A stretch of DNA of 64,000 bases. It comes from Chiloscyllium plagiosum. Its lineage: Eukaryota. This document shows, piece after piece, positions 1 through 64,000 of this stretch; position 1 is the stretch's first letter; each line of letters starts with the position of its first letter. The notes beneath the pieces are model-generated. The model did not search any database and was not told the DNA's origin. It worked only from the letters and a program-made list of their open reading frames with translations. The position numbers and the translations under genes are program-made. The DNA is taken from assembly GCF_004010195.1 (NCBI RefSeq), contig NC_057727.1, positions 10,978,132-11,042,131 of the forward strand, given 5' to 3'.

Positions 1-35
1 GATGTTTATCTTAGCCTGCTGGACAAACTTTCCTC

Positions 36-129
36 ATTCCTGAAGAAGGGCTTATGCCCGAAACGTCGATTCTCCTGTTCCCTGGATGCTGCCTGACCTG
101 CTGCGCTTTTCCAGCAACACATTTTCAGC
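36..129 (+). mobile_element. Penelope-type pseudo-LTR fragment with minimal hammerhead core
   Basis: CTGAAGA-A-GGGC-TTAT-GCCC-GAAAC-GTC (40-67), then the GATGCTGCCTGACCTGCTG..TTTTCCAGCA tail that recurs more than 10 times in the window. Confidence 0.7.
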
Positions 130-136
130 ATTTTTC

Positions 137-535
137 TTGGGAGCGTAGCAGACTGACAGGGAACTTTATGAAGGTGTATAAGACCATAAGAGGCATGGAT
201 AAGGTGAAAATATGCAGTCTGTTTCCTAGGGTGGGGGAATCGAAGACAGGAGGGCATCAGTTTTAGGTTAATGAGGAAGCAAATAAAAGGGAACCTGAGG
301 GGCAACTTTTTTCACAGGGTGGTATGCATATGGAATGAGCTGCTAGTGGAGGCAGTTGGGGCAGGTACATTAACAACATTTTAAAGGCATTTGGACAAAT
401 AGACGGAGACGAAAGCATTAGAAGGATATGGGCCAAGTGCAGGGAAATGGGATTAGCGTGGATGAACATTTTGGTCGGCATGGACCAGTTTAGGCCAAAA
501 GGCCCATCTGCATGCTGTAGGACTCTGACTCTAAG
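137..535 (+). mobile_element. CR1 LINE 3' fragment
   Basis: Translates to the CR1 ORF2 C-terminus (RLTGNFMKVYKTIRGMDKV..LFPRVGESKTGGH); ends in a GACTCT microsatellite tail. Confidence 0.8.
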
Positions 536-1599
536 TTTCATAACATCCTATAGGAGGGAGACTAGAATTGCACATAACATTCCAAAAGTGACCTAACCAT
601 GTCCTGTACAGCTGCAACATGACCTCCCAACTCCTATACTTAATGCTTTGACCAATAAAGGAAAGCGTACCAAATGATGTCTTCACTATCCGATCTAGTG
701 AAACCTGGATTACAGGGTAAGTGACATTGTAGTAGAAAGTTACATTTGTGTCATGACATCACAGTTCAGTTCTCCAAAATTTACTGTTTGCAGAAAGCAT
801 TTTGGTTTAAAATACTGGATGGCAGAAGAATACAGGTTGGCAGAAAAGCTTCAGACCAATTAGATTGACCAGTGCTTTTCCATTGGGCCTACTTCAATAG
901 CTTGGTGACAATGCTATTTCACTGATTCACTGCAATGATTGACTGTAGCGCTAGAGACTGGGTGCTCTCATCTTTTCAAGTTTCTACAGTTTAGCTATAG
1001 AAGTGTAAATTTTTTCTTCAAACTATTTTTAAAATTGCACATTAACTGTGATACATTAAAAAGCAAGCAGATTTCTTTTAGGGAAAAGTCAGTCCCCTAC
1101 TTTACCTGTTGAAGAAAATACAAAAAGATTATGTTGGCATTCAGTTGGACAGGCACATGCTTTTTTAGTATCTGGGAATGGGTGTAACCAAGCATTTTGC
1201 CTTTGGTGCGAATCATGTGCTAACACAGAGTAATGCTGACAAGCTGCTTATTTGCGTGTGAATTTCATTGAAATATACAAGTTTCTGAAGGGGTTTGACA
1301 GGATCGATACTGTTGGAGGGCAGTGGTTGGCAAAATTGGTCTCCAGGTAAGAGGACACTGATTAAAGACTGACTTGAGTTTGTTCCCTCAAAGGGTTGGG
1401 AATCTTTAGAATTCTCTGCTACTCCAATACTGACCATATTTATAAGGCTGAGATAGATGAACAGATTTTTCGGTCTTTGGGAATCTGAATATGTGTAGCG
1501 CGTGTATCTCTGGAGTTGAGATCAATGTATTGAATTGTGAAACAGGCTCAATGGCCTGTATGGTCTACTGCTAATTCTTAAGCTTTTGTGACAATCATC

Positions 1600-1812
1600 G
1601 GAGCTGAAAATGTGTTGCTGGAACAGCGCAGCAGGTCAGGCAGCATCCAGGGAACAGGAGAATCGACATTTCAGGTATAAGCCCTTCTTCAGGAATCCTT
1701 CTGCCCGAAACGTCGATTCTCCTGTTCCCTGGAAGCTGCCTGACCTGCTGCACTGTTCCAGCAACACATTTTCAGCTCTGATCTCCAGCATCTGCAAACC
1801 TCACTTTCTCCT
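1600..1812. repeat. Fold-back pair of Penelope pLTR fragments
   Basis: Minus copy ~1600-1696 abuts plus copy ~1703-1812; near-perfect inverted repeat. Confidence 0.75.
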
Positions 1813-2118
1813 GACAAATTTAGGCTAGCTTCTAACTTTCATTAAAAATGAATAAAGTATGCAACTATAGCACTGCAGTTGAGTTGCAAATATGTAGTTA
1901 GTTCTGATTAACACTACTAAACTATATTTCCATATGGGTGCTCCTTGCCTTGGATTTGTAGTAAAATCAAGCCTTTTTTGACATTGGCTTTTGATTGAAG
2001 TTTTTGCTTTCAGTAACAATAATTCAGCTAATTTTTAACAGAATTCCAGTTAAAGTAATTACTGTCAACCTGATGTGCCTGGCCTAATAAAAGTATTAAT
2101 TCTATGTTTTGTTTTCAG

Positions 2119-2222
2119 CCGTTACGTGAAAGTGTGCAAGGAAACGTATGAAAACTATAGCTCTGGATCTCTGAGTATTGACAATGGCCTGTCTAGTGAG
2201 CCAAATGGTATTAATGATGAAG
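2119..2222 (+). CDS. USP4: USP4 ubiquitin-specific protease, internal coding exon
   Basis: ttttcag| RYVKVCKETYENYSSGSLSIDNGLSSEPNGINDE |gtacga; RYVK matches USP4; phase joins next exon. Confidence 0.8.
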
Positions 2223-4236
2223 GTACGACTGTGTGTTAACCTAGACATCTCTTATAATAATATATAAGTTCAAAGTGCAGCTGATTTATCTGGAACTTGT
2301 CATATTAATGTCTTCCTGTAATAATTGTGCCTGTTGCTTTTAGAAAAAGATGGTTTTAAGGGCCAATTTAATTGCAAGTCATCATTCCATAAAGATTGTT
2401 GCAAAACCTTGTTTTGCCTCTTGTGTAACATGTCGTAAATCACCGAGCAATTGTTATTTAGAAAATTAAAGTTACAGCACCGATGCAGGTCTTTTAGGCT
2501 GTAATTTCATTGCCATCTCTTTACAAGATAAATTTGCCTTGTCCTCAAGATCTCCCTTTTCCCTGTAGCCCTGCAGATGTTTTCCATTCAATCATTATCC
2601 AATTTCCTTTTGAAGGCTGTGATTGAATTTGAATGCATTCCAGATCCCGACCACATGCAGACTGAAATAGTTTATTCTCATACCACCTTCAGTTTTTGTC
2701 ATGTGCCTTTAAATTAGCATCCTCTGCTTCTCAATTTTTTGATGTTGTCAAAATACTAAATTCAAATTTGATTGGATTTTGATATCATGGATCATAATTT
2801 TAAAAAAGCCGAATTTGCATTTGTTTTTCTATCATGGCAACTCAGCTACACTATTCGTTTCACAGACAAATGTTGCATTTTAACTTCTTTCAGTATACCG
2901 TGTGCCAGCTTCCAGTCTCTCAAAGGTGCAGTACACACCTACATCTTAATAACAAGTGATTTCAGGTTTTATCAGCTGCAAATGTTGAAATTGTGTCTTA
3001 AGCAATCAAGTCTAGGTTGTTAATACAGATCAAAGGATTAGTCCTCCTCCCAACATCTGCATACCTCTTACTTGTCTACAAACTACTACTGTTTCCTATC
3101 ATTTGACCAAGCTGTTTATCCAGCCACTATTCCTTTTATTGCATTGGGTTCAGCTTTGCTGACAAATCTGTTATATGGCATTTTGTCATGCACTTTTGAT
3201 AATCTATATACATTCCAACGATCTAACCCTCATCAACCTCCTCTGTAACTTTATCAAAATGAAGTTAATGATTGGTGCAGTTACAATAATGGTTTGTCTT
3301 TTAGCAAGTTTGAATTCACTGTCCCTAATTAATCTATATTTTTCCAGTTGACCATTAAATTTGGAATTATTGTTTCTAAAAGCATTCCCACCATCAAGGC
3401 TAAACACACTGACCTATATTGCATGGATTATTCGTGTATTCTTTTGAACACCTTTGTTGTGTTTGCAAATCTCTGGTCCTTTGGAAACAAAGGAAGATTA
3501 TGGTCAGTAACTGTACGGGTTCATCTTTACTTCCTCAATATCTTCAGGTGCATCTCATACAGTCACAAAGGTTCATCAACTTTAAGTACAACCAGCCACC
3601 ACCTTATCAATTTTTAACTCTTTTATCCTCTTAACAACTTTGACTCTCACTGACTTTGGCCAGCACCTTACTGATAAAAGCTGATACAGCATAGTACCTC
3701 AATCATGCCTATGTCAGAAATAACCCCCCTTTGATCTCAAATATGCTGTTATTTTCTTATTAGTAGCTTTTTACTATTTGTGTCTGTAGAAGACTCTTGA
3801 ATTCTCTTTTCATATTATCTGCTTGTTTCTTTTCATACTTGTCATTTCTTTTATTACTTTTTTCACTTCTACTCTGAACTTTCTGGATGAAGTAAGGTTG
3901 TCAATTTCAACTTGACATCTGTCATGTGCACCTTTTCTTTCTTTCTTCTTGCTCACCATCTCTTCCTTCAGCCAGAAAACACTGGCTCTGCTTTAATCTA
4001 TTGTTCCCGCTTCATGGGAATGTACCTCCATTGTACTTGAGCCAACTCCTTTTTAAAGGCAGTTCCATGACAATTTTGCCATAAAACTAAAAGCTAACAC
4101 TTATTGAATAAACATATGTTTGCAAGAGTTTTATAGAAACTTGGACAGATGTTTTTAGACAACACGGTAATGAAACTTCAAATTAGCAACTTAATTTTGA
4201 GTTTGTTTCTTATGATTTATGTCTTGCATTCTTTAG

Positions 4237-4488
4237 GTGAGGAGGAGATGGATCTGCAAACTGCAGTGGGAGATAATGAGGAAATTAGTTCTGAACCTGA
4301 AAACAGCCAGTCTGATGGCTCTGCAGCTGATGAGAATGATAAGATGGAAAATGGGCCGACCAAGCGCACCACCAAAGGAAATAAACAGAAGTGTAAAAAG
4401 AAGCTATTCAGCTTCAGCATGGTGAATGCCTATGGCACCTCAGATTTCAGCTCCATTGCAGAAGATGGGACATACCTCAAGTTAAACT
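4237..4488 (+). CDS. USP4: USP4 coding exon
   Basis: ctttag| GEEEMDLQ...KKLFSFSMVNAYGTSDFSSIAEDGTYLKLN |gtaagt; matches USP4 LFTFSLVNSYGT region. Confidence 0.93.
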
Positions 4489-5315
4489 GTAAGTTACAAA
4501 GTTAAAATGGTGCTGAACACAATATGGCATCCACTGAACAAAATAAGTTTGTGTGAACTTTTTCTTTTCAAAGATTATGCACAATTGCACTTAGAATTTC
4601 CCATATCCAATCCACATCCAACTCATTAATGCCCTGAAGGAGGCTCTGGAGTTTATGCCATTTAAGAAAGTTACTGAAAGACTTTATATTTTGTTTCGTC
4701 GAAGAACTTTTGAAAATCTAAACAAATGATATCTGATGAATAGATTGTTTAATAATTGCATTGCTACCTTTAAAAAATCCACGAGAGTTTTGCCAAACAA
4801 CCTGTTCTTCTTGCTGCAATTATTTAACTTAAAAAATGTATTCGCACTGAAAGCTGGTTGCTGAGATTATCTAATGTCACATTTCCTTGTTAAAATGCAA
4901 TTGCTCCATTGTACATGGTAAAGCATCCTATTTTCTTGTCACCACCTTTCTTCCTGGTATTTTCAAGAAAAAAATCATGGATGTAACTTTAGCCATCAAG
5001 TATGTAAAGCTTACAAATGTGCACAATTTTCTTGTAGGTCAATTTGGCACACTTAAAATAAGCTGTCAGATTTTTTTAGGGTCACCTTTCTTGTTTTATA
5101 AATCTAAGGGTCACTTTGCTTACATGTGATTACGTTAAAATTTAGTGCCTAAGTTCCTCATTTAGAAACTCTGATTTTGATTGCAATCTGCAACTCGTTA
5201 ATATGATATCTGTGACATTTTTATATATGACCGTAAGCATGCAGCTTGGCACTTGAATTTGTTTTACTGATTTTCCCTTGATGTGACTCTGTGGAAATAT
5301 TTTGTTCTTCTCTAG

Positions 5316-5386
5316 CACATTCCACAATTGCTATAGACTGGGATCCTGAAATCAAAAAGATGTATTATGATGATCAAGAAGCTGAG
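5316..5386 (+). CDS. USP4: USP4 coding exon
   Basis: tctag| SHSTIAIDWDPEIKKMYYDDQEAE |gtaggt. Confidence 0.93.
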
Positions 5387-6039
5387 GTAGGTGGATTTTC
5401 TTTGGAATATTTTAGCCACCATTACAGTATATTACATTTTAGTGTTGCTTGCTATAAGGAAGTGAGGTAAACGAGAAAATAATATGTGGAGCCAGAACCT
5501 TGGAGATACAGTAAATGTTAGTCTTTTTAACTAAGACTTTAGAGCAGAGAAAATGGGTGAAGCAGTACTTCTGGTTAGGAATAGTGTGTGCAAGGGCATA
5601 GTGATCAGTTAGGTCGTGCTGTAACACATCTCCAAGTGGATTATCAACATGTATTAGGTCAATATTAGTGTTAATTCTGCCCCACTTTAGTTCCAAACAG
5701 CACACAGATATGGGAGTTCAGATACTATGGGATGAAATTTTGTATTACTTAGTTTTAGATTTGAATCATTTCTTGAACAACATTTGTGATTTGATTCAAT
5801 TGAATAGCATCAGTGAACATCTGTACTTAAGACCTTCATTATTCAGGCCACACAGTTCACTTTCAAGCAATATTTCCCAGGATGGGAATATGGAATAGAC
5901 TCATTGTATAAGCTCGAACAATTATTTCAATTGTGTTACAATGAATGTTAGAGTAAGCTAAGCCACAATGATCAAAGCAAAGTCAAAGAAGTGGAGCCTG
6001 TAGTCACATGAAAGCCACAGAATTAATAGTGTGTGCATT

Positions 6040-6500
6040 TGAAAAAGAGCTCAGATAGCTCAACTTATCCGTGCTTACCAGATATTAATCTATTCCCATT
6101 TGCTTGCATTTGGCCCATATCTCTCCAAACCCTTCCAGTTCATATACCCATCCAGTTGTCTCTTAAATGACATAATTGCGCAATCCTCCATCAATTCTTC
6201 TGGCGGTTCATCCTATACATGCACCACCATTTGCGTGGAGTTGTCGTTCCTTAGATCCATTGTAAATTTTACCCCTCTCACCTTAAACCTGTGCTCTCTA
6301 GTTTTGGATTAGCTGCTCTGGGCAAAAAACCTTGACTAATCATCCTATCCACGTCCCTCATGATTTTATAAATGTCTATAAGGTCACCCCTCTGACTCTT
6401 GACACTCCAGAGAAAATAGCCCCAGCCTATTCAGCTTCTCCCTTTCAGTCAAACCCTCCAACCCAGGCAATATCCTTGTAAATATTTTCTGAACTCTTCT
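6040..6500 (-). mobile_element. CR1 LINE 3' fragment
   Basis: Reverse complement of the CR1 3' end seen at 137-535. Confidence 0.75.
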
Positions 6501-6877
6501 TCAGTAGCTTGACATCACCATCTCCTGACTGAAAAAGCACTGTTTGTTGTTAATTTATATTCTTAAACATTCTGAAAGAATATGAACCAAAAGCCTATAG
6601 CCCATCTGTTGGATGGTTATCCAACTGGCACTAAGAATTTTCAGTTGCAAATGAAAATCCAGTGAACTTTAAAGTGTCAAAGATGTTTCTGGTATTTTAT
6701 AGGCTTGAGTGCAAAACATTTAATGATCAGTAAAAGAAATTAATTTTTCTTCTTAATTCTGCAAATTGATTTTGCAAGCTAGTGAATTGTACTGATTATA
6801 CACCAGTGGGTGAATAAGCTGTATTAGCAGAGACCTGGCTGAGGGAGAACCAAAGTGATTAACAGAATTAAACGATA

Positions 6878-7079
6878 CAGGACACTCTGCAATAATGTAC
6901 GTTTCATTCACGTGAATTCATTATAACGTGATTGAAGAATTGGCACACTGTTTCTAAAGAGCAAACTTTTAAAGCGCGTTGATTGTAACGTGATTACGAC
7001 GCCAACACTTTAAGCGCTGTTTCTAAAGCGCAATTTTTCTATAATGAGTTGCACAAGAACACGTCGCAATATAGTAGAA
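6878..7079. mobile_element. Tigger/pogo-like non-autonomous DNA transposon remnant
   Basis: TA-CAGG..TCTGC..TAA terminus related to the element at 23983; right end replaced by a CR1 tail. Confidence 0.45.
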
Positions 7080-7313
7080 GAAAGATTTAAAAGAGACCTA
7101 AGAGGCCATTTTTTCATGCAGAGCTTGGTGTGTGTATGGAATGAGGTGCCGGAGGAACTGGCAGAGACATCTAGATAGGTATATGAATAGGAACGGTTTA
7201 GAGGGATATGGGCCAAGTGCTGGCAAATGGCACTAGATTAGGTTAGGATACCTGGTCAGCATGGACAAGTTGGTCCAAACGGTCTGTTTCTGTGCTGTAC
7301 ACCTCTGACTCTA
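7080..7313 (+). mobile_element. CR1 LINE 3' UTR fragment
   Basis: Similar to the other CR1 3' ends; GACTCT tail. Confidence 0.7.
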
Positions 7314-8257
7314 ACTACAAAAAGTTCTTCTTACTTATTAAAGTACATTATGCAGTGTGAGAAGAACTGCAGTTTTTCTCCCTCCCTGCACATCTTCAAT
7401 CTGCCATTTTCTTTGCCTCTATCCTGAAGTCTATCAACTGCAAATGTATTTAAGCTACCACACATCATAGAAAATTATAACTCGAGCATCTTGACTGGTG
7501 CAAACGACCACTTAGCACATGATTGTCATTGCAAATATAAATCAGTAAAATTGGAGGGAATGGGAAGAAAATGCACACTGTGCATCTCAACTACTCACCT
7601 TCAGAAACATTCGCACCTCAACAGTAATGCAGTGAAATAGCACAAACTTTTGCACACATTTAACAAGTGGGTCCATCACTTGTGAAATATAAAAACATAA
7701 ATCGTAACATGTTTTCTATTAATATTAAACAGATAACTAAGATTCAAACAAGCTCTGAACTAAGATAATTTAGTCAAACAGATTCTAGTCACCATCAAAA
7801 CACTTAGAGGCTGGTATTGAGAAGAGTTGCAGGGTTTATTCTTATTGACAATAAATTATGAAGAAAGGTTGGAGAAACCTGGGCCTCTCTTGAAAGAGAG
7901 GAGAACACTGTTACTTCCACATCACATGACATTGTTGTGAAATATCCCTCCGTATTATCAGAATTTAAAGATGTCAAAAATAATTGAATGCCCAAAGTAT
8001 ATTGACACCCATTGAATATTGGTTAAATGCAGACACTGGCAAATGTGACCACTAATGTATACATAGCAAGTTGTATTTTGAAGGTTTAGACCAATTAATC
8101 ATTTTAATTTCTTAAACTGTAATCAAAAGCTGAGATTTATCATTCTTGCATTCTGAATATTTTGGCTATTTTGTCCATTCTCTTAAGATATTCAACATTT
8201 GCTGTGACCTTCATACGGCCTCAGCCTGTCATCATGGCTTTTAATTTTGAGATTTTC

Positions 8258-8830
8258 TAATCAACCCTTTCAGGGATGTTGTTACACAAGTGGGATTTGG
8301 AACCTGGACCTCCTGGTCCAGAGATGGTGGTAGTACCAGTATTATAAGGGCCCTCCTGGATTTTAATTTTGAAAAAATAGTTGCTTAATGAAGGTCCAGC
8401 TCCTCTTATTACTGTTTGAATTAGTCTTGACTGCTTACAAGTATCCTTCAGTCCCAAGTTGATGACACAATCAGTTTGGTAATCTCCAGCATTGGTTGAA
8501 ATAATTTGCCAAGAGATCCAGTTGGGAAAACATAAAAATAAATGGAACTAAATAACATTTGGCAAACATTTGGTAACGTTACCAAAGAAATCAGATAGCT
8601 GTTAATTGTTCAGATTTTATTTTTATAATTAAGTATGCTGATCTAGGAACTTTCTGATCTTGGTGTCCATGAAGGAAGGAAGTTTAAAACAAAGCTTTTT
8701 TTTTTAAATTTAGCCTATTTTCTAATCAACCTGTTCAGATGTTATTACATACCTCTGGAGTAGGTGAGACTTGAACTGGGCCTCTTGGTCCAGGGTAAGA
8801 ATTCTACCACTGTACCACAAGAGGACCCCT
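8258..8830 (-). mobile_element. Two decayed tRNA-derived SINE heads (~8258-8355, ~8722-8830)
   Basis: Minus strand shows A-box-like GTGGTACAGTGGTAG and B-box-like GTTCAAGTC; both copies share the CTAATCAACC end. Confidence 0.5.
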
Positions 8831-8919
8831 TAGAACAACTTATAAAGTAATTTGAGAGCACAGTTAGATAAGTGCTTCATGAAATGAGAATAATTTGCCA
8901 CCTCTTGTCACTTTTACAG

Positions 8920-9035
8920 GCATATGAAAAGCATGAATCCATGTCACAGCCTCAAAAGAAAAGAAGTTCAGTTGCATTAAGAGAGTGTATAGACTTGTTT
9001 ACAACAATGGAGACTTTGGGAGAGCATGATCTTTG
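8920..9035 (+). CDS. USP4: USP4 coding exon
   Basis: ttttacag| [39 protein letters not shown] |gttagt. Confidence 0.95.
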
Positions 9036-11296
9036 GTTAGTACACATCGTATCTGATTTGTCCCTCTTTTGTTTTAAAAGAATTCTACCACCAACTCTTT
9101 TGAGTCTTTCCCAGTGTTTCTGTACTTTGTGACCTTTCCACTGCCAGAGTAGAGTGTTTCAAATCTAAGTTCATGTGCAGCTTTGTAATCTGGTAAGGGG
9201 ACAATATTTTGTAGCTTGGCAAAAAGGCAAACTTAAATAATTGCAATAAAGTAACTGCAACTAATCGTCCACTGATGATCTGCAAGATCATCATAAGTAA
9301 ATAAAAGTTTTATATCATGTTATATGATGCATGTTTACAATGTACTGCAAGTTTTAATGTATTTATGCATCTTAATGTCACTGTTTTTGTTGTGAAAATG
9401 TAACCAAATGACGTAACCTAACAATTACAATTATTTAATCTTATTAGCCACCTTATGAGATCATCATCTGTTTATAAAGGCAACGGATGTTGGTGCAAAA
9501 TAAATGGTATTGTTCCCATTTTTGCCACTTCATGTCGCACATTAGCTTTGGCAAATTGCTTATGAAAATATCCTGTTGTAAACTGGTCCACCACATCTTA
9601 CTCTCTTAAGAGCAACCTCTCCTACAGCAGTGTGGCTTTCTCTTGTTTAATTTTCATATCTGCTACCCAGCTAGTAGTGTCCGTCTCCCTGTCCCCCAAG
9701 TAAAGTTGACAATTCGGTGCTTGCTGAAGACTACTGAAACTCTCTTCCTATAAGAAGGACATTATTGCTACCAATAAATTTTAAAAATCTTCACTCCCAT
9801 TCTTGGTTAAATTCAGCTCAATGACCCAGAAAGGAAAATGCAGTGCATGAATTAGTTTTCCTGTGGCTAACTCTAAAAGTCTGTTTTCTCAGACTTTAAA
9901 TTCCAATATATTTTTCTTACAAGTCTTTTGGTTAAAGCAACAGAAATCTTTCTAAATTGTAGGAATAGGAGCTTTCAAAAGCAGCAGAATCTTGTTCGAA
10001 ATAATGAGAGGACATTGTAAAGTCAAAGCTTTGTTCAGAAAAAAGCTTTTCATAAAGTGTTGTATTGAAATGGAAGATGTGCAGTGTCTTCTAAATGGAG
10101 ATATTGAAAGTTTAAAACAATTTCAGTTGGAATTTAATCTGTTTATTTCTGTGGCTTTCCTATAAAAGAGTTTAAATACTAAAGACTAATAGCAGCGTAG
10201 ATCTAGTGTTTATTATAAGCAGGCATTGATTGTTGGCAACCTGTTGTGAAGTCTTCATCAGAACAATTATTTTATCAATTTAATCAATGAAATCTGTTGT
10301 GGAAGCAGTAATTTACAATTGAGGATAGTGAGAGCTGTGATATTTTAGACCTAACCAAATAAAATAATTAAATTTTTGATGGATTTGTTGGCAGCAAAAG
10401 TCAGTCATTTAGATCAGTTTATTAGACATCATTGTACAAAGTGATTCTCTTCATCTACCAATGTGAGAATTTATACTGTCCCTTTGAGATAGCATTTACC
10501 ATTTCTTCAGTTGTTTAGTGGCGGAATTACAGAAAGTTGACTTGCTGTGTTAGTTGAGTTTCACTAATTATCATCCAAATTATTGAATTTTTTGGGAGTT
10601 TTTGCAGAACTCCGACTCTCCATAGATTAGGAGTTCTGCAATGTCTGACTTTTCATTCCAGGCTTCAGAAACTGTCAAAAATCAGACCATGCTACTCTCT
10701 CGACTACAATTCTTGACATCAGTTGGTGGCTCTGTGTCCCCATAGAGAAAATTCCTAATCCATTACATGAAAATAGACCTTACTCACCAGAGGAAATCCA
10801 AGCCCAAACTTTTAGGGTGCATTCATCAGAGCATAAATCATAATGGATTGACTTGTCCAAGCACCAGATATTGATTAGTTGGTTCATGATTATCCTGTTA
10901 GCTCTGAGATAACTTGTTCCAGTCATGTCATTAGTCAAAGGGAATAATTGGCAATTCCCTAGGTACGCTAGGGAAATATTGATCTACCGTGACATTTTAG
11001 ATCAGTACCCAGTGACAGTTGATGGACATTTTGTAAGAATTTTTTTGGCAAGTAAAAGTTAGGAATTGGCAGTATTTCCAAGGATTAGATAGATGCCAGT
11101 CAGGTAGACAGCCAGCTGTACACCAGCATCAGTATATTGTATTATAATGGAACAATAATATGTCATCAGGTGGGGAAGACTGAAGGAGAAACAAAATGGG
11201 GTCGAGAAGTTTTTTAAAAAAAAATTGACGACTAAATATGAAAGTTTAACAATCCATTTCTCTTTAAATTACATTTTTTGGGAAATGGTATGTTAG

Positions 11297-11473
<177 letters not shown>

Positions 11474-11521
11474 TGAGAATTCATTTTAGTGTGTGAAGCA
11501 TTTTATTTAACCAGGACAATG

Positions 11522-11692
11522 CAGAGGAATCTCGATTATCCGGCATTTTTATATGAATATCGAGTTATCGAGCAAGATCACAATGTCCTTGATGCTGGGC
11601 TCAACTGTTTTCTAGCAGTCGATTATCCAGAATTCGATTAACCAACTGAAATACTTCCTGCCCATGTCCTTCAGATAATCGAGGTTCCTCTA
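11522..11692. mobile_element. Tigger/pogo-like MITE
   Basis: TIRs CAGAGGAATCTCGATTATC / GATAATCGAGGTTCCTCT, TA flank. Confidence 0.7.
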
Positions 11693-12349
11693 TAATTGGA
11701 TTTGCTGCTGTGAAAATGTGGTTCACACCAAAGAATGATGCATATAAGTGCAAGGTTGTAGGTTCACACTTATAATCCTTAACAGCAAACTGTCCGCTTC
11801 CCATCTGTTAATACAAAATGGTATTGAACTAAAAATAGGCACGGGGAGGTTACTGATTTTGCCAAACCTTCTCTTTAATAGTATTACCTCTATGGTGTAA
11901 ACCTCTATCTCTTTAGAGCTGCTGCATTCCAGAAGATATGAAATTTGTCTGAGCTCTGTCCAACAAAATATTTTTATGGCCATCATTTTGGCCTATTGTG
12001 CAGATCACAAATAGTGTTTCCTATTTTCTGGCATGTATGTGCATCCATTGGGCATTTTAAAAACAAAATTCAGCAAAATGCTAGAGAAACTCAGTAGGTC
12101 TATATGGAGACAGAAGCACAGTTAACATTTCAAGTCCGCTATGACTCAGAAGATGGTATCAGACCTGAGTTTCTCCAGCATTTTGTTTCAGATTTCCAAC
12201 ATTTGCAGTAATTTGCATACTTTATTTTAAGAAAGTATTTCGGAAATAGAGAAGATTCCATTGTACTTAAATTTCTTGGTGTAGTTTTGCAACCGAAATG
12301 GAATATGAAACTTGAACGTCAAAGTGAAAGAACAGATGACTTTGAAATA

Positions 12350-12540
12350 GCAAGGACTGCAGATGCTGGAAGTCAGTTGATAAAATGCGGACCTGGAAAG
12401 GCACAGCAGGTCAGACAGGAGCAGGAAAGTCAACGCTTCAGGTCAAGCCCCTTCATGCCCTGATGAAGGACCCGAAACAAAGAACTTTCCTGCTCCTCTG
12501 CTGTCTGATCTGCTGTCTTTCCAGCTCCATGTTTTATCAC
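12350..12540. repeat. Fold-back pair of Penelope pLTR fragments
   Basis: Inverted copies centred near 12455; CTGATGAAGG-ACCC-GAAAC remnant. Confidence 0.65.
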
Positions 12541-12649
12541 CTGAAAGAACAGATGATCCCAGTTAGCCCAGATCGATATTTTAGAATACACTGTTATTGT
12601 CGAATTTGACTGGAAGGAAAAATCCCTTGCCCTCATCAACCCATGATTT

Positions 12650-13855
12650 ATCAATAGCCGTCTTTCTATCGTAAGGTCAGAAGTGAGGATGTTTGCCAAT
12701 GATTGCACGACATTCATCTTTTGCGACGACTCAGATACTGAAGCAGTCCATGTTCAAATGCAACAAGGTCTGGACAGTATCCAAGTGGCAAGTGAGCAGA
12801 CAAGTGGCAAGTAACATCTGTGCCCCACAGATGCCAGGTTGTGACCTTTGCCAATAAAAGACATTCTAACCGCCACCCCTTGATATTCAATGGTGTTACC
12901 ATCATTAAATTCCCCCACTATCAACATCCTGGTGTTATTATTGACTGGAAACTCAACTGGGCTTGCATATAAACAGAAGCTACAAGAGCAGGTCAGAGGC
13001 TAGGAATACTGCAGTGAGTAACTCACTTCCTGCCTCTCAAGCCATCTACAAGGCACAAGTCAGGAGTGTGATGGAATACACCCTAGATAAATGCAGTTCC
13101 AATAACATTCAAGCTTCCCATAATCTAGGACAAACCAGCACATTACCTGTACACACTGCTGCTCAGTACACAATCCTTTATCCGAAACACTCAGAACCAA
13201 CTGGTTTTCAGAATTCACAATTTTTCGAATTTCGGAATAAATGACAGTTTGACAGTGAAACTTAAAAACCTTACCAAACAGACTCACTGCGAGTACTACG
13301 AGCCCAGAGACAGAATTGAGGCCTGCCAGTGCTGGGCTACGCCCACCCACATCGCATCTGAATGACACACATCGAGTGGGTGTGGAGTTGGATTAAGTGT
13401 TTGCACACCAAACAGCCTTGTTAATGAGAAAAAACCTTTGCGAAACCCTTCAGATTTTGGAGCTTTTTGGATTTTGGGATTTCGGACAAAGGGTTGTCTA
13501 TCTGTACTACCTACAAGATGCACTGCAGAAGTTCACCAATGATCCTCAGACAGCACCTTCCAAACCCACAACCACTTCCTTCTAGAAGGATGAGGGCACC
13601 AGATATATGGAGAAACCACCATCTGCAAGTTCCCCTCCATGCCACTGTCCAGACTTGGAAATGTATTGACGTTCCTTCACTGTTGCTGAGTCAAAATCTT
13701 GGAATTCCCTCCCAAAGACATTGTGGGCCAACCCACAGCACACGGACTGCAGTGGTGCAAGAAGGCAGCTCACCAACACCTCTCGGGCACCTAGAGTCAG
13801 GCAGTAAATGCTGGCCAGTCAGCAATGCCCACGTCCCTCAAATGAATAAAATAAA
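12650..13855 (+). mobile_element. Decayed CR1/L2-group LINE 3' part, interrupted by a MITE
   Basis: Degenerate RT motif (MFANDC for FADD) and IYKAQVRSVMEY; same family as 28560-29860 (-). Confidence 0.7.
13169..13504. mobile_element. Tigger-like MITE
   Basis: TIRs ACAATCCTTTATCCGAAA / TTTCGGACAAAGGGTTGT, TA flanks. Confidence 0.65.
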
Positions 13856-14644
13856 AACTCTTCCACCTCTGTTTCTATACTCCCTACTCCTTTCATTTCA
13901 CAGTTAGCACCTGTGCCTTCAGCCATCTAAGGGAAGGTTCTGGAAGTCTTTTACTAAGCTTCTCCTTTTAAGGTTATCTGCAAAAACTGTCTTGTCTGTG
14001 CTTTGTCTAATCTTGAACTTAGCATTCATTTTTGTCCAATTTAGCCCTGTAATGTTAAAGATGGTAACTAAATGAAGAATGTTATTCAAACTATCATTCC
14101 TGCATAGTTGACTTTGATAAAGTCTAAAATTAAGATCTTTGTATTCTGTTCAATCCTATACCACTTTTAAACTGTCAGAAAAGATAACGTCATGGCACAG
14201 AAGAAGTCTTCAGTCTGTGGTCCTTATTCATAGCCGCATTTCATTTTTGAATTGACTGAGTTAAGTGATAGCATGAAAAATATCTTTATTCTATGGTTAT
14301 GCCAACTCTTTTGAACTTTAAACATAAAAATGAAACTTCAAGGTTTTGGCTTCATTTGCAATGTGAGGTTGTTTCAAAGTCCACTATTGTTGTTCCGCTA
14401 TCCTGTTTGCTAACATTGTTGCCTGTTTAGTTATTGCTAGACCCTTTATGTCACTGAAGTAAAATGAAGTTATTTGAAGTTTGAATAAAGTTACCAATAG
14501 GCTTGCTTCAAGATTTGTCAGTTATCCTTAGTACGGTCCTCGAGTTGTAGCAATGGCCTTGGTCCACTCCTTAAATGCATTGTTAGTCCTTGTCGGTGCA
14601 TATTCTGCAAAATGTTAATGTTTGTTCTTCTAATGGATTCTTAG

Positions 14645-14748
14645 GGATTTGAACATGTCTGAGTTTGTCTACAATCCCAAAGCTGGTCCTTGCATCTATG
14701 ACCTGGTTGCAGTCACTAACCACTATGGAGGAATGGGAGGAGGCCATT
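14645..14748 (+). CDS. USP4: USP4 coding exon (His box)
   Basis: ttag| [34 protein letters not shown] |gtaagt. Confidence 0.97.
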
Positions 14749-14832
14749 GTAAGTTAGTTAGTTTTATTCATTGAAAATTGACATTCATTACTTGTGGAAG
14801 TAGAAGTATAATTTTCTTTGTCTTGCCAACAG

Positions 14833-14921
14833 ATACTGCATATGCTAAAAATAAAATTGATGGACAGTGGTATTACTTTGATGACAGTAGTGTATCAGGT
14901 GCATCTGAAGATCAGATTGTG
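14833..14921 (+). CDS. USP4: USP4 coding exon (catalytic Asp)
   Basis: aacag| [30 protein letters not shown] |gtaagt, after an 84-nt intron. Confidence 0.97.
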
Positions 14922-15569
14922 GTAAGTTGCACTAAATACAGCGCATAAAATATTGTCGTATTTGGGAAGTTGTCGTAAGTGAAAAGTATTTGTTGCATGC
15001 TTGCACACAATTTTATAACTGACTCCATAAGGGGGCCAGATTAATCTGATAAATGTGAAGAGTTTGACTTTTGCAATTGAGATTACCATATCTGAATTTT
15101 TTTTCATTAACCCCTTTATGTTCAACCATATTCAAATTACCTTTGCCCTAGTTGACATCAGCCTCTTAATTGGCATCTGTGAAATGCTTTAGATTGTTTA
15201 GCTTTTTTAAAATTATTCTCTGGGTGTTCCTTATTGTTTTCCACAAGTTGATATGTTTAAGACACAATTCACCTCATCATTGCTGCTAAAGTTTCCTATA
15301 GAAAAGTTCCATATATAAAGCTGTCAGTATCAACAGACCTTTTCTCTGTAAAGGATTTTATTCCTAAATTTCAGCAATCGGAAATCAATCAGCTGTTTGT
15401 CATAGTCCTGCATCTTTTTTTCTAATCTTGCATTTTTACCATCAGTCTCTTTTTGCTTCCCTTCAACACTTCAATTTCTATGTCTCAAACAGAAAACCTA
15501 AATCGTTCTTATGGAAATCACTATGTTGGTGATTGCTACTGTAGTAAATTTGCGGTTTTCTAACTTTGT

Positions 15570-17165
15570 CTACATAGAACTGTATAGCACAAGGATGAGC
15601 CCTACAGCCCAACGTGCTGAACATGACGCCAAATTAAATTGATCCCTTCTGCCTGCCCTTGGTCCATATCCCTCCATTCCTTGCATATTCATGTCTTTAT
15701 CTAAAAGTCCCCGAAATGTCCTTATTATATCTGCCGTCGCCTCCACTCCTGGCAGTGCATTCCAGACTCCTCCTCCTGTGTAAAAACCGTGCCCCTCACA
15801 TCTCCTTTGAACTTTTCCCCCCTCGCCTTGAATGCATGCCCCTTGTTTTGGACATTTTGACACTGGGAAAAAGATTCTTACTATCAGTCCTAACTATGCA
15901 TTATCATAATTTTATGGACTTCTATCAAGTATTCCCTCAGCCTGCACTTCTCCAGAGAAAGCAACCCAAGTTTTTCTAGTCTTTCCTTATAGTTCATACC
16001 CTCTAATCCAGCAGCATCCTGGTAAACCTCTTCTTCGCCCGCTCCAACGCCTCTCCATCTTGCCTGTAATGTGGCACCCAGAATTGAACACAGTACTCTG
16101 TATGGCCTAACCAAAGTCCTCTAAAGCACATGATATCCTCTCTCTTGTACTCAATTCCCTGATCAATAAAGGCAAGCATGCCATACGCCACCTTTACCAC
16201 CCTATCTACTTGAATGGCTACTTTCAGGGAGCTACACACTTTATCCCCAAGATCATTCTATACATCAGTGCTGTTCAGAATCCTGCCATTAACTGTATAC
16301 TTTTCATTAACATTCAATTTCCCAAAGTGCAGCACCTCACACTTACCTGGATTAAACTCCAACTGCCATTTTTATCTCAAACAGCAGAGGTCCCAGTACA
16401 GAATCCTGTGTCACAGGCCTCCAGCCTGAAAAGCACCCTTCCACCTCTACCCTCTGTTTTCTATGGGCAAGCCGATTCCACACGGCCAAGTCATCATGGA
16501 TCCCATGCATGTAAACCTTCTGGAACCTACCAGGAGGGACCTTGTCAAAATCCATGTAAAGAACATCCACTGCTCTAGCCTCATTGATCACCTTCGTCAT
16601 CAGCTCAAAATTCAGTTGTTAGTAAGACATGACTTGCCCTGCACAAAGCCATGCTGATTAACTATGCTTTTCCAAATGTATGTAAATCCTATCCCTAAGA
16701 ATTCTCTCCAATAGCTTCCCAATCATCGATGTGAGACTCACCAATCCGTTTCCTGGATTATCTCTATTTCCCTCCTTATATAGAGGAAGAACTTCAGCTG
16801 CTTGCCAGTCCTTTTGGATCTCTAGGACCTCTCCAGTGGCTAACAAGAATACAAAGATCTTGATGAAGGCCCCACTAATCTTCTTTTTTCCATCTCTCAA
16901 TAACCTGGAGTAGATGCCATCAGACCGTGGGACTTATCCACCTTGATGTTCTTCAAGAGACCCAAAGCCAGTTCGTTCTTGATCACACAATACCCTTGCG
17001 TATTAGCATGCTCCACACAAATCTCACTATCCTCCATGGTATTAGAATTAGCCTTATTATCAAGTGCACCTTTCTCCTGGGTGAATACCGACGCAAATTA
17101 TTCATTTAAGATCTTGCCCACATTGTCTATCTCCAAGCACAAGTTCCCTCCTTTGTCCTTGACTA
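15570..17165 (-). mobile_element. CR1 LINE, truncated and decayed
   Basis: RT pieces: PLYKEGNRDNPGN..VSLTSMIGKLLERI, AVDVLYMDFDKVP, EYCVQFW. Confidence 0.85.
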
Positions 17166-17778
17166 CTGTCATTCTTTCGTCCCTGTTCTCCAGTCAACCT
17201 TTGGTCATTGTCTACTGATCATTCCATAAACCAGGTGCTTGCATGGATTCCATTCCCATTAAAAGATGGCCATCTCAAGTCTCCAAACTCCTTGCCCTCA
17301 CTGCTCTCAAATTCATAGACTTCGCTTCCATGTTTATGTGGACAATATTTCAACTGTATCTCATACGTTGTGCACCACATCAATACCGCTAATTAAACAA
17401 TGTTAAGATTGAAATAGAGTTGAGGATTATCAGATCAACCATGATCTCCTTGGTGGAGCAGTCTTGATGGATTAAACGGCCTATTTCTACTATGTCTTTG
17501 TGTCCTCTCAGTGATGCCCTATGTTCAAGCCTTGTTTAACTTGAATTGACCTTTAACTCCCCGATCAAGTCCAACTTAGATTCTTTTGATATTTTTTTTT
17601 AAGTGTTTTAATAGTCGTACAATTGAGTTCAGAAGTGAATCTCAGGATAAAATGTGATATCAAAGTTGCCAACAGACTGGTTTCATCTTGGCGTGTTTCC
17701 AGACGGAAGATGGAATGTTAAAACATCAGGAGTACACCGTTTGGCGCTCAAGCATGCGTTACCATTTAGGATAATCAT

Positions 17779-18091
17779 GATTAGATTCCCTACAGTGTGG
17801 AAGCAGGCCCTTCGGCCCAACAGGTCCACACTGACCCTCTGAAAAGTAACCCACCCAGACCCATTTGCCCCTAACTAATACACCTAATACTATGGGCAAT
17901 TTAGCATGGCCAATCCACTTTACGCACATCTCTTTGGATTGTGGGTGGAAACCAGAGCACTCGGGGGAAACCCATGCAGACATGGGGAGAATGTGCAAAC
18001 TCCACACAGACAGTCGCCCAAGGCTGGAATGGGACCCGGGTCCCTGGTGCTGTGAGGCTGCAGTGCTAACCACTGAGCCACCATGCCACCC
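17779..18091 (-). mobile_element. HE1-type V-SINE
   Basis: tRNA-like head GGTGGCTCAGTGGTTAGCAC, V-domain GTGTGGAGTTTGCACATTCTCCCC..GGTTTCC, CR1-like tail. Confidence 0.85.
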
Positions 18092-18504
18092 CTTAACCAT
18101 ACTTAACCATCTGCGCCACTTGCACATTTTTTTTCTTGCTTAGTCCCCTCCCATGAATCAACAAACCAGAAATATGTCTGTCTTTCCATAAAATCAGCAT
18201 GAATATCACAATCATTTGAAGTGGATAATTTCAGTAGGAGAAAGAAAAATCTCCTTATCTCAGTTTAAAATCATCAGTCTCTTAAGGCTGTTCTCCTAGC
18301 AAGAAGAAAAAACTTACTGTCTATTTTATCAAGATCCCTTCATCTTCTATGTTTCAATGAGATTGACTCCTATTCTTCTAAACTTCAGTGAACATAGGTC
18401 TACTTCTCATCATAGGACAACCCTTTCTCATTGTACCAACCAATGTAGTATACCTTTTCTTTACCTTGATTGCTTCCTGTATCGTTTGAGTTCCTTGTGT
18501 GAGT

Positions 18505-20200
18505 GCAAAGAAAATCTACAGCCCAGGAACAGGCCCTTTGGCCCTCCAAGCCTGAACTGATTCAAATCCACTGTCTAAACTTATCGCCCAATTCCTAAGC
18601 ATCTGTATCTCTCTGCTCCCCACCTACTTGCGTATCTGTCCAGACACACCTTAAAATAAATCTACCACGCCTGCCTCTGCTATCTCTGCTGGCAACTCGT
18701 TGCAGGCACCTACCGCCCTCTGTCTAAAGTACTTTCCACATGTATCCTCCTTAAACTTTTCACCTCTCACCTTGAATGCATGACCCCTCGTTATTGAATC
18801 CCTTACCCTGGGAAAAAGCTTATCTCTATCCACCCTGTCTATACCCTTCATGATTTTGTAGACCTCTGTCAGGTCCCCCCTCGATCTCCTTTTTCTAATG
18901 AAAACAATCCTAACCTACTCAACTTCTCTTCATAGTTAGCACCTTCCATACCAGGCAACATCCTCGTAAACCTTCTGTGCACCCTCTCCAAAGCATCCAC
19001 ATTCCTTTGGAAGTGTGGCGACCAGAACTGTACACAGTATTCTAAATGAGGCCGGACCAAAGTCTTGTACAATTTTAACATGACCTGCCAGCCCTTATAC
19101 TCAATACCCCATCCAGTGAAGGCAAGCGTACTGTATGCCTTCTTGACCACTCTGTTCACCTGAGCAGCCACCTTCAGGAACTTGTGGATCTCTCTGATCA
19201 TCAACTTTTCCCAAGGGTCTTCCATTTACATGATAGTTCGCTCTAGAATTAGACTTACCAAAATGCATCACCTCACATTTGCCTGGATTGAACTCCGTCT
19301 GCCACTTCTCCTCCCAAATCTCCAGTCTATCTATATTATCCGAGAGTCCCCTATGCTTTCTGCTATCCCACCAATCTTCGTGTCATCTGCAAACTTACTA
19401 ATCAGGGCTCTTCCAGATCATTTATGTATATCAGAAACAACAGTGGCCCCAGCACTGATCCCTTTGGAACACTATTGATTACCTTTCTCCATTTAGAGGA
19501 ACTCCCTTCAATTACTACTCTGTCTCCTGTTGCTCAGTCAGTTCTTTATCCACCTCGGTAGAACACCCTGCACAGCATGTGACTTCACTTTCTCCATTAG
19601 TTTACCATGGGGAACCTTATCAAATGCCTGACGAAAGTCCAATTATATGACATCTACAGCTCTTCCTTCGTCTGTCAACTTGGTCACTTCCTCAAAGAGC
19701 TCTAAGTTGGTACGCACAATTCTCCGCCCACTGCACAAAACCATGTTGTCTATCACTGATAAGCCCATTCTTGTTCAAATATGAATAGATGTTATCATTC
19801 TCCAGCAACTTTCCCACCACTGATGTCAGTTACCTGGAATATCCTTACTACCATCCTTGTACAGGGGGCAGTCCTCTGGCACTTTACCTGCATTTAAGGA
19901 TGTTACAAAGATATGTCAAGGCCCTAGCTATTTCCTCTCTCCCCTCCCTCAGCAACCTGGGATAGATCCCATCCGGTCCTGGGATTTGTCTGCCTTAATA
20001 ACCTCTAGCCTACCCAACACATCTTCCCTCCTAATTGTCAACATGATCCAGAGTAAACAAACTTCGATCTCTAATCTCAACATTCATCACGTCCCTCTCA
20101 TCAGTGAACACTGATGCAAAGTAATCATTGAAAATTTACCCATTTTCTCAGGTTTGACACACAGTCTTCCTTATCCTTCAGTGGACCAACTCTCTCTCTA
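18505..20200 (-). mobile_element. CR1 LINE, truncated
   Basis: LYKTLVRPHLEYCVQFWSPH; same subfamily as 36420-38187. Confidence 0.85.
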
Positions 20201-20201
20201 T

Positions 20202-20390
20202 TAGGCAGCATCTGAAGAGCGGGAAAATTGACATTTCAGGCCAGAGCCCTTCATCAGAAATGGCTGCTGATGAAGGGCTCCAGCCCGAAATGTCAATTTT
20301 CCTGCTCGGATGCTGCCTGACCTGCTGTGCTTTTTCAGCAACACGTTCTCAACTCTGATCTCCAGCATCCGCAGACCTCACTGTCTCCTC
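20202..20390. repeat. Fold-back pair of Penelope pLTR fragments
   Basis: Inverted copies around 20260; CTGATGA-A-GGGCT-CC-AGCCC-GAAAT-GTC. Confidence 0.7.
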
Positions 20391-20709
20391 TTTCTCTAGT
20401 TACCCTCTTGCTGCTTATATATGAATAAATGAGTATATATGTGAGTGAGCTGAAGTTTCCTTTGAACGTCAGCATTTAGAAATTTCACAATTTTTAAATT
20501 TGTTTTTAAATTTCTTAACTTCCATCTGCCACCTTGTTGCCTACTCACTTTGATCTTGAGTAACCTGACGCAGGACAAGAAATGGATTATAAAAGAATTT
20601 TGAAGAAGCAGCAACAAATGCAAGATTTTTTTTCCATTATGTATGGTAAATTGCATTGCACCGACCACCAAAACTTGGTCATTAACTGGGATTTTTTTAT
20701 TTTTTCTAG

Positions 20710-20847
20710 ACAAAAGCAGCTTATGTTCTTTTCTACCAGCGTAGAGACTCCAATAACCATCACAACAGTTCACCTGCTTCCTTGAGTTCTCCTGAAGAGA
20801 ATGGTGAGAATAGAAAAAATGAAGAAGATAGAATGGATACCAACTAA
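20710..20847 (+). CDS. USP4: USP4 last coding exon
   Basis: ttttctag| TKAAYVLFYQRRDSNNHHNSSPASLSSPEENGENRKNEEDRMDTN*; C-terminal MDTN as in USP4. Confidence 0.96.
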   Translation, partial: TKAAYVLFYQRRDSNNHHNSSPASLSSPEENGENRKNEEDRMDTN

Positions 20848-21576
20848 GATGAAACTGCATGATTTGGCAACAAGAAATTAGATCTACTGTTTTTGGATTG
20901 TGTTGCTCTACCATCAGCACCAGCTGCCTTCAGGGTAGGGGACAAGAACCCTCTTGAAACAGCAACTTTTTAAAAACAAAATTGATCAGATCTGAATGAA
21001 TGGGTGAGCAAATATAACATGCTCTGTTTCAGAATCTACTGATTTCTGATGGCAATTAATGAATGTCACTGTAAAATAAACTGCTTTGGAAATTTTTAAG
21101 TGAGTTTTTTTCTCATCAGCTATTTAAGATAAGGATTTTAGTTCGGTTTATTTTTGAAAAGGGTTGCAGTTTCTCTCCTTCCTTCCCAGATTAATTTTCT
21201 GTCCAATTTGAAATTTTAAGTTATGTCACAAACCTTGCATTGCCTGTATTGTTTCCTCTTATTGATAAAATGGTATTTCTTTGCATGAGTGACACCTTAC
21301 ATCTTAACCTGGAAATGTTGCATTATGAATTTGTAGCAGAGCACTGGTTTATTTGTGGTTTGGCTACTGAGACTCAAATAATAAAATTTGTAATATTATA
21401 TTGTATTATAGGCGGCACAGGAACAGAGGTTTCCAAACCCCAGGTGCGATACTGATCCAAACCAGCATAACCTTGCTGGTATGTATTGTAATGTAAATTT
21501 CACATCAGTTTCTTCTAGTCTTTTTGCTCAAACTGGCACTTTGTAAGTAGCTGGTTTTAATACATATGTCTACATA

Positions 21577-21582
21577 AATAAA
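21577..21582 (+). terminator. Candidate USP4 poly(A) signal (alternatives at 21075 and 21380)
   Basis: AATAAA followed by a GT-rich tract. Confidence 0.5.
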
Positions 21583-23074
21583 GACTGCTGATTGGAGCTG
21601 TGACTTGTCTGTCATGTGGGCTTACTAACGAGTGGAAATAGTGTCGTTATCTGAACACCAAGTTTTGAGGACAATGAATTAGCTGTTATTATATGGACTC
21701 TTGATTTCGAACAAAAATTGGCAAGTAGTTGTGAAATAGTAATAAATCTTAATTCAATCTAGAACCTCAACAGAAAATACTGATTTTACGGTCTTGTATG
21801 ACCACTATTATAATAGAGAAATACTCAGGATCTCAATATATTAATTTTGTACTGAGTGGATCCAAATTCATATGTGCTTAAAACACTTGGCAACCATGAT
21901 CTCCAGCAAAATCAGTTATAAATATGAATTTTTGCCTGTAGGTAGTGCTGTAATTACTTTTTGCACCAATGTCTATGGCTTCCCCTACTCTTTCCTGCAT
22001 TCTGGCTGAGCCACGGTATTTTAATTTATTGAAGTCACTTGTAATGTAACAAGATATTCCCCTTTTTGAGGCCATACTGCATCATTGTTGTTGCCTTGGA
22101 GCTGAAATGTTCCGAGACTGACAGCTTATTTCTGCCTCCCTATACCTGTCCAGATCTATCCTTTCCTCTCATCCTTAAACATCTAATCCTTCCGAAATCA
22201 TCAAGAACAATGAGTGAATTTAAATAGTAAAGGCTTGCTGTACTTCCTTACAAATCTATCCCTTTTACTACTTATCCCTTCATATCTCACCCTGCATACT
22301 ACACAGTTCTTTCTGATGTGCAAAACCACAAATGTTGACTACTAAAATAATTAAAAATGTAAAGCTCTCATATTTCCCTGTTGAATGTAGATAACAGCAA
22401 TATTTTACATGCCATTTGTAATTTCATTCATTACTTCAACCTTGCCCTTTTTCCTAGCCTGTGATTAATCTTGACCTTCTTGTGAACAGAATTGGCTTTC
22501 TGACTTAATACCTGGTGAAAGTTGTTTTTGTACATTGGGCCATTTGTGGTATTGTGAAAGTGATTAGTGAAGGATCAAGAGTCCCCTCCAAAACAAGCGA
22601 GAATGCCACAACAATAGTACTTTCCCCCTTTTCAACAGTCACTTTATATATATTTGTGGTGGAATCTGCAGATCACAATTTGGATTAACAACACATATGG
22701 AACAACATCAACCTAGACGCTGAATGTTTTGATTCTTTGCTGATCATCATTCAGTAGGAGAATCCATCATTTTATCAGACTCTATATTGTTCTCCTGAAG
22801 AGAGAACATTAGAAAACTAGCAGAGGGAGGGGTATGAAGTACATCAGCTTGAGGTGAATCTAAGAAGCATTCTTCGGGTGAGTGAGGTTTTTTTCTGACA
22901 AGCTATATTAGTACAATCACGTCAATTCTCAAAAGTCACTCATTTCCTCATAATGCAACAGTAATAAAGATATTAACAATACTGAAACCCCTTTGAGGAA
23001 GCACATTGAGCTTTTTGAAACTAGCATTCCAAAGTGAAATGCAGTGCTTACCAGAGAGCTCACTTGGAGAAACT

Positions 23075-23300
23075 ACTTTAGCTGGAGCAGTGAATCTATG
23101 GAGTTCATTGCCACAGAAGGCTTTGGAGGCCAGATCATTGAGTATATTTAAGAAGAGATAGATAGGTCCTTGATTGTCAAGGGGAATCAAAGTTTACAGG
23201 GAGAAAGCGGGAGAATGGGGTTGAGAAACTTATCAGCCGTGATTGAATGGCAGAGAAGATTTAATCGGCCAAATAGCCTCATTTCTTCTCCTATGTCTTA
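23075..23300 (+). mobile_element. CR1 3' UTR fragment
   Basis: GTGAATCTATGGAGTTCATTGCCACAGAAGGC..CCTATGTCTTATGG tail. Confidence 0.65.
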
Positions 23301-23982
23301 TGGTATTATTTGTAAAATCAGAAATGTACATTCTTGTACATGTTGCAAATGGAGATAATGTGACTGGATTTAAGTTCTCCATCTGCAATATTACACACAA
23401 CAGCACCCTTCAGTAATACTGATCAAAGTCTATTTTTAACTCTATGTTGACTGATGCAACATTTCAATTGGATTGTGAAACATGTATTTCACAATTTGAA
23501 GTGAAATGCAACTGTCAGTAACTTTGTGCTAGCTCATTCTGACGCTAAGTAGACTATGTTGAATATTTAAAGTTGATTCATGACTGATGAGACTAGCATT
23601 AGACAATCCTCGGCTGACTTTTGTCATTAATACCTTGTTTACTATCCCTGCCTCCCTAGAAAAACTCCCAAGGTAACCAGAAATAAATATATGAGCTTAT
23701 GACTTGAATCAAAAGAAAACATTAAAACATGGCATAGGCGAAGAGCAATAGAGGTGAAATACAGATTGTTACAATGTGTATGTTGCCTATATACTATTCA
23801 GTGTTCCGAGCAAATATGAAAACTGATCAAAGAATGTCAAACATTTTGAGATCACATGACATGGGAGGGGAGTCTAGTGTTGAGTGGACTACAGCGTCAT
23901 GGAGTCAAAAATTTAATCTTTTGCAATGCATTGTCCTCTACGGCCAATAAAACTCAGGCCAAAACTTAATGCACAAAGGTTA

Positions 23983-24195
23983 CAGGTCGTTCTGCTGTAA
24001 TGCAACAGTTGCGTTCTTCTACAACCCCATGTAATGGAAAACCGCTATAGAAAATCGCAGTGTTGAAGATCTGTATAGAAAATTGCTATACCAATTTGGT
24101 AAAAAGTTTGCCTTACCCAAATATCATCCAGAATTTGTCAGTCATATTACAGCCAATTCGTGTTGACAAAATGTGCTTTCTACAAGGACTACCTG
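23983..24195. mobile_element. Tigger-like MITE
   Basis: TA-CAGGTCGTTCT ... AGGACTACCTG-TA. Confidence 0.6.
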
Positions 24196-25878
24196 TAGTA
24201 TGATTAGAATGGCATGTAGATTGCTGGATTGTTTTGAGGAAAACGCTGTAAAAAGATGCATATACCAAGAAAAAGCATAAGCTTAAAACGAAAATAAAAG
24301 TCATGCAGGTAAGTTGCTTTACAAAGACTATCCAGATTTATACTGGTATGCATAGTCTGAAAAGTTCTGAGGCATTAGGAAATATAGTACCTGACATTTG
24401 CAACTTGAACTGGGTAAGCAGCAGGAGGTTAACTGGTGTTGCTGCGCTGTGTAGGGTCTGTTGGTTAGGCTCCATCAAATTAGGCATCCAGTACCTTGAT
24501 TCCTGCCAGTCTACACAAGTCTATGGTGAATCTAAAGGCTTCCAAAGCTTGACAATGATGCTAAGTAATCTTTTCAGTCTTGCTAGCATATTGGGCAATG
24601 CCTTCTGTTTGAACAGTTTTTAAAGGAATGATAAACTCATCCATCCCTTCATTATCTTCCCCTATCCAACAGGTAACCATTGATACACTAGCATTGTAGG
24701 AAAGATTAACCTCTCTTTCTTATTTACCTATTAAATGTTTAGTAAAGGATTGGCTTCCCTGACTGCTCATGCCTCTTGGTGGCTCTCATTCAAACAAAGA
24801 GCATGCTCTGTTCCTAGCAAATGTTACACCCTTGTACAGTTCAACCTGTGGTCATTATACCTACTTATTATTGCTGTTCCAACTTTGGAACCCATTTAAA
24901 CACAATGGCAAGCTTCAAATACTCAAGCAGATTCACCCAGGTAACAAGCATACCTAGAGCACCATCTCTATTTGAAAGGGATTCAGTGAGAAAGAGTTGA
25001 TTTATATCCTGCCTCAATGACCATAAGATGTTTCAAAGTTCTTACAGCCAATGAAATAATTTTTGACATGTAGCTATTGGGGAAGCAGCTTATTTACACA
25101 CAGCAAGCTATCACAATCAGTTGTGTATCAATAATTGGATAATTCATGTTATGATCATGAGGGCTAATAGTTGGAGTTTGAATTAAGTAAACCGTGTCTT
25201 TAATGCTATTAGGACTACTACTTTACATTTCAGTAACTATATCAAAAAGAAAATCCAGACCCACTAAAAACACAGAACAGCTTTCTTTTTCTGCTGAAAA
25301 ACCAGATCCAGAGCAGTGCTACATCACATTTGTGTTCAGTACAGCACATGCTACCATAAATGTAGATAATTATGTCCAAGATACAGAAATGTACCAACTA
25401 AATTCTAGGGAAATCTCAATTACTTCAGCTATATTTTAACCAAAATTCTGAAATATCAATTCTGTATGTAAGACAGATCATGATGTGAAAAGAGTAGTTT
25501 TCAACTTAAGTAATGACAGCATATTTTTCCTGTTTCAAGAACAAAAAATTGAGTATTCTTTACTTTGCAACCATAAGATTCATTTGAAAATGTAATACAG
25601 ATTGGTCAAATATAAGCTGGGAAATAGAGAATGTTGAATAATTTCATTTTAGAATTGAATTGGTTTAATATTTGAGCATTTATGAGAAGTTGTTTTAGAA
25701 TTAACACTTTTTATTAGACAAATTTTGGAGGATGATTTCATGTATGCAGTTGCAGTAGACATATAATGCGAGAGAGAAAATTTGGTTGAATATCTCATGA
25801 AAATCTACCTCTAATTTTGCATAGTTTAAGTTTCTGTAATGAAGCTGAAATGAAATAGTATTTTGACTGAAAAAAACA

Positions 25879-25884
25879 TTTATT
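25879..25884 (-). terminator. GPX poly(A) signal
   Basis: AATAAA on the minus strand, about 40 nt past the SECIS stem. Confidence 0.7.
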
Positions 25885-25920
25885 GGAACAGCCTCCTTTT
25901 ATATTAGATTGTAACAAATT

Positions 25921-26021
25921 AGTTTCTATGTCCAGTTAGACGTTTACAGGCTACATTAAGTACTTCTCCGTAGACCTTAAGAAAAGTACCATCATACAGT
26001 AAATGCCTAACATCAGAAACT
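25921..26021 (-). promoter_or_regulatory. SECIS element (form 1) with variant core
   Basis: Helix I TTAGGCATTTAC/GTAAACGTCTAA; ATGA (25995-25992); helix II GGTACTTTTCT/GGAGAAGTACT; apical AA 13 nt after ATGA as in GPX1; 3' core reads TAAT, not TGAT. Confidence 0.85.
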
Positions 26022-26350
26022 AGTTTGACTCACTCAGTACAGAAATGAGAATCTCTCTTTGCCCTCCCACTTGCTTTGGGAGAACTTTTTGGCAAGGGCA
26101 TATTGTATGCATTTTTCATTTACAACAAATTACATTCTAAAGAGTGAACAGACAAATTAGAAAAATCACTAAAGCCAATGCAGTAAATGTAATTGCATAC
26201 CTGTTGCTGTATCTCTTAAAATTTACAACTCAATGCATAGTCTTGGCAAAACTTTACTTTAGAAGAAAAACTGCCATCATGTAATATAACACCTAGGATT
26301 CAACATGTAATACACTAAATTTTAACTTATTTATCTGTATCATCACCAAG

Positions 26351-26701
26351 TCATTCATTCTTTGGAAGAAGAAATTTGATGTCATCTTCAACCTCAATGG
26401 TGAGAAAGTTTTTGCTATATCGTCTATATGGCTCACCATTTGGCCCAATAAGGAATTTCTCAAAATTCCAGCCAATATCAGAGCGACGGACTGGCTTCCA
26501 ATCTATAAACTTTGGATCGCGCATTAAGATGTCAGGATCATCATAAGCTTCAGGCAACTTCTTCTTCAGAAAAGTGAAGACTGGATTCTCATCTTCTCCA
26601 TTTACTTCAATCTTTTTGGACAAATAGAAATTTGGTTCAAAGCCATTGCCTGGACGGACATATTTCAAGGAATTAAGGATCTCCTCATTGTAGATATTTT
26701 C
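26351..26701 (-). CDS. GPX1: Glutathione peroxidase 1-like selenoprotein, exon 2
   Basis: ttgtag| [23 protein letters not shown]...[22 protein letters not shown]...PKNE*. Confidence 0.93.
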
Positions 26702-27204
26702 CTACAAAATCAATGTAAAAGTACATTAAACTTGTGGATTTCTAAATTGCAGATTTTTTCTTTCAGGACAAGTCTAAGACCACTATGGAATCACAGTTGA
26801 AACTATTTTGCATAGTATTACTGGGATTAAAATGATGAGTGATTCTATGTTCCTACGTTGCACATTTTTACTTAAACAATAACCAAACAAAAGTCTGAAT
26901 TAATCAAAGATTGACAATTGTTATCACAAACTTTAAGTGAATAAGGAGACTTAAATAAAACTCCTTAAAAGTAAAATTATTTCTGTAAAGTCTGAATTTC
27001 AAATTTGCATCTAAATAGCTATATAAGGTTTGATAACATTTTAATTTTTATCAGAAATATATTAATACGTATAACTGGGTCTGCAATAATATAAATCACT
27101 ATTTAGAATAAGGTTTACACTAAAAGAAACAAGTCAATTAAAACAAGTAGTAAAATGTTCTGCAAGAAAGGAATGTACTTTGTCCTGAAAAGTGTTCAGT
27201 TTAC

Positions 27205-27429
27205 CTGGTAGCCAAATTGGTTGCAAGGAAAACCCAGAATTACAAACCCCTGGTTGCCGTAGCGACTCTGGAGCTCATTCATCTGTTGGTAATCCCTGAT
27301 GGTTGTGCCTCATAAGGATGCAACATTTTCGATCAACACCACCTTTCCTATGAGGTTGGAGAAACTGAAGATCTCACCATTGAGTAGTTCCATAGATAAT
27401 TCATAAAATGTCATTCCATTATCTGCCAT
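27205..27429 (-). CDS. GPX1: Glutathione peroxidase 1-like selenoprotein, exon 1 (Sec40 = TGA at 27312-27310)
   Basis: [75 protein letters not shown] |gtaaac; 191 aa in total; U, Q, W, N tetrad intact. Confidence 0.93.
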
Positions 27430-27647
27430 CTTCCTTGCTAGTATTTAGCACTTTTCTGCAACACACTTAGATACAGGAGCGTTCGTACTTTTGAATAATT
27501 GGAAATGTGCTCAAGATATCAAGTCAGTAACAATCTTTTGAAATTTTTGATACTTTGATCCAAGAAAGAACATCACCACTCTAAGAAAAAAAGACAATAA
27601 ATAAATTACATCTGCGTGCACTCTTGTCTGCAAAACCACCTATGATA

Positions 27648-27653
27648 TTTATA
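27648..27653 (-). promoter_or_regulatory. Candidate TATA box of the GPX gene
   Basis: TATAAA about 220 nt upstream of the ATG; AT-rich context, so weak. Confidence 0.3.
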
Positions 27654-27774
27654 TCAACTTCTTCCCATCATAGACATATTCTATTTTAAATATATATTTA
27701 TGTAATTACAGAACAACCAAGTTTACATGTTTGTTTTGATAGAAGTGATGCTGTCGTAACTCAATTTTGCAGTT

Positions 27775-27902
27775 AGGAGAAAGTGAGGGACTCCAGATGC
27801 TGGAGAGTCGAGTCAAAAAGTGTGGTGCTGGAAAAGTACAGCAGATCAGGGCAGCATCTGAGGAGCAGCAGAGTGGACATTTTGGGCATAAGCTCTTCAT
27901 CA
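27775..27902 (-). mobile_element. Penelope pLTR fragment
   Basis: Same family as 36-129, decayed hammerhead. Confidence 0.65.
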
Positions 27903-28559
27903 CATTCATGATTGAAGGGTTGTACTTTTCCAGTGCTACACTTGTCAACTCTCAATTTTACAGTTCCAAGCTCGCCCATCTGGATTACGCAAAAAATTCC
28001 TTTGCTCCAGTCAACTCAATTTCTACTTTCTCAGGTCAGACAGATGGATCGCTTGGAATTTCCAACTGAAACCTTACAAGAAGTGTAAGACTCCCTTCAC
28101 ATATTCAAAGCATCCAGTACCTTTGTGGCAGTTACTTTCGGCTTTTTTTAAAGGTCTGCTTAAATGTTGACAAATAAGGAAGTATGTGCAGAAGTTTCAA
28201 TGCTGTCTGTTTTCAATAAAAAGTAAATTAAAAAATAAACAGTAAACAATTCAGTCTTTCTTCATTCTTTAAAATTTTGATTACATTTTGCCTAATTCAA
28301 TTGTATTAGTATCAAGGCTGTGCTCAGTCATGATTTTCAAACCTAGCTTGCCCAGTAGTGATGAGGTTGATTCAGTTTTGACATCCAGTTTATACTCTGT
28401 AATATGTTCTTTTGAAAACAACATAAAATTGAGTAGGTTGTAGACAGACATTTAAACCCATGGGTTTCATTCCCAATGGAGTGTAACACTAATTTACCCT
28501 AACCAAGTTTAACAACGTTGGATTAAGCATCATAAAATCAGCCCAGTTTTTTTTTCTAA

Positions 28560-29860
28560 TTCATTCATGGAATGTGGGTGTGACTAGGTGGGGAAGGTAT
28601 CGAAAGCTTCCTGTTGAACATTCAGGTCCATTTGATGTAGGTAGACCCACAATATTAGTCGAGAAGAGGTACCAAGATTTTGACGAATAACTGAAGGAAC
28701 AGCAATCTATTTCCAAGTCCAGATGAGAAGTGACTTGGAGGAGAACTTGCAAGAACTGCTGTTTCTATGTATTGCTGTCCTTATCCTTCTCAAATGTAGT
28801 AATGTAGCTTTGGAAGATACCATCTGAGTGTCTGTGAATTTCTGCAGTGTGCCTTAAGGATGGTACATGCTGCTGCAACTGAGCATTGATGGAGGGATTG
28901 AATGTTATGCAAATCAAACAGGTTTTCTTATCCTGGATGATGTCATGTTTCTTGAATGTTGTTGGAGCTGCACTCATCCAAGCGAGTGGTAGTTTTCATC
29001 GGCAGACTTTGGGGAGTCAGGAGGTGAGTACCTGCAGGATTTCTGGCCTCTGATCTGCTTTGGAGACTACAGTATTTATATGGCTTGTCCAATTCAGTTT
29101 CTAGTCATAGTAACCCTCAGGATATAGATAATAAAGGATTCAGTAATAGTGATACCTTTGAATGTCAAGAAGCAATGGTTAGATATCTTTTTTGTTAGAT
29201 ATTGGTGTTGAAAATGTTACTTGTCAAGTGCCTGCCCAAACTGAATTATATCCAGGTCTTGCTGCATTTAGACTCGCACTGCTTTAGTATCTCAGGAGTT
29301 GTAAATGGTGCTGAACATTGTGCAATCATCAGCGTACATCCCAATTCTGACCTTTCGATGGAGCAAAGATTGTCAATGAAGCAGCAAAAGATGGGTAGGC
29401 CGAGGACAATACTCTGAGGAAACTCTGCATTTATCTTCGAACTGAGGTGACTGACCTCCAACAATGACAACCATATTCCTTTCTCCAGTTATGATTCCAA
29501 CCAGCAGAGACTTTGTCCCCTGATTTCTGTTGTTTTGCTAAGGTTTCTTGATGTTAGACTGAGTCAAATGCTGCCTTGATGTCAAGCATAGTAACTCTCA
29601 CCTCACCTCTGGAATTCAGCTCTTTAGTTCATTTATGAACCAAGGCGACAATGACGTCAGGAGTTGAGTGGCTGTGGTGGAATCCAAACTGAGTATTAGT
29701 GAGCGGGTTATTATGACGCAAGTGCTGGTTGATACACTATTGATGACCCCTTCCATCACTTTTCTGAGTAATTAGAGTAGATTAATGGTGTGGTAATTAG
29801 CCAGGTTGGATTTGTTCTGCTTTTGTGCACAGGATATACCTGGGCAATTTTCCAGGATAT
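28560..29860 (-). mobile_element. Decayed CR1/L2-group LINE
   Basis: RT remnants (PQSIVLGLPIFCCFIDNL); same family as 12650-13855. Confidence 0.7.
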
Positions 29861-29944
29861 AGCTGTGCTGGAAAACTATATATTGTTATTAAATCTATTT
29901 TATTTTTTAAAAAAAGGTTTTAACAGCACTACCACTCTACAACA

Positions 29945-30038
29945 TCGACAGGGGCCGAAACGTCTGCAACACAAATTCCCAGCTCGGCGAGCAGAACCAT
30001 AATGAGCACCCGAGCTACAAATCTCACAAACTTTGAAC
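29945..30038 (+). mobile_element. Penelope pLTR 3' fragment
   Basis: GAAACGTCTGCAACACAAATTCCCAGCTCGGCGA..CAAACTTTGAA, as at 43695-43740 and 43945-44030. Confidence 0.7.
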
Positions 30039-30114
30039 AACATAACCATTTACAAGTATACCACATGCATGAGAACATTATCACATGCAAGTTAATTCTG
30101 ATGTCCCTGCTACA

Positions 30115-30570
30115 GATTGTTAAACTTGAAAAGGTTCAGAAAAGATTTACAAGGATGTTGCCTGGATTGGAGGATTTGAACTATAGGAAAAGGCTGAATA
30201 AGCTGGGGCTTTTGTTTCCTTGGAGCATTGGAGGCTGAGGGGTGACCTTATAGTGGTATATAAAATCATGAGGGGCACAGAAAGGGTGAACAATGTCTTT
30301 TTCTTCAGGTTGGGGAGTCCAAACCTCGAAGGCATAGATTTAAGGTGAGAGAGGAAAGATTTACAAGGGACCTAAGGAGCAACATTTTCATGCAGAAAGT
30401 GGTGTATGGTGTATGCTAAAGGAAATGATGGAGGCAGGTACATTTACAACACTTAAAAGGCATCTGATGGGTACATGAATAGTAAGGGTTTAGAGAGATG
30501 TGGGCCAAATGCTGGCAAATGGGACTAGATCAGTGTGGGATTTTTGTTAGGCGCAGATGAGTTAGACTGA
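30115..30570 (+). mobile_element. CR1 LINE 3' fragment
   Basis: KLEKVQKRFTRMLPGLEDLNYRKRL. Confidence 0.8.
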
Positions 30571-31989
30571 AAACTATAGTTCATTGCCTCAGTTTTCCTT
30601 TTATACTGATGTCTAGCTTCCCCCATCATTTAGGCTTCTCCTTTGGTTAGTTGTATAATTATACAACCATATTGGCAGGACTGCAGAAATGTCTCTTGAC
30701 TGCTTAACATGCATGTAGTTCTTTATTATTGCATGTGCATCCTTCAAGGCAAAAATGGCCATCTAGCCATTTATCATCTAGCCTATTTGATGGAACTTTG
30801 TGGAGTACGCAGGTTATTACAACAGATAATCTGTACCCAGAAAGCCATGCTGCAAATAGGACACTACAGACAATTGAGCTTTAGACAATTTACTGCCTTG
30901 GATTTCCTCTCCTAGCTTAAAATGCATAAAACTGTATAAAACCCTGGGACCTGATCAGGTATACCATAGAACTCTGTGGAAAACTAGGGGAGTGATTGCT
31001 GGGCCCCTCAGGATTTCTGAGATAATTGTATCATCGATAGCCACAGGTGAGGTGCTGAGTGACTAAAGGTTGGCTAATGTGCCACTATTTTAAAAAGGTG
31101 GCAAGTTGCATTTCTGGTCAGAAAGGATATCACAGCTGTGCTGAAGGAGGGCACTATTGGAGGACTCGAGCAGTGAGGCATTATGGACAGAGCTCAAATA
31201 GGAAGGGAAACAATGTTGGGGCTATACTACAGGCTTCCCAACAGCGAGCATGAGATAGAGGTACAAATATGTAAACAGATTATGGAAAGATGTAGGAACA
31301 ACAGGGTGGTGGTGATAGGAGATTTTTATTTTCCTAATATTGACTGGGATTCACTTTGTATTAGAGGTCCAGATGGAGCAGAATTTGTAAGCAGCATCCA
31401 GGAGGGTTTTATAGAGCACTATGTCAGTATTCAACTTGGGAAGGGTCCATACTGGACCTGGTGTTAGGGAATGAGCCCAGTCAGGTGTTGAAGTTGCAGT
31501 AGGGGACTACTTTGGGAATAGTGCTCACAATTCCACAAGTTTTAGAATACTCATGGACAAAGATAAGATTGATCCTAAAGGAAGAGTGCTAAATTGGGAG
31601 AAGGCCAACTATAGCAAAATTTGGCAGGAGCTGGGATATGTGGATTGGGAGCAGTTATTTGAAGGTAAATCTACATTTGATATGTGGGAGGCTTTTAGAC
31701 AGAGGTTGATTAGGGTGCAGGACAGACATGTCCCTATGAAAATGAGGGATAAAAATGCAAGATTGGGGAACCATGGATGACAGGTGCAATTGTGATACTA
31801 ACAAAGCAAAAAAAGGAAGTGTACATAGGGTCTAGGTGACTGAAAACAGATGAAGTTTTGGAAGAATATTAGGGAAGTAGGTCCAATCTGAAATTAGGAA
31901 TTAAGAGGGCTAAAAGAGGTCATGAAATATCTAGCAAACAGGGTTAAGGAAAATCCCAAAGCCATTTATTTGTATATAAAGAGCAAGAG

Positions 31990-32605
31990 TGAGATGTTAA
32001 AGGGTTAATTTGTTCTGCTGCCCTTCAAGAAATTGGATGTCCCAGGGAGTAGGGTAGTATGTCTCTGTCTTGCAGGTAGAATGTAAAAAAAATTACATTG
32101 CCATCTCCTGCTATTCAGAATCAATAAGAACATTGCAGTTAAAATTCTGACCACACCCTGAAGTTAAAATAAATGATTTACATCAGATCTTGTTATTAAG
32201 GAAAGATCTACATCACATTGTTTCCGAAATAATCATAGAGTCATAGAGGTCTACAGCATGGAAACAGACCCTTCGGTCTAACCCACCTATGTTGACCCGA
32301 TATCCCAACCCAATCTAGTCCCACCTGCCAAATCACTACATTGTGTCTTAAGTGGCATGTGACTATGGGGGAGTGGCTGGGGGTTATCTTGTGAGCATTA
32401 CTGACTGTGATGTAAAATCTTATATAAAGGAAAAATTGCTCTGTTTGTTCAGAGAGATCTCTTGACACAGCTTCGCAAGCATTGCTAAGAGTGTTAAGTG
32501 ACACTCCAAACCTTGAATTTGCTTAATGAATTTTGGCTGTTCACAGAAGTTGGCGTATTGCAGTTGCATCAAGTGTCTAAGAATCTCAAGAAAAAGAACC
32601 TAACA
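31990..32605 (+). repeat. 5' LTR (contains a CR1-tail insertion ~32235-32330)
   Basis: TGAGATGTTAAA...AAGAACCTAACA; colinear with 35887-36419. Confidence 0.9.
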
Positions 32606-32610
32606 TTTAT

Positions 32611-32631
32611 TGGCAGTAGTGGGATTCCAAC
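32611..32631 (+). promoter_or_regulatory. Primer-binding site, tRNA-Leu-like
   Basis: TGGCAGTAGTGGGATTCCAAC resembles the complement of the vertebrate tRNA-Leu 3' end (GTTCGAATCCCACCACTGCCA). Confidence 0.7.
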
Positions 32632-33404
32632 AGCTTCTAGATGGACTAAGTGATTACCTGCATGACAGTAACATGAGACAGATGGGCCCACTTGGTAAGA
32701 TTACTTTGATCTCTCTCATTAACTAATCACTCAATCAACCCCTCGTCCCCTAGGAGTCTGCAGTGATGGAATCTCTGAGATAACATGCACTTGTAAGCCA
32801 ACGAGTTTGCTTTCAGAACCCTAGAATTTGGAGGTTTGAGTCCTCAGAACCATAAGTTCACTGGAAGGGAGGTTAGAGTCCCTCCCTGAATTCACAGGTT
32901 TGAGTTCTCGGAACCACAAGTTACTAGAAAGGGAAGTTAGAATTCGGAGGTTAGGGTCCTCTAATAGTGGGGTTTGAGGCATTGGAGCATAGTACATAAG
33001 ATAAAGAATAACTAATGTGTCTGTCACAATCACCCTGCCTTAGACCAGTTGTTAAGAGGGGAAAATCCCCCACATGAAGGTCAGGAACCTGAACTGGGTG
33101 TGAAGATTGAAGACACTGGACTAGATTATAGATAAGTTAGGAAGTTGAGACTTTAAAAATGGTACAGATGTTGGATAACTCGGGTGTCAGAACCCCTTTG
33201 CTTCGGTTATGCTGGGATGACCCCAAAATGAGGAATGGTTCAGGTGCCTGTCAGGATGTTTTTATATTTTAAAAAAATTGGGAAATGAAATTTGGCTGAA
33301 AGGAGGAACTTGGGACATAGATAAATGTTTAAAAGCAGAAGAGGCAATTTGGAAACGTAATATGGGGACTAAATGGAAAACTTTCATATCCACATGAGGA
33401 AAAA

Positions 33405-33515
33405 AAGCAGGAATTTTCAGCATTGCTTCACCTGAGGCCCACTGAAGATGTTACCTAGTGGGGTAACACAACGTCTGGAAATGAACCTTCCAGCTCAGTG
33501 AGCAAACCTACATCC
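33405..33515 (+). mobile_element. Penelope pLTR fragment (second family) inside the LTR element
   Basis: CCA-CTGAAGA-T-GTTACC-loop-GGTAAC-(ACAAC)-GTC-TGG; same family at 47030-47820. Confidence 0.7.
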
Positions 33516-35230
33516 ATGGTGAAAGACTGCTGAGGAAATAAACAAATCTAAACAGGCCAGCTGGGAGAATTATGCGTGTCAAAGAGGGATTAGAAGTGTG
33601 ATAATGAGGGAAAACCGAAGTCTTGGGTCTGTGTAAGGATTATGATATGAGTAAAGGAAAACAGGAAAAATTGAGAAAGCAAAGACAAAATAAGGAATCA
33701 GAGTCAAAACACCAAGCTGGACTATCAAGTAGGAATAAAATGGAGGTACCTCCTGACATGTTTGGTCTGCCAATAATGTTTCAGGGACACCTATTCAGAA
33801 CTCACTGTATGTCCAAAATCTCCTCAAAGTCATCCTCCTTCCCAAGCAATTGACCATAATCAAATGTGCTGCTCTCTGTGAACTGGCAGGCACTAAATAG
33901 ATCACTGACCTCAAAAACAACAAGCATACCAGACATTGTCACTGTGCAGCATTTACAGGGGGATGTCCCTGACCCAGAAAAACAAATATGGAAGACGCAT
34001 GGGTGTTCGCACTCTGTGTCAAAAGTATGTATACCTAATGCTTGTTACCAACGCTAATAATACCTGGAATATTTTATTCCGTTTTTACTGTCATTTTACG
34101 TTTCAGTTCATAGATGTCAATTTAAATTGTAGCTATTTAGAAAATATTCATACGTTGCTTTTTGTTAAGTGACTACTCATTTCCATTTTCTACAAGTTTA
34201 CACAAAACTATTAGCAATTAGTACTTCCTAACAAAAAAATTGAAGTACTTGTTTGTGTATTGATGTTATATTCTATGTAAAACATATTATTTCTATCAAT
34301 TATTTACAACATTTTAGAATTAGAGATCTTGGCGTGTGAGATGACACAAGAACTTAATTAGTATACTGTAATTAGCTTACTGTAATTTCAGAAGGGACAA
34401 GTGCAATGGCTATCAGTTCCTTTTGAATGATTCTCAGCTGGCAGGACTGTTTAAAGATTGACTAGATATAGCAGCAAAAAAAAAATTAAACTTCAAGGAA
34501 AAATCTACAAGTGAATACTGCTGGTAAAGCCTTGCTCAGGTGATCAGGAAAGTAGAAGACTTGAAATTAAATTTTATTACAACTAAGCATAAAGTCAAAA
34601 GTAACAGAAGTTTGAAAATGTAGTTAGAAATCAGGAACTGTGAAATACTTTTCCTGACAGCTTTCACATTAGGCAAAAATGCGTACTGCAGATGCTGGAG
34701 ATTAATGTCAAGAGTAAGGTGCTGGAAAAGCACAATAGGTCAGGCAGCATCCGAGGAGCAGGAAAGTCGATGTTTCAGGCAAAAGCCTTTCATCAGAAAT
34801 TACATTCACATTAGCCAAGTATTAATTTGTTAAAGGAAAATACTTTTTGAACAACATGAATGGGGTCCCAGAGAGATTGATTTTAGGACCATTGATTGTT
34901 GTTTATAAATGACTGAATTGTTCAGGCAGTACAGTTTAAAAGTTTATGGATTGTATAATACTTGATAATGTCATAAATAGTGAACAGAGTAACAGACTTC
35001 AAGAATTCAAAGAATGTTGAAATCGGAAGACACAATTTAGTGTAGTTAAATATGTGACTCTTCATACTGATACCCACCTTGGCAAGGAAGGAATGAGACA
35101 GGAAATGCAAAGATACTTTCAGCAACTAATATCATCTCTAGAGTTTCTCCATTCACAGGTAAAGCACGCCCTCGGACCACTGCCCACCTCTCCACAACCT
35201 GGTCCAATGGATTCAATCAGCTCCCTTGTC

Positions 35231-35540
35231 ATGAGCATGAAAAGTGAAGAAGCTAACTATGGTGAAGAGGTAAAGGTCCATACGCTTTTTGTCAGTGGCC
35301 GCCCTATGGATATTAAGCTACGTGAGCTTTACTTTCTCTTTCGATCATTTAAGGGATATGAAGGTTCACTGATCAAGCTAACACCAAAGCAGCCAGTTGG
35401 CTTTGTTATATGTAACAGCAGAGCTGGAGCAGAGGCAGCAAAGAATGCTACGTTCACCTGCAGCACTACATGCTCAGGTGCGCTGGTATTCTCCATCTGA
35501 AACATCTCCGCAAGAATTGACGTGTCGTCAGTTTTGTTAA
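35231..35540 (+). pseudogene. RBPMS2: Processed, internally deleted RBPMS2 retrocopy inside the LTR element
   Basis: Intronless [61 protein letters not shown] fused out of frame to C-terminus [26 protein letters not shown]; UTR-like sequence and AATAAA (35833) follow. Confidence 0.88.
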
Positions 35541-35886
35541 GTATTTAATTGTCCTCATCCAAGAATTCAGATTTCTCCATGGAATGGTGTGCAAGTACAG
35601 ACTGGATTTTGTTTTCAGGTTGGAGTTTAATGAAGGAGATTTTGGATAACTGGCTCGTTTTCACTCAACTTAGAGGGGGTGGACTGGTCACTAAGGACTG
35701 TGGATTTAAGAACTTTACTGGTGAACTCTTTTATTTCCACCTGGGAGGATCCTATCTACTGCATGGACTAGTAATTCTTGATGTTATAATAATTGTATGT
35801 TGTGTGTCAATACTGGCTGTCAGATTCTTATGAATAAACTGGTAGTGCCTTTTAATTGGTTATCATGGAATGATAAAAGGAGGGAA

Positions 35887-36419
35887 TGAGATGTTAAACG
35901 GTTAATTTGTTCTGCTGACCTTCAAGAAATTGGATGTCCTGGGGGTGGGGTTGGTATGTTTCTCGGTCTTGCAAGTAGAATGTAAAAAAATTTGCATTGC
36001 CATCTCCTGCTATTCAGAGTAAATTTACTTCGTCATTTCCTGCTATTCAGAATCAATAAGAACATTACAGTTAAAATTCTGACCACACCTTGCAGTTAAA
36101 AAAAGGATTCACACCAGATCTTGTCATTAAGGAATGATCTACATCAGTTTCTCGAAATAATCAAATCACTACATTGGGTCTTGAGTAGCATGTGACTATG
36201 GGGGAGTGGCTGGGGGGTTGTCTTGTGGGCATTGCTGACCGTGATGTAAAATCTTGTATAAAAGGAAGAACTGGTCCCTTTGTTCAGAAAGATCTCTTGA
36301 CACGGCTTCGCAAGTGATCCTCCAAAGCTTGTACTTGCTCAATAAGTTTTGGATATTCATAGAAATTGGCATATTACTGCTGCATCGTGTGTAAAAGTCT
36401 CAAGAAAAAGAACCTAACA
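35887..36419 (+). repeat. 3' LTR preceded by polypurine tract
   Basis: AAAAGGAGGGAA|TGAGATGTTAAA...AACCTAACA. Confidence 0.9.
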
Positions 36420-39400
36420 AGAGGATAACTAGAGAAAGGGTTGGCCCACTCAAGAAGAAAGGAGGAAAGTTATGTGTGGAGTCAGAGAAAATGGGTGAGG
36501 TTCGTAATGAGTACTTTGCATGAGGGACATGATGGATGTTGGGGTTAGGGATAGATGTTTGAATACTCTAGGTCAAGTCGGCATACGGAGGGAGAAAGTG
36601 TTGAGTATTCTAAAAGTTATTAAGGGAGACAAGTCCCCAGGTCCGGATGGGACCTATGCTGCTACCTTCAGGTTACTGAGGGAAGCAAGAGAGGAAATAG
36701 CTGGGGCCTTAACAGATATCTTTACAGCATCCTTGAACTCAGGTGAGTCCCGGAGGACTGGTGATTTGCTAATGTTGTCCCCTTGTTTAAGGGTAGAAGG
36801 GATAATCTAGGTAATTATTGACTGGTGAGCCTGATGTCAGTGATAGGGAAGGGGCTGGAGAAGCTACTGAGGGATAGGATCTATTTACATTTGGAAGAAA
36901 ATGGGCTTATCAATGATAGGCAACATGGTTTAATGCATGTTGCAGGGAAGGTCATGTCCTACCAACTTAATAGAATTCTTTTAGGAAGTGACAAAGTTGA
37001 TTGATGAGGGAAGGGCAGCAGATGTCACATACATGGACTTCAGTAAGGCATTTGATAAGGTTTCCCCATGGTAGGCTGATGGAGAAAGTGAAGTCGCATG
37101 GGGTCCAGGGTGTACTAACTACATGGATAGAGAACTGGCTGGGCAGCAGGAAACAGAGAGTAAATAGTGGAAGAGAGTTTCTCAAAATGGAGAACTATAA
37201 CCAGTGGTGTTCCACACGGATCTGTGTTGGGACCACTGTTGTTTGTGATCTGGAAGAAGGTATAGGTGGTCTGATTAGCAAGTTTGCAGGAGACACTAAA
37301 TTTGCTGGAGTAGCAGATAGTGAGGGGTTCTATCAGGGAATGCAGCAGAATATAGATAGATTGCAGAGTTGAGCAGAGAAATGGCAGATGGAGTTCAAAC
37401 CGGTCAAATGCGAGGTGATGCATTTTGGAAGATCCAATTCAAAAGTGACCTATACAGTAAATGGAAAAGCCCTTGGGAAAATAAATGTATAGAGAGATCT
37501 GAGTGTTCAGGTCCATTGTACCCTGAAGGTAGCAGCATAGGTCAATAAAGTGGTCAAGAAAGCATGCTTTCCTTCATCGGACGGGGTATTGAATACAACA
37601 TTTGGCAGATCATGTGACAGTTGTATCGGATTTTGGTCAGCCACATTTGGAATACTGTGTACAGTTCTGGTTGCCACATTACCAAAAGGATGTGGATGCT
37701 TTAGAGAGGGTGCAGAGGAGGTTCATGAAGATGTTGTCTGGTGTGGAGGGTGCTAGCTATGAAGAGTGGTTGAGTGGATTGGAGTTATTTTTATTAGAAA
37801 GATGGAGGTTGAAGGAGGACCTGATTGAGGTCTACAAAATCCTGAAAGGTATAGACAGGGTGGATAGCAAGAAGCGTTTTCCCAGGGTGGGGGAGTCAAT
37901 TACTAGGGGATCATGAGTTCAAGGTGAGAGGGGAAATGTTTAAGGGAGATATGCTTGAAAGACAGAGGGCGGTGGGTGCCTAGAACGTGTTGCCAGTGGA
38001 GATGGTAGAGGTCGGCACGATAACGTCATTTAAGATATATCTAGACAGTCACGTGAATGGGCAGGAAACAGAGTGTTACAGATCCTTAGAAAATAGGTGA
38101 CAGGTTTAGATAGAGGATCTAGCTCAGTGCAGGTTTGGAAGGCCTAAGGCCCTGTTCCTGTGCTGTAATCTTCTTTGTTCTTTCTTTGAAAAGCCAGGGA
38201 ACTATAGACTAGCAAGCCCGACATCAGTGGGGGGCATGTTATTGGAGGGAATCCTGAGGGACAGGATTTATATGTATTTGGAAAAGCAAGGACTGATTAG
38301 AGATAATCAACATGGCTTTGTGTATGGGAAATCGTGCTACACTAACTTGATTGAGTTTTTTGGAAGAAATAACAAAGAGGATTGATGAGGGCAGAGTGGT
38401 AGATGTGAACAATATGGATTTCAGTAAGGCGTTCGAGAAGGTTCCTCATGGTAGACCGGTTTCTCATGGTAGACCAGTTAGCAAAGTTGGATCACATGGA
38501 ATACAGGGAGAACTAGCCACTTAGATACAGAACAGGCTCAAAGGTAAAAGACAGAAGGTGGTGATGGAGAAAGTGAGGACTGCAAATGCTGGAGAGTCAG
38601 AGATGAAAGGTGTGACACTGGAAAAACACAGCAGATCAGGCAGCATCTGAACAGCAGGAGAGTTGACCGTTCGAGTATATGTCCTTCATCAGGAATGTGA
38701 TAGGGGTGGTGGAGGATTGCTTTTCAGGCTGGAGGCCTGTGACCAGTGATGTGCCACAAGGTTTGGTGTTGGGTCCAGTGCTTTTCGTCATTTATATTAA
38801 TAATTTGGATGTGAACATAGGAGGTATGATTAGTAAGTTTGCAAATTATACAAAAATTTGAGGTGTAGCAGACTGCAAAGATGGTTACCTCAGAGTACAA
38901 AGGGCCAATGGGCTGAGGAGTGGCAGATGGAATTAAATTTTGGGAAGGCTAATCAGGGTAGGACTTGTACACTTAATGGTAAGGTCCTGAGTAGTGTTGC
39001 TGAACAACAAGATCTTGGAGTGCAGATTCATAGTTCCTTGAAAGTGGAGTCACTGGTAGATAGGATAGTGAAAACGGCATTTTGTATGCTTTCTTTAATT
39101 GGTTAATGCATTGAGTGTAGGAGTTGGGAGGTCATGTTGCAGCTGTACAGGACACTGGTTAGGCTACTTTTTGAGTACTGTATGCGATTCTGGTCTCCCT
39201 GCTCTAGGAAAGATGTGAAACTTGAAAGGGTTCAGAAGTGATTTATAACAATATTGCTAGGGTTTGAGCTACAGGGAGAGGCTGAAAAGGCTGAGGCTGT
39301 CGTCCCTGGCGTGTGAGAGGCTGAAGGGTGACCTTATAGAGGTTTATTAAATCCTGAGGGGCATGGATAGGATAAATAGACAAGGTCTTTTCCTTGGGTG

Positions 39401-40949
39401 AGGGATTCCAAAACTAGAGGGCACAGGTTTAAGGTGAGAGGATAATGATTTTAAAAGGACCTAAGGGGCAAGTTTTTCACGCAGAGTGTGGTGCATATAT
39501 GGAATGAGCTGCCAGAGGAAGTGGTGGAGACTGGTACAATCAAAACATTTAAGAGTCATCTGAATGGGTATATGAATAGGAAGGGTTTAGAGGGATATGA
39601 GCCAAGTGCTTGCAAATGGGACTAGATCAATTTAGGATATCTGGTTGGCATGGACCAGTTGGACCTTAGGGTCTGTTTCCATGCTGTACATCTCTATGAC
39701 TCTAAGTAGGTTTTCCCCTCATGTTGGTTCCCTGAAACAAGCAGATATGGTACATACACCCTTTAAGATCCAATCAGCTTTGATGCCACACAGCCACCCT
39801 TAATGAAAAACACTTCAATCCCTCAGTGCCTCTTGGATGTGATGTTCAACCAGGAGGAGTACTGATTCACCACCTGAAGGAAAGCAAGATGTGGCAATAA
39901 GTGGCAGGTCTTTTGCTTTTGTTTGGCCTGTTGCCACGTGACTTCATGCAATGCAAAATCATTTAAGGAAGCCATTCACTCCTGGCTGTTTACCATAGTG
40001 TTAGTACCTCTGGTAGTTTCTTGCCCATGTTGCTTCTGAGTCACAAATTGAACATTCATATCTTTTCCATTGCAAAAACTGAATATTACAAGTGAGATTT
40101 TCTTCTAACATTTCTCTAAAACTCCAGACAAGGCATAGAAAAATACTTTCCTCTAACTGATGCTCCTTTTTTCCAGTTCTATTCACCCAGTTTTCTCTTT
40201 CACAAGAACAGAAAATGCTGGAACTCAGAACAAAGATTTCCTTGACTTTGCCCACATGACTTGCTCAGTCCAACCTTTTTAGGTTGTTTCAGATTTCCAG
40301 CAGCAGCAGTTTCTTTTTCAGGTTATCAGGAGTTTGTTTCATCATACCAGTCTTGATTTTCTTCTTTCTTTTACCCGTGCTACAATAAACTCTCCTTGTA
40401 TCACTCTCCTAATACTCTTCTGTTTCTCCCAGCTCCTTATTGATGTTGAAGTGGAGTCTGTGGTAGACTCCTAATCTCACTCATCCTTCCCTAGGACATT
40501 AAAACCCTTCAAACTCCCCTCCCTCCAATAAATGATAAACTTCCAAAGCACAAGCTGGAAAAAGTAAAGCCCCCAAAGTGTTCGAAATTTTTAAACAGCC
40601 TCTGTGGAGAGAGAACTGGTGTTTAGATTCAGTGACCATTGACTTGGAAGATCGTCTCCTCAACCTTGTTGATATGACTAGAACATGAAATATTGGAAAA
40701 TTACTCAGTCAGCAACTGTGATGACAGAAGTACTGTTTCAACTGGACGACCATTGACTTGTGTTATCTATTCTCGGCATGTGAGTTTTTGGCCTTCCGAC
40801 TATGTTATTTTCAGAAGAACGATGATTATATACACTCACTCACTCACGATTACTCCTCTGATGCCGATGCACAACCTTGCCTCCCCAGTGAAATTATTTA
40901 CCTGTTGAACGGTTAAAATCGGTGATGATGACGAGGGGTAAGGCGGCAA

Positions 40950-41380
40950 TGGGGTAGAGGCTGACTATTATGCGGATGGGTCTCCCGCCTGCTCGAGCCG
41001 GTGACCGTTATCCTCCCCCGCGTGGCGCGGGCGGGCGCGAGCTGGTGACCGTTATTCTTCTCTTCACACACACACCCCCCCCCCCCCGGTGCGGGCGGGC
41101 GGGCGGGCGCGCGCGAGATAGTGACCGTTATCCTTACCCCTCCCGTGGTGCGGGCGGGCGCGCGATGGTGACCGTTATCCTTACCCCTCCCCCCGCGAGC
41201 GAGTGAGCGCGCGGTAGCTTCAAATGCTCGAGCGAATTCGTCTCACCAAGGGGCCGGCGAGTAACTGGTCTCCTCCCCGAGAGAGTACCAACCAACCCCC
41301 TACCGTCCGTATTAAATCGTCCTCCTTTTTAATATAGTTATTTTACTTTAACTGAGAATAGTCACTTTTGCTTTTCGAAA
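40950..41380 (+). promoter_or_regulatory. CpG island, probable C3orf62 promoter, with 4 GTGACCGTTAT units, GC boxes and CHR-like sites
   Basis: Only CpG-dense non-TE stretch; units at 41001, 41045, 41121, 41168; TTCAAA at 41219, TTCGAA at 41374. The link to C3orf62 is inferred. Confidence 0.7.
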
Positions 41381-41728
41381 AGTCGAGCCTTCACACCTTG
41401 TAGTGTCAGCTCATTAGATCACATTTATAGCTCGTAGGTGATCTGGGTATATCGCATTTCTGGGAACTTGCTGTTCGCAAATTGGTTACTCCTTTTCCTA
41501 CATTGCAGTATTGACAGTATGCCAGGAGTAGCTCATCGGCTGTAAAGCTGTTCTGCGAGGTCCTGAGGAAATGAAAGGATTTCTATATGTAAGTGCAAGC
41601 ATTTCTAATGTTGTGCTAACATAATGTTTTAACCATCCTCTTACACCTCTATGACTCGAAGTCTTCTGTGTGAATGCTTTGAAGACAGTTTGGTGGTTCA
41701 ACTGTCTATTACAATTCATATTCATGAA

Positions 41729-43740
41729 TTCAAAGTTTGTGAGAAGATTTGTAGCTCCGGTGCTCGTTGTTGTGGTTCTGTTCGCCGAGTTGGGAATTTG
41801 TGTTGCAGACGTTTTGTCCCCTGTCTAAGTGACATCCTCAGAACTTGGGAGCCTCCTGTGAAGCGCTTCTGTGATGTTTCCTCCGGCATTTGTAATGGTT
41901 TGAATCTGCCGCTTCCGGTTGTCAGTTCCAGCTGTCCACTGCAGTGGTCGGTATATTGGGTCCAGGTCGATGTGTTTGTTGATAGAATCTGTGGATGAGT
42001 GCCATGCCTCTAGGAATTCCCTGGCTGTTCTCTGTTTGGCTTGTCCTATAATAGTAGTGTGCATGGGATTTTGTACACTACGTTGGTTTTGCTCATGCTG
42101 GGTATCAGGTCCTTTGTTCTGGTGAATTGTTGTCTGAGAGTGACTGTTGGTTTGTGTGCTGTTATGAGTCCTAATGGTCGTAGTAGTCTGGCTGTCAGTT
42201 CAGAAATGTTCATGATGTATGGTGATGTGGCTAGTCCTTTGGGTTGTGGCATGTCCTCATTCCATTGTCTTTCCCTTAGGCATCTGTTGATGAAATTGTG
42301 GGGGTATCCGTTTTTGGCGAATACGTTGTAGAGGTGTTCTTCTTCCTCTTTTTGCAGTTCTGGTGTGCTGCAGTGTGTTGTGGCCCTTTTGAACAGTGTC
42401 TTGATGCAAGTTCTTTTGTGTGTGTTGGGGTGGTTGCTTTTGTAGTTCAGGACTGTTCACGTCTATCGACAAAACCCTAGCCAGAGAAACAATAGCCAAC
42501 CTGCTGGACATACAGAACAGACAACAAGACGGGGAAACTATCAACAAAGACTGCATACTCAAACTACTGGACCTGTTCCTCACAACACACTTCACATTCA
42601 ACAACCAAATATATGAACAAATCTCTCTGGACTCATAGCAGAAGCTGTAATGCAAAGATTAGAACACAGTCTTACCGCAAATTCAACCCAAACTCTGGGT
42701 CAGATATGTGGATGACACCTTTGTAATTATTAAAAACACAGAAATAGAAAACACACACCGGATCATCAATGCCACACTCACAGGAATCAGATTCACTAGA
42801 GAGGAAGAAAAGGACAACCAACTCCCATTCCTAGACGTGATGGTACAGAGAACACCGAACGGAGAATTCACCACAAAGGTATACAGGAAAGCCACACACA
42901 CAGACCAAGTCCTGAACTCTGAAAGCAACTACCCCAACACACACAAAAGAACTTGCATCAAGACACTGTTCAAAAGGGCCACAACACACTGCAGCACACC
43001 AGAACTGCAAAGAGAGGAAGAAGAACACCTCTACAACGTATTCGCCAAAAACGGATACCCCCGCAATTTCATCAACAGATGCCTAAGGGAAAGACAACAG
43101 AATGAGGACATGCCACAACCCAAAGGACTAGCCACATTACCATACATCAGGAACATTTCTGAACTGACAGCCAGACTACTACGACCACTAGGACTCATAA
43201 CAGCACACAAACCAACAGCCACTCTCAGACAACAACTCACCAGGACAAAGGACCCAATACGTAGCGTGAGCAAAACCAACGTAGTGTACAAAATCCCATG
43301 CAAGGACTGCATAAAACACTACATCGGACAAACAGAAAGACAGCTAACGATCCGTATTCATGAACACCAACTAGCCACGAAACGACACGACCAGCTATCC
43401 TTAGTAGCCACACACGCGGATGACAAGCAACATGAGTTTTACTAGGACAACACTACTATTATAGGACAAGCCAAACAGGGAACAGCCAGGGAATTCCTAG
43501 AGGCATGGCACTCATCCACAGATTCTATCAACAAACACATCGACCTGGACCCAATATACCGACCACTGCAGTGGATAGCTGGAACTGACAACCGGAAGCG
43601 GCAGAGACAAACCACTACAAATGCTGGAGGAAACATCACAGAAGCGCTTCACGGGAGGCTCCCAAGCACTGAGGATGTCACCTAGACAGGAGATGAAACA
43701 TCTGCAACACAAATTCCCAACTCGGCGAACAGAACCACAA
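41729..43740 (+). mobile_element. Penelope-like element: inverted 3' copy (41729-~42450) joined to forward RT/GIY-YIG copy; 12-bp TSD CATATTCATGAA
   Basis: RYVDDTF, LPFLDV, VYRKATHT, VVYKIPC..C..HYIGQT..RIHEH; TSD at 41717-41728 and 43741-43752. Confidence 0.92.
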
Positions 43741-43855
43741 CATATTCATGAAGCCTAATAATCCCATATGGTCAATTGTGATGAGTCTTCGCCAATAAAT
43801 AAGGTACTTCTGTCTATCAGAGCTGATTAAATAATTATTCATGAAGTCAACTCAC

Positions 43856-44031
43856 TGTTCTGGTTCTGTTTGCAAAGCTGGGAATTTGTGTTGCAGACGT
43901 TTCATCCCCTGTCTAGGTGACATCCTCAGTGCTAGACAGAGGATGAAACGACTGCAACACAAATTCCCAGCTCGGCGAACAGAACCACAACAATGAGCAC
44001 CTGAGCTACAAATCTTCTCACAAACTTTGAA
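43856..44031. mobile_element. Small fold-back Penelope pLTR insertion
   Basis: Inverted pLTR halves; flanking direct repeat GTCAACTC(A/G)CT. Confidence 0.8.
43893..43932 (-). ncRNA. Minimal type I hammerhead ribozyme motif
   Basis: GCA-CUGAGGA-U-GUCACC-UAGACAG-GGGAU-GAAAC-GUC^UGC: all core nucleotides present, stem I GCA/UGC, palindromic ACGU stem III. Confidence 0.75.
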
Positions 44032-45438
44032 GGTCAACTCGCTATTAATTAGTGGCACTCTGCCATATTCAATGCAAGATGGTTGTATTATTGTTTAGAA
44101 ACTAGCAGCACCCATTTAAATGCCAAACAAAAACAGGAACTGCTGGAGAAACATCAATAAAGAGAGAAACAAAGTTAACATTTTTGAAAACATTAACTTT
44201 GTTTCTCTCTCCTCAGATCCTGCCAGACCTGCTGGCCATCTTCAGCACTTAATGTTTTTACTAGATCTCCAGCATCTGAAGTACTTTGCTTTAGTTCAAA
44301 TCCAAAACCTGGCTCAAGATAGTAGGAGCTGTAAATAGATTAGGAGGAGGTTAAATGAATAGGTAAACATTTCAGCCACTAAGTCCACTTTAGGTCACTG
44401 TGCTCGATGACACCTGTGATTTTTGTCTCATTTTTTCAAGAATGCCTTCTAATGGAAGATCCAGCAATCAAAGAAGGAACAAGGATATTGGAAAAGAGGA
44501 GCAAACAATTTTATTCAGTCACTTTCATTCACTTCTTGAGGAGAGATTTTGCAGAGAAAGACTGTTGTATCTCCATGGGAAGGACTGTATTTTAGTATCA
44601 GCCCCTATAACTGCAGATTAATGCAAACAAAATTAATAATGTTACAATTGGGTAAAAAATAGTTTTTACGGGCAGGAGATGAAGCAACAAGAGGACATAA
44701 ATTTAAAACAATTGAACCTTTGGGAGATTAGGAGGATTTTTTTTAAAAAAGCATATCTAGTTGATCTGGTATGCAATGCTTGATAGGGTAGGAGAAGCTG
44801 TTAGAATAGTAACTTTCAAAAGGACTTGGATTATATGGCTTCAAAAGAAAATAACTCTCAGATGTGGGGAAAGAGCAGGAAAGTGGATCTTTTAAGATAG
44901 CTCTTTCAAAGAGCACTTATAGGAACAATATGCCCATCGACATTCTGTGTTGTATAATTATGTGGGTAGGATTGGAAAGGCAGCATATTGGTCACTCTGT
45001 TTCTTCCTTGGATGCCAGCATACTCTTCATCTTCTAAAACTTCTGCTTCACACGACATTTCTCACCTCTCTGACCAGCAATTACTTGCATGCAGAACCTT
45101 ATCATTTTTCACATTAACCTGGTAATATCACTAGATCTCATAGTATCTGCCTGATGTTATCTAGAGGATTATCCTCATTTTAGCTTTTACCTAATTCACT
45201 TAACCTTGTTGCAGGAGAAACTTGTGCAGGGTGCTCATGAGTGGCAGGACACAAGAGGGAACATCCCCACATAATGCATTCCCAACAAGGAGCAGACCAT
45301 GGACCTGCTGGGGAAGATACTGCCAGAGGCTCATCTCAAGCAGCCACAGGGCATCTATGCAATATCACCCATGGTGCCTGCAATCAGGTAACTGACACCC
45401 TTTTTAAAGGAGCTGGGAAATCCATTCAGTTTGAATGA

Positions 45439-45830
45439 ATGAAAAGCAAGGTAGTAGAATGATGGATGGAGAGTGTAGTGCTGGAAAAGCATAGCAGGTC
45501 AGACAGTATCCGAGCAGCAGGAGAAACGTTGATTCTCCTGCTGCTCGGATGCGTCTGACCTGCTAAGCGTTTCCAGCACTACATTCTCGACCCATCATAC
45601 TACTACCTTGCTTTTCATGATGGATCGAGAGTGTAGTGCTGGAACCGAGAAGCAGGAGAATCAACATTTCGGGCATAACCCCTTCATCAGGAAGGGCTTA
45701 TTCCTGATGAAGGACTTATGCCCAAAACCTTGATTCTCCTACTCCTCGGACGCTGCCTGACCTGCTGTGCTTTTCCAACACTACCCTCTCGACTCTGAGC
45801 TCCAGTATCTACAGTCCTCACCTTTTCCTA
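45439..45830. repeat. Compound fold-back of Penelope pLTR fragments
   Basis: Two consecutive inverted pairs; the first also inverts flanking DNA (ATGAAAAGCAAGGTAGTAG). Confidence 0.75.
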
Positions 45831-47024
45831 GTAGTATAATGGGACCATTCAGTTTTATCATTTATTTGATGAGCCGTAGTGCACAGTGTAGTAAAGGACA
45901 TCTACATAATCTACCATTATCCCTTTAATTTTTCTTCACCAAATTAAGTCTGTATAATTTGCTGAATACCCAAACTGTGTGATCAGATTTATAGAAACCT
46001 TCATGTAAATGTTATCTTCTTGAAAGTTATCATGATGCATTAACCCGCAGGAATTCTACACTCCATAAGCTTTCCAAGGAAGATTGCAAAATGAAAGAAC
46101 ATTTACAAATGACAAAGCATAATTCTGCCTTGACTGATAAAGTCTTTTGAAGAGTCATAATCACTATATCTGCGTTCACTATATAGTGACAGAATGATCT
46201 TTGAGAAGACACTTTGTCCTTAAGATGTTTATCATGCCTTAGTTTTCAAGGAAGACCATTGCAATATGCTTCAAATCATAGCTGGTTATGGCCTACACAA
46301 CCTTGTAATCCAAAAATGCCGAAGCACTGAAAATCTTGGGAAAGTGCCCCTACCTATGTTAGAAACACAGATCAGTGTGATATAGTACTTCTGGGGGAAT
46401 GTAATTCAGAGGGCTCCTCAGTGGCAGCTGCAAGAAACATTTTAACTCAGTTTATTAGTGAAACATTCTCACCCATTTAAACAAAATCAAGTCTTCTCAT
46501 AATTTATTATGTTACAATATTCCAAAAATATTTACATGTTTTTCAACCCAGTATATATCCTGAAACATAACAACTTTGGCCCACTATCTCTCTGGTAAAT
46601 AAATGAGTACAAAACAGGTACACATGTTTAAAATAAAAACAATTTATACTAAACACAAATCATCCTACTCCTTCATCATAAGTATCAAAACATGCCTTGG
46701 TTTCTCCTATAATTATGCTTTCCCTTAGGTGTAATCTCAGGCCATTGTCATGACAGATAATTGTCTACTCTGGTGATCAAAGAAAGGTTCATTGGACTAA
46801 GATATGAGCTTGCTTCTGTGAGGGAGGCAATACAGTTTGCATCCCTGGAGCTTCTACCTATAGCTTAGTCTCTCCTCATGTGCAGAACTTAAATGGCACT
46901 TTGAGAGGTAAGGCCAAATGCCTGCATAAGACATTGTCCCAAAAGAACACAACTTCGAGCATATTGTCTCCAACCTTTACCATTCTACCAAGCTATCTGC
47001 TGTATCTGTCTTTTTGATTAGTAG

Positions 47025-47820
47025 ACTGTCTGGATGTAGGTTTGCTCGCTAAGCTGGAAGGTTCATTTCCAGACGTTTCATTACCCTACTACTACCTTGC
47101 TTTACTCGGTAACATCTACATTAATAGGTAACATCTTCAGTGGGCCTCAGGCAAAGCAATGCTGAAAATTCCTGCTTTCAGTTTATATGTTTGGGTTTCT
47201 TTGGGTTGGTGATGTTATTTCCTGTGGTGAAGTCACCTCCTGTTCCTTTTCTCAGGGGGTGGTAGATGGGGTCAAACTTGATGTGTTTGTTGTTAAAGTT
47301 CCAGTTGGAATGCCATACTTCTATGAATTCTCATGCGTGTCTTTGTTTGGCTTGTTCTAGAATGGATGTGTTGTCCTAATCGAAGTGGTGTCCTTCCTCA
47401 TCCGTATGTGAGGATACTAGTGAGAAAGGGCCATGTCTTTTTGTGGCTAGTTGGTGTTCCATCTACGAGTCCATGGACCCCAGCTATGGGCCGCATGGGC
47501 CCCAGCTATGCCTGCCTCTTCGTAGGGTATGTGGAACAATCCATCTTCCGCAACTACACTGGCCCCACCCCCCATCTTTTGACCTGCTGTGCTGTTCCAG
47601 CAATAAAGTTTCAGGTTCCATCTACCACAGGAAATGACATCACCAACCCAAAGAAACCCAAACATATAGAAAGCAGGAATTTTCAGCATTGCTTCACCTG
47701 AGGCCCACGGAAGATGTTACCTAGTAGGGTGACAAAATGTCTGGAAATGAACCTTCTAGCTCAGCGAGCAAACCCACAGCCAAAACCTCAACCTGAGCTA
47801 CAAACCTTCTCAAAACTTAG
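47025..47820. mobile_element. Rearranged Penelope-like remnant (inverted pLTR copies around an RT scrap)
   Basis: AMG-RMGPSYACLFVGYVEQ RT motif; 47030-47225 inverted at 47627-47780. Confidence 0.7.
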
Positions 47821-50275
47821 CAGACTGTCTGCTCTAACGACAGCTATAAAGTTCTGAGAAACATTGTCCATCATATTGGCCTCCATTATTTCAAAGTTTG
47901 AAAGTGCTATCTATTCTCTTTCCTGCACAGGAAGAGTTGTTGTCTAATTTCTGGCCACTTCCAGAATGAGGAGGTATTGCAAATAGTTGTATTGATTTCC
48001 GAAAATATAAGCTTCTGCAATGTTCCCAAAAATGAGAACTGTAGAGTCAACAGTTGCAACTATCAGTCATTACATATTCTTAAAGACTGACATTACTTGA
48101 ATATCTTTTTGTCAGGAGTGTACACAAGAATAATGAGTCTCACAATTTGAAAGGTGGTATTATTCAAAAAAAAATCCTCAACCACTCATCTATCTTCCAC
48201 ATGCCCAAAAATCATATCCTCACTAACATAGTTCCAAGACATCTGGTTCCTGGGTAAGAGAAAGCAAGTAACTTGGAACAACTTCAAGAGTGTTCAGGCA
48301 GAGAAATATGAAACAAGATCACATCATTCTGTTTCTTTATCTTATTATCTTATTATCACTTTCATCTTATAACCAATGATGAAATTTCTACCTTAATTTC
48401 ATTCCTTCTTATGATCATCTTACCCTTCACAAATCCTGTCTGTCCCTTGCTGAAATTATTCTGCAAAAGAAGAGTATAACCTTAGAATGGATAAAGTTTA
48501 GTCATTTGGATTAGGGAGCTAAAGTAATGTGTGGAAGCCCCTGTGTCAGTGTTCTACCAATGTACAGCCTGCACTGTCCACTCCAGCTTCTTGATGGCTT
48601 ACTCTTCCCAGAAGACGGCCTCTTGATATCCAGGAACTTCTCACAATACTTGTCTTTCTTCTTTTACAAGTATTGTGCACTGGTTTCTTATAACAAACGT
48701 GAATGCAGTGCATTATGGCGAGCATTTGAAAGATATTGCCAAGTGACTTCAGAGAGCTGAGGTGATGTAGCTGGTATGCAAAAATGTTAATTTTCAGATC
48801 TAAGTAATTACTGTTAAACAAAATGACAATAAATATGGTAAGATAGTGAGTGGACCTCTCCAGTGAAGTAATGAAGGTGTTTTGTCCAGCTACTAATTTC
48901 AGATTGTCATCAGTGTGTTGTTCTCTACAGTCTTATGGGAAGAAAGAGACAGCATCCAATATGTTATTAGTTTTTCTTCATCAAGTCATTAAATATTTAC
49001 TTTCATATGCCCAGTTCACAATTTTGCCTATGCCAAGGCCTCCATTAAAAGTGCTGTAAAGTCTTAGTTCTGATGAAGGGTAATTGGACCCAAAACATTA
49101 AATCTGATTTCTCTCCACAGATGCTGCCAGACCTGCTGAGCTTTTCCAGCAATTTCTGGGTTTTTTTTGTGGCTATAAAATCTTAGATGAATTATCTATG
49201 TCATATGCATGACAGTTATTTAAATCTTTTAAAATAATGAGTGCTTATCGATTGCTTGCCTAGACCATTTTCATCATTTTCAGTTTTTTTAAAGGCTTAA
49301 CACATTTTTCACAAATTCTACCACCATTATGTTTCCTGTGTTTATAACACCAATCTTTCTCAGTTTTAGCTGTAAAGATGATTAGCCAAAATTAAATCCA
49401 GGTCACTACAAATGTTTGTAAGGAAAATCCAGTAAAACCTCTGAATGACACATACTGGTCTGACTCATTCTACGTGCTTTAAAATGAGGCTACAATGTGT
49501 CCAGTACTGTATTTTCATTTCCAAGTATTGCTAATTTTTTTTTAGTAATCTTTTCCTCTGGATTGGAACTAAGTTTTATGGAGGAGTATGTAGGTCAGTA
49601 GTGCTTTGTTTCTTGAGCACTAGTTTACGTTTATCCAGTTTATCAAAAATGTGTATAAATCATGTTATTTTTCTGTACTCATATTTTACAAGAGTTGCTG
49701 AAAAGGTAATAGGTATTTAAACTAGCTAGCCTTGAGGTCTCTGGCAGAATCAGCACTAAAACAATCAGTGGGTGGAATTTCTTCAATGACCAAACACATC
49801 TAAATGATCTTATGAATTTCCACATGCTTTCTTCCAGCTGTGATATTCACATTGTCATTCAGTAAACCTGCCTTCATAGGTGCTCACACCAAAATCCACT
49901 GATTTTAAATCAGCCTTAAACCCCCAAAAGGGATTACATTAATTTAATGTGTTGCCACTACCAAAGTTGACTCAGCTATATAAAGTAAAGTACTGTATTG
50001 CAAATAAACAAAAAAATAGAAATTTCTGGAGAAACACAGCAGGTATAGCACCTTTTTTTAAATTTCAAAAATATACTTTATTCATAAAATTATTTTGATA
50101 TCTATACAATTGGTGATGCCATATGTACATATACATTCCATTTCTTTACATACAGAGATCGGAATTAATCATTCGTATATACAAGTCTGTACATTGACCA
50201 TTCAGATATTTTGCTGAGGTGTCAGCAGAGCCCAACTACTGAGTGGGCCCCCTATTCTTCTTAGGCAGGCAGACC

Positions 50276-53200
50276 TTATACAGTGGTCTTTCCCCACTGC
50301 GCCTTGGTAGCAGCTGCCACAAGCTTCAGCGCATCCCTCAACACGTAGTTCTGGACCTTGGAATATGCCAGTCTGCAACACTAAGTTGGGGTCAACTCCT
50401 TCAGCTGGAAGATCAACAGATTTCAGGCAGACCAAAGAGCATCTTTGACCGAGTTGATGATCCTCCAGGCACAGTTGATGATCGTCTCGGTGTGCGTCCC
50501 GGGGAACAGACCGTAGAGCATGGAGTCCCACATCACGGAGCTGCTCGGGACGAACCTCGATAAACACCACTGCATTCCTCTCCAGATTTCCTTTGCATAG
50601 GCACATTCCAGAAGGAATGTTTGACAGTCTCGTCCCCTCCACAGCTGCTTTGGGGACAGCATGCGGTGGGGCAGAGTGTCCAGCCGTGCATAAAGGATCT
50701 CACTGGCAGAGCCCTTCTCACCACCAGCCAAGCCAAGTGTTGGTGCTTGTTTGAAAGTTCTGGCAATGAGGCATTCTGCCAAATGACTTTGACAGTCTGC
50801 CCAGGGAACCGCTCGACAGGATCCGCCCTCTACTTTTCCAAAGGGTGTCAAGGACACTACATGCTGACCACTTCCTGATGGACTTGTAGTCAAAGGTGTT
50901 TTTCTTCATAAATTTCTCCACGAAGGACAGGTGATACAGAACGGTCCAACTACTTGGAGCTTTCCATGGCAGCAAGGCCAGGCCCATCCTTCGCAACATC
51001 GGGGACAGGTAGAACCTTAATACGTAGTGATACTTGGTCTTTGCATACCGGGAATCCACACACAGCTTGACACAGCCACACACAAAGGTGGCCATCAGGG
51101 TGAGGGTGGCATTTAGTATGTTTTTTCCCCCATTGCCCAGATCTTTATATGTGGTGTCCCTTCGGACCTGCTCCATCTTTGATCTCCACATGAAGTGGAG
51201 GTTGGCCCGGGTGACTGCGGCGGCACAGGTTCCGGGAATAGGCCAGACCTGTGCCACATATAACAACACTGACAGTACCTCACATCTGATGACAAGGTTT
51301 TTTCCTGCGATGGAGAGCGACCATTGCTCCCATCTGCCTAGTTTTGCCTCACTTTACTGATACGCTTCTCCCAAGACTTGGCGCATGCTCCAGCCCCTCC
51401 GAACCAAATACCCAGCACCTTCAGACGGTCAGTCCTGACGGTGAAGTGGATCGAGGATTGGTTGGCCCAGTTCCCGAAGAGCATGGCCTCGCTCTTGCCT
51501 TGGTTGACCTTGGCCTCCCTTGGCCCGTTTGAACTGGTCACTTATGCACATGAGTCTGTGCACAGACAGTGTATCCAAGCAGAAAACGGCGATGTCTCCA
51601 TGTACAGGGAGGCCTTAACCTGTAGGCCCCTACTGCCAGGAATAGTCACCCCTCTCAGGCTCGTATCCTTCATGATGGACTCAGCAAATGGCTCTATGCA
51701 GCACACAAACAAGGCAGGAGGGAAGCTGTCTGATTCCCACCCATTGATTGAGATTGCACTGACAATATTGGATCCAATTGCAGATTCCCTCCCCAAAGCC
51801 CATTTTGGAGAGAACATCTCTAATATATGTATGCGATATCCTGTCAAAGGCTTTCTCCTGGTCCAGGCTGATGAGGCAAGTGTCCATCCCTCTGTCCTGC
51901 ACATAGGCAATCGTATCCCTGAGGAGTGCGAGACTCTCAGCGATCTTCCTGCCCAGTACAGCACAGGTTAGGTCAGGGTGAATCACCGATCCCAGAGCAG
52001 ACCTGACCCGGTTGGCGATGACTTTTGACAAGATTTTGTAATCTATGTTTAATAGTGAGATTGGTCTCCAATTTCTAATTTCCTCCCTCTCCCCCTTCCG
52101 CTTGTAGATGAGGGTGCTGATGCCTTTCCTCATGGATTCACTCATGGTACCTGCCAGAAGCATACTGACATACACCTCCAGCAGGTCCTGGTCAATCAAG
52201 TCACATAGAGCAGAATAGAGCTCGATCGGTAAGCCATCGCTTTCGGAATTTTTATTCTTTTCAAAGGACTCGAAGGCCTTGGTCAGCTCATCCAGAGATA
52301 GCGGCTGGTCCAGCCTCTCCTCTGTTCTGTCATCTAAGACCTCCGTGACAGAGGACAGGAATGAATTGGAGGCCACGCTGTCAGTTGGCTTCGTGTCATA
52401 CAGACTGGCATGGAAAGATTTGCTGATCCTCCTGATGTCAGCCTGAGATGACTTTACCGAGCCATCTTCTTCCTTCAGGCTGCTGAGCATGGAGTTCTCT
52501 TTGTACACCTTCTGGAAGAAGAAACGTGAGCACGTCTCGTCCTGCTCCACGGAGTGGACCCTGGACCGGAAGATTATCTTGGAGGCCTCCGAGGCAAAGA
52601 GCAGGCTTGCTGGCCCTTCACCTCCTGGAGGTCCTCCGTGACATCGACCCCCATCATCTGCAGCAGGAGCAGGTTCTGCATACTTTCCTGATGTTGGGAC
52701 AGTTTTTCCTGTCTCTCTCTCGCCTCCTGAACACCTTTGAGGATAAAGTACCTCTTCATGTTCCCTTTTAATGTTTCCCACCAGTCTGCTGGGCTTCACA
52801 GTTCTCCAACCTACGTAGTCCCTCTTGAGCTCCTCAGTGTTTCCTGGGGTCAACAGCTTTGTGTTCAGCTTCCAAATTCCCTTATCAGCCCGCTGCTCAT
52901 GCTGTAGGTGACAGTCGGCCAGCAGGAGGCAGTGGTCAGAGAAGAACACCGGCTTGATGTCAGTGGGTCTGACCGAGAACGTTCGGACACAAACAGGTAA
53001 TCTACCCTTGAGCGGATAGACCTGTCTGCCCATGACCAGGTGTATTTACTCTGCGATCCATCTGCACGGGTGCTGAAGACGTTGTGCAGCTTGGCATCTT
53101 TGACTGTTTCCATCAGGAATCTGGACGTGACATCCGGTTTACTTTACCCCCCCACCCCCGCCGCCGGATCGTCCATCTGCATCAATGGTACAGTTGAAGT

Positions 53201-53624
53201 CTCCAGCCAGAACGACCTGCCCGGACATAGCCAGCAACAGTGGAAGCTGCTGCAGGACAGCCAACCGTTCACTCTTACCCACTGGGGCATACACATTAAT
53301 AAGTCTCAGGGGTGCATTCCAGTATATGACGTCAGTGACGAGGAGGCACCCGCCCACCACCTCCTTAACCTCGGAGATGTTGATGATGCCTCCTCGCAGC
53401 TGGATACCGAGGCCTGAGGACCGGTTATCATTGTCCCCCAACCAAAGTGACGGCCCATGGGCCCACAAGCTCAACCATCTCCTGTAACTGCTGAGGTGCG
53501 GTATCCCTCACTCCTGCAGAAACAGGACATCGGCTTTAACATTGGCTAGGAAGGCCAACGTAGAAACACATTGCGTAGCAGATATAATGCTATGCACATT
53601 AATATTCGTGATCTTTATCACCAT
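50276..53624 (-). pseudogene. Copy A ORF2 (endonuclease / reverse transcriptase), frameshifted
   Basis: INVYAP, LAGDFNC, FSDHC, NWRPISLLNIDYKIL, SLDQEKAFDRISH, ETVKH zinc-finger region. Confidence 0.9.
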
Positions 53625-54891
53625 TTTAACAATTTATGAGGTTACCAGTGTACATTTGCCACTGGACCTGCCTCTCTGGGATAGCTGAATGCATCCCCCT
53701 GGTGAATGCGAACTGCTGGACCCTTGCAGGGCTGAGGTAGCTGTCCGGCTCCACGCTGCAGTCACTTCCCCGCTCTGGTGTCATCGGGCCGGGACCAGGG
53801 TCCGCACAGTCCAGTTCTATGTCTGACAGCCCCCTGGTTCTCACCGGGTGGGGGGGGTGGTCTTTACCGGTAACTTCAGAGGGTCCGTCATTTCCTGGTT
53901 GAGGGGTGTTACCCTCCTTTCTCCCCACGGCACTCTGTCTCTTCTTCTGGTGATGACCCTCCTTGCACGCGACTTCAGCATCTGAAGAGCTGCGTGTATC
54001 TTTACCATGCAGCTGCCGTTTCCCCCTTTGCTGGGAGGTTTTGGGGGCCTGGTAGGTTTTCCTCCTCCTGTTTGTTTTTTACAGGAATCCACTCCTCTGC
54101 CTCCATGGTTCCCTCCTCCTCCATTGCCTCCAACTGTCCTGTAGGAGCTTGGATCGGCTGCTGTACCTCCCCGCTGGCTGCCGTATGCTCCGCTTCAGCT
54201 TGTCCTTCCTTCCTTCTGGGTGCCACCAGACACCATTCCCCTCCTGGTTTGTGGTACCTTGCTGGTGTTTTGCAGTCCATGGCTCGCATTGCCACCTCCG
54301 GCCATCTGTGTGTAGGTAGTGGCCCCTCGTCTTGGGCATGCCTTGTACATGTGGCCCGCCTCTCCGCACAGATTACAGCTCTTGGCCTCTTTGCATTCCC
54401 GGGTCAGGTGACCCTCCTGCTTACAGTTCCGACAGATAGTCACCTTACAGTCCGCTGCCCATGTGGCCTGACCTCCCGCAGGTGCGGCAGACTTTCAGCA
54501 GCCCTGCGTATGTCAGGTAACCTCTGCTCCCTCCGATTGCAAAGCTGGAGGGTGGGTAGAGGATGTTCCCAATGGCATGGACCCTGCCGCTGCCGGTCCA
54601 GATCCCGAAAGAGTCAACCACATCAGTGCTTTCTCCCTCAACCAGGACGTGTCTTCTCAGCAAGGTCAGAACGTCAGCTGCTGGGATGTGGGGTTTGTAC
54701 ATGTGAATTGTAACAACCCAACTCCTCTGTGCAGGGAGCACACACAACAGGACTGCCAACAGGATGGAGAACAGAGGCTCCCCTTCCTTGTCTTTGAACA
54801 TGTTAAGGAGCTACTTGCACTGCTTCACACTCCTGTAGGTCGCATTGAAATAGCCTGCCCCAGGGAAATCCTGCAGGCAGTACACATCTAC

Positions 54892-55838
54892 TTTTTATTT
54901 CAAAAATATACTTTTTTCATAAAATTATTTTGATATCTATATAATTTGGTCATGCCATACATATGTATACATTCAATTTCTTTAAATACAGAGATCAGAA
55001 TTGATTATTCATATGTACAAGTCTATACATTGACGATCCAGGTATTTTGCTGAGGCGTCAGCAAGCTCACTTTCTGAGTGGGCCCCCTGTTCTTCTTCGG
55101 CAGGCAGTCCTTACACGGTGGTCTTTCCCCACCGCGCCTTGGCAGCAGCTGCCCCAAGCTTCAGCGCGTCCTTCAGCATGTAGTCCTGGACCTTGGAATG
55201 TGCCAGTCTGCAACACTCAGTCAGGGTCAACTCCTTCAGTTGGAAGATCAACAGGTTTCGGACAGACCAAAGAGCGTCTTTGACCGTGTTGATAATCCTC
55301 CAGACACAGTTAATGCTCGTCTCGGTGTGCGTCCCGGGGAACAGACCGTAGAACACGGAGTCCTGCGTCATGAAGCTGCTCGGGACGCACCACTGTATTC
55401 CTCTCCAGATTTCCTTTGCATAGACACATTCCAGAAGGAGGTGTGTGACAGTCTCGTCCCCTCCACAGCCACTTCAGGGGCAGCATGCATAAAGGATCTC
55501 ACAGGCAGAGCCCTTCTCACCACCAGCCAAGCCATGTCTTGGTGCTTGTTGGAAAGTTCTGGCGATGAGGCATTCTGCCAAATGACTTTGACAGTCTGCC
55601 CAGGGAACCGCTCAACAGGATCCACCCTCTCCTTTTTCCAAAGAGTCTCAAGGACACTACGTGCTGACCATTTCCTGATGGACTTGTGGTCAAAGATATT
55701 TTACTTCATAAATTTCTCCACAAAGGACAGGTGATACGGAAAGGTCCAACGACTTGGAGCGTTCCGCGGCAGTGAGGCCAGGCCCATCCTTCCCAACACC
55801 GGGGACAGGTAGAACCTCAGTATGTAGTGACACCAGGT
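54892..55838 (-). mobile_element. Tx1-clade LINE copy B, 3' ~0.95 kb, inserted in ORF1 of A; its 5' tip lies at 61117-61134
   Basis: Second copy of the 3' UTR and ORF2 C-terminus (..ARWGKTTV*). Confidence 0.88.
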
Positions 55839-56049
55839 TTTTTTTAATTTCAAAAATATACTTTATTCATAAAAATATTTTGATGATCTGTACAATTGGT
55901 CATGCCATACATACGTCAACATCTTTGCATAGAGATATCAAGTAATCATTCGTATATACAGGTCTGTAAGTTTACCGTTCATACATTTAGCTGAGGCGTC
56001 AGTGAAGCCCACTTACTGCGTGGGCCCCTTGTTCTTTGGCAGGCAAACG

Positions 56050-59000
56050 TTACACGGGGTCTTTCCCCACCGCGCCTTGGTGGCAGCTGCCCCACGCTCC
56101 AGCGCGTCCCTCAACACATAGTCCTGGACCTTGGAATTGCCAGTCTGCAACACTCAGTCGGATGCTGCCTGAACTGCTGTGCTCTTCCAGCACCACTAAT
56201 CCACACTCAGTCGGGGTCAGCTCCTTCGGCTGGAAGATCAACAGGTTATGGACAGACCAAAGAGCGTCTTTGACCGAGTTGATGATCCTCCAGGCACAGT
56301 TGATGTTCGTCTCTGTGTGCATCCCAGGGAACAGACTATAAAGCATGGAGTCCCACGTCACGAAGCTGCTCAGGATGAACCTCGACAAGCACCACTGCAT
56401 TCGTATCCAGACTTCCTTTGCGTAGGCACATTCCAGAAGGAGGTGTGTGACAGTTTCATCCCCGCCACAGCCGCTTCGGAGGCAGTGTGCGTTGCGGCAG
56501 AGAGTCCAGGCATGCATAAAGGATCTCACAGGCAGAGCCCTTCTCACCACCAGCCAAGCCATGTCTTGGTGCTTGTTGGAAAGTTCTGGCGATGAGGCAT
56601 TCTGCCATATGACTTTGATAGTCTGCCCAGGGAACCGCTCGACAGGATCCGCCCTCTCCTTTTCTCGAAGGGTCTCAAGGACACTACGTGCTGACCACTT
56701 CCTGATGGACTTGTGGTCAAAGGTGTTTTTCTTCATAAATGTTTCTACGAAGGACAGGTGATATGGAACGGTCCAACTACTTGCAGCGTTCCACAGCAAT
56801 GAGGCCAGGCCCATCCTTCGCAACACCGGGTACAGGTAGAACCTCAGTACGTAGTGACACTTTGTGTTAGCGTACCAGGGATCCACACACAGCTTAATGC
56901 AGCTACACACAAAGGTGTCCATCAGGGTGAGGGTGGCATTTGGTGTGTTTTTTCCCCTGTTGCCCAGAGCTTTGTACATCGAGTCCCTTCGGACCCTGGC
57001 CATCTTTGATTACCATACAAAATGGAAAATGGCCCGGGTGACTGCGATGGCACTGGTTCTGAGAATAGGCCAGAAATGTGCCACATATAACAACACTGAC
57101 AATGCCTCACATCTGATGACCAGGTTTTTACCCGCGATGGAGAGCGACTGTAGCTTCCATCTGCCCAGTTTCTGCCTCACTTTCTTGATACGCTTCCCCC
57201 CAAGACTTGGCGCACGCCCCAGCCCCTCCGAACCAAATACCCAGCACCTTCAGGTGGTCAGTCCTGACGGTGAAGGGGATGAAGGATTGGTCAGCCCAGT
57301 TCCCGAAGAGCGTGGTGTCGCTCTTGCCTCGGTTGACCTTGGCCCCCATGGCCCGTTTGAACTGGTCACTTATGCACAAGAGTCTGTGCACAGACAACGT
57401 ATCCGAGCAGAAAACGGCGACATCATCCATGTACAGGGAAGTCTTAACCTGCAGGCCCCCGCTGCCAGGAATAGTCACCCCTCTCAGGCTCGCATCCTTC
57501 CTGATGGACTCGGCAAATGGCTCTATGCAGCACACAAACAAGGCAGGAGAGAGAAGGCAGCCCTGCCTGACTCCAGATCTGACTGGGAAGCTATCTGATT
57601 CCCACCCATCCATTGAGACTGCACTGACCAGTGTTGGTGTAGAGCTGTCTGATCCAATTGCAGATTCCCTCCCCAAAGCCCATTTTGGAGAGAACATCTC
57701 TCATATACGTATGTGATATCCCGTCAAAAACTTTCTCCTGGTCCAGGCTGATGAGGCAGGTGCCCAAACCCCTGTCCTGCATGTAGGTGATCGTATCCCT
57801 GAGGAGTGCGAGACTCTCAGCAATCTTCCTGCCCAGTACAGCACAGGTTTGGTCAGGGTGGATCACCGATTCCAGAGCAGACCTGATCCGGTTGGCGATG
57901 AGCTTTGCCAAGATTTTGTAATCTGCATTTAACAGTGAGATTGGTCTGCAGTTTCTGATTTCCTCCCTCTTCTCCCTTCCGCTTGTAGATGAAGGTCATG
58001 ATGCCTTTCCTCATCGATTCACTCATGGTACCTGCCAGAAGCATACTGACATACACCTCCAGCAGGTCCTGGCCAATCAAGTCCCACAGGGCAGAATAGA
58101 GCTCGACCGGTAAGCCATTGATTCCGGGAATTTTATTCTTTCCAAAGGACTCTAGGGCCTTGGTCAGTTCATCCAGAGATAGCGGCTGGTCCAGCCTCTC
58201 CCCTGTTCTGTCGTCTAAGACCTCTGTGACAGAGGACTGGAATGACTGGGATGCCACGCTGTCAGTTGACTTGGCGTCATACAGATTGGCACAGCAAGAT
58301 TTGCTGATCCTCATGACGTCAGCCTGAGATGACATTACCGAGCCATCTTCTTCCTTCAGGCTGCTGAGCATGGAGCTCTCTTTGTGCACCTTCTGGAAGA
58401 AGAAACGTGAGCACGTCTCGTCCTGCTCCACGGAGTGGACCCTGGACCAGAAGGTTATCTTGGATGCCTCCGAGGCAAAGAGCAAGGCTTGCTGGCCCTT
58501 CACCTCCTGGAGGTCCTCCGTGACATCGACCCCCATCGTCTGCAGCAGGAGCAGGTTCTGCATACTTTCCTGGAGTTGGGACAGTTTTCCCCTCTCTCTC
58601 GTCTCCTGAACACTTTTGAGGATGAAGAACCTCTTATTGTTCCCTTTTACTGTTTCCTACCAGTCCGGTGGAAACTCAAAGAGGGACTTCACGGTTCTCC
58701 AACCTGCGTGGTCCCTCTTGAGCTCCTCAATGTTTCCCGGGGTCAACAGCTTGGTGTTCAGCTTCCACATTCCCTTGCCAGCCCGCTGCTTGTCTTGTAG
58801 GTGACAGTCGGCCAGCAGGAGGCAGTGGTTAGAAAAGAACACTGGCTTGATGTCAGTGGATTTGACAGAGAACGTTCGGACACAAACAGGTAATCTATCC
58901 TTGAGCAGATAGACCTGCCTGCCCTTGACCAGGTGTATCTACGCTGCGATCCATCTGCAGGGGTGCTGCAGACGTCGTGTAGCTTGGCATCTTTGACCGT

Positions 59001-59507
59001 TTCCATCAGGACTCTGGACGTGGTGTCCAGTTTACTGTCCCCCCCACTGGATTGTCCATCTGTATCAATGATACAGCTGAAGTCTCTAGCCAGAATGACT
59101 GGCCTGGACGTAGCCAGCAACAGTGGAAGCTGCTGCAGGAGGGCCAACCGTTCACTCTTACCTGTTGGGGTGTACATGTTAATCAGTCTCAGGGGAGCGA
59201 TTCTGTGCATGACGTCAGCGATGAGGAGGAGCCCACCCACCACCTCCTTAACTTCAGAGATGGTGAAGTTGCCTCCTTGCAACAGGATACCCAGGCCAGA
59301 GGCGCGGCTGTCGTTGCCCCCCAACCAAACTGATGGTTCATGGGCCCACGAGCTTGACCATCTCCTGTAGCTGCTGAGGTGCGGTATCCCACACTCCTGC
59401 AGAAACAGGACATCGGCTTTAACGTTGGCTAGGAAGGCCAGCGTAGAGACACATTGCGTAGCAGATTTAATGCTACGCACATTAATACTGGCAATTTTTA
59501 TACCCAT
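56050..59507 (-). pseudogene. Copy C ORF2 (APE endonuclease, RT, zinc finger), frameshifted
   Basis: MGIKIASINVRSI..LFLQEC, GVRQGCLLSP, LYMDD, ETVTHLLLEC. Confidence 0.92.
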
Positions 59508-59508
59508 T

Positions 59509-60934
59509 TTAACAGTTTATGAGGTTACCAGTGTCTATTTTCTGTTGGTCCAGCCTCTCTGGGGTAGGTATCTGCATTCCTGTGGTGAACACGAACTGCT
59601 GGACACTCTGAGGGCTGAGGTAGCTGTCCGGCTCCATGCTGCAGGCATTTCCATGCTCTGGTGTCTTCAGGTCGGGACCAGAGTTCGCAGCGGGGCTGTC
59701 AGAGGATTGCTGCTCCCAGTTACCTGGAACTGTGGGGCAGTGGGTACCTCCTGGTTCTCACCGGGTGGGGGGGTGGTCTTTACCAGCCCCCTCAGAGGGT
59801 TCGTCATTTCCTGTTTGGGGGGTGCTGCCCTCCTTTCTCCCTGCGGCACTCTGTCTCTTGGTGAAGACCCTCCTTACGCCCATCCTCACCATCTGAAGAG
59901 CTGGCTGTATCCTCCTCATGTAGGTGTCGTTTCCCCCTTTGCTGGGTGGTTTGGGGAACTGGCCAGGTTTCCACTTGCTGGTTTTTACAAGAGTCCAGTC
60001 CTCTGCCTCCTTGGTTTGCTTCTCCTCCATTTCCTCCGTCTATCCTGTGGGAGCTTGGATTGGCTGCTGCACCTCCCCACTGGCTGCCATCTGCTCCGCT
60101 CCATTCTTCTGGGTGCCCCCAGACACCATTTCCCTGATGGTTTGTGGTACCTTGCTGGCCTTTTGCAGTCCACGGCTCGCATTGCCATCTCCAGCCATCT
60201 GTGCGTAGGTGGTGGTCCCTCGTCTTGGGCAGGCTTTGTACACGTGGCCCGCCTCTGCACAGATTGCAGTTCTTGGCTTCTTTGCATTCCTTAGTGGGTG
60301 ACCCTCCTTCTTGCAGTTTCGACAAATGGTGACCTTACAGTCCGCCGCCATGTGGCCTGACCTCCCGCAGGTTCGGCACACTTTCGGCTGCCCTGCGTAC
60401 ATCATGTACCCTCTGCTCCCTCCGATTGCAAAGCTGGAGGTTGGGTGGAGGATGTTCCCACTGGCATCGACCCTGACAGTTATCCTGACCTGCCGTTTGC
60501 TGGTCCAGATCCCGAAAGGGTTGACCACATTGGTGCTTTCTCCCTCAACCTGGACGTACCTTCTCAGGAAGTTCAGGACGTCAGCTGCTGGGACGTGGGG
60601 GTTGTACATATGAATCGTAACCACCCCACTCCTCTGTGCAGGAAACACACACAACGGGACCGCCAACAAGATGGAGAACAGAGGCTCCCGTTCCTTCTCC
60701 TTGAAGACCTTCAGGAGCTGCTCACACTGCTTCACACTCCTGAAGGTCACATTGAAATAGCCTGTCCCAGGAAAATCCTGCAGGCAGTACACATCTGCTG
60801 CATCAAACCCGCAGCACTCCAGCAGAACCTTCTTGACGAACACCCTCCGATCGACCGGTGTACGATCCTTCACCTTCTTCACCTTCAACACCTGACTGTG
60901 TTGCGAATGCCCTGGTCTGGGCTGCAGATGTCAT
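59509..60934 (-). pseudogene. Copy C ORF1 (Tx1/ZCCHC3-like zinc-knuckle protein), frameshifted
   Basis: GIRNTVR, GIWTSKRQV, YAGQPKVCRTCGRSGHMAADC, CRNCKKEGH; its stop is 1 nt before the ORF2 ATG (TAA-A-ATG). Confidence 0.85.
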
Positions 60935-61088
60935 TGCTCTGAGGTTGGCTGGTCCCTGAATTGGCGTGAGGCCGAAGCCAGCATAAAGATCGACCAAGAG
61001 CAGGTCAGCACAACCAAACGCTCCTCCAACATCCAATCACGATCCAGCGATGATCTTCACTAGCTCTCATGACTCGAAGCTCCACTCT

Positions 61089-61119
61089 TGATCCTGGTAT
61101 CTCCCCTACCAGGTAAGTA
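61089..61119 (-). ncRNA. U1 snRNA 5' fragment forming the head of copy C (not a functional U1 gene)
   Basis: TACTTACCTGGTAGGGGAGATACCAGGATCA vs U1 TACTTACCTGGCAGGGGAGATACCATGATCA: 2 mismatches in 31. Confidence 0.92.
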
Positions 61120-61402
61120 GTGACACCAGGTAAGCTGCTTGGAATCCACAGCACTCAAGCAGCACCCTCTTTATGAGCACTGTCCGATCGACAGGTGTAT
61201 GCTCCTCCACCTTCTTCAAGTCAGTGGGCAGCTGCTGAGGCCATAGTTCCTAGATTGGCTGGTCCCTGAATAGGCCTTAGGCCGAAGCCAGCATGAAGAT
61301 CCACCAAGAGCAAGTCAGCACAACCAAATGATCCTCCAACGTCCAATCACGATCCAGTGATGATCTCAACTAGCTCTGATGACTCTCAACTTGACACCCG
61401 TT

Positions 61403-61446
61403 CTGATAAGAACAGACACTTGATCTTAGCCAAAAGGCTGAGAAGC
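61403..61446 (-). ncRNA. U2 snRNA 5' fragment forming the head of copy A (not a functional U2 gene)
   Basis: GCTTCTCAGCCTTTTGGCTAAGATCAAGTG-----TCTGTTCTTATCAG = U2 nt 4-52 with one substitution and a 5-nt deletion. Confidence 0.93.
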
Positions 61447-61458
61447 AGGTATAGCACC

Positions 61459-63050
61459 ATTGATGAAGAGAAATCAGAGTTATGTTTTGAGTCCAGTATC
61501 CCTTCTTCAGAATGATAGAAGCTAAGGAAAGATGGTATTTATGCTGATGTCAGAAAATGGGGAGACAGAGGTAAAGAGGGAACCCAGAGAGAGAATTAGA
61601 GATAAAAGGTTCGGCAGACAAAGGGATTGTTGATAATAAGCCAGGAAAGAAAAGAAGCTTGATGGGTGATCATGGAGAGACTATTAGTAGTTGAAAATGG
61701 GTTGGCTGAGCTGAAAACAAACCCTGTCATGACAGGATCTGAAGTGTGGGATAAGCAATAGATGTGGAAGGAGGTGATCACGCTCTAAAATTGTTAAACT
61801 CGATGTTGAGTCCTGAAGGCTGTAAGGTTCCCAAGGAGATGAGGTTTTGTTCATCTAGTTTGTGTTGAGCCTCACTGGAGTACTGCAGTAGGCCTGGGAC
61901 AGAAATGCTGACATGGCAATATGACAGTGTGGTGCTGGAAAAGCACAGCAGGTCAGGTAGCATCCGAGGTGCAGGAGAATCAACATTTCAGGCATGAGCC
62001 CTTCATCAGGATTGAGGCTTGTGAGCCAGAGGGTGTAGAGAGATAAATGGAAGGGGGTGGAGCTGGGGGAAGATAGCTGAGAGTGCGGTAGGTAGATGAA
62101 AGTGGAGGTGACGGTGATAGGTCGGAGAGGAAGGTGGAGTGGATAGATGGGAAGGAAAATGGACAGGTAGGACCCTACAAACAGACAGGATTAATGTGGA
62201 TTTCACTAGTTTCCTCATTTCCCCTCCCCCCATCTTATCCCAGATCTAACCTTTCAACTCGGCACTGCCCTCTTGACCTGTCAAAGTGTTGATTCTCCTG
62301 CTCCTTGGATGCTGCCTGACCAGCTGTGCTTTTCCAGCACCACACTCTCGACTCTGATCTCAAGTATCTGCAGTCCTCACTTTCTTCTCATGGCAATATG
62401 ACAGTATGTTGCAGGCAAGTGTCTGTAAGTTCAGGATTATTTTTACAGATCTATTGTAGGTGTTCCACAAAGCAGTTTCCCAGACTGTCTCCCCAGTGTA
62501 GAAGAGACCAAATTGTGAGCAGCGAATACAGAGGACTAGACTAAATGGAGTGCAGGTAAATTACTGCTACCTAGAAGGTGTGTCTGGGGCCTTATATAGT
62601 GAGAACAGAGGAGGTAAAGGGGCAAGTGTTGCACCTTCTGCAATTGCATGGAATTGCATAGGAATGATGGAAGAGTAGACCTGGTCCCTGAGAGTGCTGA
62701 CAAGGGAGGGAGGGGGAATGTGTCTGGCAGTGGTGGAAATGGCAGCTTATGATCTTTAGGATGCAGAGACTGTTGGGTGGCAAATGAGGATTGGGGGCTG
62801 TATAATTATTGTGGCAGGGAAGAGAAGCATTGAGGGCAAACGCATGGGAAATGGGTCAGACAGAACTAAGGGTCCCGTCAACCACAGTAGCGGGGAATCC
62901 TTGTTTGAGTAAAAAGGTGAACATTTTTGAGGGCCCCTTGTGGCATCATTAGAACAGATGTAATGTAGTCAGAGAAACTGGGAGAATAGAATGGAGTCCT
63001 TACAAGAGGTAAGGTGTGTGGATGGTTAGTCATGGGTATTGGTGTGATAA
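61459..63050 (-). mobile_element. Decayed Neptune-type Penelope-like element; its pLTR continues at ~50020-50052
   Basis: PCNCRRCNTCPF linker and GIY-YIG C-terminus LDEQNLISLGTLQPSGLNIEFNNF; further pLTR pieces nested at 61925-62390. Confidence 0.7.
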
Positions 63051-63765
63051 TTGATAAATACCATCTTTCCTAGCTGCTGTCTGTTCTGAAGAAGGGTCAC
63101 TGGACTCGAAATGTTAGTACTGTTTTCTCTTCACAGATACTGCCACACCTGCTGCGTTTCTCCAGTAATTTGTTTTTGTTTATTTCAGATCTCCAGCATC
63201 CATAGTTCTTCATTTTATTTTTACCAATGGATTATTGTTGTGTTCAAGGAAACTGTATCACACTGCCTTGCTCCATTCTCAATCATCACCCCTATTTCTT
63301 ACCAGTGCGTGTACTATGACAATAGCAACTTGGTAGTTGTGACCATGTTATATTATTCCTACTCCTTCTGTACTATGTGTAATTATGCAAGGGTGTTTCT
63401 GTGGGGTAAGGTGTGACAAGAGAGAAGGTAAATATTTTGATTGATGAGAGTCTCTGTTTTAGTTATAGAGATCAATGTTGATCATCTTTGATCGTTATGA
63501 CTCCAACCCCATAATTCTAACACAGTTCTAATGCATAACAATGAAAGCTTATAAAACTCAATGAAGTGAAAGTATCAGACAATTCACAGCCATTTTTACA
63601 TAAACATTCAACAGTATGCTGATATTTTTAACTGGTGTAAACAAAAACTATTATTAATCAATGTTTTATTACTATTTCCCTGTATCTTCACATTACTCTT
63701 GTACATGTTTCTAATGCAAAGAAGTAAATTAGATTTTGTTATGCTTTTCCATACAGTGAAATAAA

Positions 63766-64000
63766 ATGTCTGAGAAACTGAAACAGTGCAGGGAAGACCT
63801 AGCAGCTGCTCTGGACCGAGCTCTAGAGGACAACATTGTATCTCCTGTGTTCTCTTCAGATCCTGAGTGGCTTGAGTCAGGAAGGTTACTGCAACCAAAC
63901 GCTGGTGCATTCATTAACCATCCCATTGCTAGAATGTATCCACCTTTCAATTCGCCACATCTCACGCAGCCAGTTCTGCAAGTATTATCTGAGAGAGGAC
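63766..64000 (+). CDS. C3orf62: C3orf62 (MAPS) homolog, first coding exon, runs off the window
   Basis: Acceptor ttttccatacag| at 63757; MSEKLKQCREDLAAALDRALEDNIVSPV.. resembles human [21 protein letters not shown]; lies downstream of USP4 on the same strand as in human. Confidence 0.82.
   Translation, partial: MSEKLKQCREDLAAALDRALEDNIVSPVFSSDPEWLESGRLLQPNAGAFINHPIARMYPPFNSPHLTQPVLQVLSERG

Follow-up and report, generated by a model that had tools for sequence, protein, structure and literature searches.

A SECIS hairpin with AA in place of the 3' GA of its core in a GPX1-type gene of Chiloscyllium plagiosum

SECIS cores and their kink-turn relatives

According to the available text of PMC3316567, the GA/GA core was found in every vertebrate SECIS examined, and PMC2647825, in its available part, calls UGA/GA invariable, except for the GGA/GA of Toxoplasma and Neospora SelT. 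As described in the available text of PMC3753652, all SECISearch patterns demand NGAN, and a core must carry GA-GA to pass the SECISearch3 filter. The invariance of GA/GA is thus partly built into the searches, since SECISearch3 discards candidates that lack it. In the literature searched, neither a natural GA/AA SECIS nor a single G2nA SECIS mutant was found; the late-1990s papers on core mutagenesis and the cryo-EM paper on the ribosome-SBP2-SECIS complex fall outside this scope and may contain such a mutant. The available text of PMC12628022, PMC2375036, and PMC3706390 holds neither a natural GA/AA case nor a G2nA SECIS mutant.

In the kink-turn (k-turn) nomenclature of PMC3985660, which was mapped onto the SECIS by the present authors, the G of the 3' GA occupies position 2n. 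Non-standard k-turns differ most often at 2b.2n (PMC5061560, available text). A natural A.A pair at 2b.2n, isosteric with G.A, is described in the accessible part of PMC3985660 for Kt-23 of Thelohania solenopsae, the structure of which was solved bound to L7Ae. As reported in the accessible part of PMC3651934, the SAM-I riboswitch with G2nA still binds its ligand (Kd 0.31 vs 0.54 uM), A1nC abolishes binding, and G2nA prevents an isolated k-turn from undergoing ion-induced folding. K-turns with A at 2n, both natural and engineered, thus fold when aided by a protein or a tertiary contact. The k-turn literature found, as far as its available text goes, makes no mention of SECIS. With regard to the proteins, Asn33 of L7Ae bonds O6 of G2n (PMC5061560), and SELEX with SBP2 recovered G at this pair in every RNA (PMC1874613), both according to the available text. 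The activities of human SECIS elements in cells range several thousand-fold, as stated in the available part of PMC2761289.

The available text of PMC13134290 reports a Sec-bearing GPX1 duplicate of chondrichthyans, GPX1c, and does not describe the SECIS of GPX1 or GPX1c. GPX1 mRNA is named a known target of NMD in the available parts of PMC8704476 and PMC7602710. The element analyzed here departs from the SECIS core consensus; the departure is real, shared, and specific to this one gene, which is of the known GPX1 type and under purifying selection.

The GPX1-type gene and its SECIS hairpin

The analyzed window is a stretch of 64,000 nt of the C. plagiosum genome (contig NC_057727.1, positions 10,978,132 to 11,042,131). 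Its minus strand contains an ORF of 191 codons in two coding exons (27429-27205 and 26701-26351) with a UGA at codon 40. The translated portion of the first coding exon (27205-27429, 75 codons) matches Pfam GSHPx with E 7.5e-25, and 60 of 74 residues are identical to the ray orthologue P0079. The W of P0079 at the Sec site presumably stands for a UGA, since a W is likewise shown in fish entries for GPX1 that come from the same sources. A protein search for longer exon-1 homologues gave four matches, none clearly chondrichthyan. The GT-AG intron (26702-27204) comprises 503 nt, and a joint skipping 503 nt is present in sequencing runs X6 and X20. The last coding exon (26351-26701), which encodes Trp153, Asn154, and the stop codon, matches GPX2 and GPX1 of the PDB with E values of 1e-48 to 2e-43. 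The predicted protein contains a GSHPx domain together with Sec40, Gln75, Trp153, and Asn154, the GPX catalytic tetrad. The earlier note on this DNA was right in describing the ORF, the splice sites, and the tetrad as intact.

Orthologues of the gene were found in sharks, rays, and a chimaera, and the nearest matches are named GPX1-like. Identity in exon 2 is 98% with Chiloscyllium punctatum, 91% with Scyliorhinus torazame, 80-82% with three rays, and 63% with Callorhinchus milii. In the constructed tree, a clade of seven shark, ray, and chimaera rows stood apart from GPX2 (support 93/84, which is under the starred threshold), and a second gene of the genome, located on contig C10, clustered with GPX2 (98/96). 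The gene family is thus already known, the gene being a member of the chondrichthyan GPX1/GPX1c pair.

The in-frame UGA (27310-27312, minus strand) lies 105 nt ahead of the intron, and no change is listed there in the organism B contig discussed below. The spacing in mammalian GPX1 is identical according to the available text of PMC7602710, which bears out the reasoning of the earlier note that failed recoding should expose the transcript to NMD. No clearly stable hairpin was detected 3' of the UGA, where 55 nt fold with -9.0 kcal/mol, a value without shuffle control. Further upstream, a pyrimidine tract followed by AG is located at 27580-27600 on the minus strand, exactly where the broken copy of the gene on contig C33 starts and an X6 contig ends; it may be the acceptor belonging to a non-coding exon further upstream. 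The 5' flank of the C33 copy gave no matching exon nearby.

The SECIS hairpin of the gene occupies 101 nt on the minus strand (26021-25921). Its 5' core AUGAU (25991-25995) consists of A25995 and UGAU (25994-25991), in which U corresponds to L3, G to 1b, A to 2b, and U to 3b. The 3' core UAAU (25955-25958) contains A25957 in place of the expected G at 2n, followed by A25956, the conserved 1n; the core as a whole is AUGA-U / U-AA-U. Helix II and a 10-nt apical loop (25959-25990) separate the two halves of the core. Helix II pairs 25990-25980 with 25969-25959 in 11 of 11 positions, three of the pairs being G.U, and the apical AA (25978-25977) lies 12 nt past the 5' core, where 11-13 nt are expected; the element is of the type I form. 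In the predicted fold, helix I (5' arm 25999-26011, paired with 25935-25947) and an internal loop underlie the core, and helix I is homologous in the tandem paralogue. A basal helix (5' arm 26014-26021, paired with 25921-25928) is also predicted, and in the tandem paralogue a basal helix of different sequence folds at the equivalent place. The anatomy reported earlier, namely the helices, ATGA, the apical AA, and the TAAT 3' core, was confirmed by both the sequence and the predicted fold. The AATAAA polyadenylation signal (25879-25884, minus strand) is located 3' of the SECIS, and the spliced X6 contig stops at 25846.

The 101-nt fold has an energy of -28.6 kcal/mol and a z-score of -3.13 (1 of 200 shuffles equally stable); with the core constrained to be unpaired, the energy is -28.0 kcal/mol. 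When the interval 26350-25700 was scanned with the 2n base left free, four candidates formed 8 or more of 11 pairs, and 11 of 11 pairs were found in the element at 25957 alone. Helix II of this element has no alternative register with a GA core. The Rfam family SECIS_1 (RF00031) did not match the element at E<=10, and the tandem paralogue scored 36.6 bits in the same search.

Two further features of the window lie away from the gene. Remains of a LINE-type retroelement (51684-60930, minus strand) comprise RVT_1, zf-RVT, and endonuclease domains as well as an ORF that encodes a zinc knuckle and ZCCHC3-like RNA-binding domains; of the 109 listed ORFs of the window, 19 long ones were scanned, and four of these gave such retroelement domains. 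A near-perfect inverted repeat at 20226-20298 with sub-threshold matches to miRNA families is probably a repeat-derived hairpin.

Sequencing runs, related loci, and rival explanations

In organism A, the source species, runs X1, X8, and X6 from three studies span position 25957 without a difference; none of them is flagged as the source of the window. The genomic A is thus carried by these runs, and the TGAT considered in the earlier note was not seen in them. X6 is a spliced contig that extends from exon 1 through the SECIS and links the UGA to the SECIS in one transcript. Raw reads of X21 (~2% of the run read) gave 0 hits on the stretch, a result that says nothing on expression or editing. 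In organism B, a 947-nt contig of X16 covers 25957, located 177 nt from the contig end, with no change listed at this position. All seven listed T-changes of X16 fall away from it, and the 6 of 30 differing letters that are not listed presumably lie near the contig ends. The A at 2n is thus common to a second species on the evidence of this one contig; X17 ends 11 nt away, and differences there are not listed. X18 and X20 (organism C) stop short of the SECIS, and X18 is identical to the window where X20 differs, despite the same organism label. A scan of metagenomes for orthologues gave 80 loci with a best identity of 50%, no orthologue, and no UTR past that of organism B. In contigs of X1, X16, and X17, exon 2 continues unspliced into the intron (26702-26785), and those of X6 and X20 are spliced; the unspliced contigs are compatible with DNA, pre-mRNA, or intron retention.

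The genome additionally holds a tandem paralogue ~49 kb away, the GPX2-like gene on C10, and the broken copy on C33. Besides the window gene, four Sec-GPX loci that look intact were examined with no base prescribed at 2n: the tandem paralogue, the GPX2-like gene, a GPX3-like gene on C14, and a GPX4-like locus on C31. All four have GA/GA cores, some of them with Rfam support; the deviation is therefore specific to the window gene and not genome-wide. A second GPX3-like locus (G000:C38 6890010-6890147, L115/L013) was kept out of this count, having a stop in or after the exon and a weak SECIS candidate ~3 kb on (6 of 10 pairs ungapped); it may be a broken gene or contain a further intron. A genome-wide RF00031 search, in which 129 of 65,580 candidates were scored, gave no match and missed the controls too, and is thus uninformative.

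The SECIS of the tandem paralogue (L020, G000:C18 11054909-11055112) shows clear homology to that of the window gene, and its helix II differs by double-sided pair changes. The paralogue encodes Ser after the UGA and Val upstream of it, whereas both the window gene and the GPX2-like gene encode Gly and Glu at these two sites; it forms a long branch in the tree. The 2n base is G in the tandem paralogue and C in the C33 copy; the latter cannot date the G-to-A change, since either order takes two steps. The C33 copy (G000:C33 37256677-37261444; L002, L004, L005) is 83-93% identical to the gene. It is devoid of the first coding exon and intron, via a join that is no splice site, and contains stops, a frameshift, and a 3,832-nt insertion splitting the basal helix of the SECIS. 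Similar repeat sequence is present on both flanks, as if the copy had been carried by a mobile element.

The best-surviving alternative to a working AA core, though an improbable one, is that the element is largely inactive and the protein is made either by SECIS-independent readthrough of the UGA or with a weak hairpin further upstream in the UTR (26240-26280, minus strand) as a back-up SECIS. The literature describes GA/GA as required, and the upstream hairpin carries AUGA, AAA, and a GA. In addition, the conservation of the main element between organisms A and B, with one change in 101 nt versus 18 in 450 nt of UTR, is not significant (p 0.08 binomial, 0.22 Fisher), and the single change of organism B unpairs the uppermost wobble in helix II. 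The upstream hairpin is nevertheless deemed an unlikely SECIS: it forms 8 of 11 pairs and needs a bulge at the core, its AAA is 16 nt out instead of 11-13, its z-score is +0.69 (151 of 200 shuffles as stable), and two of its sites differ in organism B, while the main element retains every other SECIS feature. The likeness of this hairpin to the SECIS is not significant, as the best local match lies elsewhere in the UTR and 108 of 1000 shuffles were as good.

It is still less likely that the SECIS is dead and that the gene is an early pseudogene backed up by the tandem paralogue 49 kb off, one of the possibilities raised in the earlier note. A Sec-bearing GPX1 paralogue with a normal SECIS does exist, the related C33 copy is likewise without G at 2n, and the lineage underwent an older burst of amino acid change. 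The lineage-specific residue changes relative to S. torazame number 7 vs 0 when two of the rays serve as outgroups and 4 vs 2 when a third does; this burst predates the C33 copy, which agrees with the window protein at all 10 sites that could be scored. The comparison of organisms A and B speaks strongly against decay. Exon 2, which lies downstream of the UGA and to which this test is confined, shows 0 nonsynonymous and 4 synonymous changes, the same four in X16 and X17. At the rate of the UTR (18 changes in 450 nt, ~4% divergence), ~11 nonsynonymous changes are expected under neutrality (P(0) 1.4e-5, Fisher p 0.0014). If both species inherited the A from their common ancestor, this divergence accrued with A at 2n. 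Organism C (X20) has two conservative amino acid changes and one silent change; the two changed residues also separate the window protein from P0002 and were therefore counted as one observation. With organisms B and C pooled, silent changes are still favoured (p 0.004). In the comparison with the C33 copy (87% identical), all 22 of the nonsynonymous codon differences fall on the branch of the copy when S. torazame serves as the outgroup; no amino acid change has occurred in exon 2 of the window gene since the copy arose. The contigs of X6 and X20, moreover, are spliced. These data show purifying selection on the protein 3' of the UGA while both species carried A at 2n.

The restriction of this test to exon 2 leaves some room for a view slightly less probable again, that a Sec-less protein of 142 residues, starting at a second AUG 3' of the UGA, is the selected product; databases annotate the orthologues P0002, P0003, and P0075 from that Met. 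Such truncated annotation is, however, an artefact of a UGA read as a stop, since ordinary GPX1 entries (P0039) are truncated likewise, and conservation as far as rays extends to the UGA as well as to the region 5' of it. A-to-I editing at 25957, also suggested earlier as a source of a G-like base in some of the mRNA, is equally doubtful. Position 25957 adjoins a long duplex, and a NAIM study cited in PMC3651934 suggests, as far as the available text goes, that folding is possible with inosine at 2n; the one spliced contig (X6), however, has the genomic base and lends editing no support, although contigs drop minority variants and low-level editing would be hidden. Finally, a base-call error or private allele of organism A is rejected and has next to no probability, since three studies of organism A and a single contig of organism B agree on the base and nothing was found in its favour.

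Proposed function of the AA core and comparison with known systems

The A common to a second species and the conserved protein make it likely that the SECIS still functions. The AA-core element is probably a functional, SBP2-dependent, and presumably weaker SECIS, which would direct Sec insertion at UGA40 via a rarer A.A k-turn pair. In support of this reading, helix II retains 11 of 11 pairs and the apical AA, whereas the SECIS remnant of the dead C33 copy pairs at 9 of 11 positions and has no AA. With U(L3), G1b.A1n, and A2b kept, A2b.A2n could adopt an isosteric trans Hoogsteen/sugar geometry, held by a single hydrogen bond. Kinking would then take place mainly upon binding of SBP2, aided by the long helices on both sides. 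Two SBP2-type L7Ae domains with the GLREV motif are encoded in the genome; they seem to have Arg at the position matching Asn33 of L7Ae and may dislike A at 2n. Sec insertion could then be reduced relative to the GA/GA tandem paralogue and yet be sufficient. Because the UGA lies 105 nt before the junction, lower efficiency would leave this copy more exposed to NMD when selenium or SBP2 is short.

A bolder version of the functional reading is conceivable, though we hold it rather doubtful: the AA core may be an old feature under selection in many sharks, giving a SECIS that is weak by design, with the kink confined to the SBP2-bound state, and that ranks this paralogue below its GA/GA neighbour in the selenium hierarchy. 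It would then be the first natural member of a class of 2n-variant SECIS elements that GA-GA filters have so far removed. If the AA-core SECIS is functional, it violates what search tools handle as an absolute requirement, and SECIS searches need a relaxed filter; furthermore, 2n variants in selenoprotein UTRs need not be null. Side by side with its GA/GA paralogue, the AA SECIS offers a natural comparison by which to learn if SBP2 recognizes G2n or just the kinked shape.

Consistent with the chondrichthyan GPX1/GPX1c pair, this genome has two Sec-bearing genes of GPX1 type, which lie in tandem. The SelT SECIS of Toxoplasma and Neospora, as described in the available text of PMC2647825, is likewise a natural departure from the core; there the 5' U is changed and both G.A pairs are kept, whereas in the shark SECIS one G.A pair itself is changed.

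The shark element resembles Kt-23 and the G2nA SAM-I riboswitch in that A takes the place of G at 2n while G1b, A1n, and A2b are retained, which corresponds to the sequence of an A.A k-turn. The changed base is the one core base with such precedent, an identity with 2n that the earlier note had missed. SBP2, the reader of SECIS, belongs to the L7Ae family, the family that binds Kt-23. In contrast, Kt-23 and SAM-I have a 3-nt bulge and are known in the context of archaeal L7Ae or a riboswitch, whereas the shark element has an internal loop instead of the simple bulge, as SECIS elements generally do, its reader SBP2 is stricter, and its kink is putative.

The closest likeness is to the type I SECIS of GPX1 and GPX2 (RF00031; UGAN/KGAW). 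The shark hairpin occupies the same place in the 3' UTR of a UGA-bearing transcript, before the poly(A) signal, and has the same AUGA (a RUGA core), the same U.U third pair, an 11-bp helix II (range 11-16), and the AA 12 nt above the core. It differs in having AA (25957-25956) for the 3' GA and in the missing RF00031 match, and neither the four SECISearch patterns nor the GA-GA filter of SECISearch3, as written, would accept it. Since the defining feature, the 3' GA, fails, the hairpin lies outside the canonical SECIS consensus, yet on balance it is expected to work like a member of it.

Follow-up and report, generated by a model that had tools for sequence, protein, structure and literature searches.

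The window (the whole analysed stretch of 64,000 nucleotides from Chiloscyllium plagiosum, NC_057727.1) contains three nested copies of a Tx1-type LINE. Copy C lies within the 5'-truncated copy B, which in turn lies within copy A. Copy B splits ORF1 of copy A, and its 5' junction is the site of copy C. Every ORF in the three copies is broken. The features are given below, with snRNA positions numbered from the U1 (L062) and U2 (L073) genes of the same genome.

61444..61458, no strand: copy A 5' TSD, 15 bp; the last 3 bases are also U2 nt 4-6
61403..61446, minus strand: copy A head, U2 nt 4-52 without nt 34-38; the common U2 head of the family
61135..61402, minus strand: copy A linker, 5' UTR core and ORF1 start (ATG 61244), cut off by the insertion of B
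61126..61134, minus strand: copy B mini-head, 9 nt that match U1 nt 4-12 exactly and are putatively derived from it, joined to the 3' part of ORF2
61117..61131, no strand: copy C 5' TSD, 15 bp, spanning the mini-head/ORF2 junction of B; the last 3 bases are also U1 nt 2-4
61089..61119, minus strand: copy C head, subfamily 'U1a', U1 nt 2-32 with two substitutions
60935..61088, minus strand: linker and 5' UTR core of copy C, sharing 90% identity with those of A
59520..60934, minus strand: broken ORF1 of copy C, encoding two RNA-binding domains of the ZCCHC3 type plus a CCHC zinc knuckle
56050..59507, minus strand: broken ORF2 of copy C, in which an AP-type endonuclease and a C-terminal zf-RVT were detected
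55839..56049, minus strand: copy C 3' UTR and short poly(A)
55824..55838, no strand: copy C 3' TSD
54892..55823, minus strand: copy B body, the 3' ~0.95 kb of the element and poly(A), within copy A at the ORF1 hot spot of the family
50053..54891, minus strand: copy A remainder, with the rest of ORF1, broken ORF2 (ATG near 53624), 3' UTR and poly(A)
50038..50052, no strand: copy A 3' TSD

The element is 5.3 kb long with two ORFs, and hence is not one of the short, non-coding SINEU elements. It shows the Tx1 architecture: RNA-binding domains and a CCHC knuckle in ORF1; an AP-type endonuclease, an RT and a C-terminal zinc domain in ORF2; poly(A); and TSDs. The RT domain was detected in copy A, in the part matching ORF2 of copy C. 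The Tx1 assignment of the initial annotation was supported by Pfam domains (PF23057, PF23058, PF00098 / PF03372, PF00078, PF13966). Judged by best matches rather than by a tree of named references, the RT was 30-45% identical to RTs of fish, newts and turtles, most of them without a name, and one match carried the name 'Transposon TX1 putative 149 kDa'. The endonuclease is N-terminal and of the AP type (PF03372), not restriction-like as in Utopia.

Direct reading confirmed that copy A carries a U2 head and copy C a U1 head on a common 5' UTR. The UTR cores are identical in 120 of 134 alignment columns (~90%), and 60797-61075 in copy C matches 61134-61385 in the 5' region of copy A. As initially annotated, each head is enclosed by a 15-bp TSD (15/15 identical for both copies) and overlaps it by 3 nt at the 5' junction, and neither 3' flank contains an snRNA remainder. 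The head of A has one substitution besides its deletion, and that of C can be read as extending, in degenerate form, to about nt 41. In Rfam, the U2 head of A, being short, reached 37 bits (E 7e-4) and so stayed under the gathering score; the U1 head of C was absent from the Rfam listing. Each of the two heads was seen again in dozens of genomic copies and is therefore not a chance resemblance. That heads move with the element RNA was borne out by a TSD enclosing the head in 15 of 44 rows; the other rows, from which no such TSD was obtained, include many with gaps, nested inserts or a 3' end outside the stretch.

Across the genome, the heads are inherited subfamily features. The U2 head was found in 116 exact copies with one junction and one 5-nt deletion, versus 3 undeleted heads. 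Head types followed subfamilies on the tree with 11 changes, against a mean of 22.4 after shuffling, and none of 200 shuffles was as low; the row L001_U2d5, an artefact of nesting, was ignored, and head labels of single loci in the 3' tree are unreliable where a nested insert gives the 3' end (L176, L190, L321, L342). Junctions were fixed within subfamilies, a pattern that the initial annotation had named as favouring master loci. Its other proposal, head addition at each insertion, was not supported, since 0 of 19 cleanly 5'-truncated copies carried a head. The heads are 'interchangeable', as it had put it, over evolutionary time but not per insertion.

The positions at which heads end were restricted. 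The end points were about nt 39, 52, 57 and 60 for U2 heads and about nt 41 and 56 for U1 heads, most of them at the cut in the snRNA gene described below or no more than one TSD length past it. Exceptions ending before the cut were U2 nt 33 (L255), U1 nt 26 inside a composite head, and the mini-heads of copy B and of the truncated copy L252 (U2 4-13). A G at position -1 preceded 21 of 35 heads with an intact nt 1, compared with a background of 22% (p 1.4e-6). U1 heads arose repeatedly, as U1a, U1b, the composite head and L253, a dispersed copy whose head is U1 1-56. In L253, L254, L255 and L348, one-off unmutated snRNA heads were stacked on older heads. L256 is a hybrid of U1a and U2 heads, and a 5-nt word common to U1 and U2 is a possible joining point of the two. 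Variant snRNA genes were considered as the source of the heads and rejected: neither the deletion nor the U1 change occurred in any of the 12 U1 and 7 listed U2-type gene loci. The composite head did match a U2 variant, L079.

The same family was found inserted in the genes that its heads resemble. At 17 junctions, a Tx1-type 3' end with its A-run led directly into U1 nt 37-42, and 10 of these continued through all of U1 to nt 164 at at least 95%. The same junction pattern at U1 nt 82-92, used as a control, gave 0 matches. For U2, 3 of 10 exact matches to nt 39-61 were preceded by a Tx1-type 3' end and thus had their junction at the Keno site (nt 38|39). One of the three belonged to this family (L305, placed among U2-headed copies in the 3' tree with SH-aLRT 97) and two to sister families; none of the three lay within a whole U2 gene. 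At L252, a U1 flank with nt 1-46 stands in front of the element and nt 37-164 behind it, with a 10-bp TSD, and L311 is a tandem pair with U1 41-57 sandwiched between. A U1 5' part directly in front was seen in only 1 of 10 U1-gene insertions; the 5' ends of the others, where readable, joined spacer or other DNA. Upstream and downstream units in the U1 cluster differ, which bears on a reading in which a long TSD restores an intact U1 gene.

This targeting of U1 and U2 sites is weak. The 17 and 3 snRNA junctions compare with 2392 exact 3'-end motifs genome-wide, copies outside snRNA genes make up more than 99% of the total, and on contig C1, which is without a U1 cluster, 0 of 73 sampled 3' ends were at U1 or U2. 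Eight of the 20 snRNA junctions belonged to sister families or matched copy C only in the last 35-55 bp. Among 85 listed 3' flanks inspected by eye, the only common flank was ORF1 of the family itself. A search for a sequence motif in random 3' flanks gave no notable position beyond the first base, which stands out because A is excluded there by construction.

We consider it fairly likely, from the sequence relations described here, that this Tx1-type LINE family weakly prefers U1 nt 37-42 and the Keno site of U2 (nt 38|39) and that its heads are the 5' parts of its target genes, which would be co-transcribed from the snRNA promoter and inherited by dispersed offspring. Since most heads end at or just past the cut, and nt 1 is often preceded by an additional G, target-gene 5' flanks are their most likely source. 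Element 3' ends are joined to U1 and U2 at fixed sites; a copy landed there would sit behind the snRNA from nt 1 to the cut plus a duplication of 10-24 bp. RNA made from the snRNA promoter would start at nt 1, be capped and carry the snRNA piece. The dispersed offspring, with heads inside their own TSDs, a start at nt 1 and often the extra G, may be products of such RNA. A few heads came to be the fixed ends of subfamilies, were added on top of older heads and passed from body to body by recombination. The snRNA-resident masters may have been lost, collapsed in the assembly or replaced by dispersed masters. In line with the masters in U1 and U2 genes postulated in the initial annotation, members of the family were located in U1 genes and at the Keno site of U2; a full-length copy preceded by an intact snRNA promoter was not found in the assembly. 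A promoter-like motif before U2 nt 1, defined by our own reading of the 80 bp upstream of U2-type genes rather than as a validated PSE and with exact U2 nt 1-18 required, occurred in two places, both U2-type genes. Of the 62 matches to U1 nt 9-26, 61 were examined, and none combined a promoter, a head and a full element.

A rather unlikely alternative is an occasional switch of template, as reverse transcription ended, from LINE RNA to free U1 or U2 snRNA, the product then being fixed in masters whose promoter is internal or flanking; the same affinity, or homology of the heads to the genes, would lead to snRNA-gene insertions as a by-product. Kojima read the SINEU heads in this way (PMC4494074). 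The element bodies are mosaic, therefore template switching does occur, and the one-off unmutated heads atop older ones, the 5-nt word that would permit the U1a-U2 joining in L256, and the missing promoter-driven master all agree with it. A cap-type G could be copied from snRNA as well. A switch should, however, also head truncated cDNAs, which the 19 clean truncated copies do not show, and it gives no reason to expect head ends at or slightly beyond the cuts in the genome, or element 3' ends followed by the rest of the snRNA and the DNA that flanks it 3' in the genome.

Less likely still, U1 may be a mere hot spot of several Tx1 families, owing to a favoured motif or open chromatin and multiplied by tandem duplication in the U1 cluster, with no role in propagation and with U1 heads as rare amplified accidents. 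Sister families indeed end at the U1 site too (L308-L310, L312-L314), six U1 junctions lie within 0.7 Mb on contig C37, several junctions in the cluster could be duplicates of fewer events, and nearly all copies are elsewhere. However, the U1 junctions differ in resume position (nt 37, 38, 39, 40, 41 and 42), in element type (ORF2-bearing and ORF1-only) and in 3' clade (L248 versus L250/L252), and therefore represent several events; the repeated origin of U1 heads also speaks against accidents. Such a hot spot is partly compatible with target-gene co-transcription.

The gain of a new head in most insertion events, with snRNA 5' ends ligated to LINE RNA or joined to it in a trans-splicing-like manner, might account for the mini-heads on two truncated copies (B and L252), but it is very improbable and largely refuted by the fixed junctions, given also derived changes that heads share and the snRNA genes lack, the grouping of heads by subfamily and the headless truncated copies; the mini-heads fit a cDNA jump to the element's own 5' end, comparable to L091, where a head is joined to a tail inside the TSD.

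Returning to co-transcription from target genes, a broader picture may be drawn, tentatively and with considerable doubt. One LINE family would home to U1 and U2 genes ~37-41 nt from the transcription start, by docking to the snRNA-gene transcription machinery or by a shared short motif. It would live off snRNA promoters and export capped snRNA-headed RNAs, and successful heads would lack exactly the cut-site bases (in U2 also the branch-point-pairing bases), shielding the element from self-cutting and from disturbing splicing.

A 2015 paper named only Keno and Utopia (U2), Dada-U1 and Dada-U6 as transposons that target snRNA genes (PMC4640811). Our literature search, conducted apart from Repbase, Dfam, most subscription papers and the supplements of PMC4494074, found no LINE targeting U1 genes in print; U1 genes would thus be an added LINE target. 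The initial claim that a family with both heads was undescribed was too strong, since U1- and U2-headed Tx1 LINEs are already known from crocodilians (Tx1-2_Crp, Tx1-2B_Crp and Tx1-4_AMi with U1, Tx1-11_Crp with U2; PMC4494074). These Tx1-Mar elements, like ours autonomous Tx1 with U1- or U2-derived 5' ends, are described as separate families of one Keno-related group and are said to cluster with Keno. There the two heads are on separately named families, the targets are Mariner-N4_AMi and LTR elements, and the heads are ascribed to template switching, whereas here both heads are on one UTR and the targets are the head-supplying snRNA genes. SINEU-1 and SINEU-2 share recurrent stacked 5' U1 and U2 pieces but are short and non-coding, with no snRNA-gene insertion reported in the accessible part of that paper. 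Kojima 2015 left open the origin and transcription of snRNA-headed retroposons (PMC4494074); their transcription is puzzling because snRNA promoters lie outside the RNA. The connection seen here between heads and insertion sites in their source genes gives a testable answer in the form of target-gene co-transcription.

Keno is a U2 snRNA gene-specific member of the Tx1 clade (PMC4494074, PMC4640811, PMC6136364), with its 3' target quoted at U2 nt 39 (PMC6136364). Our family is likewise a Tx1 LINE with an AP-type endonuclease and has the identical U2 3' flank from nt 39. It differs in being mostly dispersed, in U1:U2 site junctions of 17 to 3 and in the snRNA 5' heads of its dispersed copies, and its 0/73 sampled 3' ends and 3 junctions among 2392 motifs stand below the more than 20% of flanks by which Kojima 2015 defined specificity (PMC4494074). 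Compared by site and specificity, it acts Keno-like at the U2 site, but we do not class it as Keno. Utopia inserts at this U2 site as well, with weak specificity in some families, but has a restriction-like endonuclease (PMC4640811). Dada-U1 also targets U1 genes but is a DNA transposon with another U1 site and a 6-bp TSD (PMC3706591). An AP-type endonuclease element choosing two different multicopy genes, in both of them about equally far from the start site, offers a handle on shifts in LINE target choice, which bear on site-specific gene delivery.

R2 borrows a host-gene promoter through co-transcription with 28S rRNA (PMC4494074), as is proposed here. It differs in using a ribozyme to trim itself out of the co-transcript. 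U6-L1 chimeras are also snRNA-LINE fusions inside TSDs; they are one-off products on truncated L1 and their heads are not inherited, unlike those of the present family.

The window, at G000:C18:10978132-11042131, contains three related elements, A, B and C, on its minus strand. The U2 head of A, the U1 head of C, their shared 5' UTR and the 15-bp target-site duplications (TSDs), as described in the initial annotation, were right on direct reading; a 5-nt deletion in the U2 head, the nesting of the copies and the mini-head of B had been missed.

61446-50053, minus strand: copy A, its ORF1 interrupted by copy B
61444-61458 and 50038-50052: 15-bp TSD of copy A
61119-55839, minus strand: copy C, inserted in the 5' junction of copy B
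61117-61131 and 55824-55838: 15-bp TSD of copy C
54880-54896 and 61134-61180: insertion hot spot in ORF1

Numbered by the U1 and U2 genes of the same genome, copy A begins with U2 nt 4-52 minus nt 34-38 and copy C with U1 nt 2-32; in both, the first head bases are three bases also counted in the TSD. Their UTR cores are identical at 120 of 134 columns. Copy B consists of the 3'-terminal 0.95 kb of the element behind 9 nt that match U1 nt 4-12 exactly, and every ORF of the three copies is broken. The window also holds old repeats in a 1.7-kb inverted pair (18506-20200 versus 36430-38177) and nested inverted repeats of about 95% identity in one block (41729-44031).

By sequence, the family is a Tx1-type LINE, and the genome is shark-like. 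ORF1 encodes two ZCCHC3-type RNA-binding domains and a zinc knuckle, with named relatives in sharks (52-69%) and gar; ORF2 encodes AP-type endonuclease, RT and zf-RVT domains, the RT relatives being from fish, newt, turtle and invertebrates, one of them named Tx1. A 3'-end motif of 24 nt has 2392 occurrences in the genome, sister families included, and public runs under four organism labels contain between one third and two thirds of a headed copy's words. The observation of an snRNA-headed LINE is real. The initial annotation had seen the novelty in one autonomous family with both heads; snRNA-headed Tx1 LINEs are already known, since PMC4494074 reports crocodilian ones, separate families of which three have U1 heads and a fourth a U2 head. 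What would give the finding more weight, if true, is promoter dependence together with dual homing to U1 and U2.

The family inserts in the genes that supply its heads. Several Rfam U1 matches were about 138 nt long and proved on reading to be U1 remainders behind an element poly(A). An A-run followed by U1 nt 42-52 was found at 21 distinct places, 16 of them after a Tx1-type 3' end, four not and one unread; one further junction (L248) makes 17, and in 17/17 U1 resumes at nt 37-42. Downstream, ten reach U1 nt 164 at at least 95%, two are diverged U1 (perhaps one locus) and five are pieces of 13-28 nt. Eleven belong to this family or its ORF1-only form and six to sister families. Moving the pattern to U1 nt 82-92 gave no matches, the reversed control four versus 42 overlapping matches for the real pattern, and the chance expectation, with an 8-bp window and 30 genes, is below 0.002 even at 50,000 copies. 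At L252 both sides are present: the element, truncated, has 32 bp of U1 upstream flank and U1 1-46 in front of it and, after its poly(A), U1 37-164 with the 3' flank. No LINE targeting U1 genes was found in the freely accessible literature.

A HAL1-like, 1.8-kb ORF1-only relative (L246:1067-2826 on G000:C37; also L247, L249, L258-L260) begins with U1 nt 1-41 as its head, has a 3' UTR of its own, and lies at the U1 site in three of these six loci. In U1 clusters (L245, L246, L249; also L061, L062, L067-L069, L072), elements often have an intact U1 gene 100-400 bp ahead of their start and a U1 remainder with spacer at their end, and in L246 three of them are stacked. A long duplication, a deletion or an unequal crossover may account for this. 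A short sister-element 3' end followed by an A-run, U1 nt 40-67 and a second A-run (L314:342-423) looks like a 3' transduction of U1.

For U2, 3/10 exact matches to nt 39-61 lie behind a Tx1-type 3' end. The U2 flank from nt 39 is the 3' target of Keno, a U2-specific Tx1 LINE, as quoted in PMC6136364, and is the same at these three junctions. L305, a member of this family, matches the canonical gene at every base of U2 39-100 and has a second short tail, all within an unrelated repeat, and nests among U2-headed copies in the 3'-end tree; we read it as the probable offspring of a U2-resident copy. The U1-site copy L248 falls in the clade around this U2-headed group (support 96). Its own ORF1 gives the family a third hot spot, with 5/113 3' ends plus copy B. 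Self-insertion there is strong, about 100 nt into ORF1 and in the same orientation (L007, L011, L024, L050, L056, L057, L085, L089, L098, L129, L182, L190, L258, L321, L342).

The collection of UTR copies with their upstream sequence, as proposed initially, used the UTR of C minus its head; among 30 copies fetched from 565 candidates (40 scored), 25 were U2-headed, four U1-headed and one truncated in the linker. A set of 113 distinct UTR-core matches, enriched by head-directed searches, comprised 60 U2-deletion heads, 21 composite, 20 U1a (the type of copy C), one other U1, one undeleted U2 and 10 unassigned, some of these last being truncated or degenerate and two doubtful. A 25-mer spanning the U2 deletion has 116 exact genomic matches; the undeleted 24-mer has four: it occurs in one U2 gene, in two heads that share the same junction, and in a piece added in front of another head. 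In another class of head, U1 running to about nt 41 is fused to the UTR end, and this head sits on the 1.8-kb ORF1-only element. TSDs of 11-26 bp ending at or just inside the head were found in 15/44 rows. In a sample from contig C1 (80 regions in list order; 88 3' ends, 85 chained), 3/3 copies traceable to the UTR start were headed, and heads were found on 0/19 truncated copies with a body-abutting TSD of at least 10 bp.

Heads are inherited. In a UTR and ORF1 tree of 49 rows, one of them an artefact, they cluster with 11 changes versus a shuffled mean of 22.4 (0/200 shuffles as low). They have also been exchanged over time by recombination, because the U2-deletion head occurs on two distinct bodies in this tree, single copies cross over (L121, L033, L148) and L263 changes subfamily affinity about 450 nt in. 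The composite head runs from a variant-U2 piece through an ORF1 piece of the family itself to U1 nt 9-26, and we read it as a U1-headed copy that inserted in ORF1 and gained its U2 head later. One variant U2 type supplied this head; the genome has many U2-like genes that diverge from canonical U2 (77-88%; L074-L084, L265, L268, L270-L274), and L075, L076 and L084 show promoter-like upstream motifs. Single loci add a 60-nt head-only retrocopy, its U2-deletion head almost directly joined to a poly(A) tail within a TSD (L091:1479-1560), a triple head of U2 1-33, U1 6-26 and the 3' half of the U2-deletion head (L255, L117), and a hybrid U1a/U2-deletion head (L256, L122). Two composite-head copies on different contigs, L344 (L116) and L348, carry the same additional sequence at their 5' ends, about 20 nt or longer, which suggests that a dispersed master transduced it. 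A similarly shortened U2 head also occurs in a subfamily that is older and more diverged (L085:834, L182).

The simplest reading is that gene-resident copies would be transcribed from the snRNA promoter. Insertion at U2 38|39 with a 14-bp duplication would place U2 1-52 ahead of the element, which is exactly the common head; with a duplication of about 19-23 bp, heads would end at 57 and 60, and the U2 39-61 piece that separates two tails in L307 would fit this too. Likewise, U1 cuts at 37-42 would give fronts ending at 41, 46 and 56; U1 41-57 is sandwiched between two copies at L311, and U1 1-56 is carried at a non-U1 site by L253. Heads extend to snRNA nt 1, not beyond, and a G precedes nt 1 in 21/35 (p 1.4e-6; two rows are perhaps duplicates, and 20/34 gives 3.8e-6). 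An extra G marks a capped template in L1 work.

Several results stand against promoter borrowing. Head and promoter-motif searches of the assembly, in which a single canonical U2 gene is represented and short contigs hold many of the U1 genes, found no full-length copy behind a promoter. In 9/10 U1-gene insertions no U1 front lies directly upstream or the 5' end is outside the contig, some heads stop before the cut site, and targeting is weak (0/73 sampled ends on C1; less than 1% genome-wide). A real rival is template switching to free snRNA, which can explain one-off heads and is Kojima's explanation (PMC4494074) for the heads of SINEU, short crocodilian retroposons.

The U1 and U2 sites might be chosen either by sequence, both having GTTCT and then CAG a few bases on, or by distance from the start site. 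The 5-nt deletion of the U2 head ends exactly at the U2 cut. The deleted bases include most of those pairing with the branch point, and we conjecture that the deletion protects the element.
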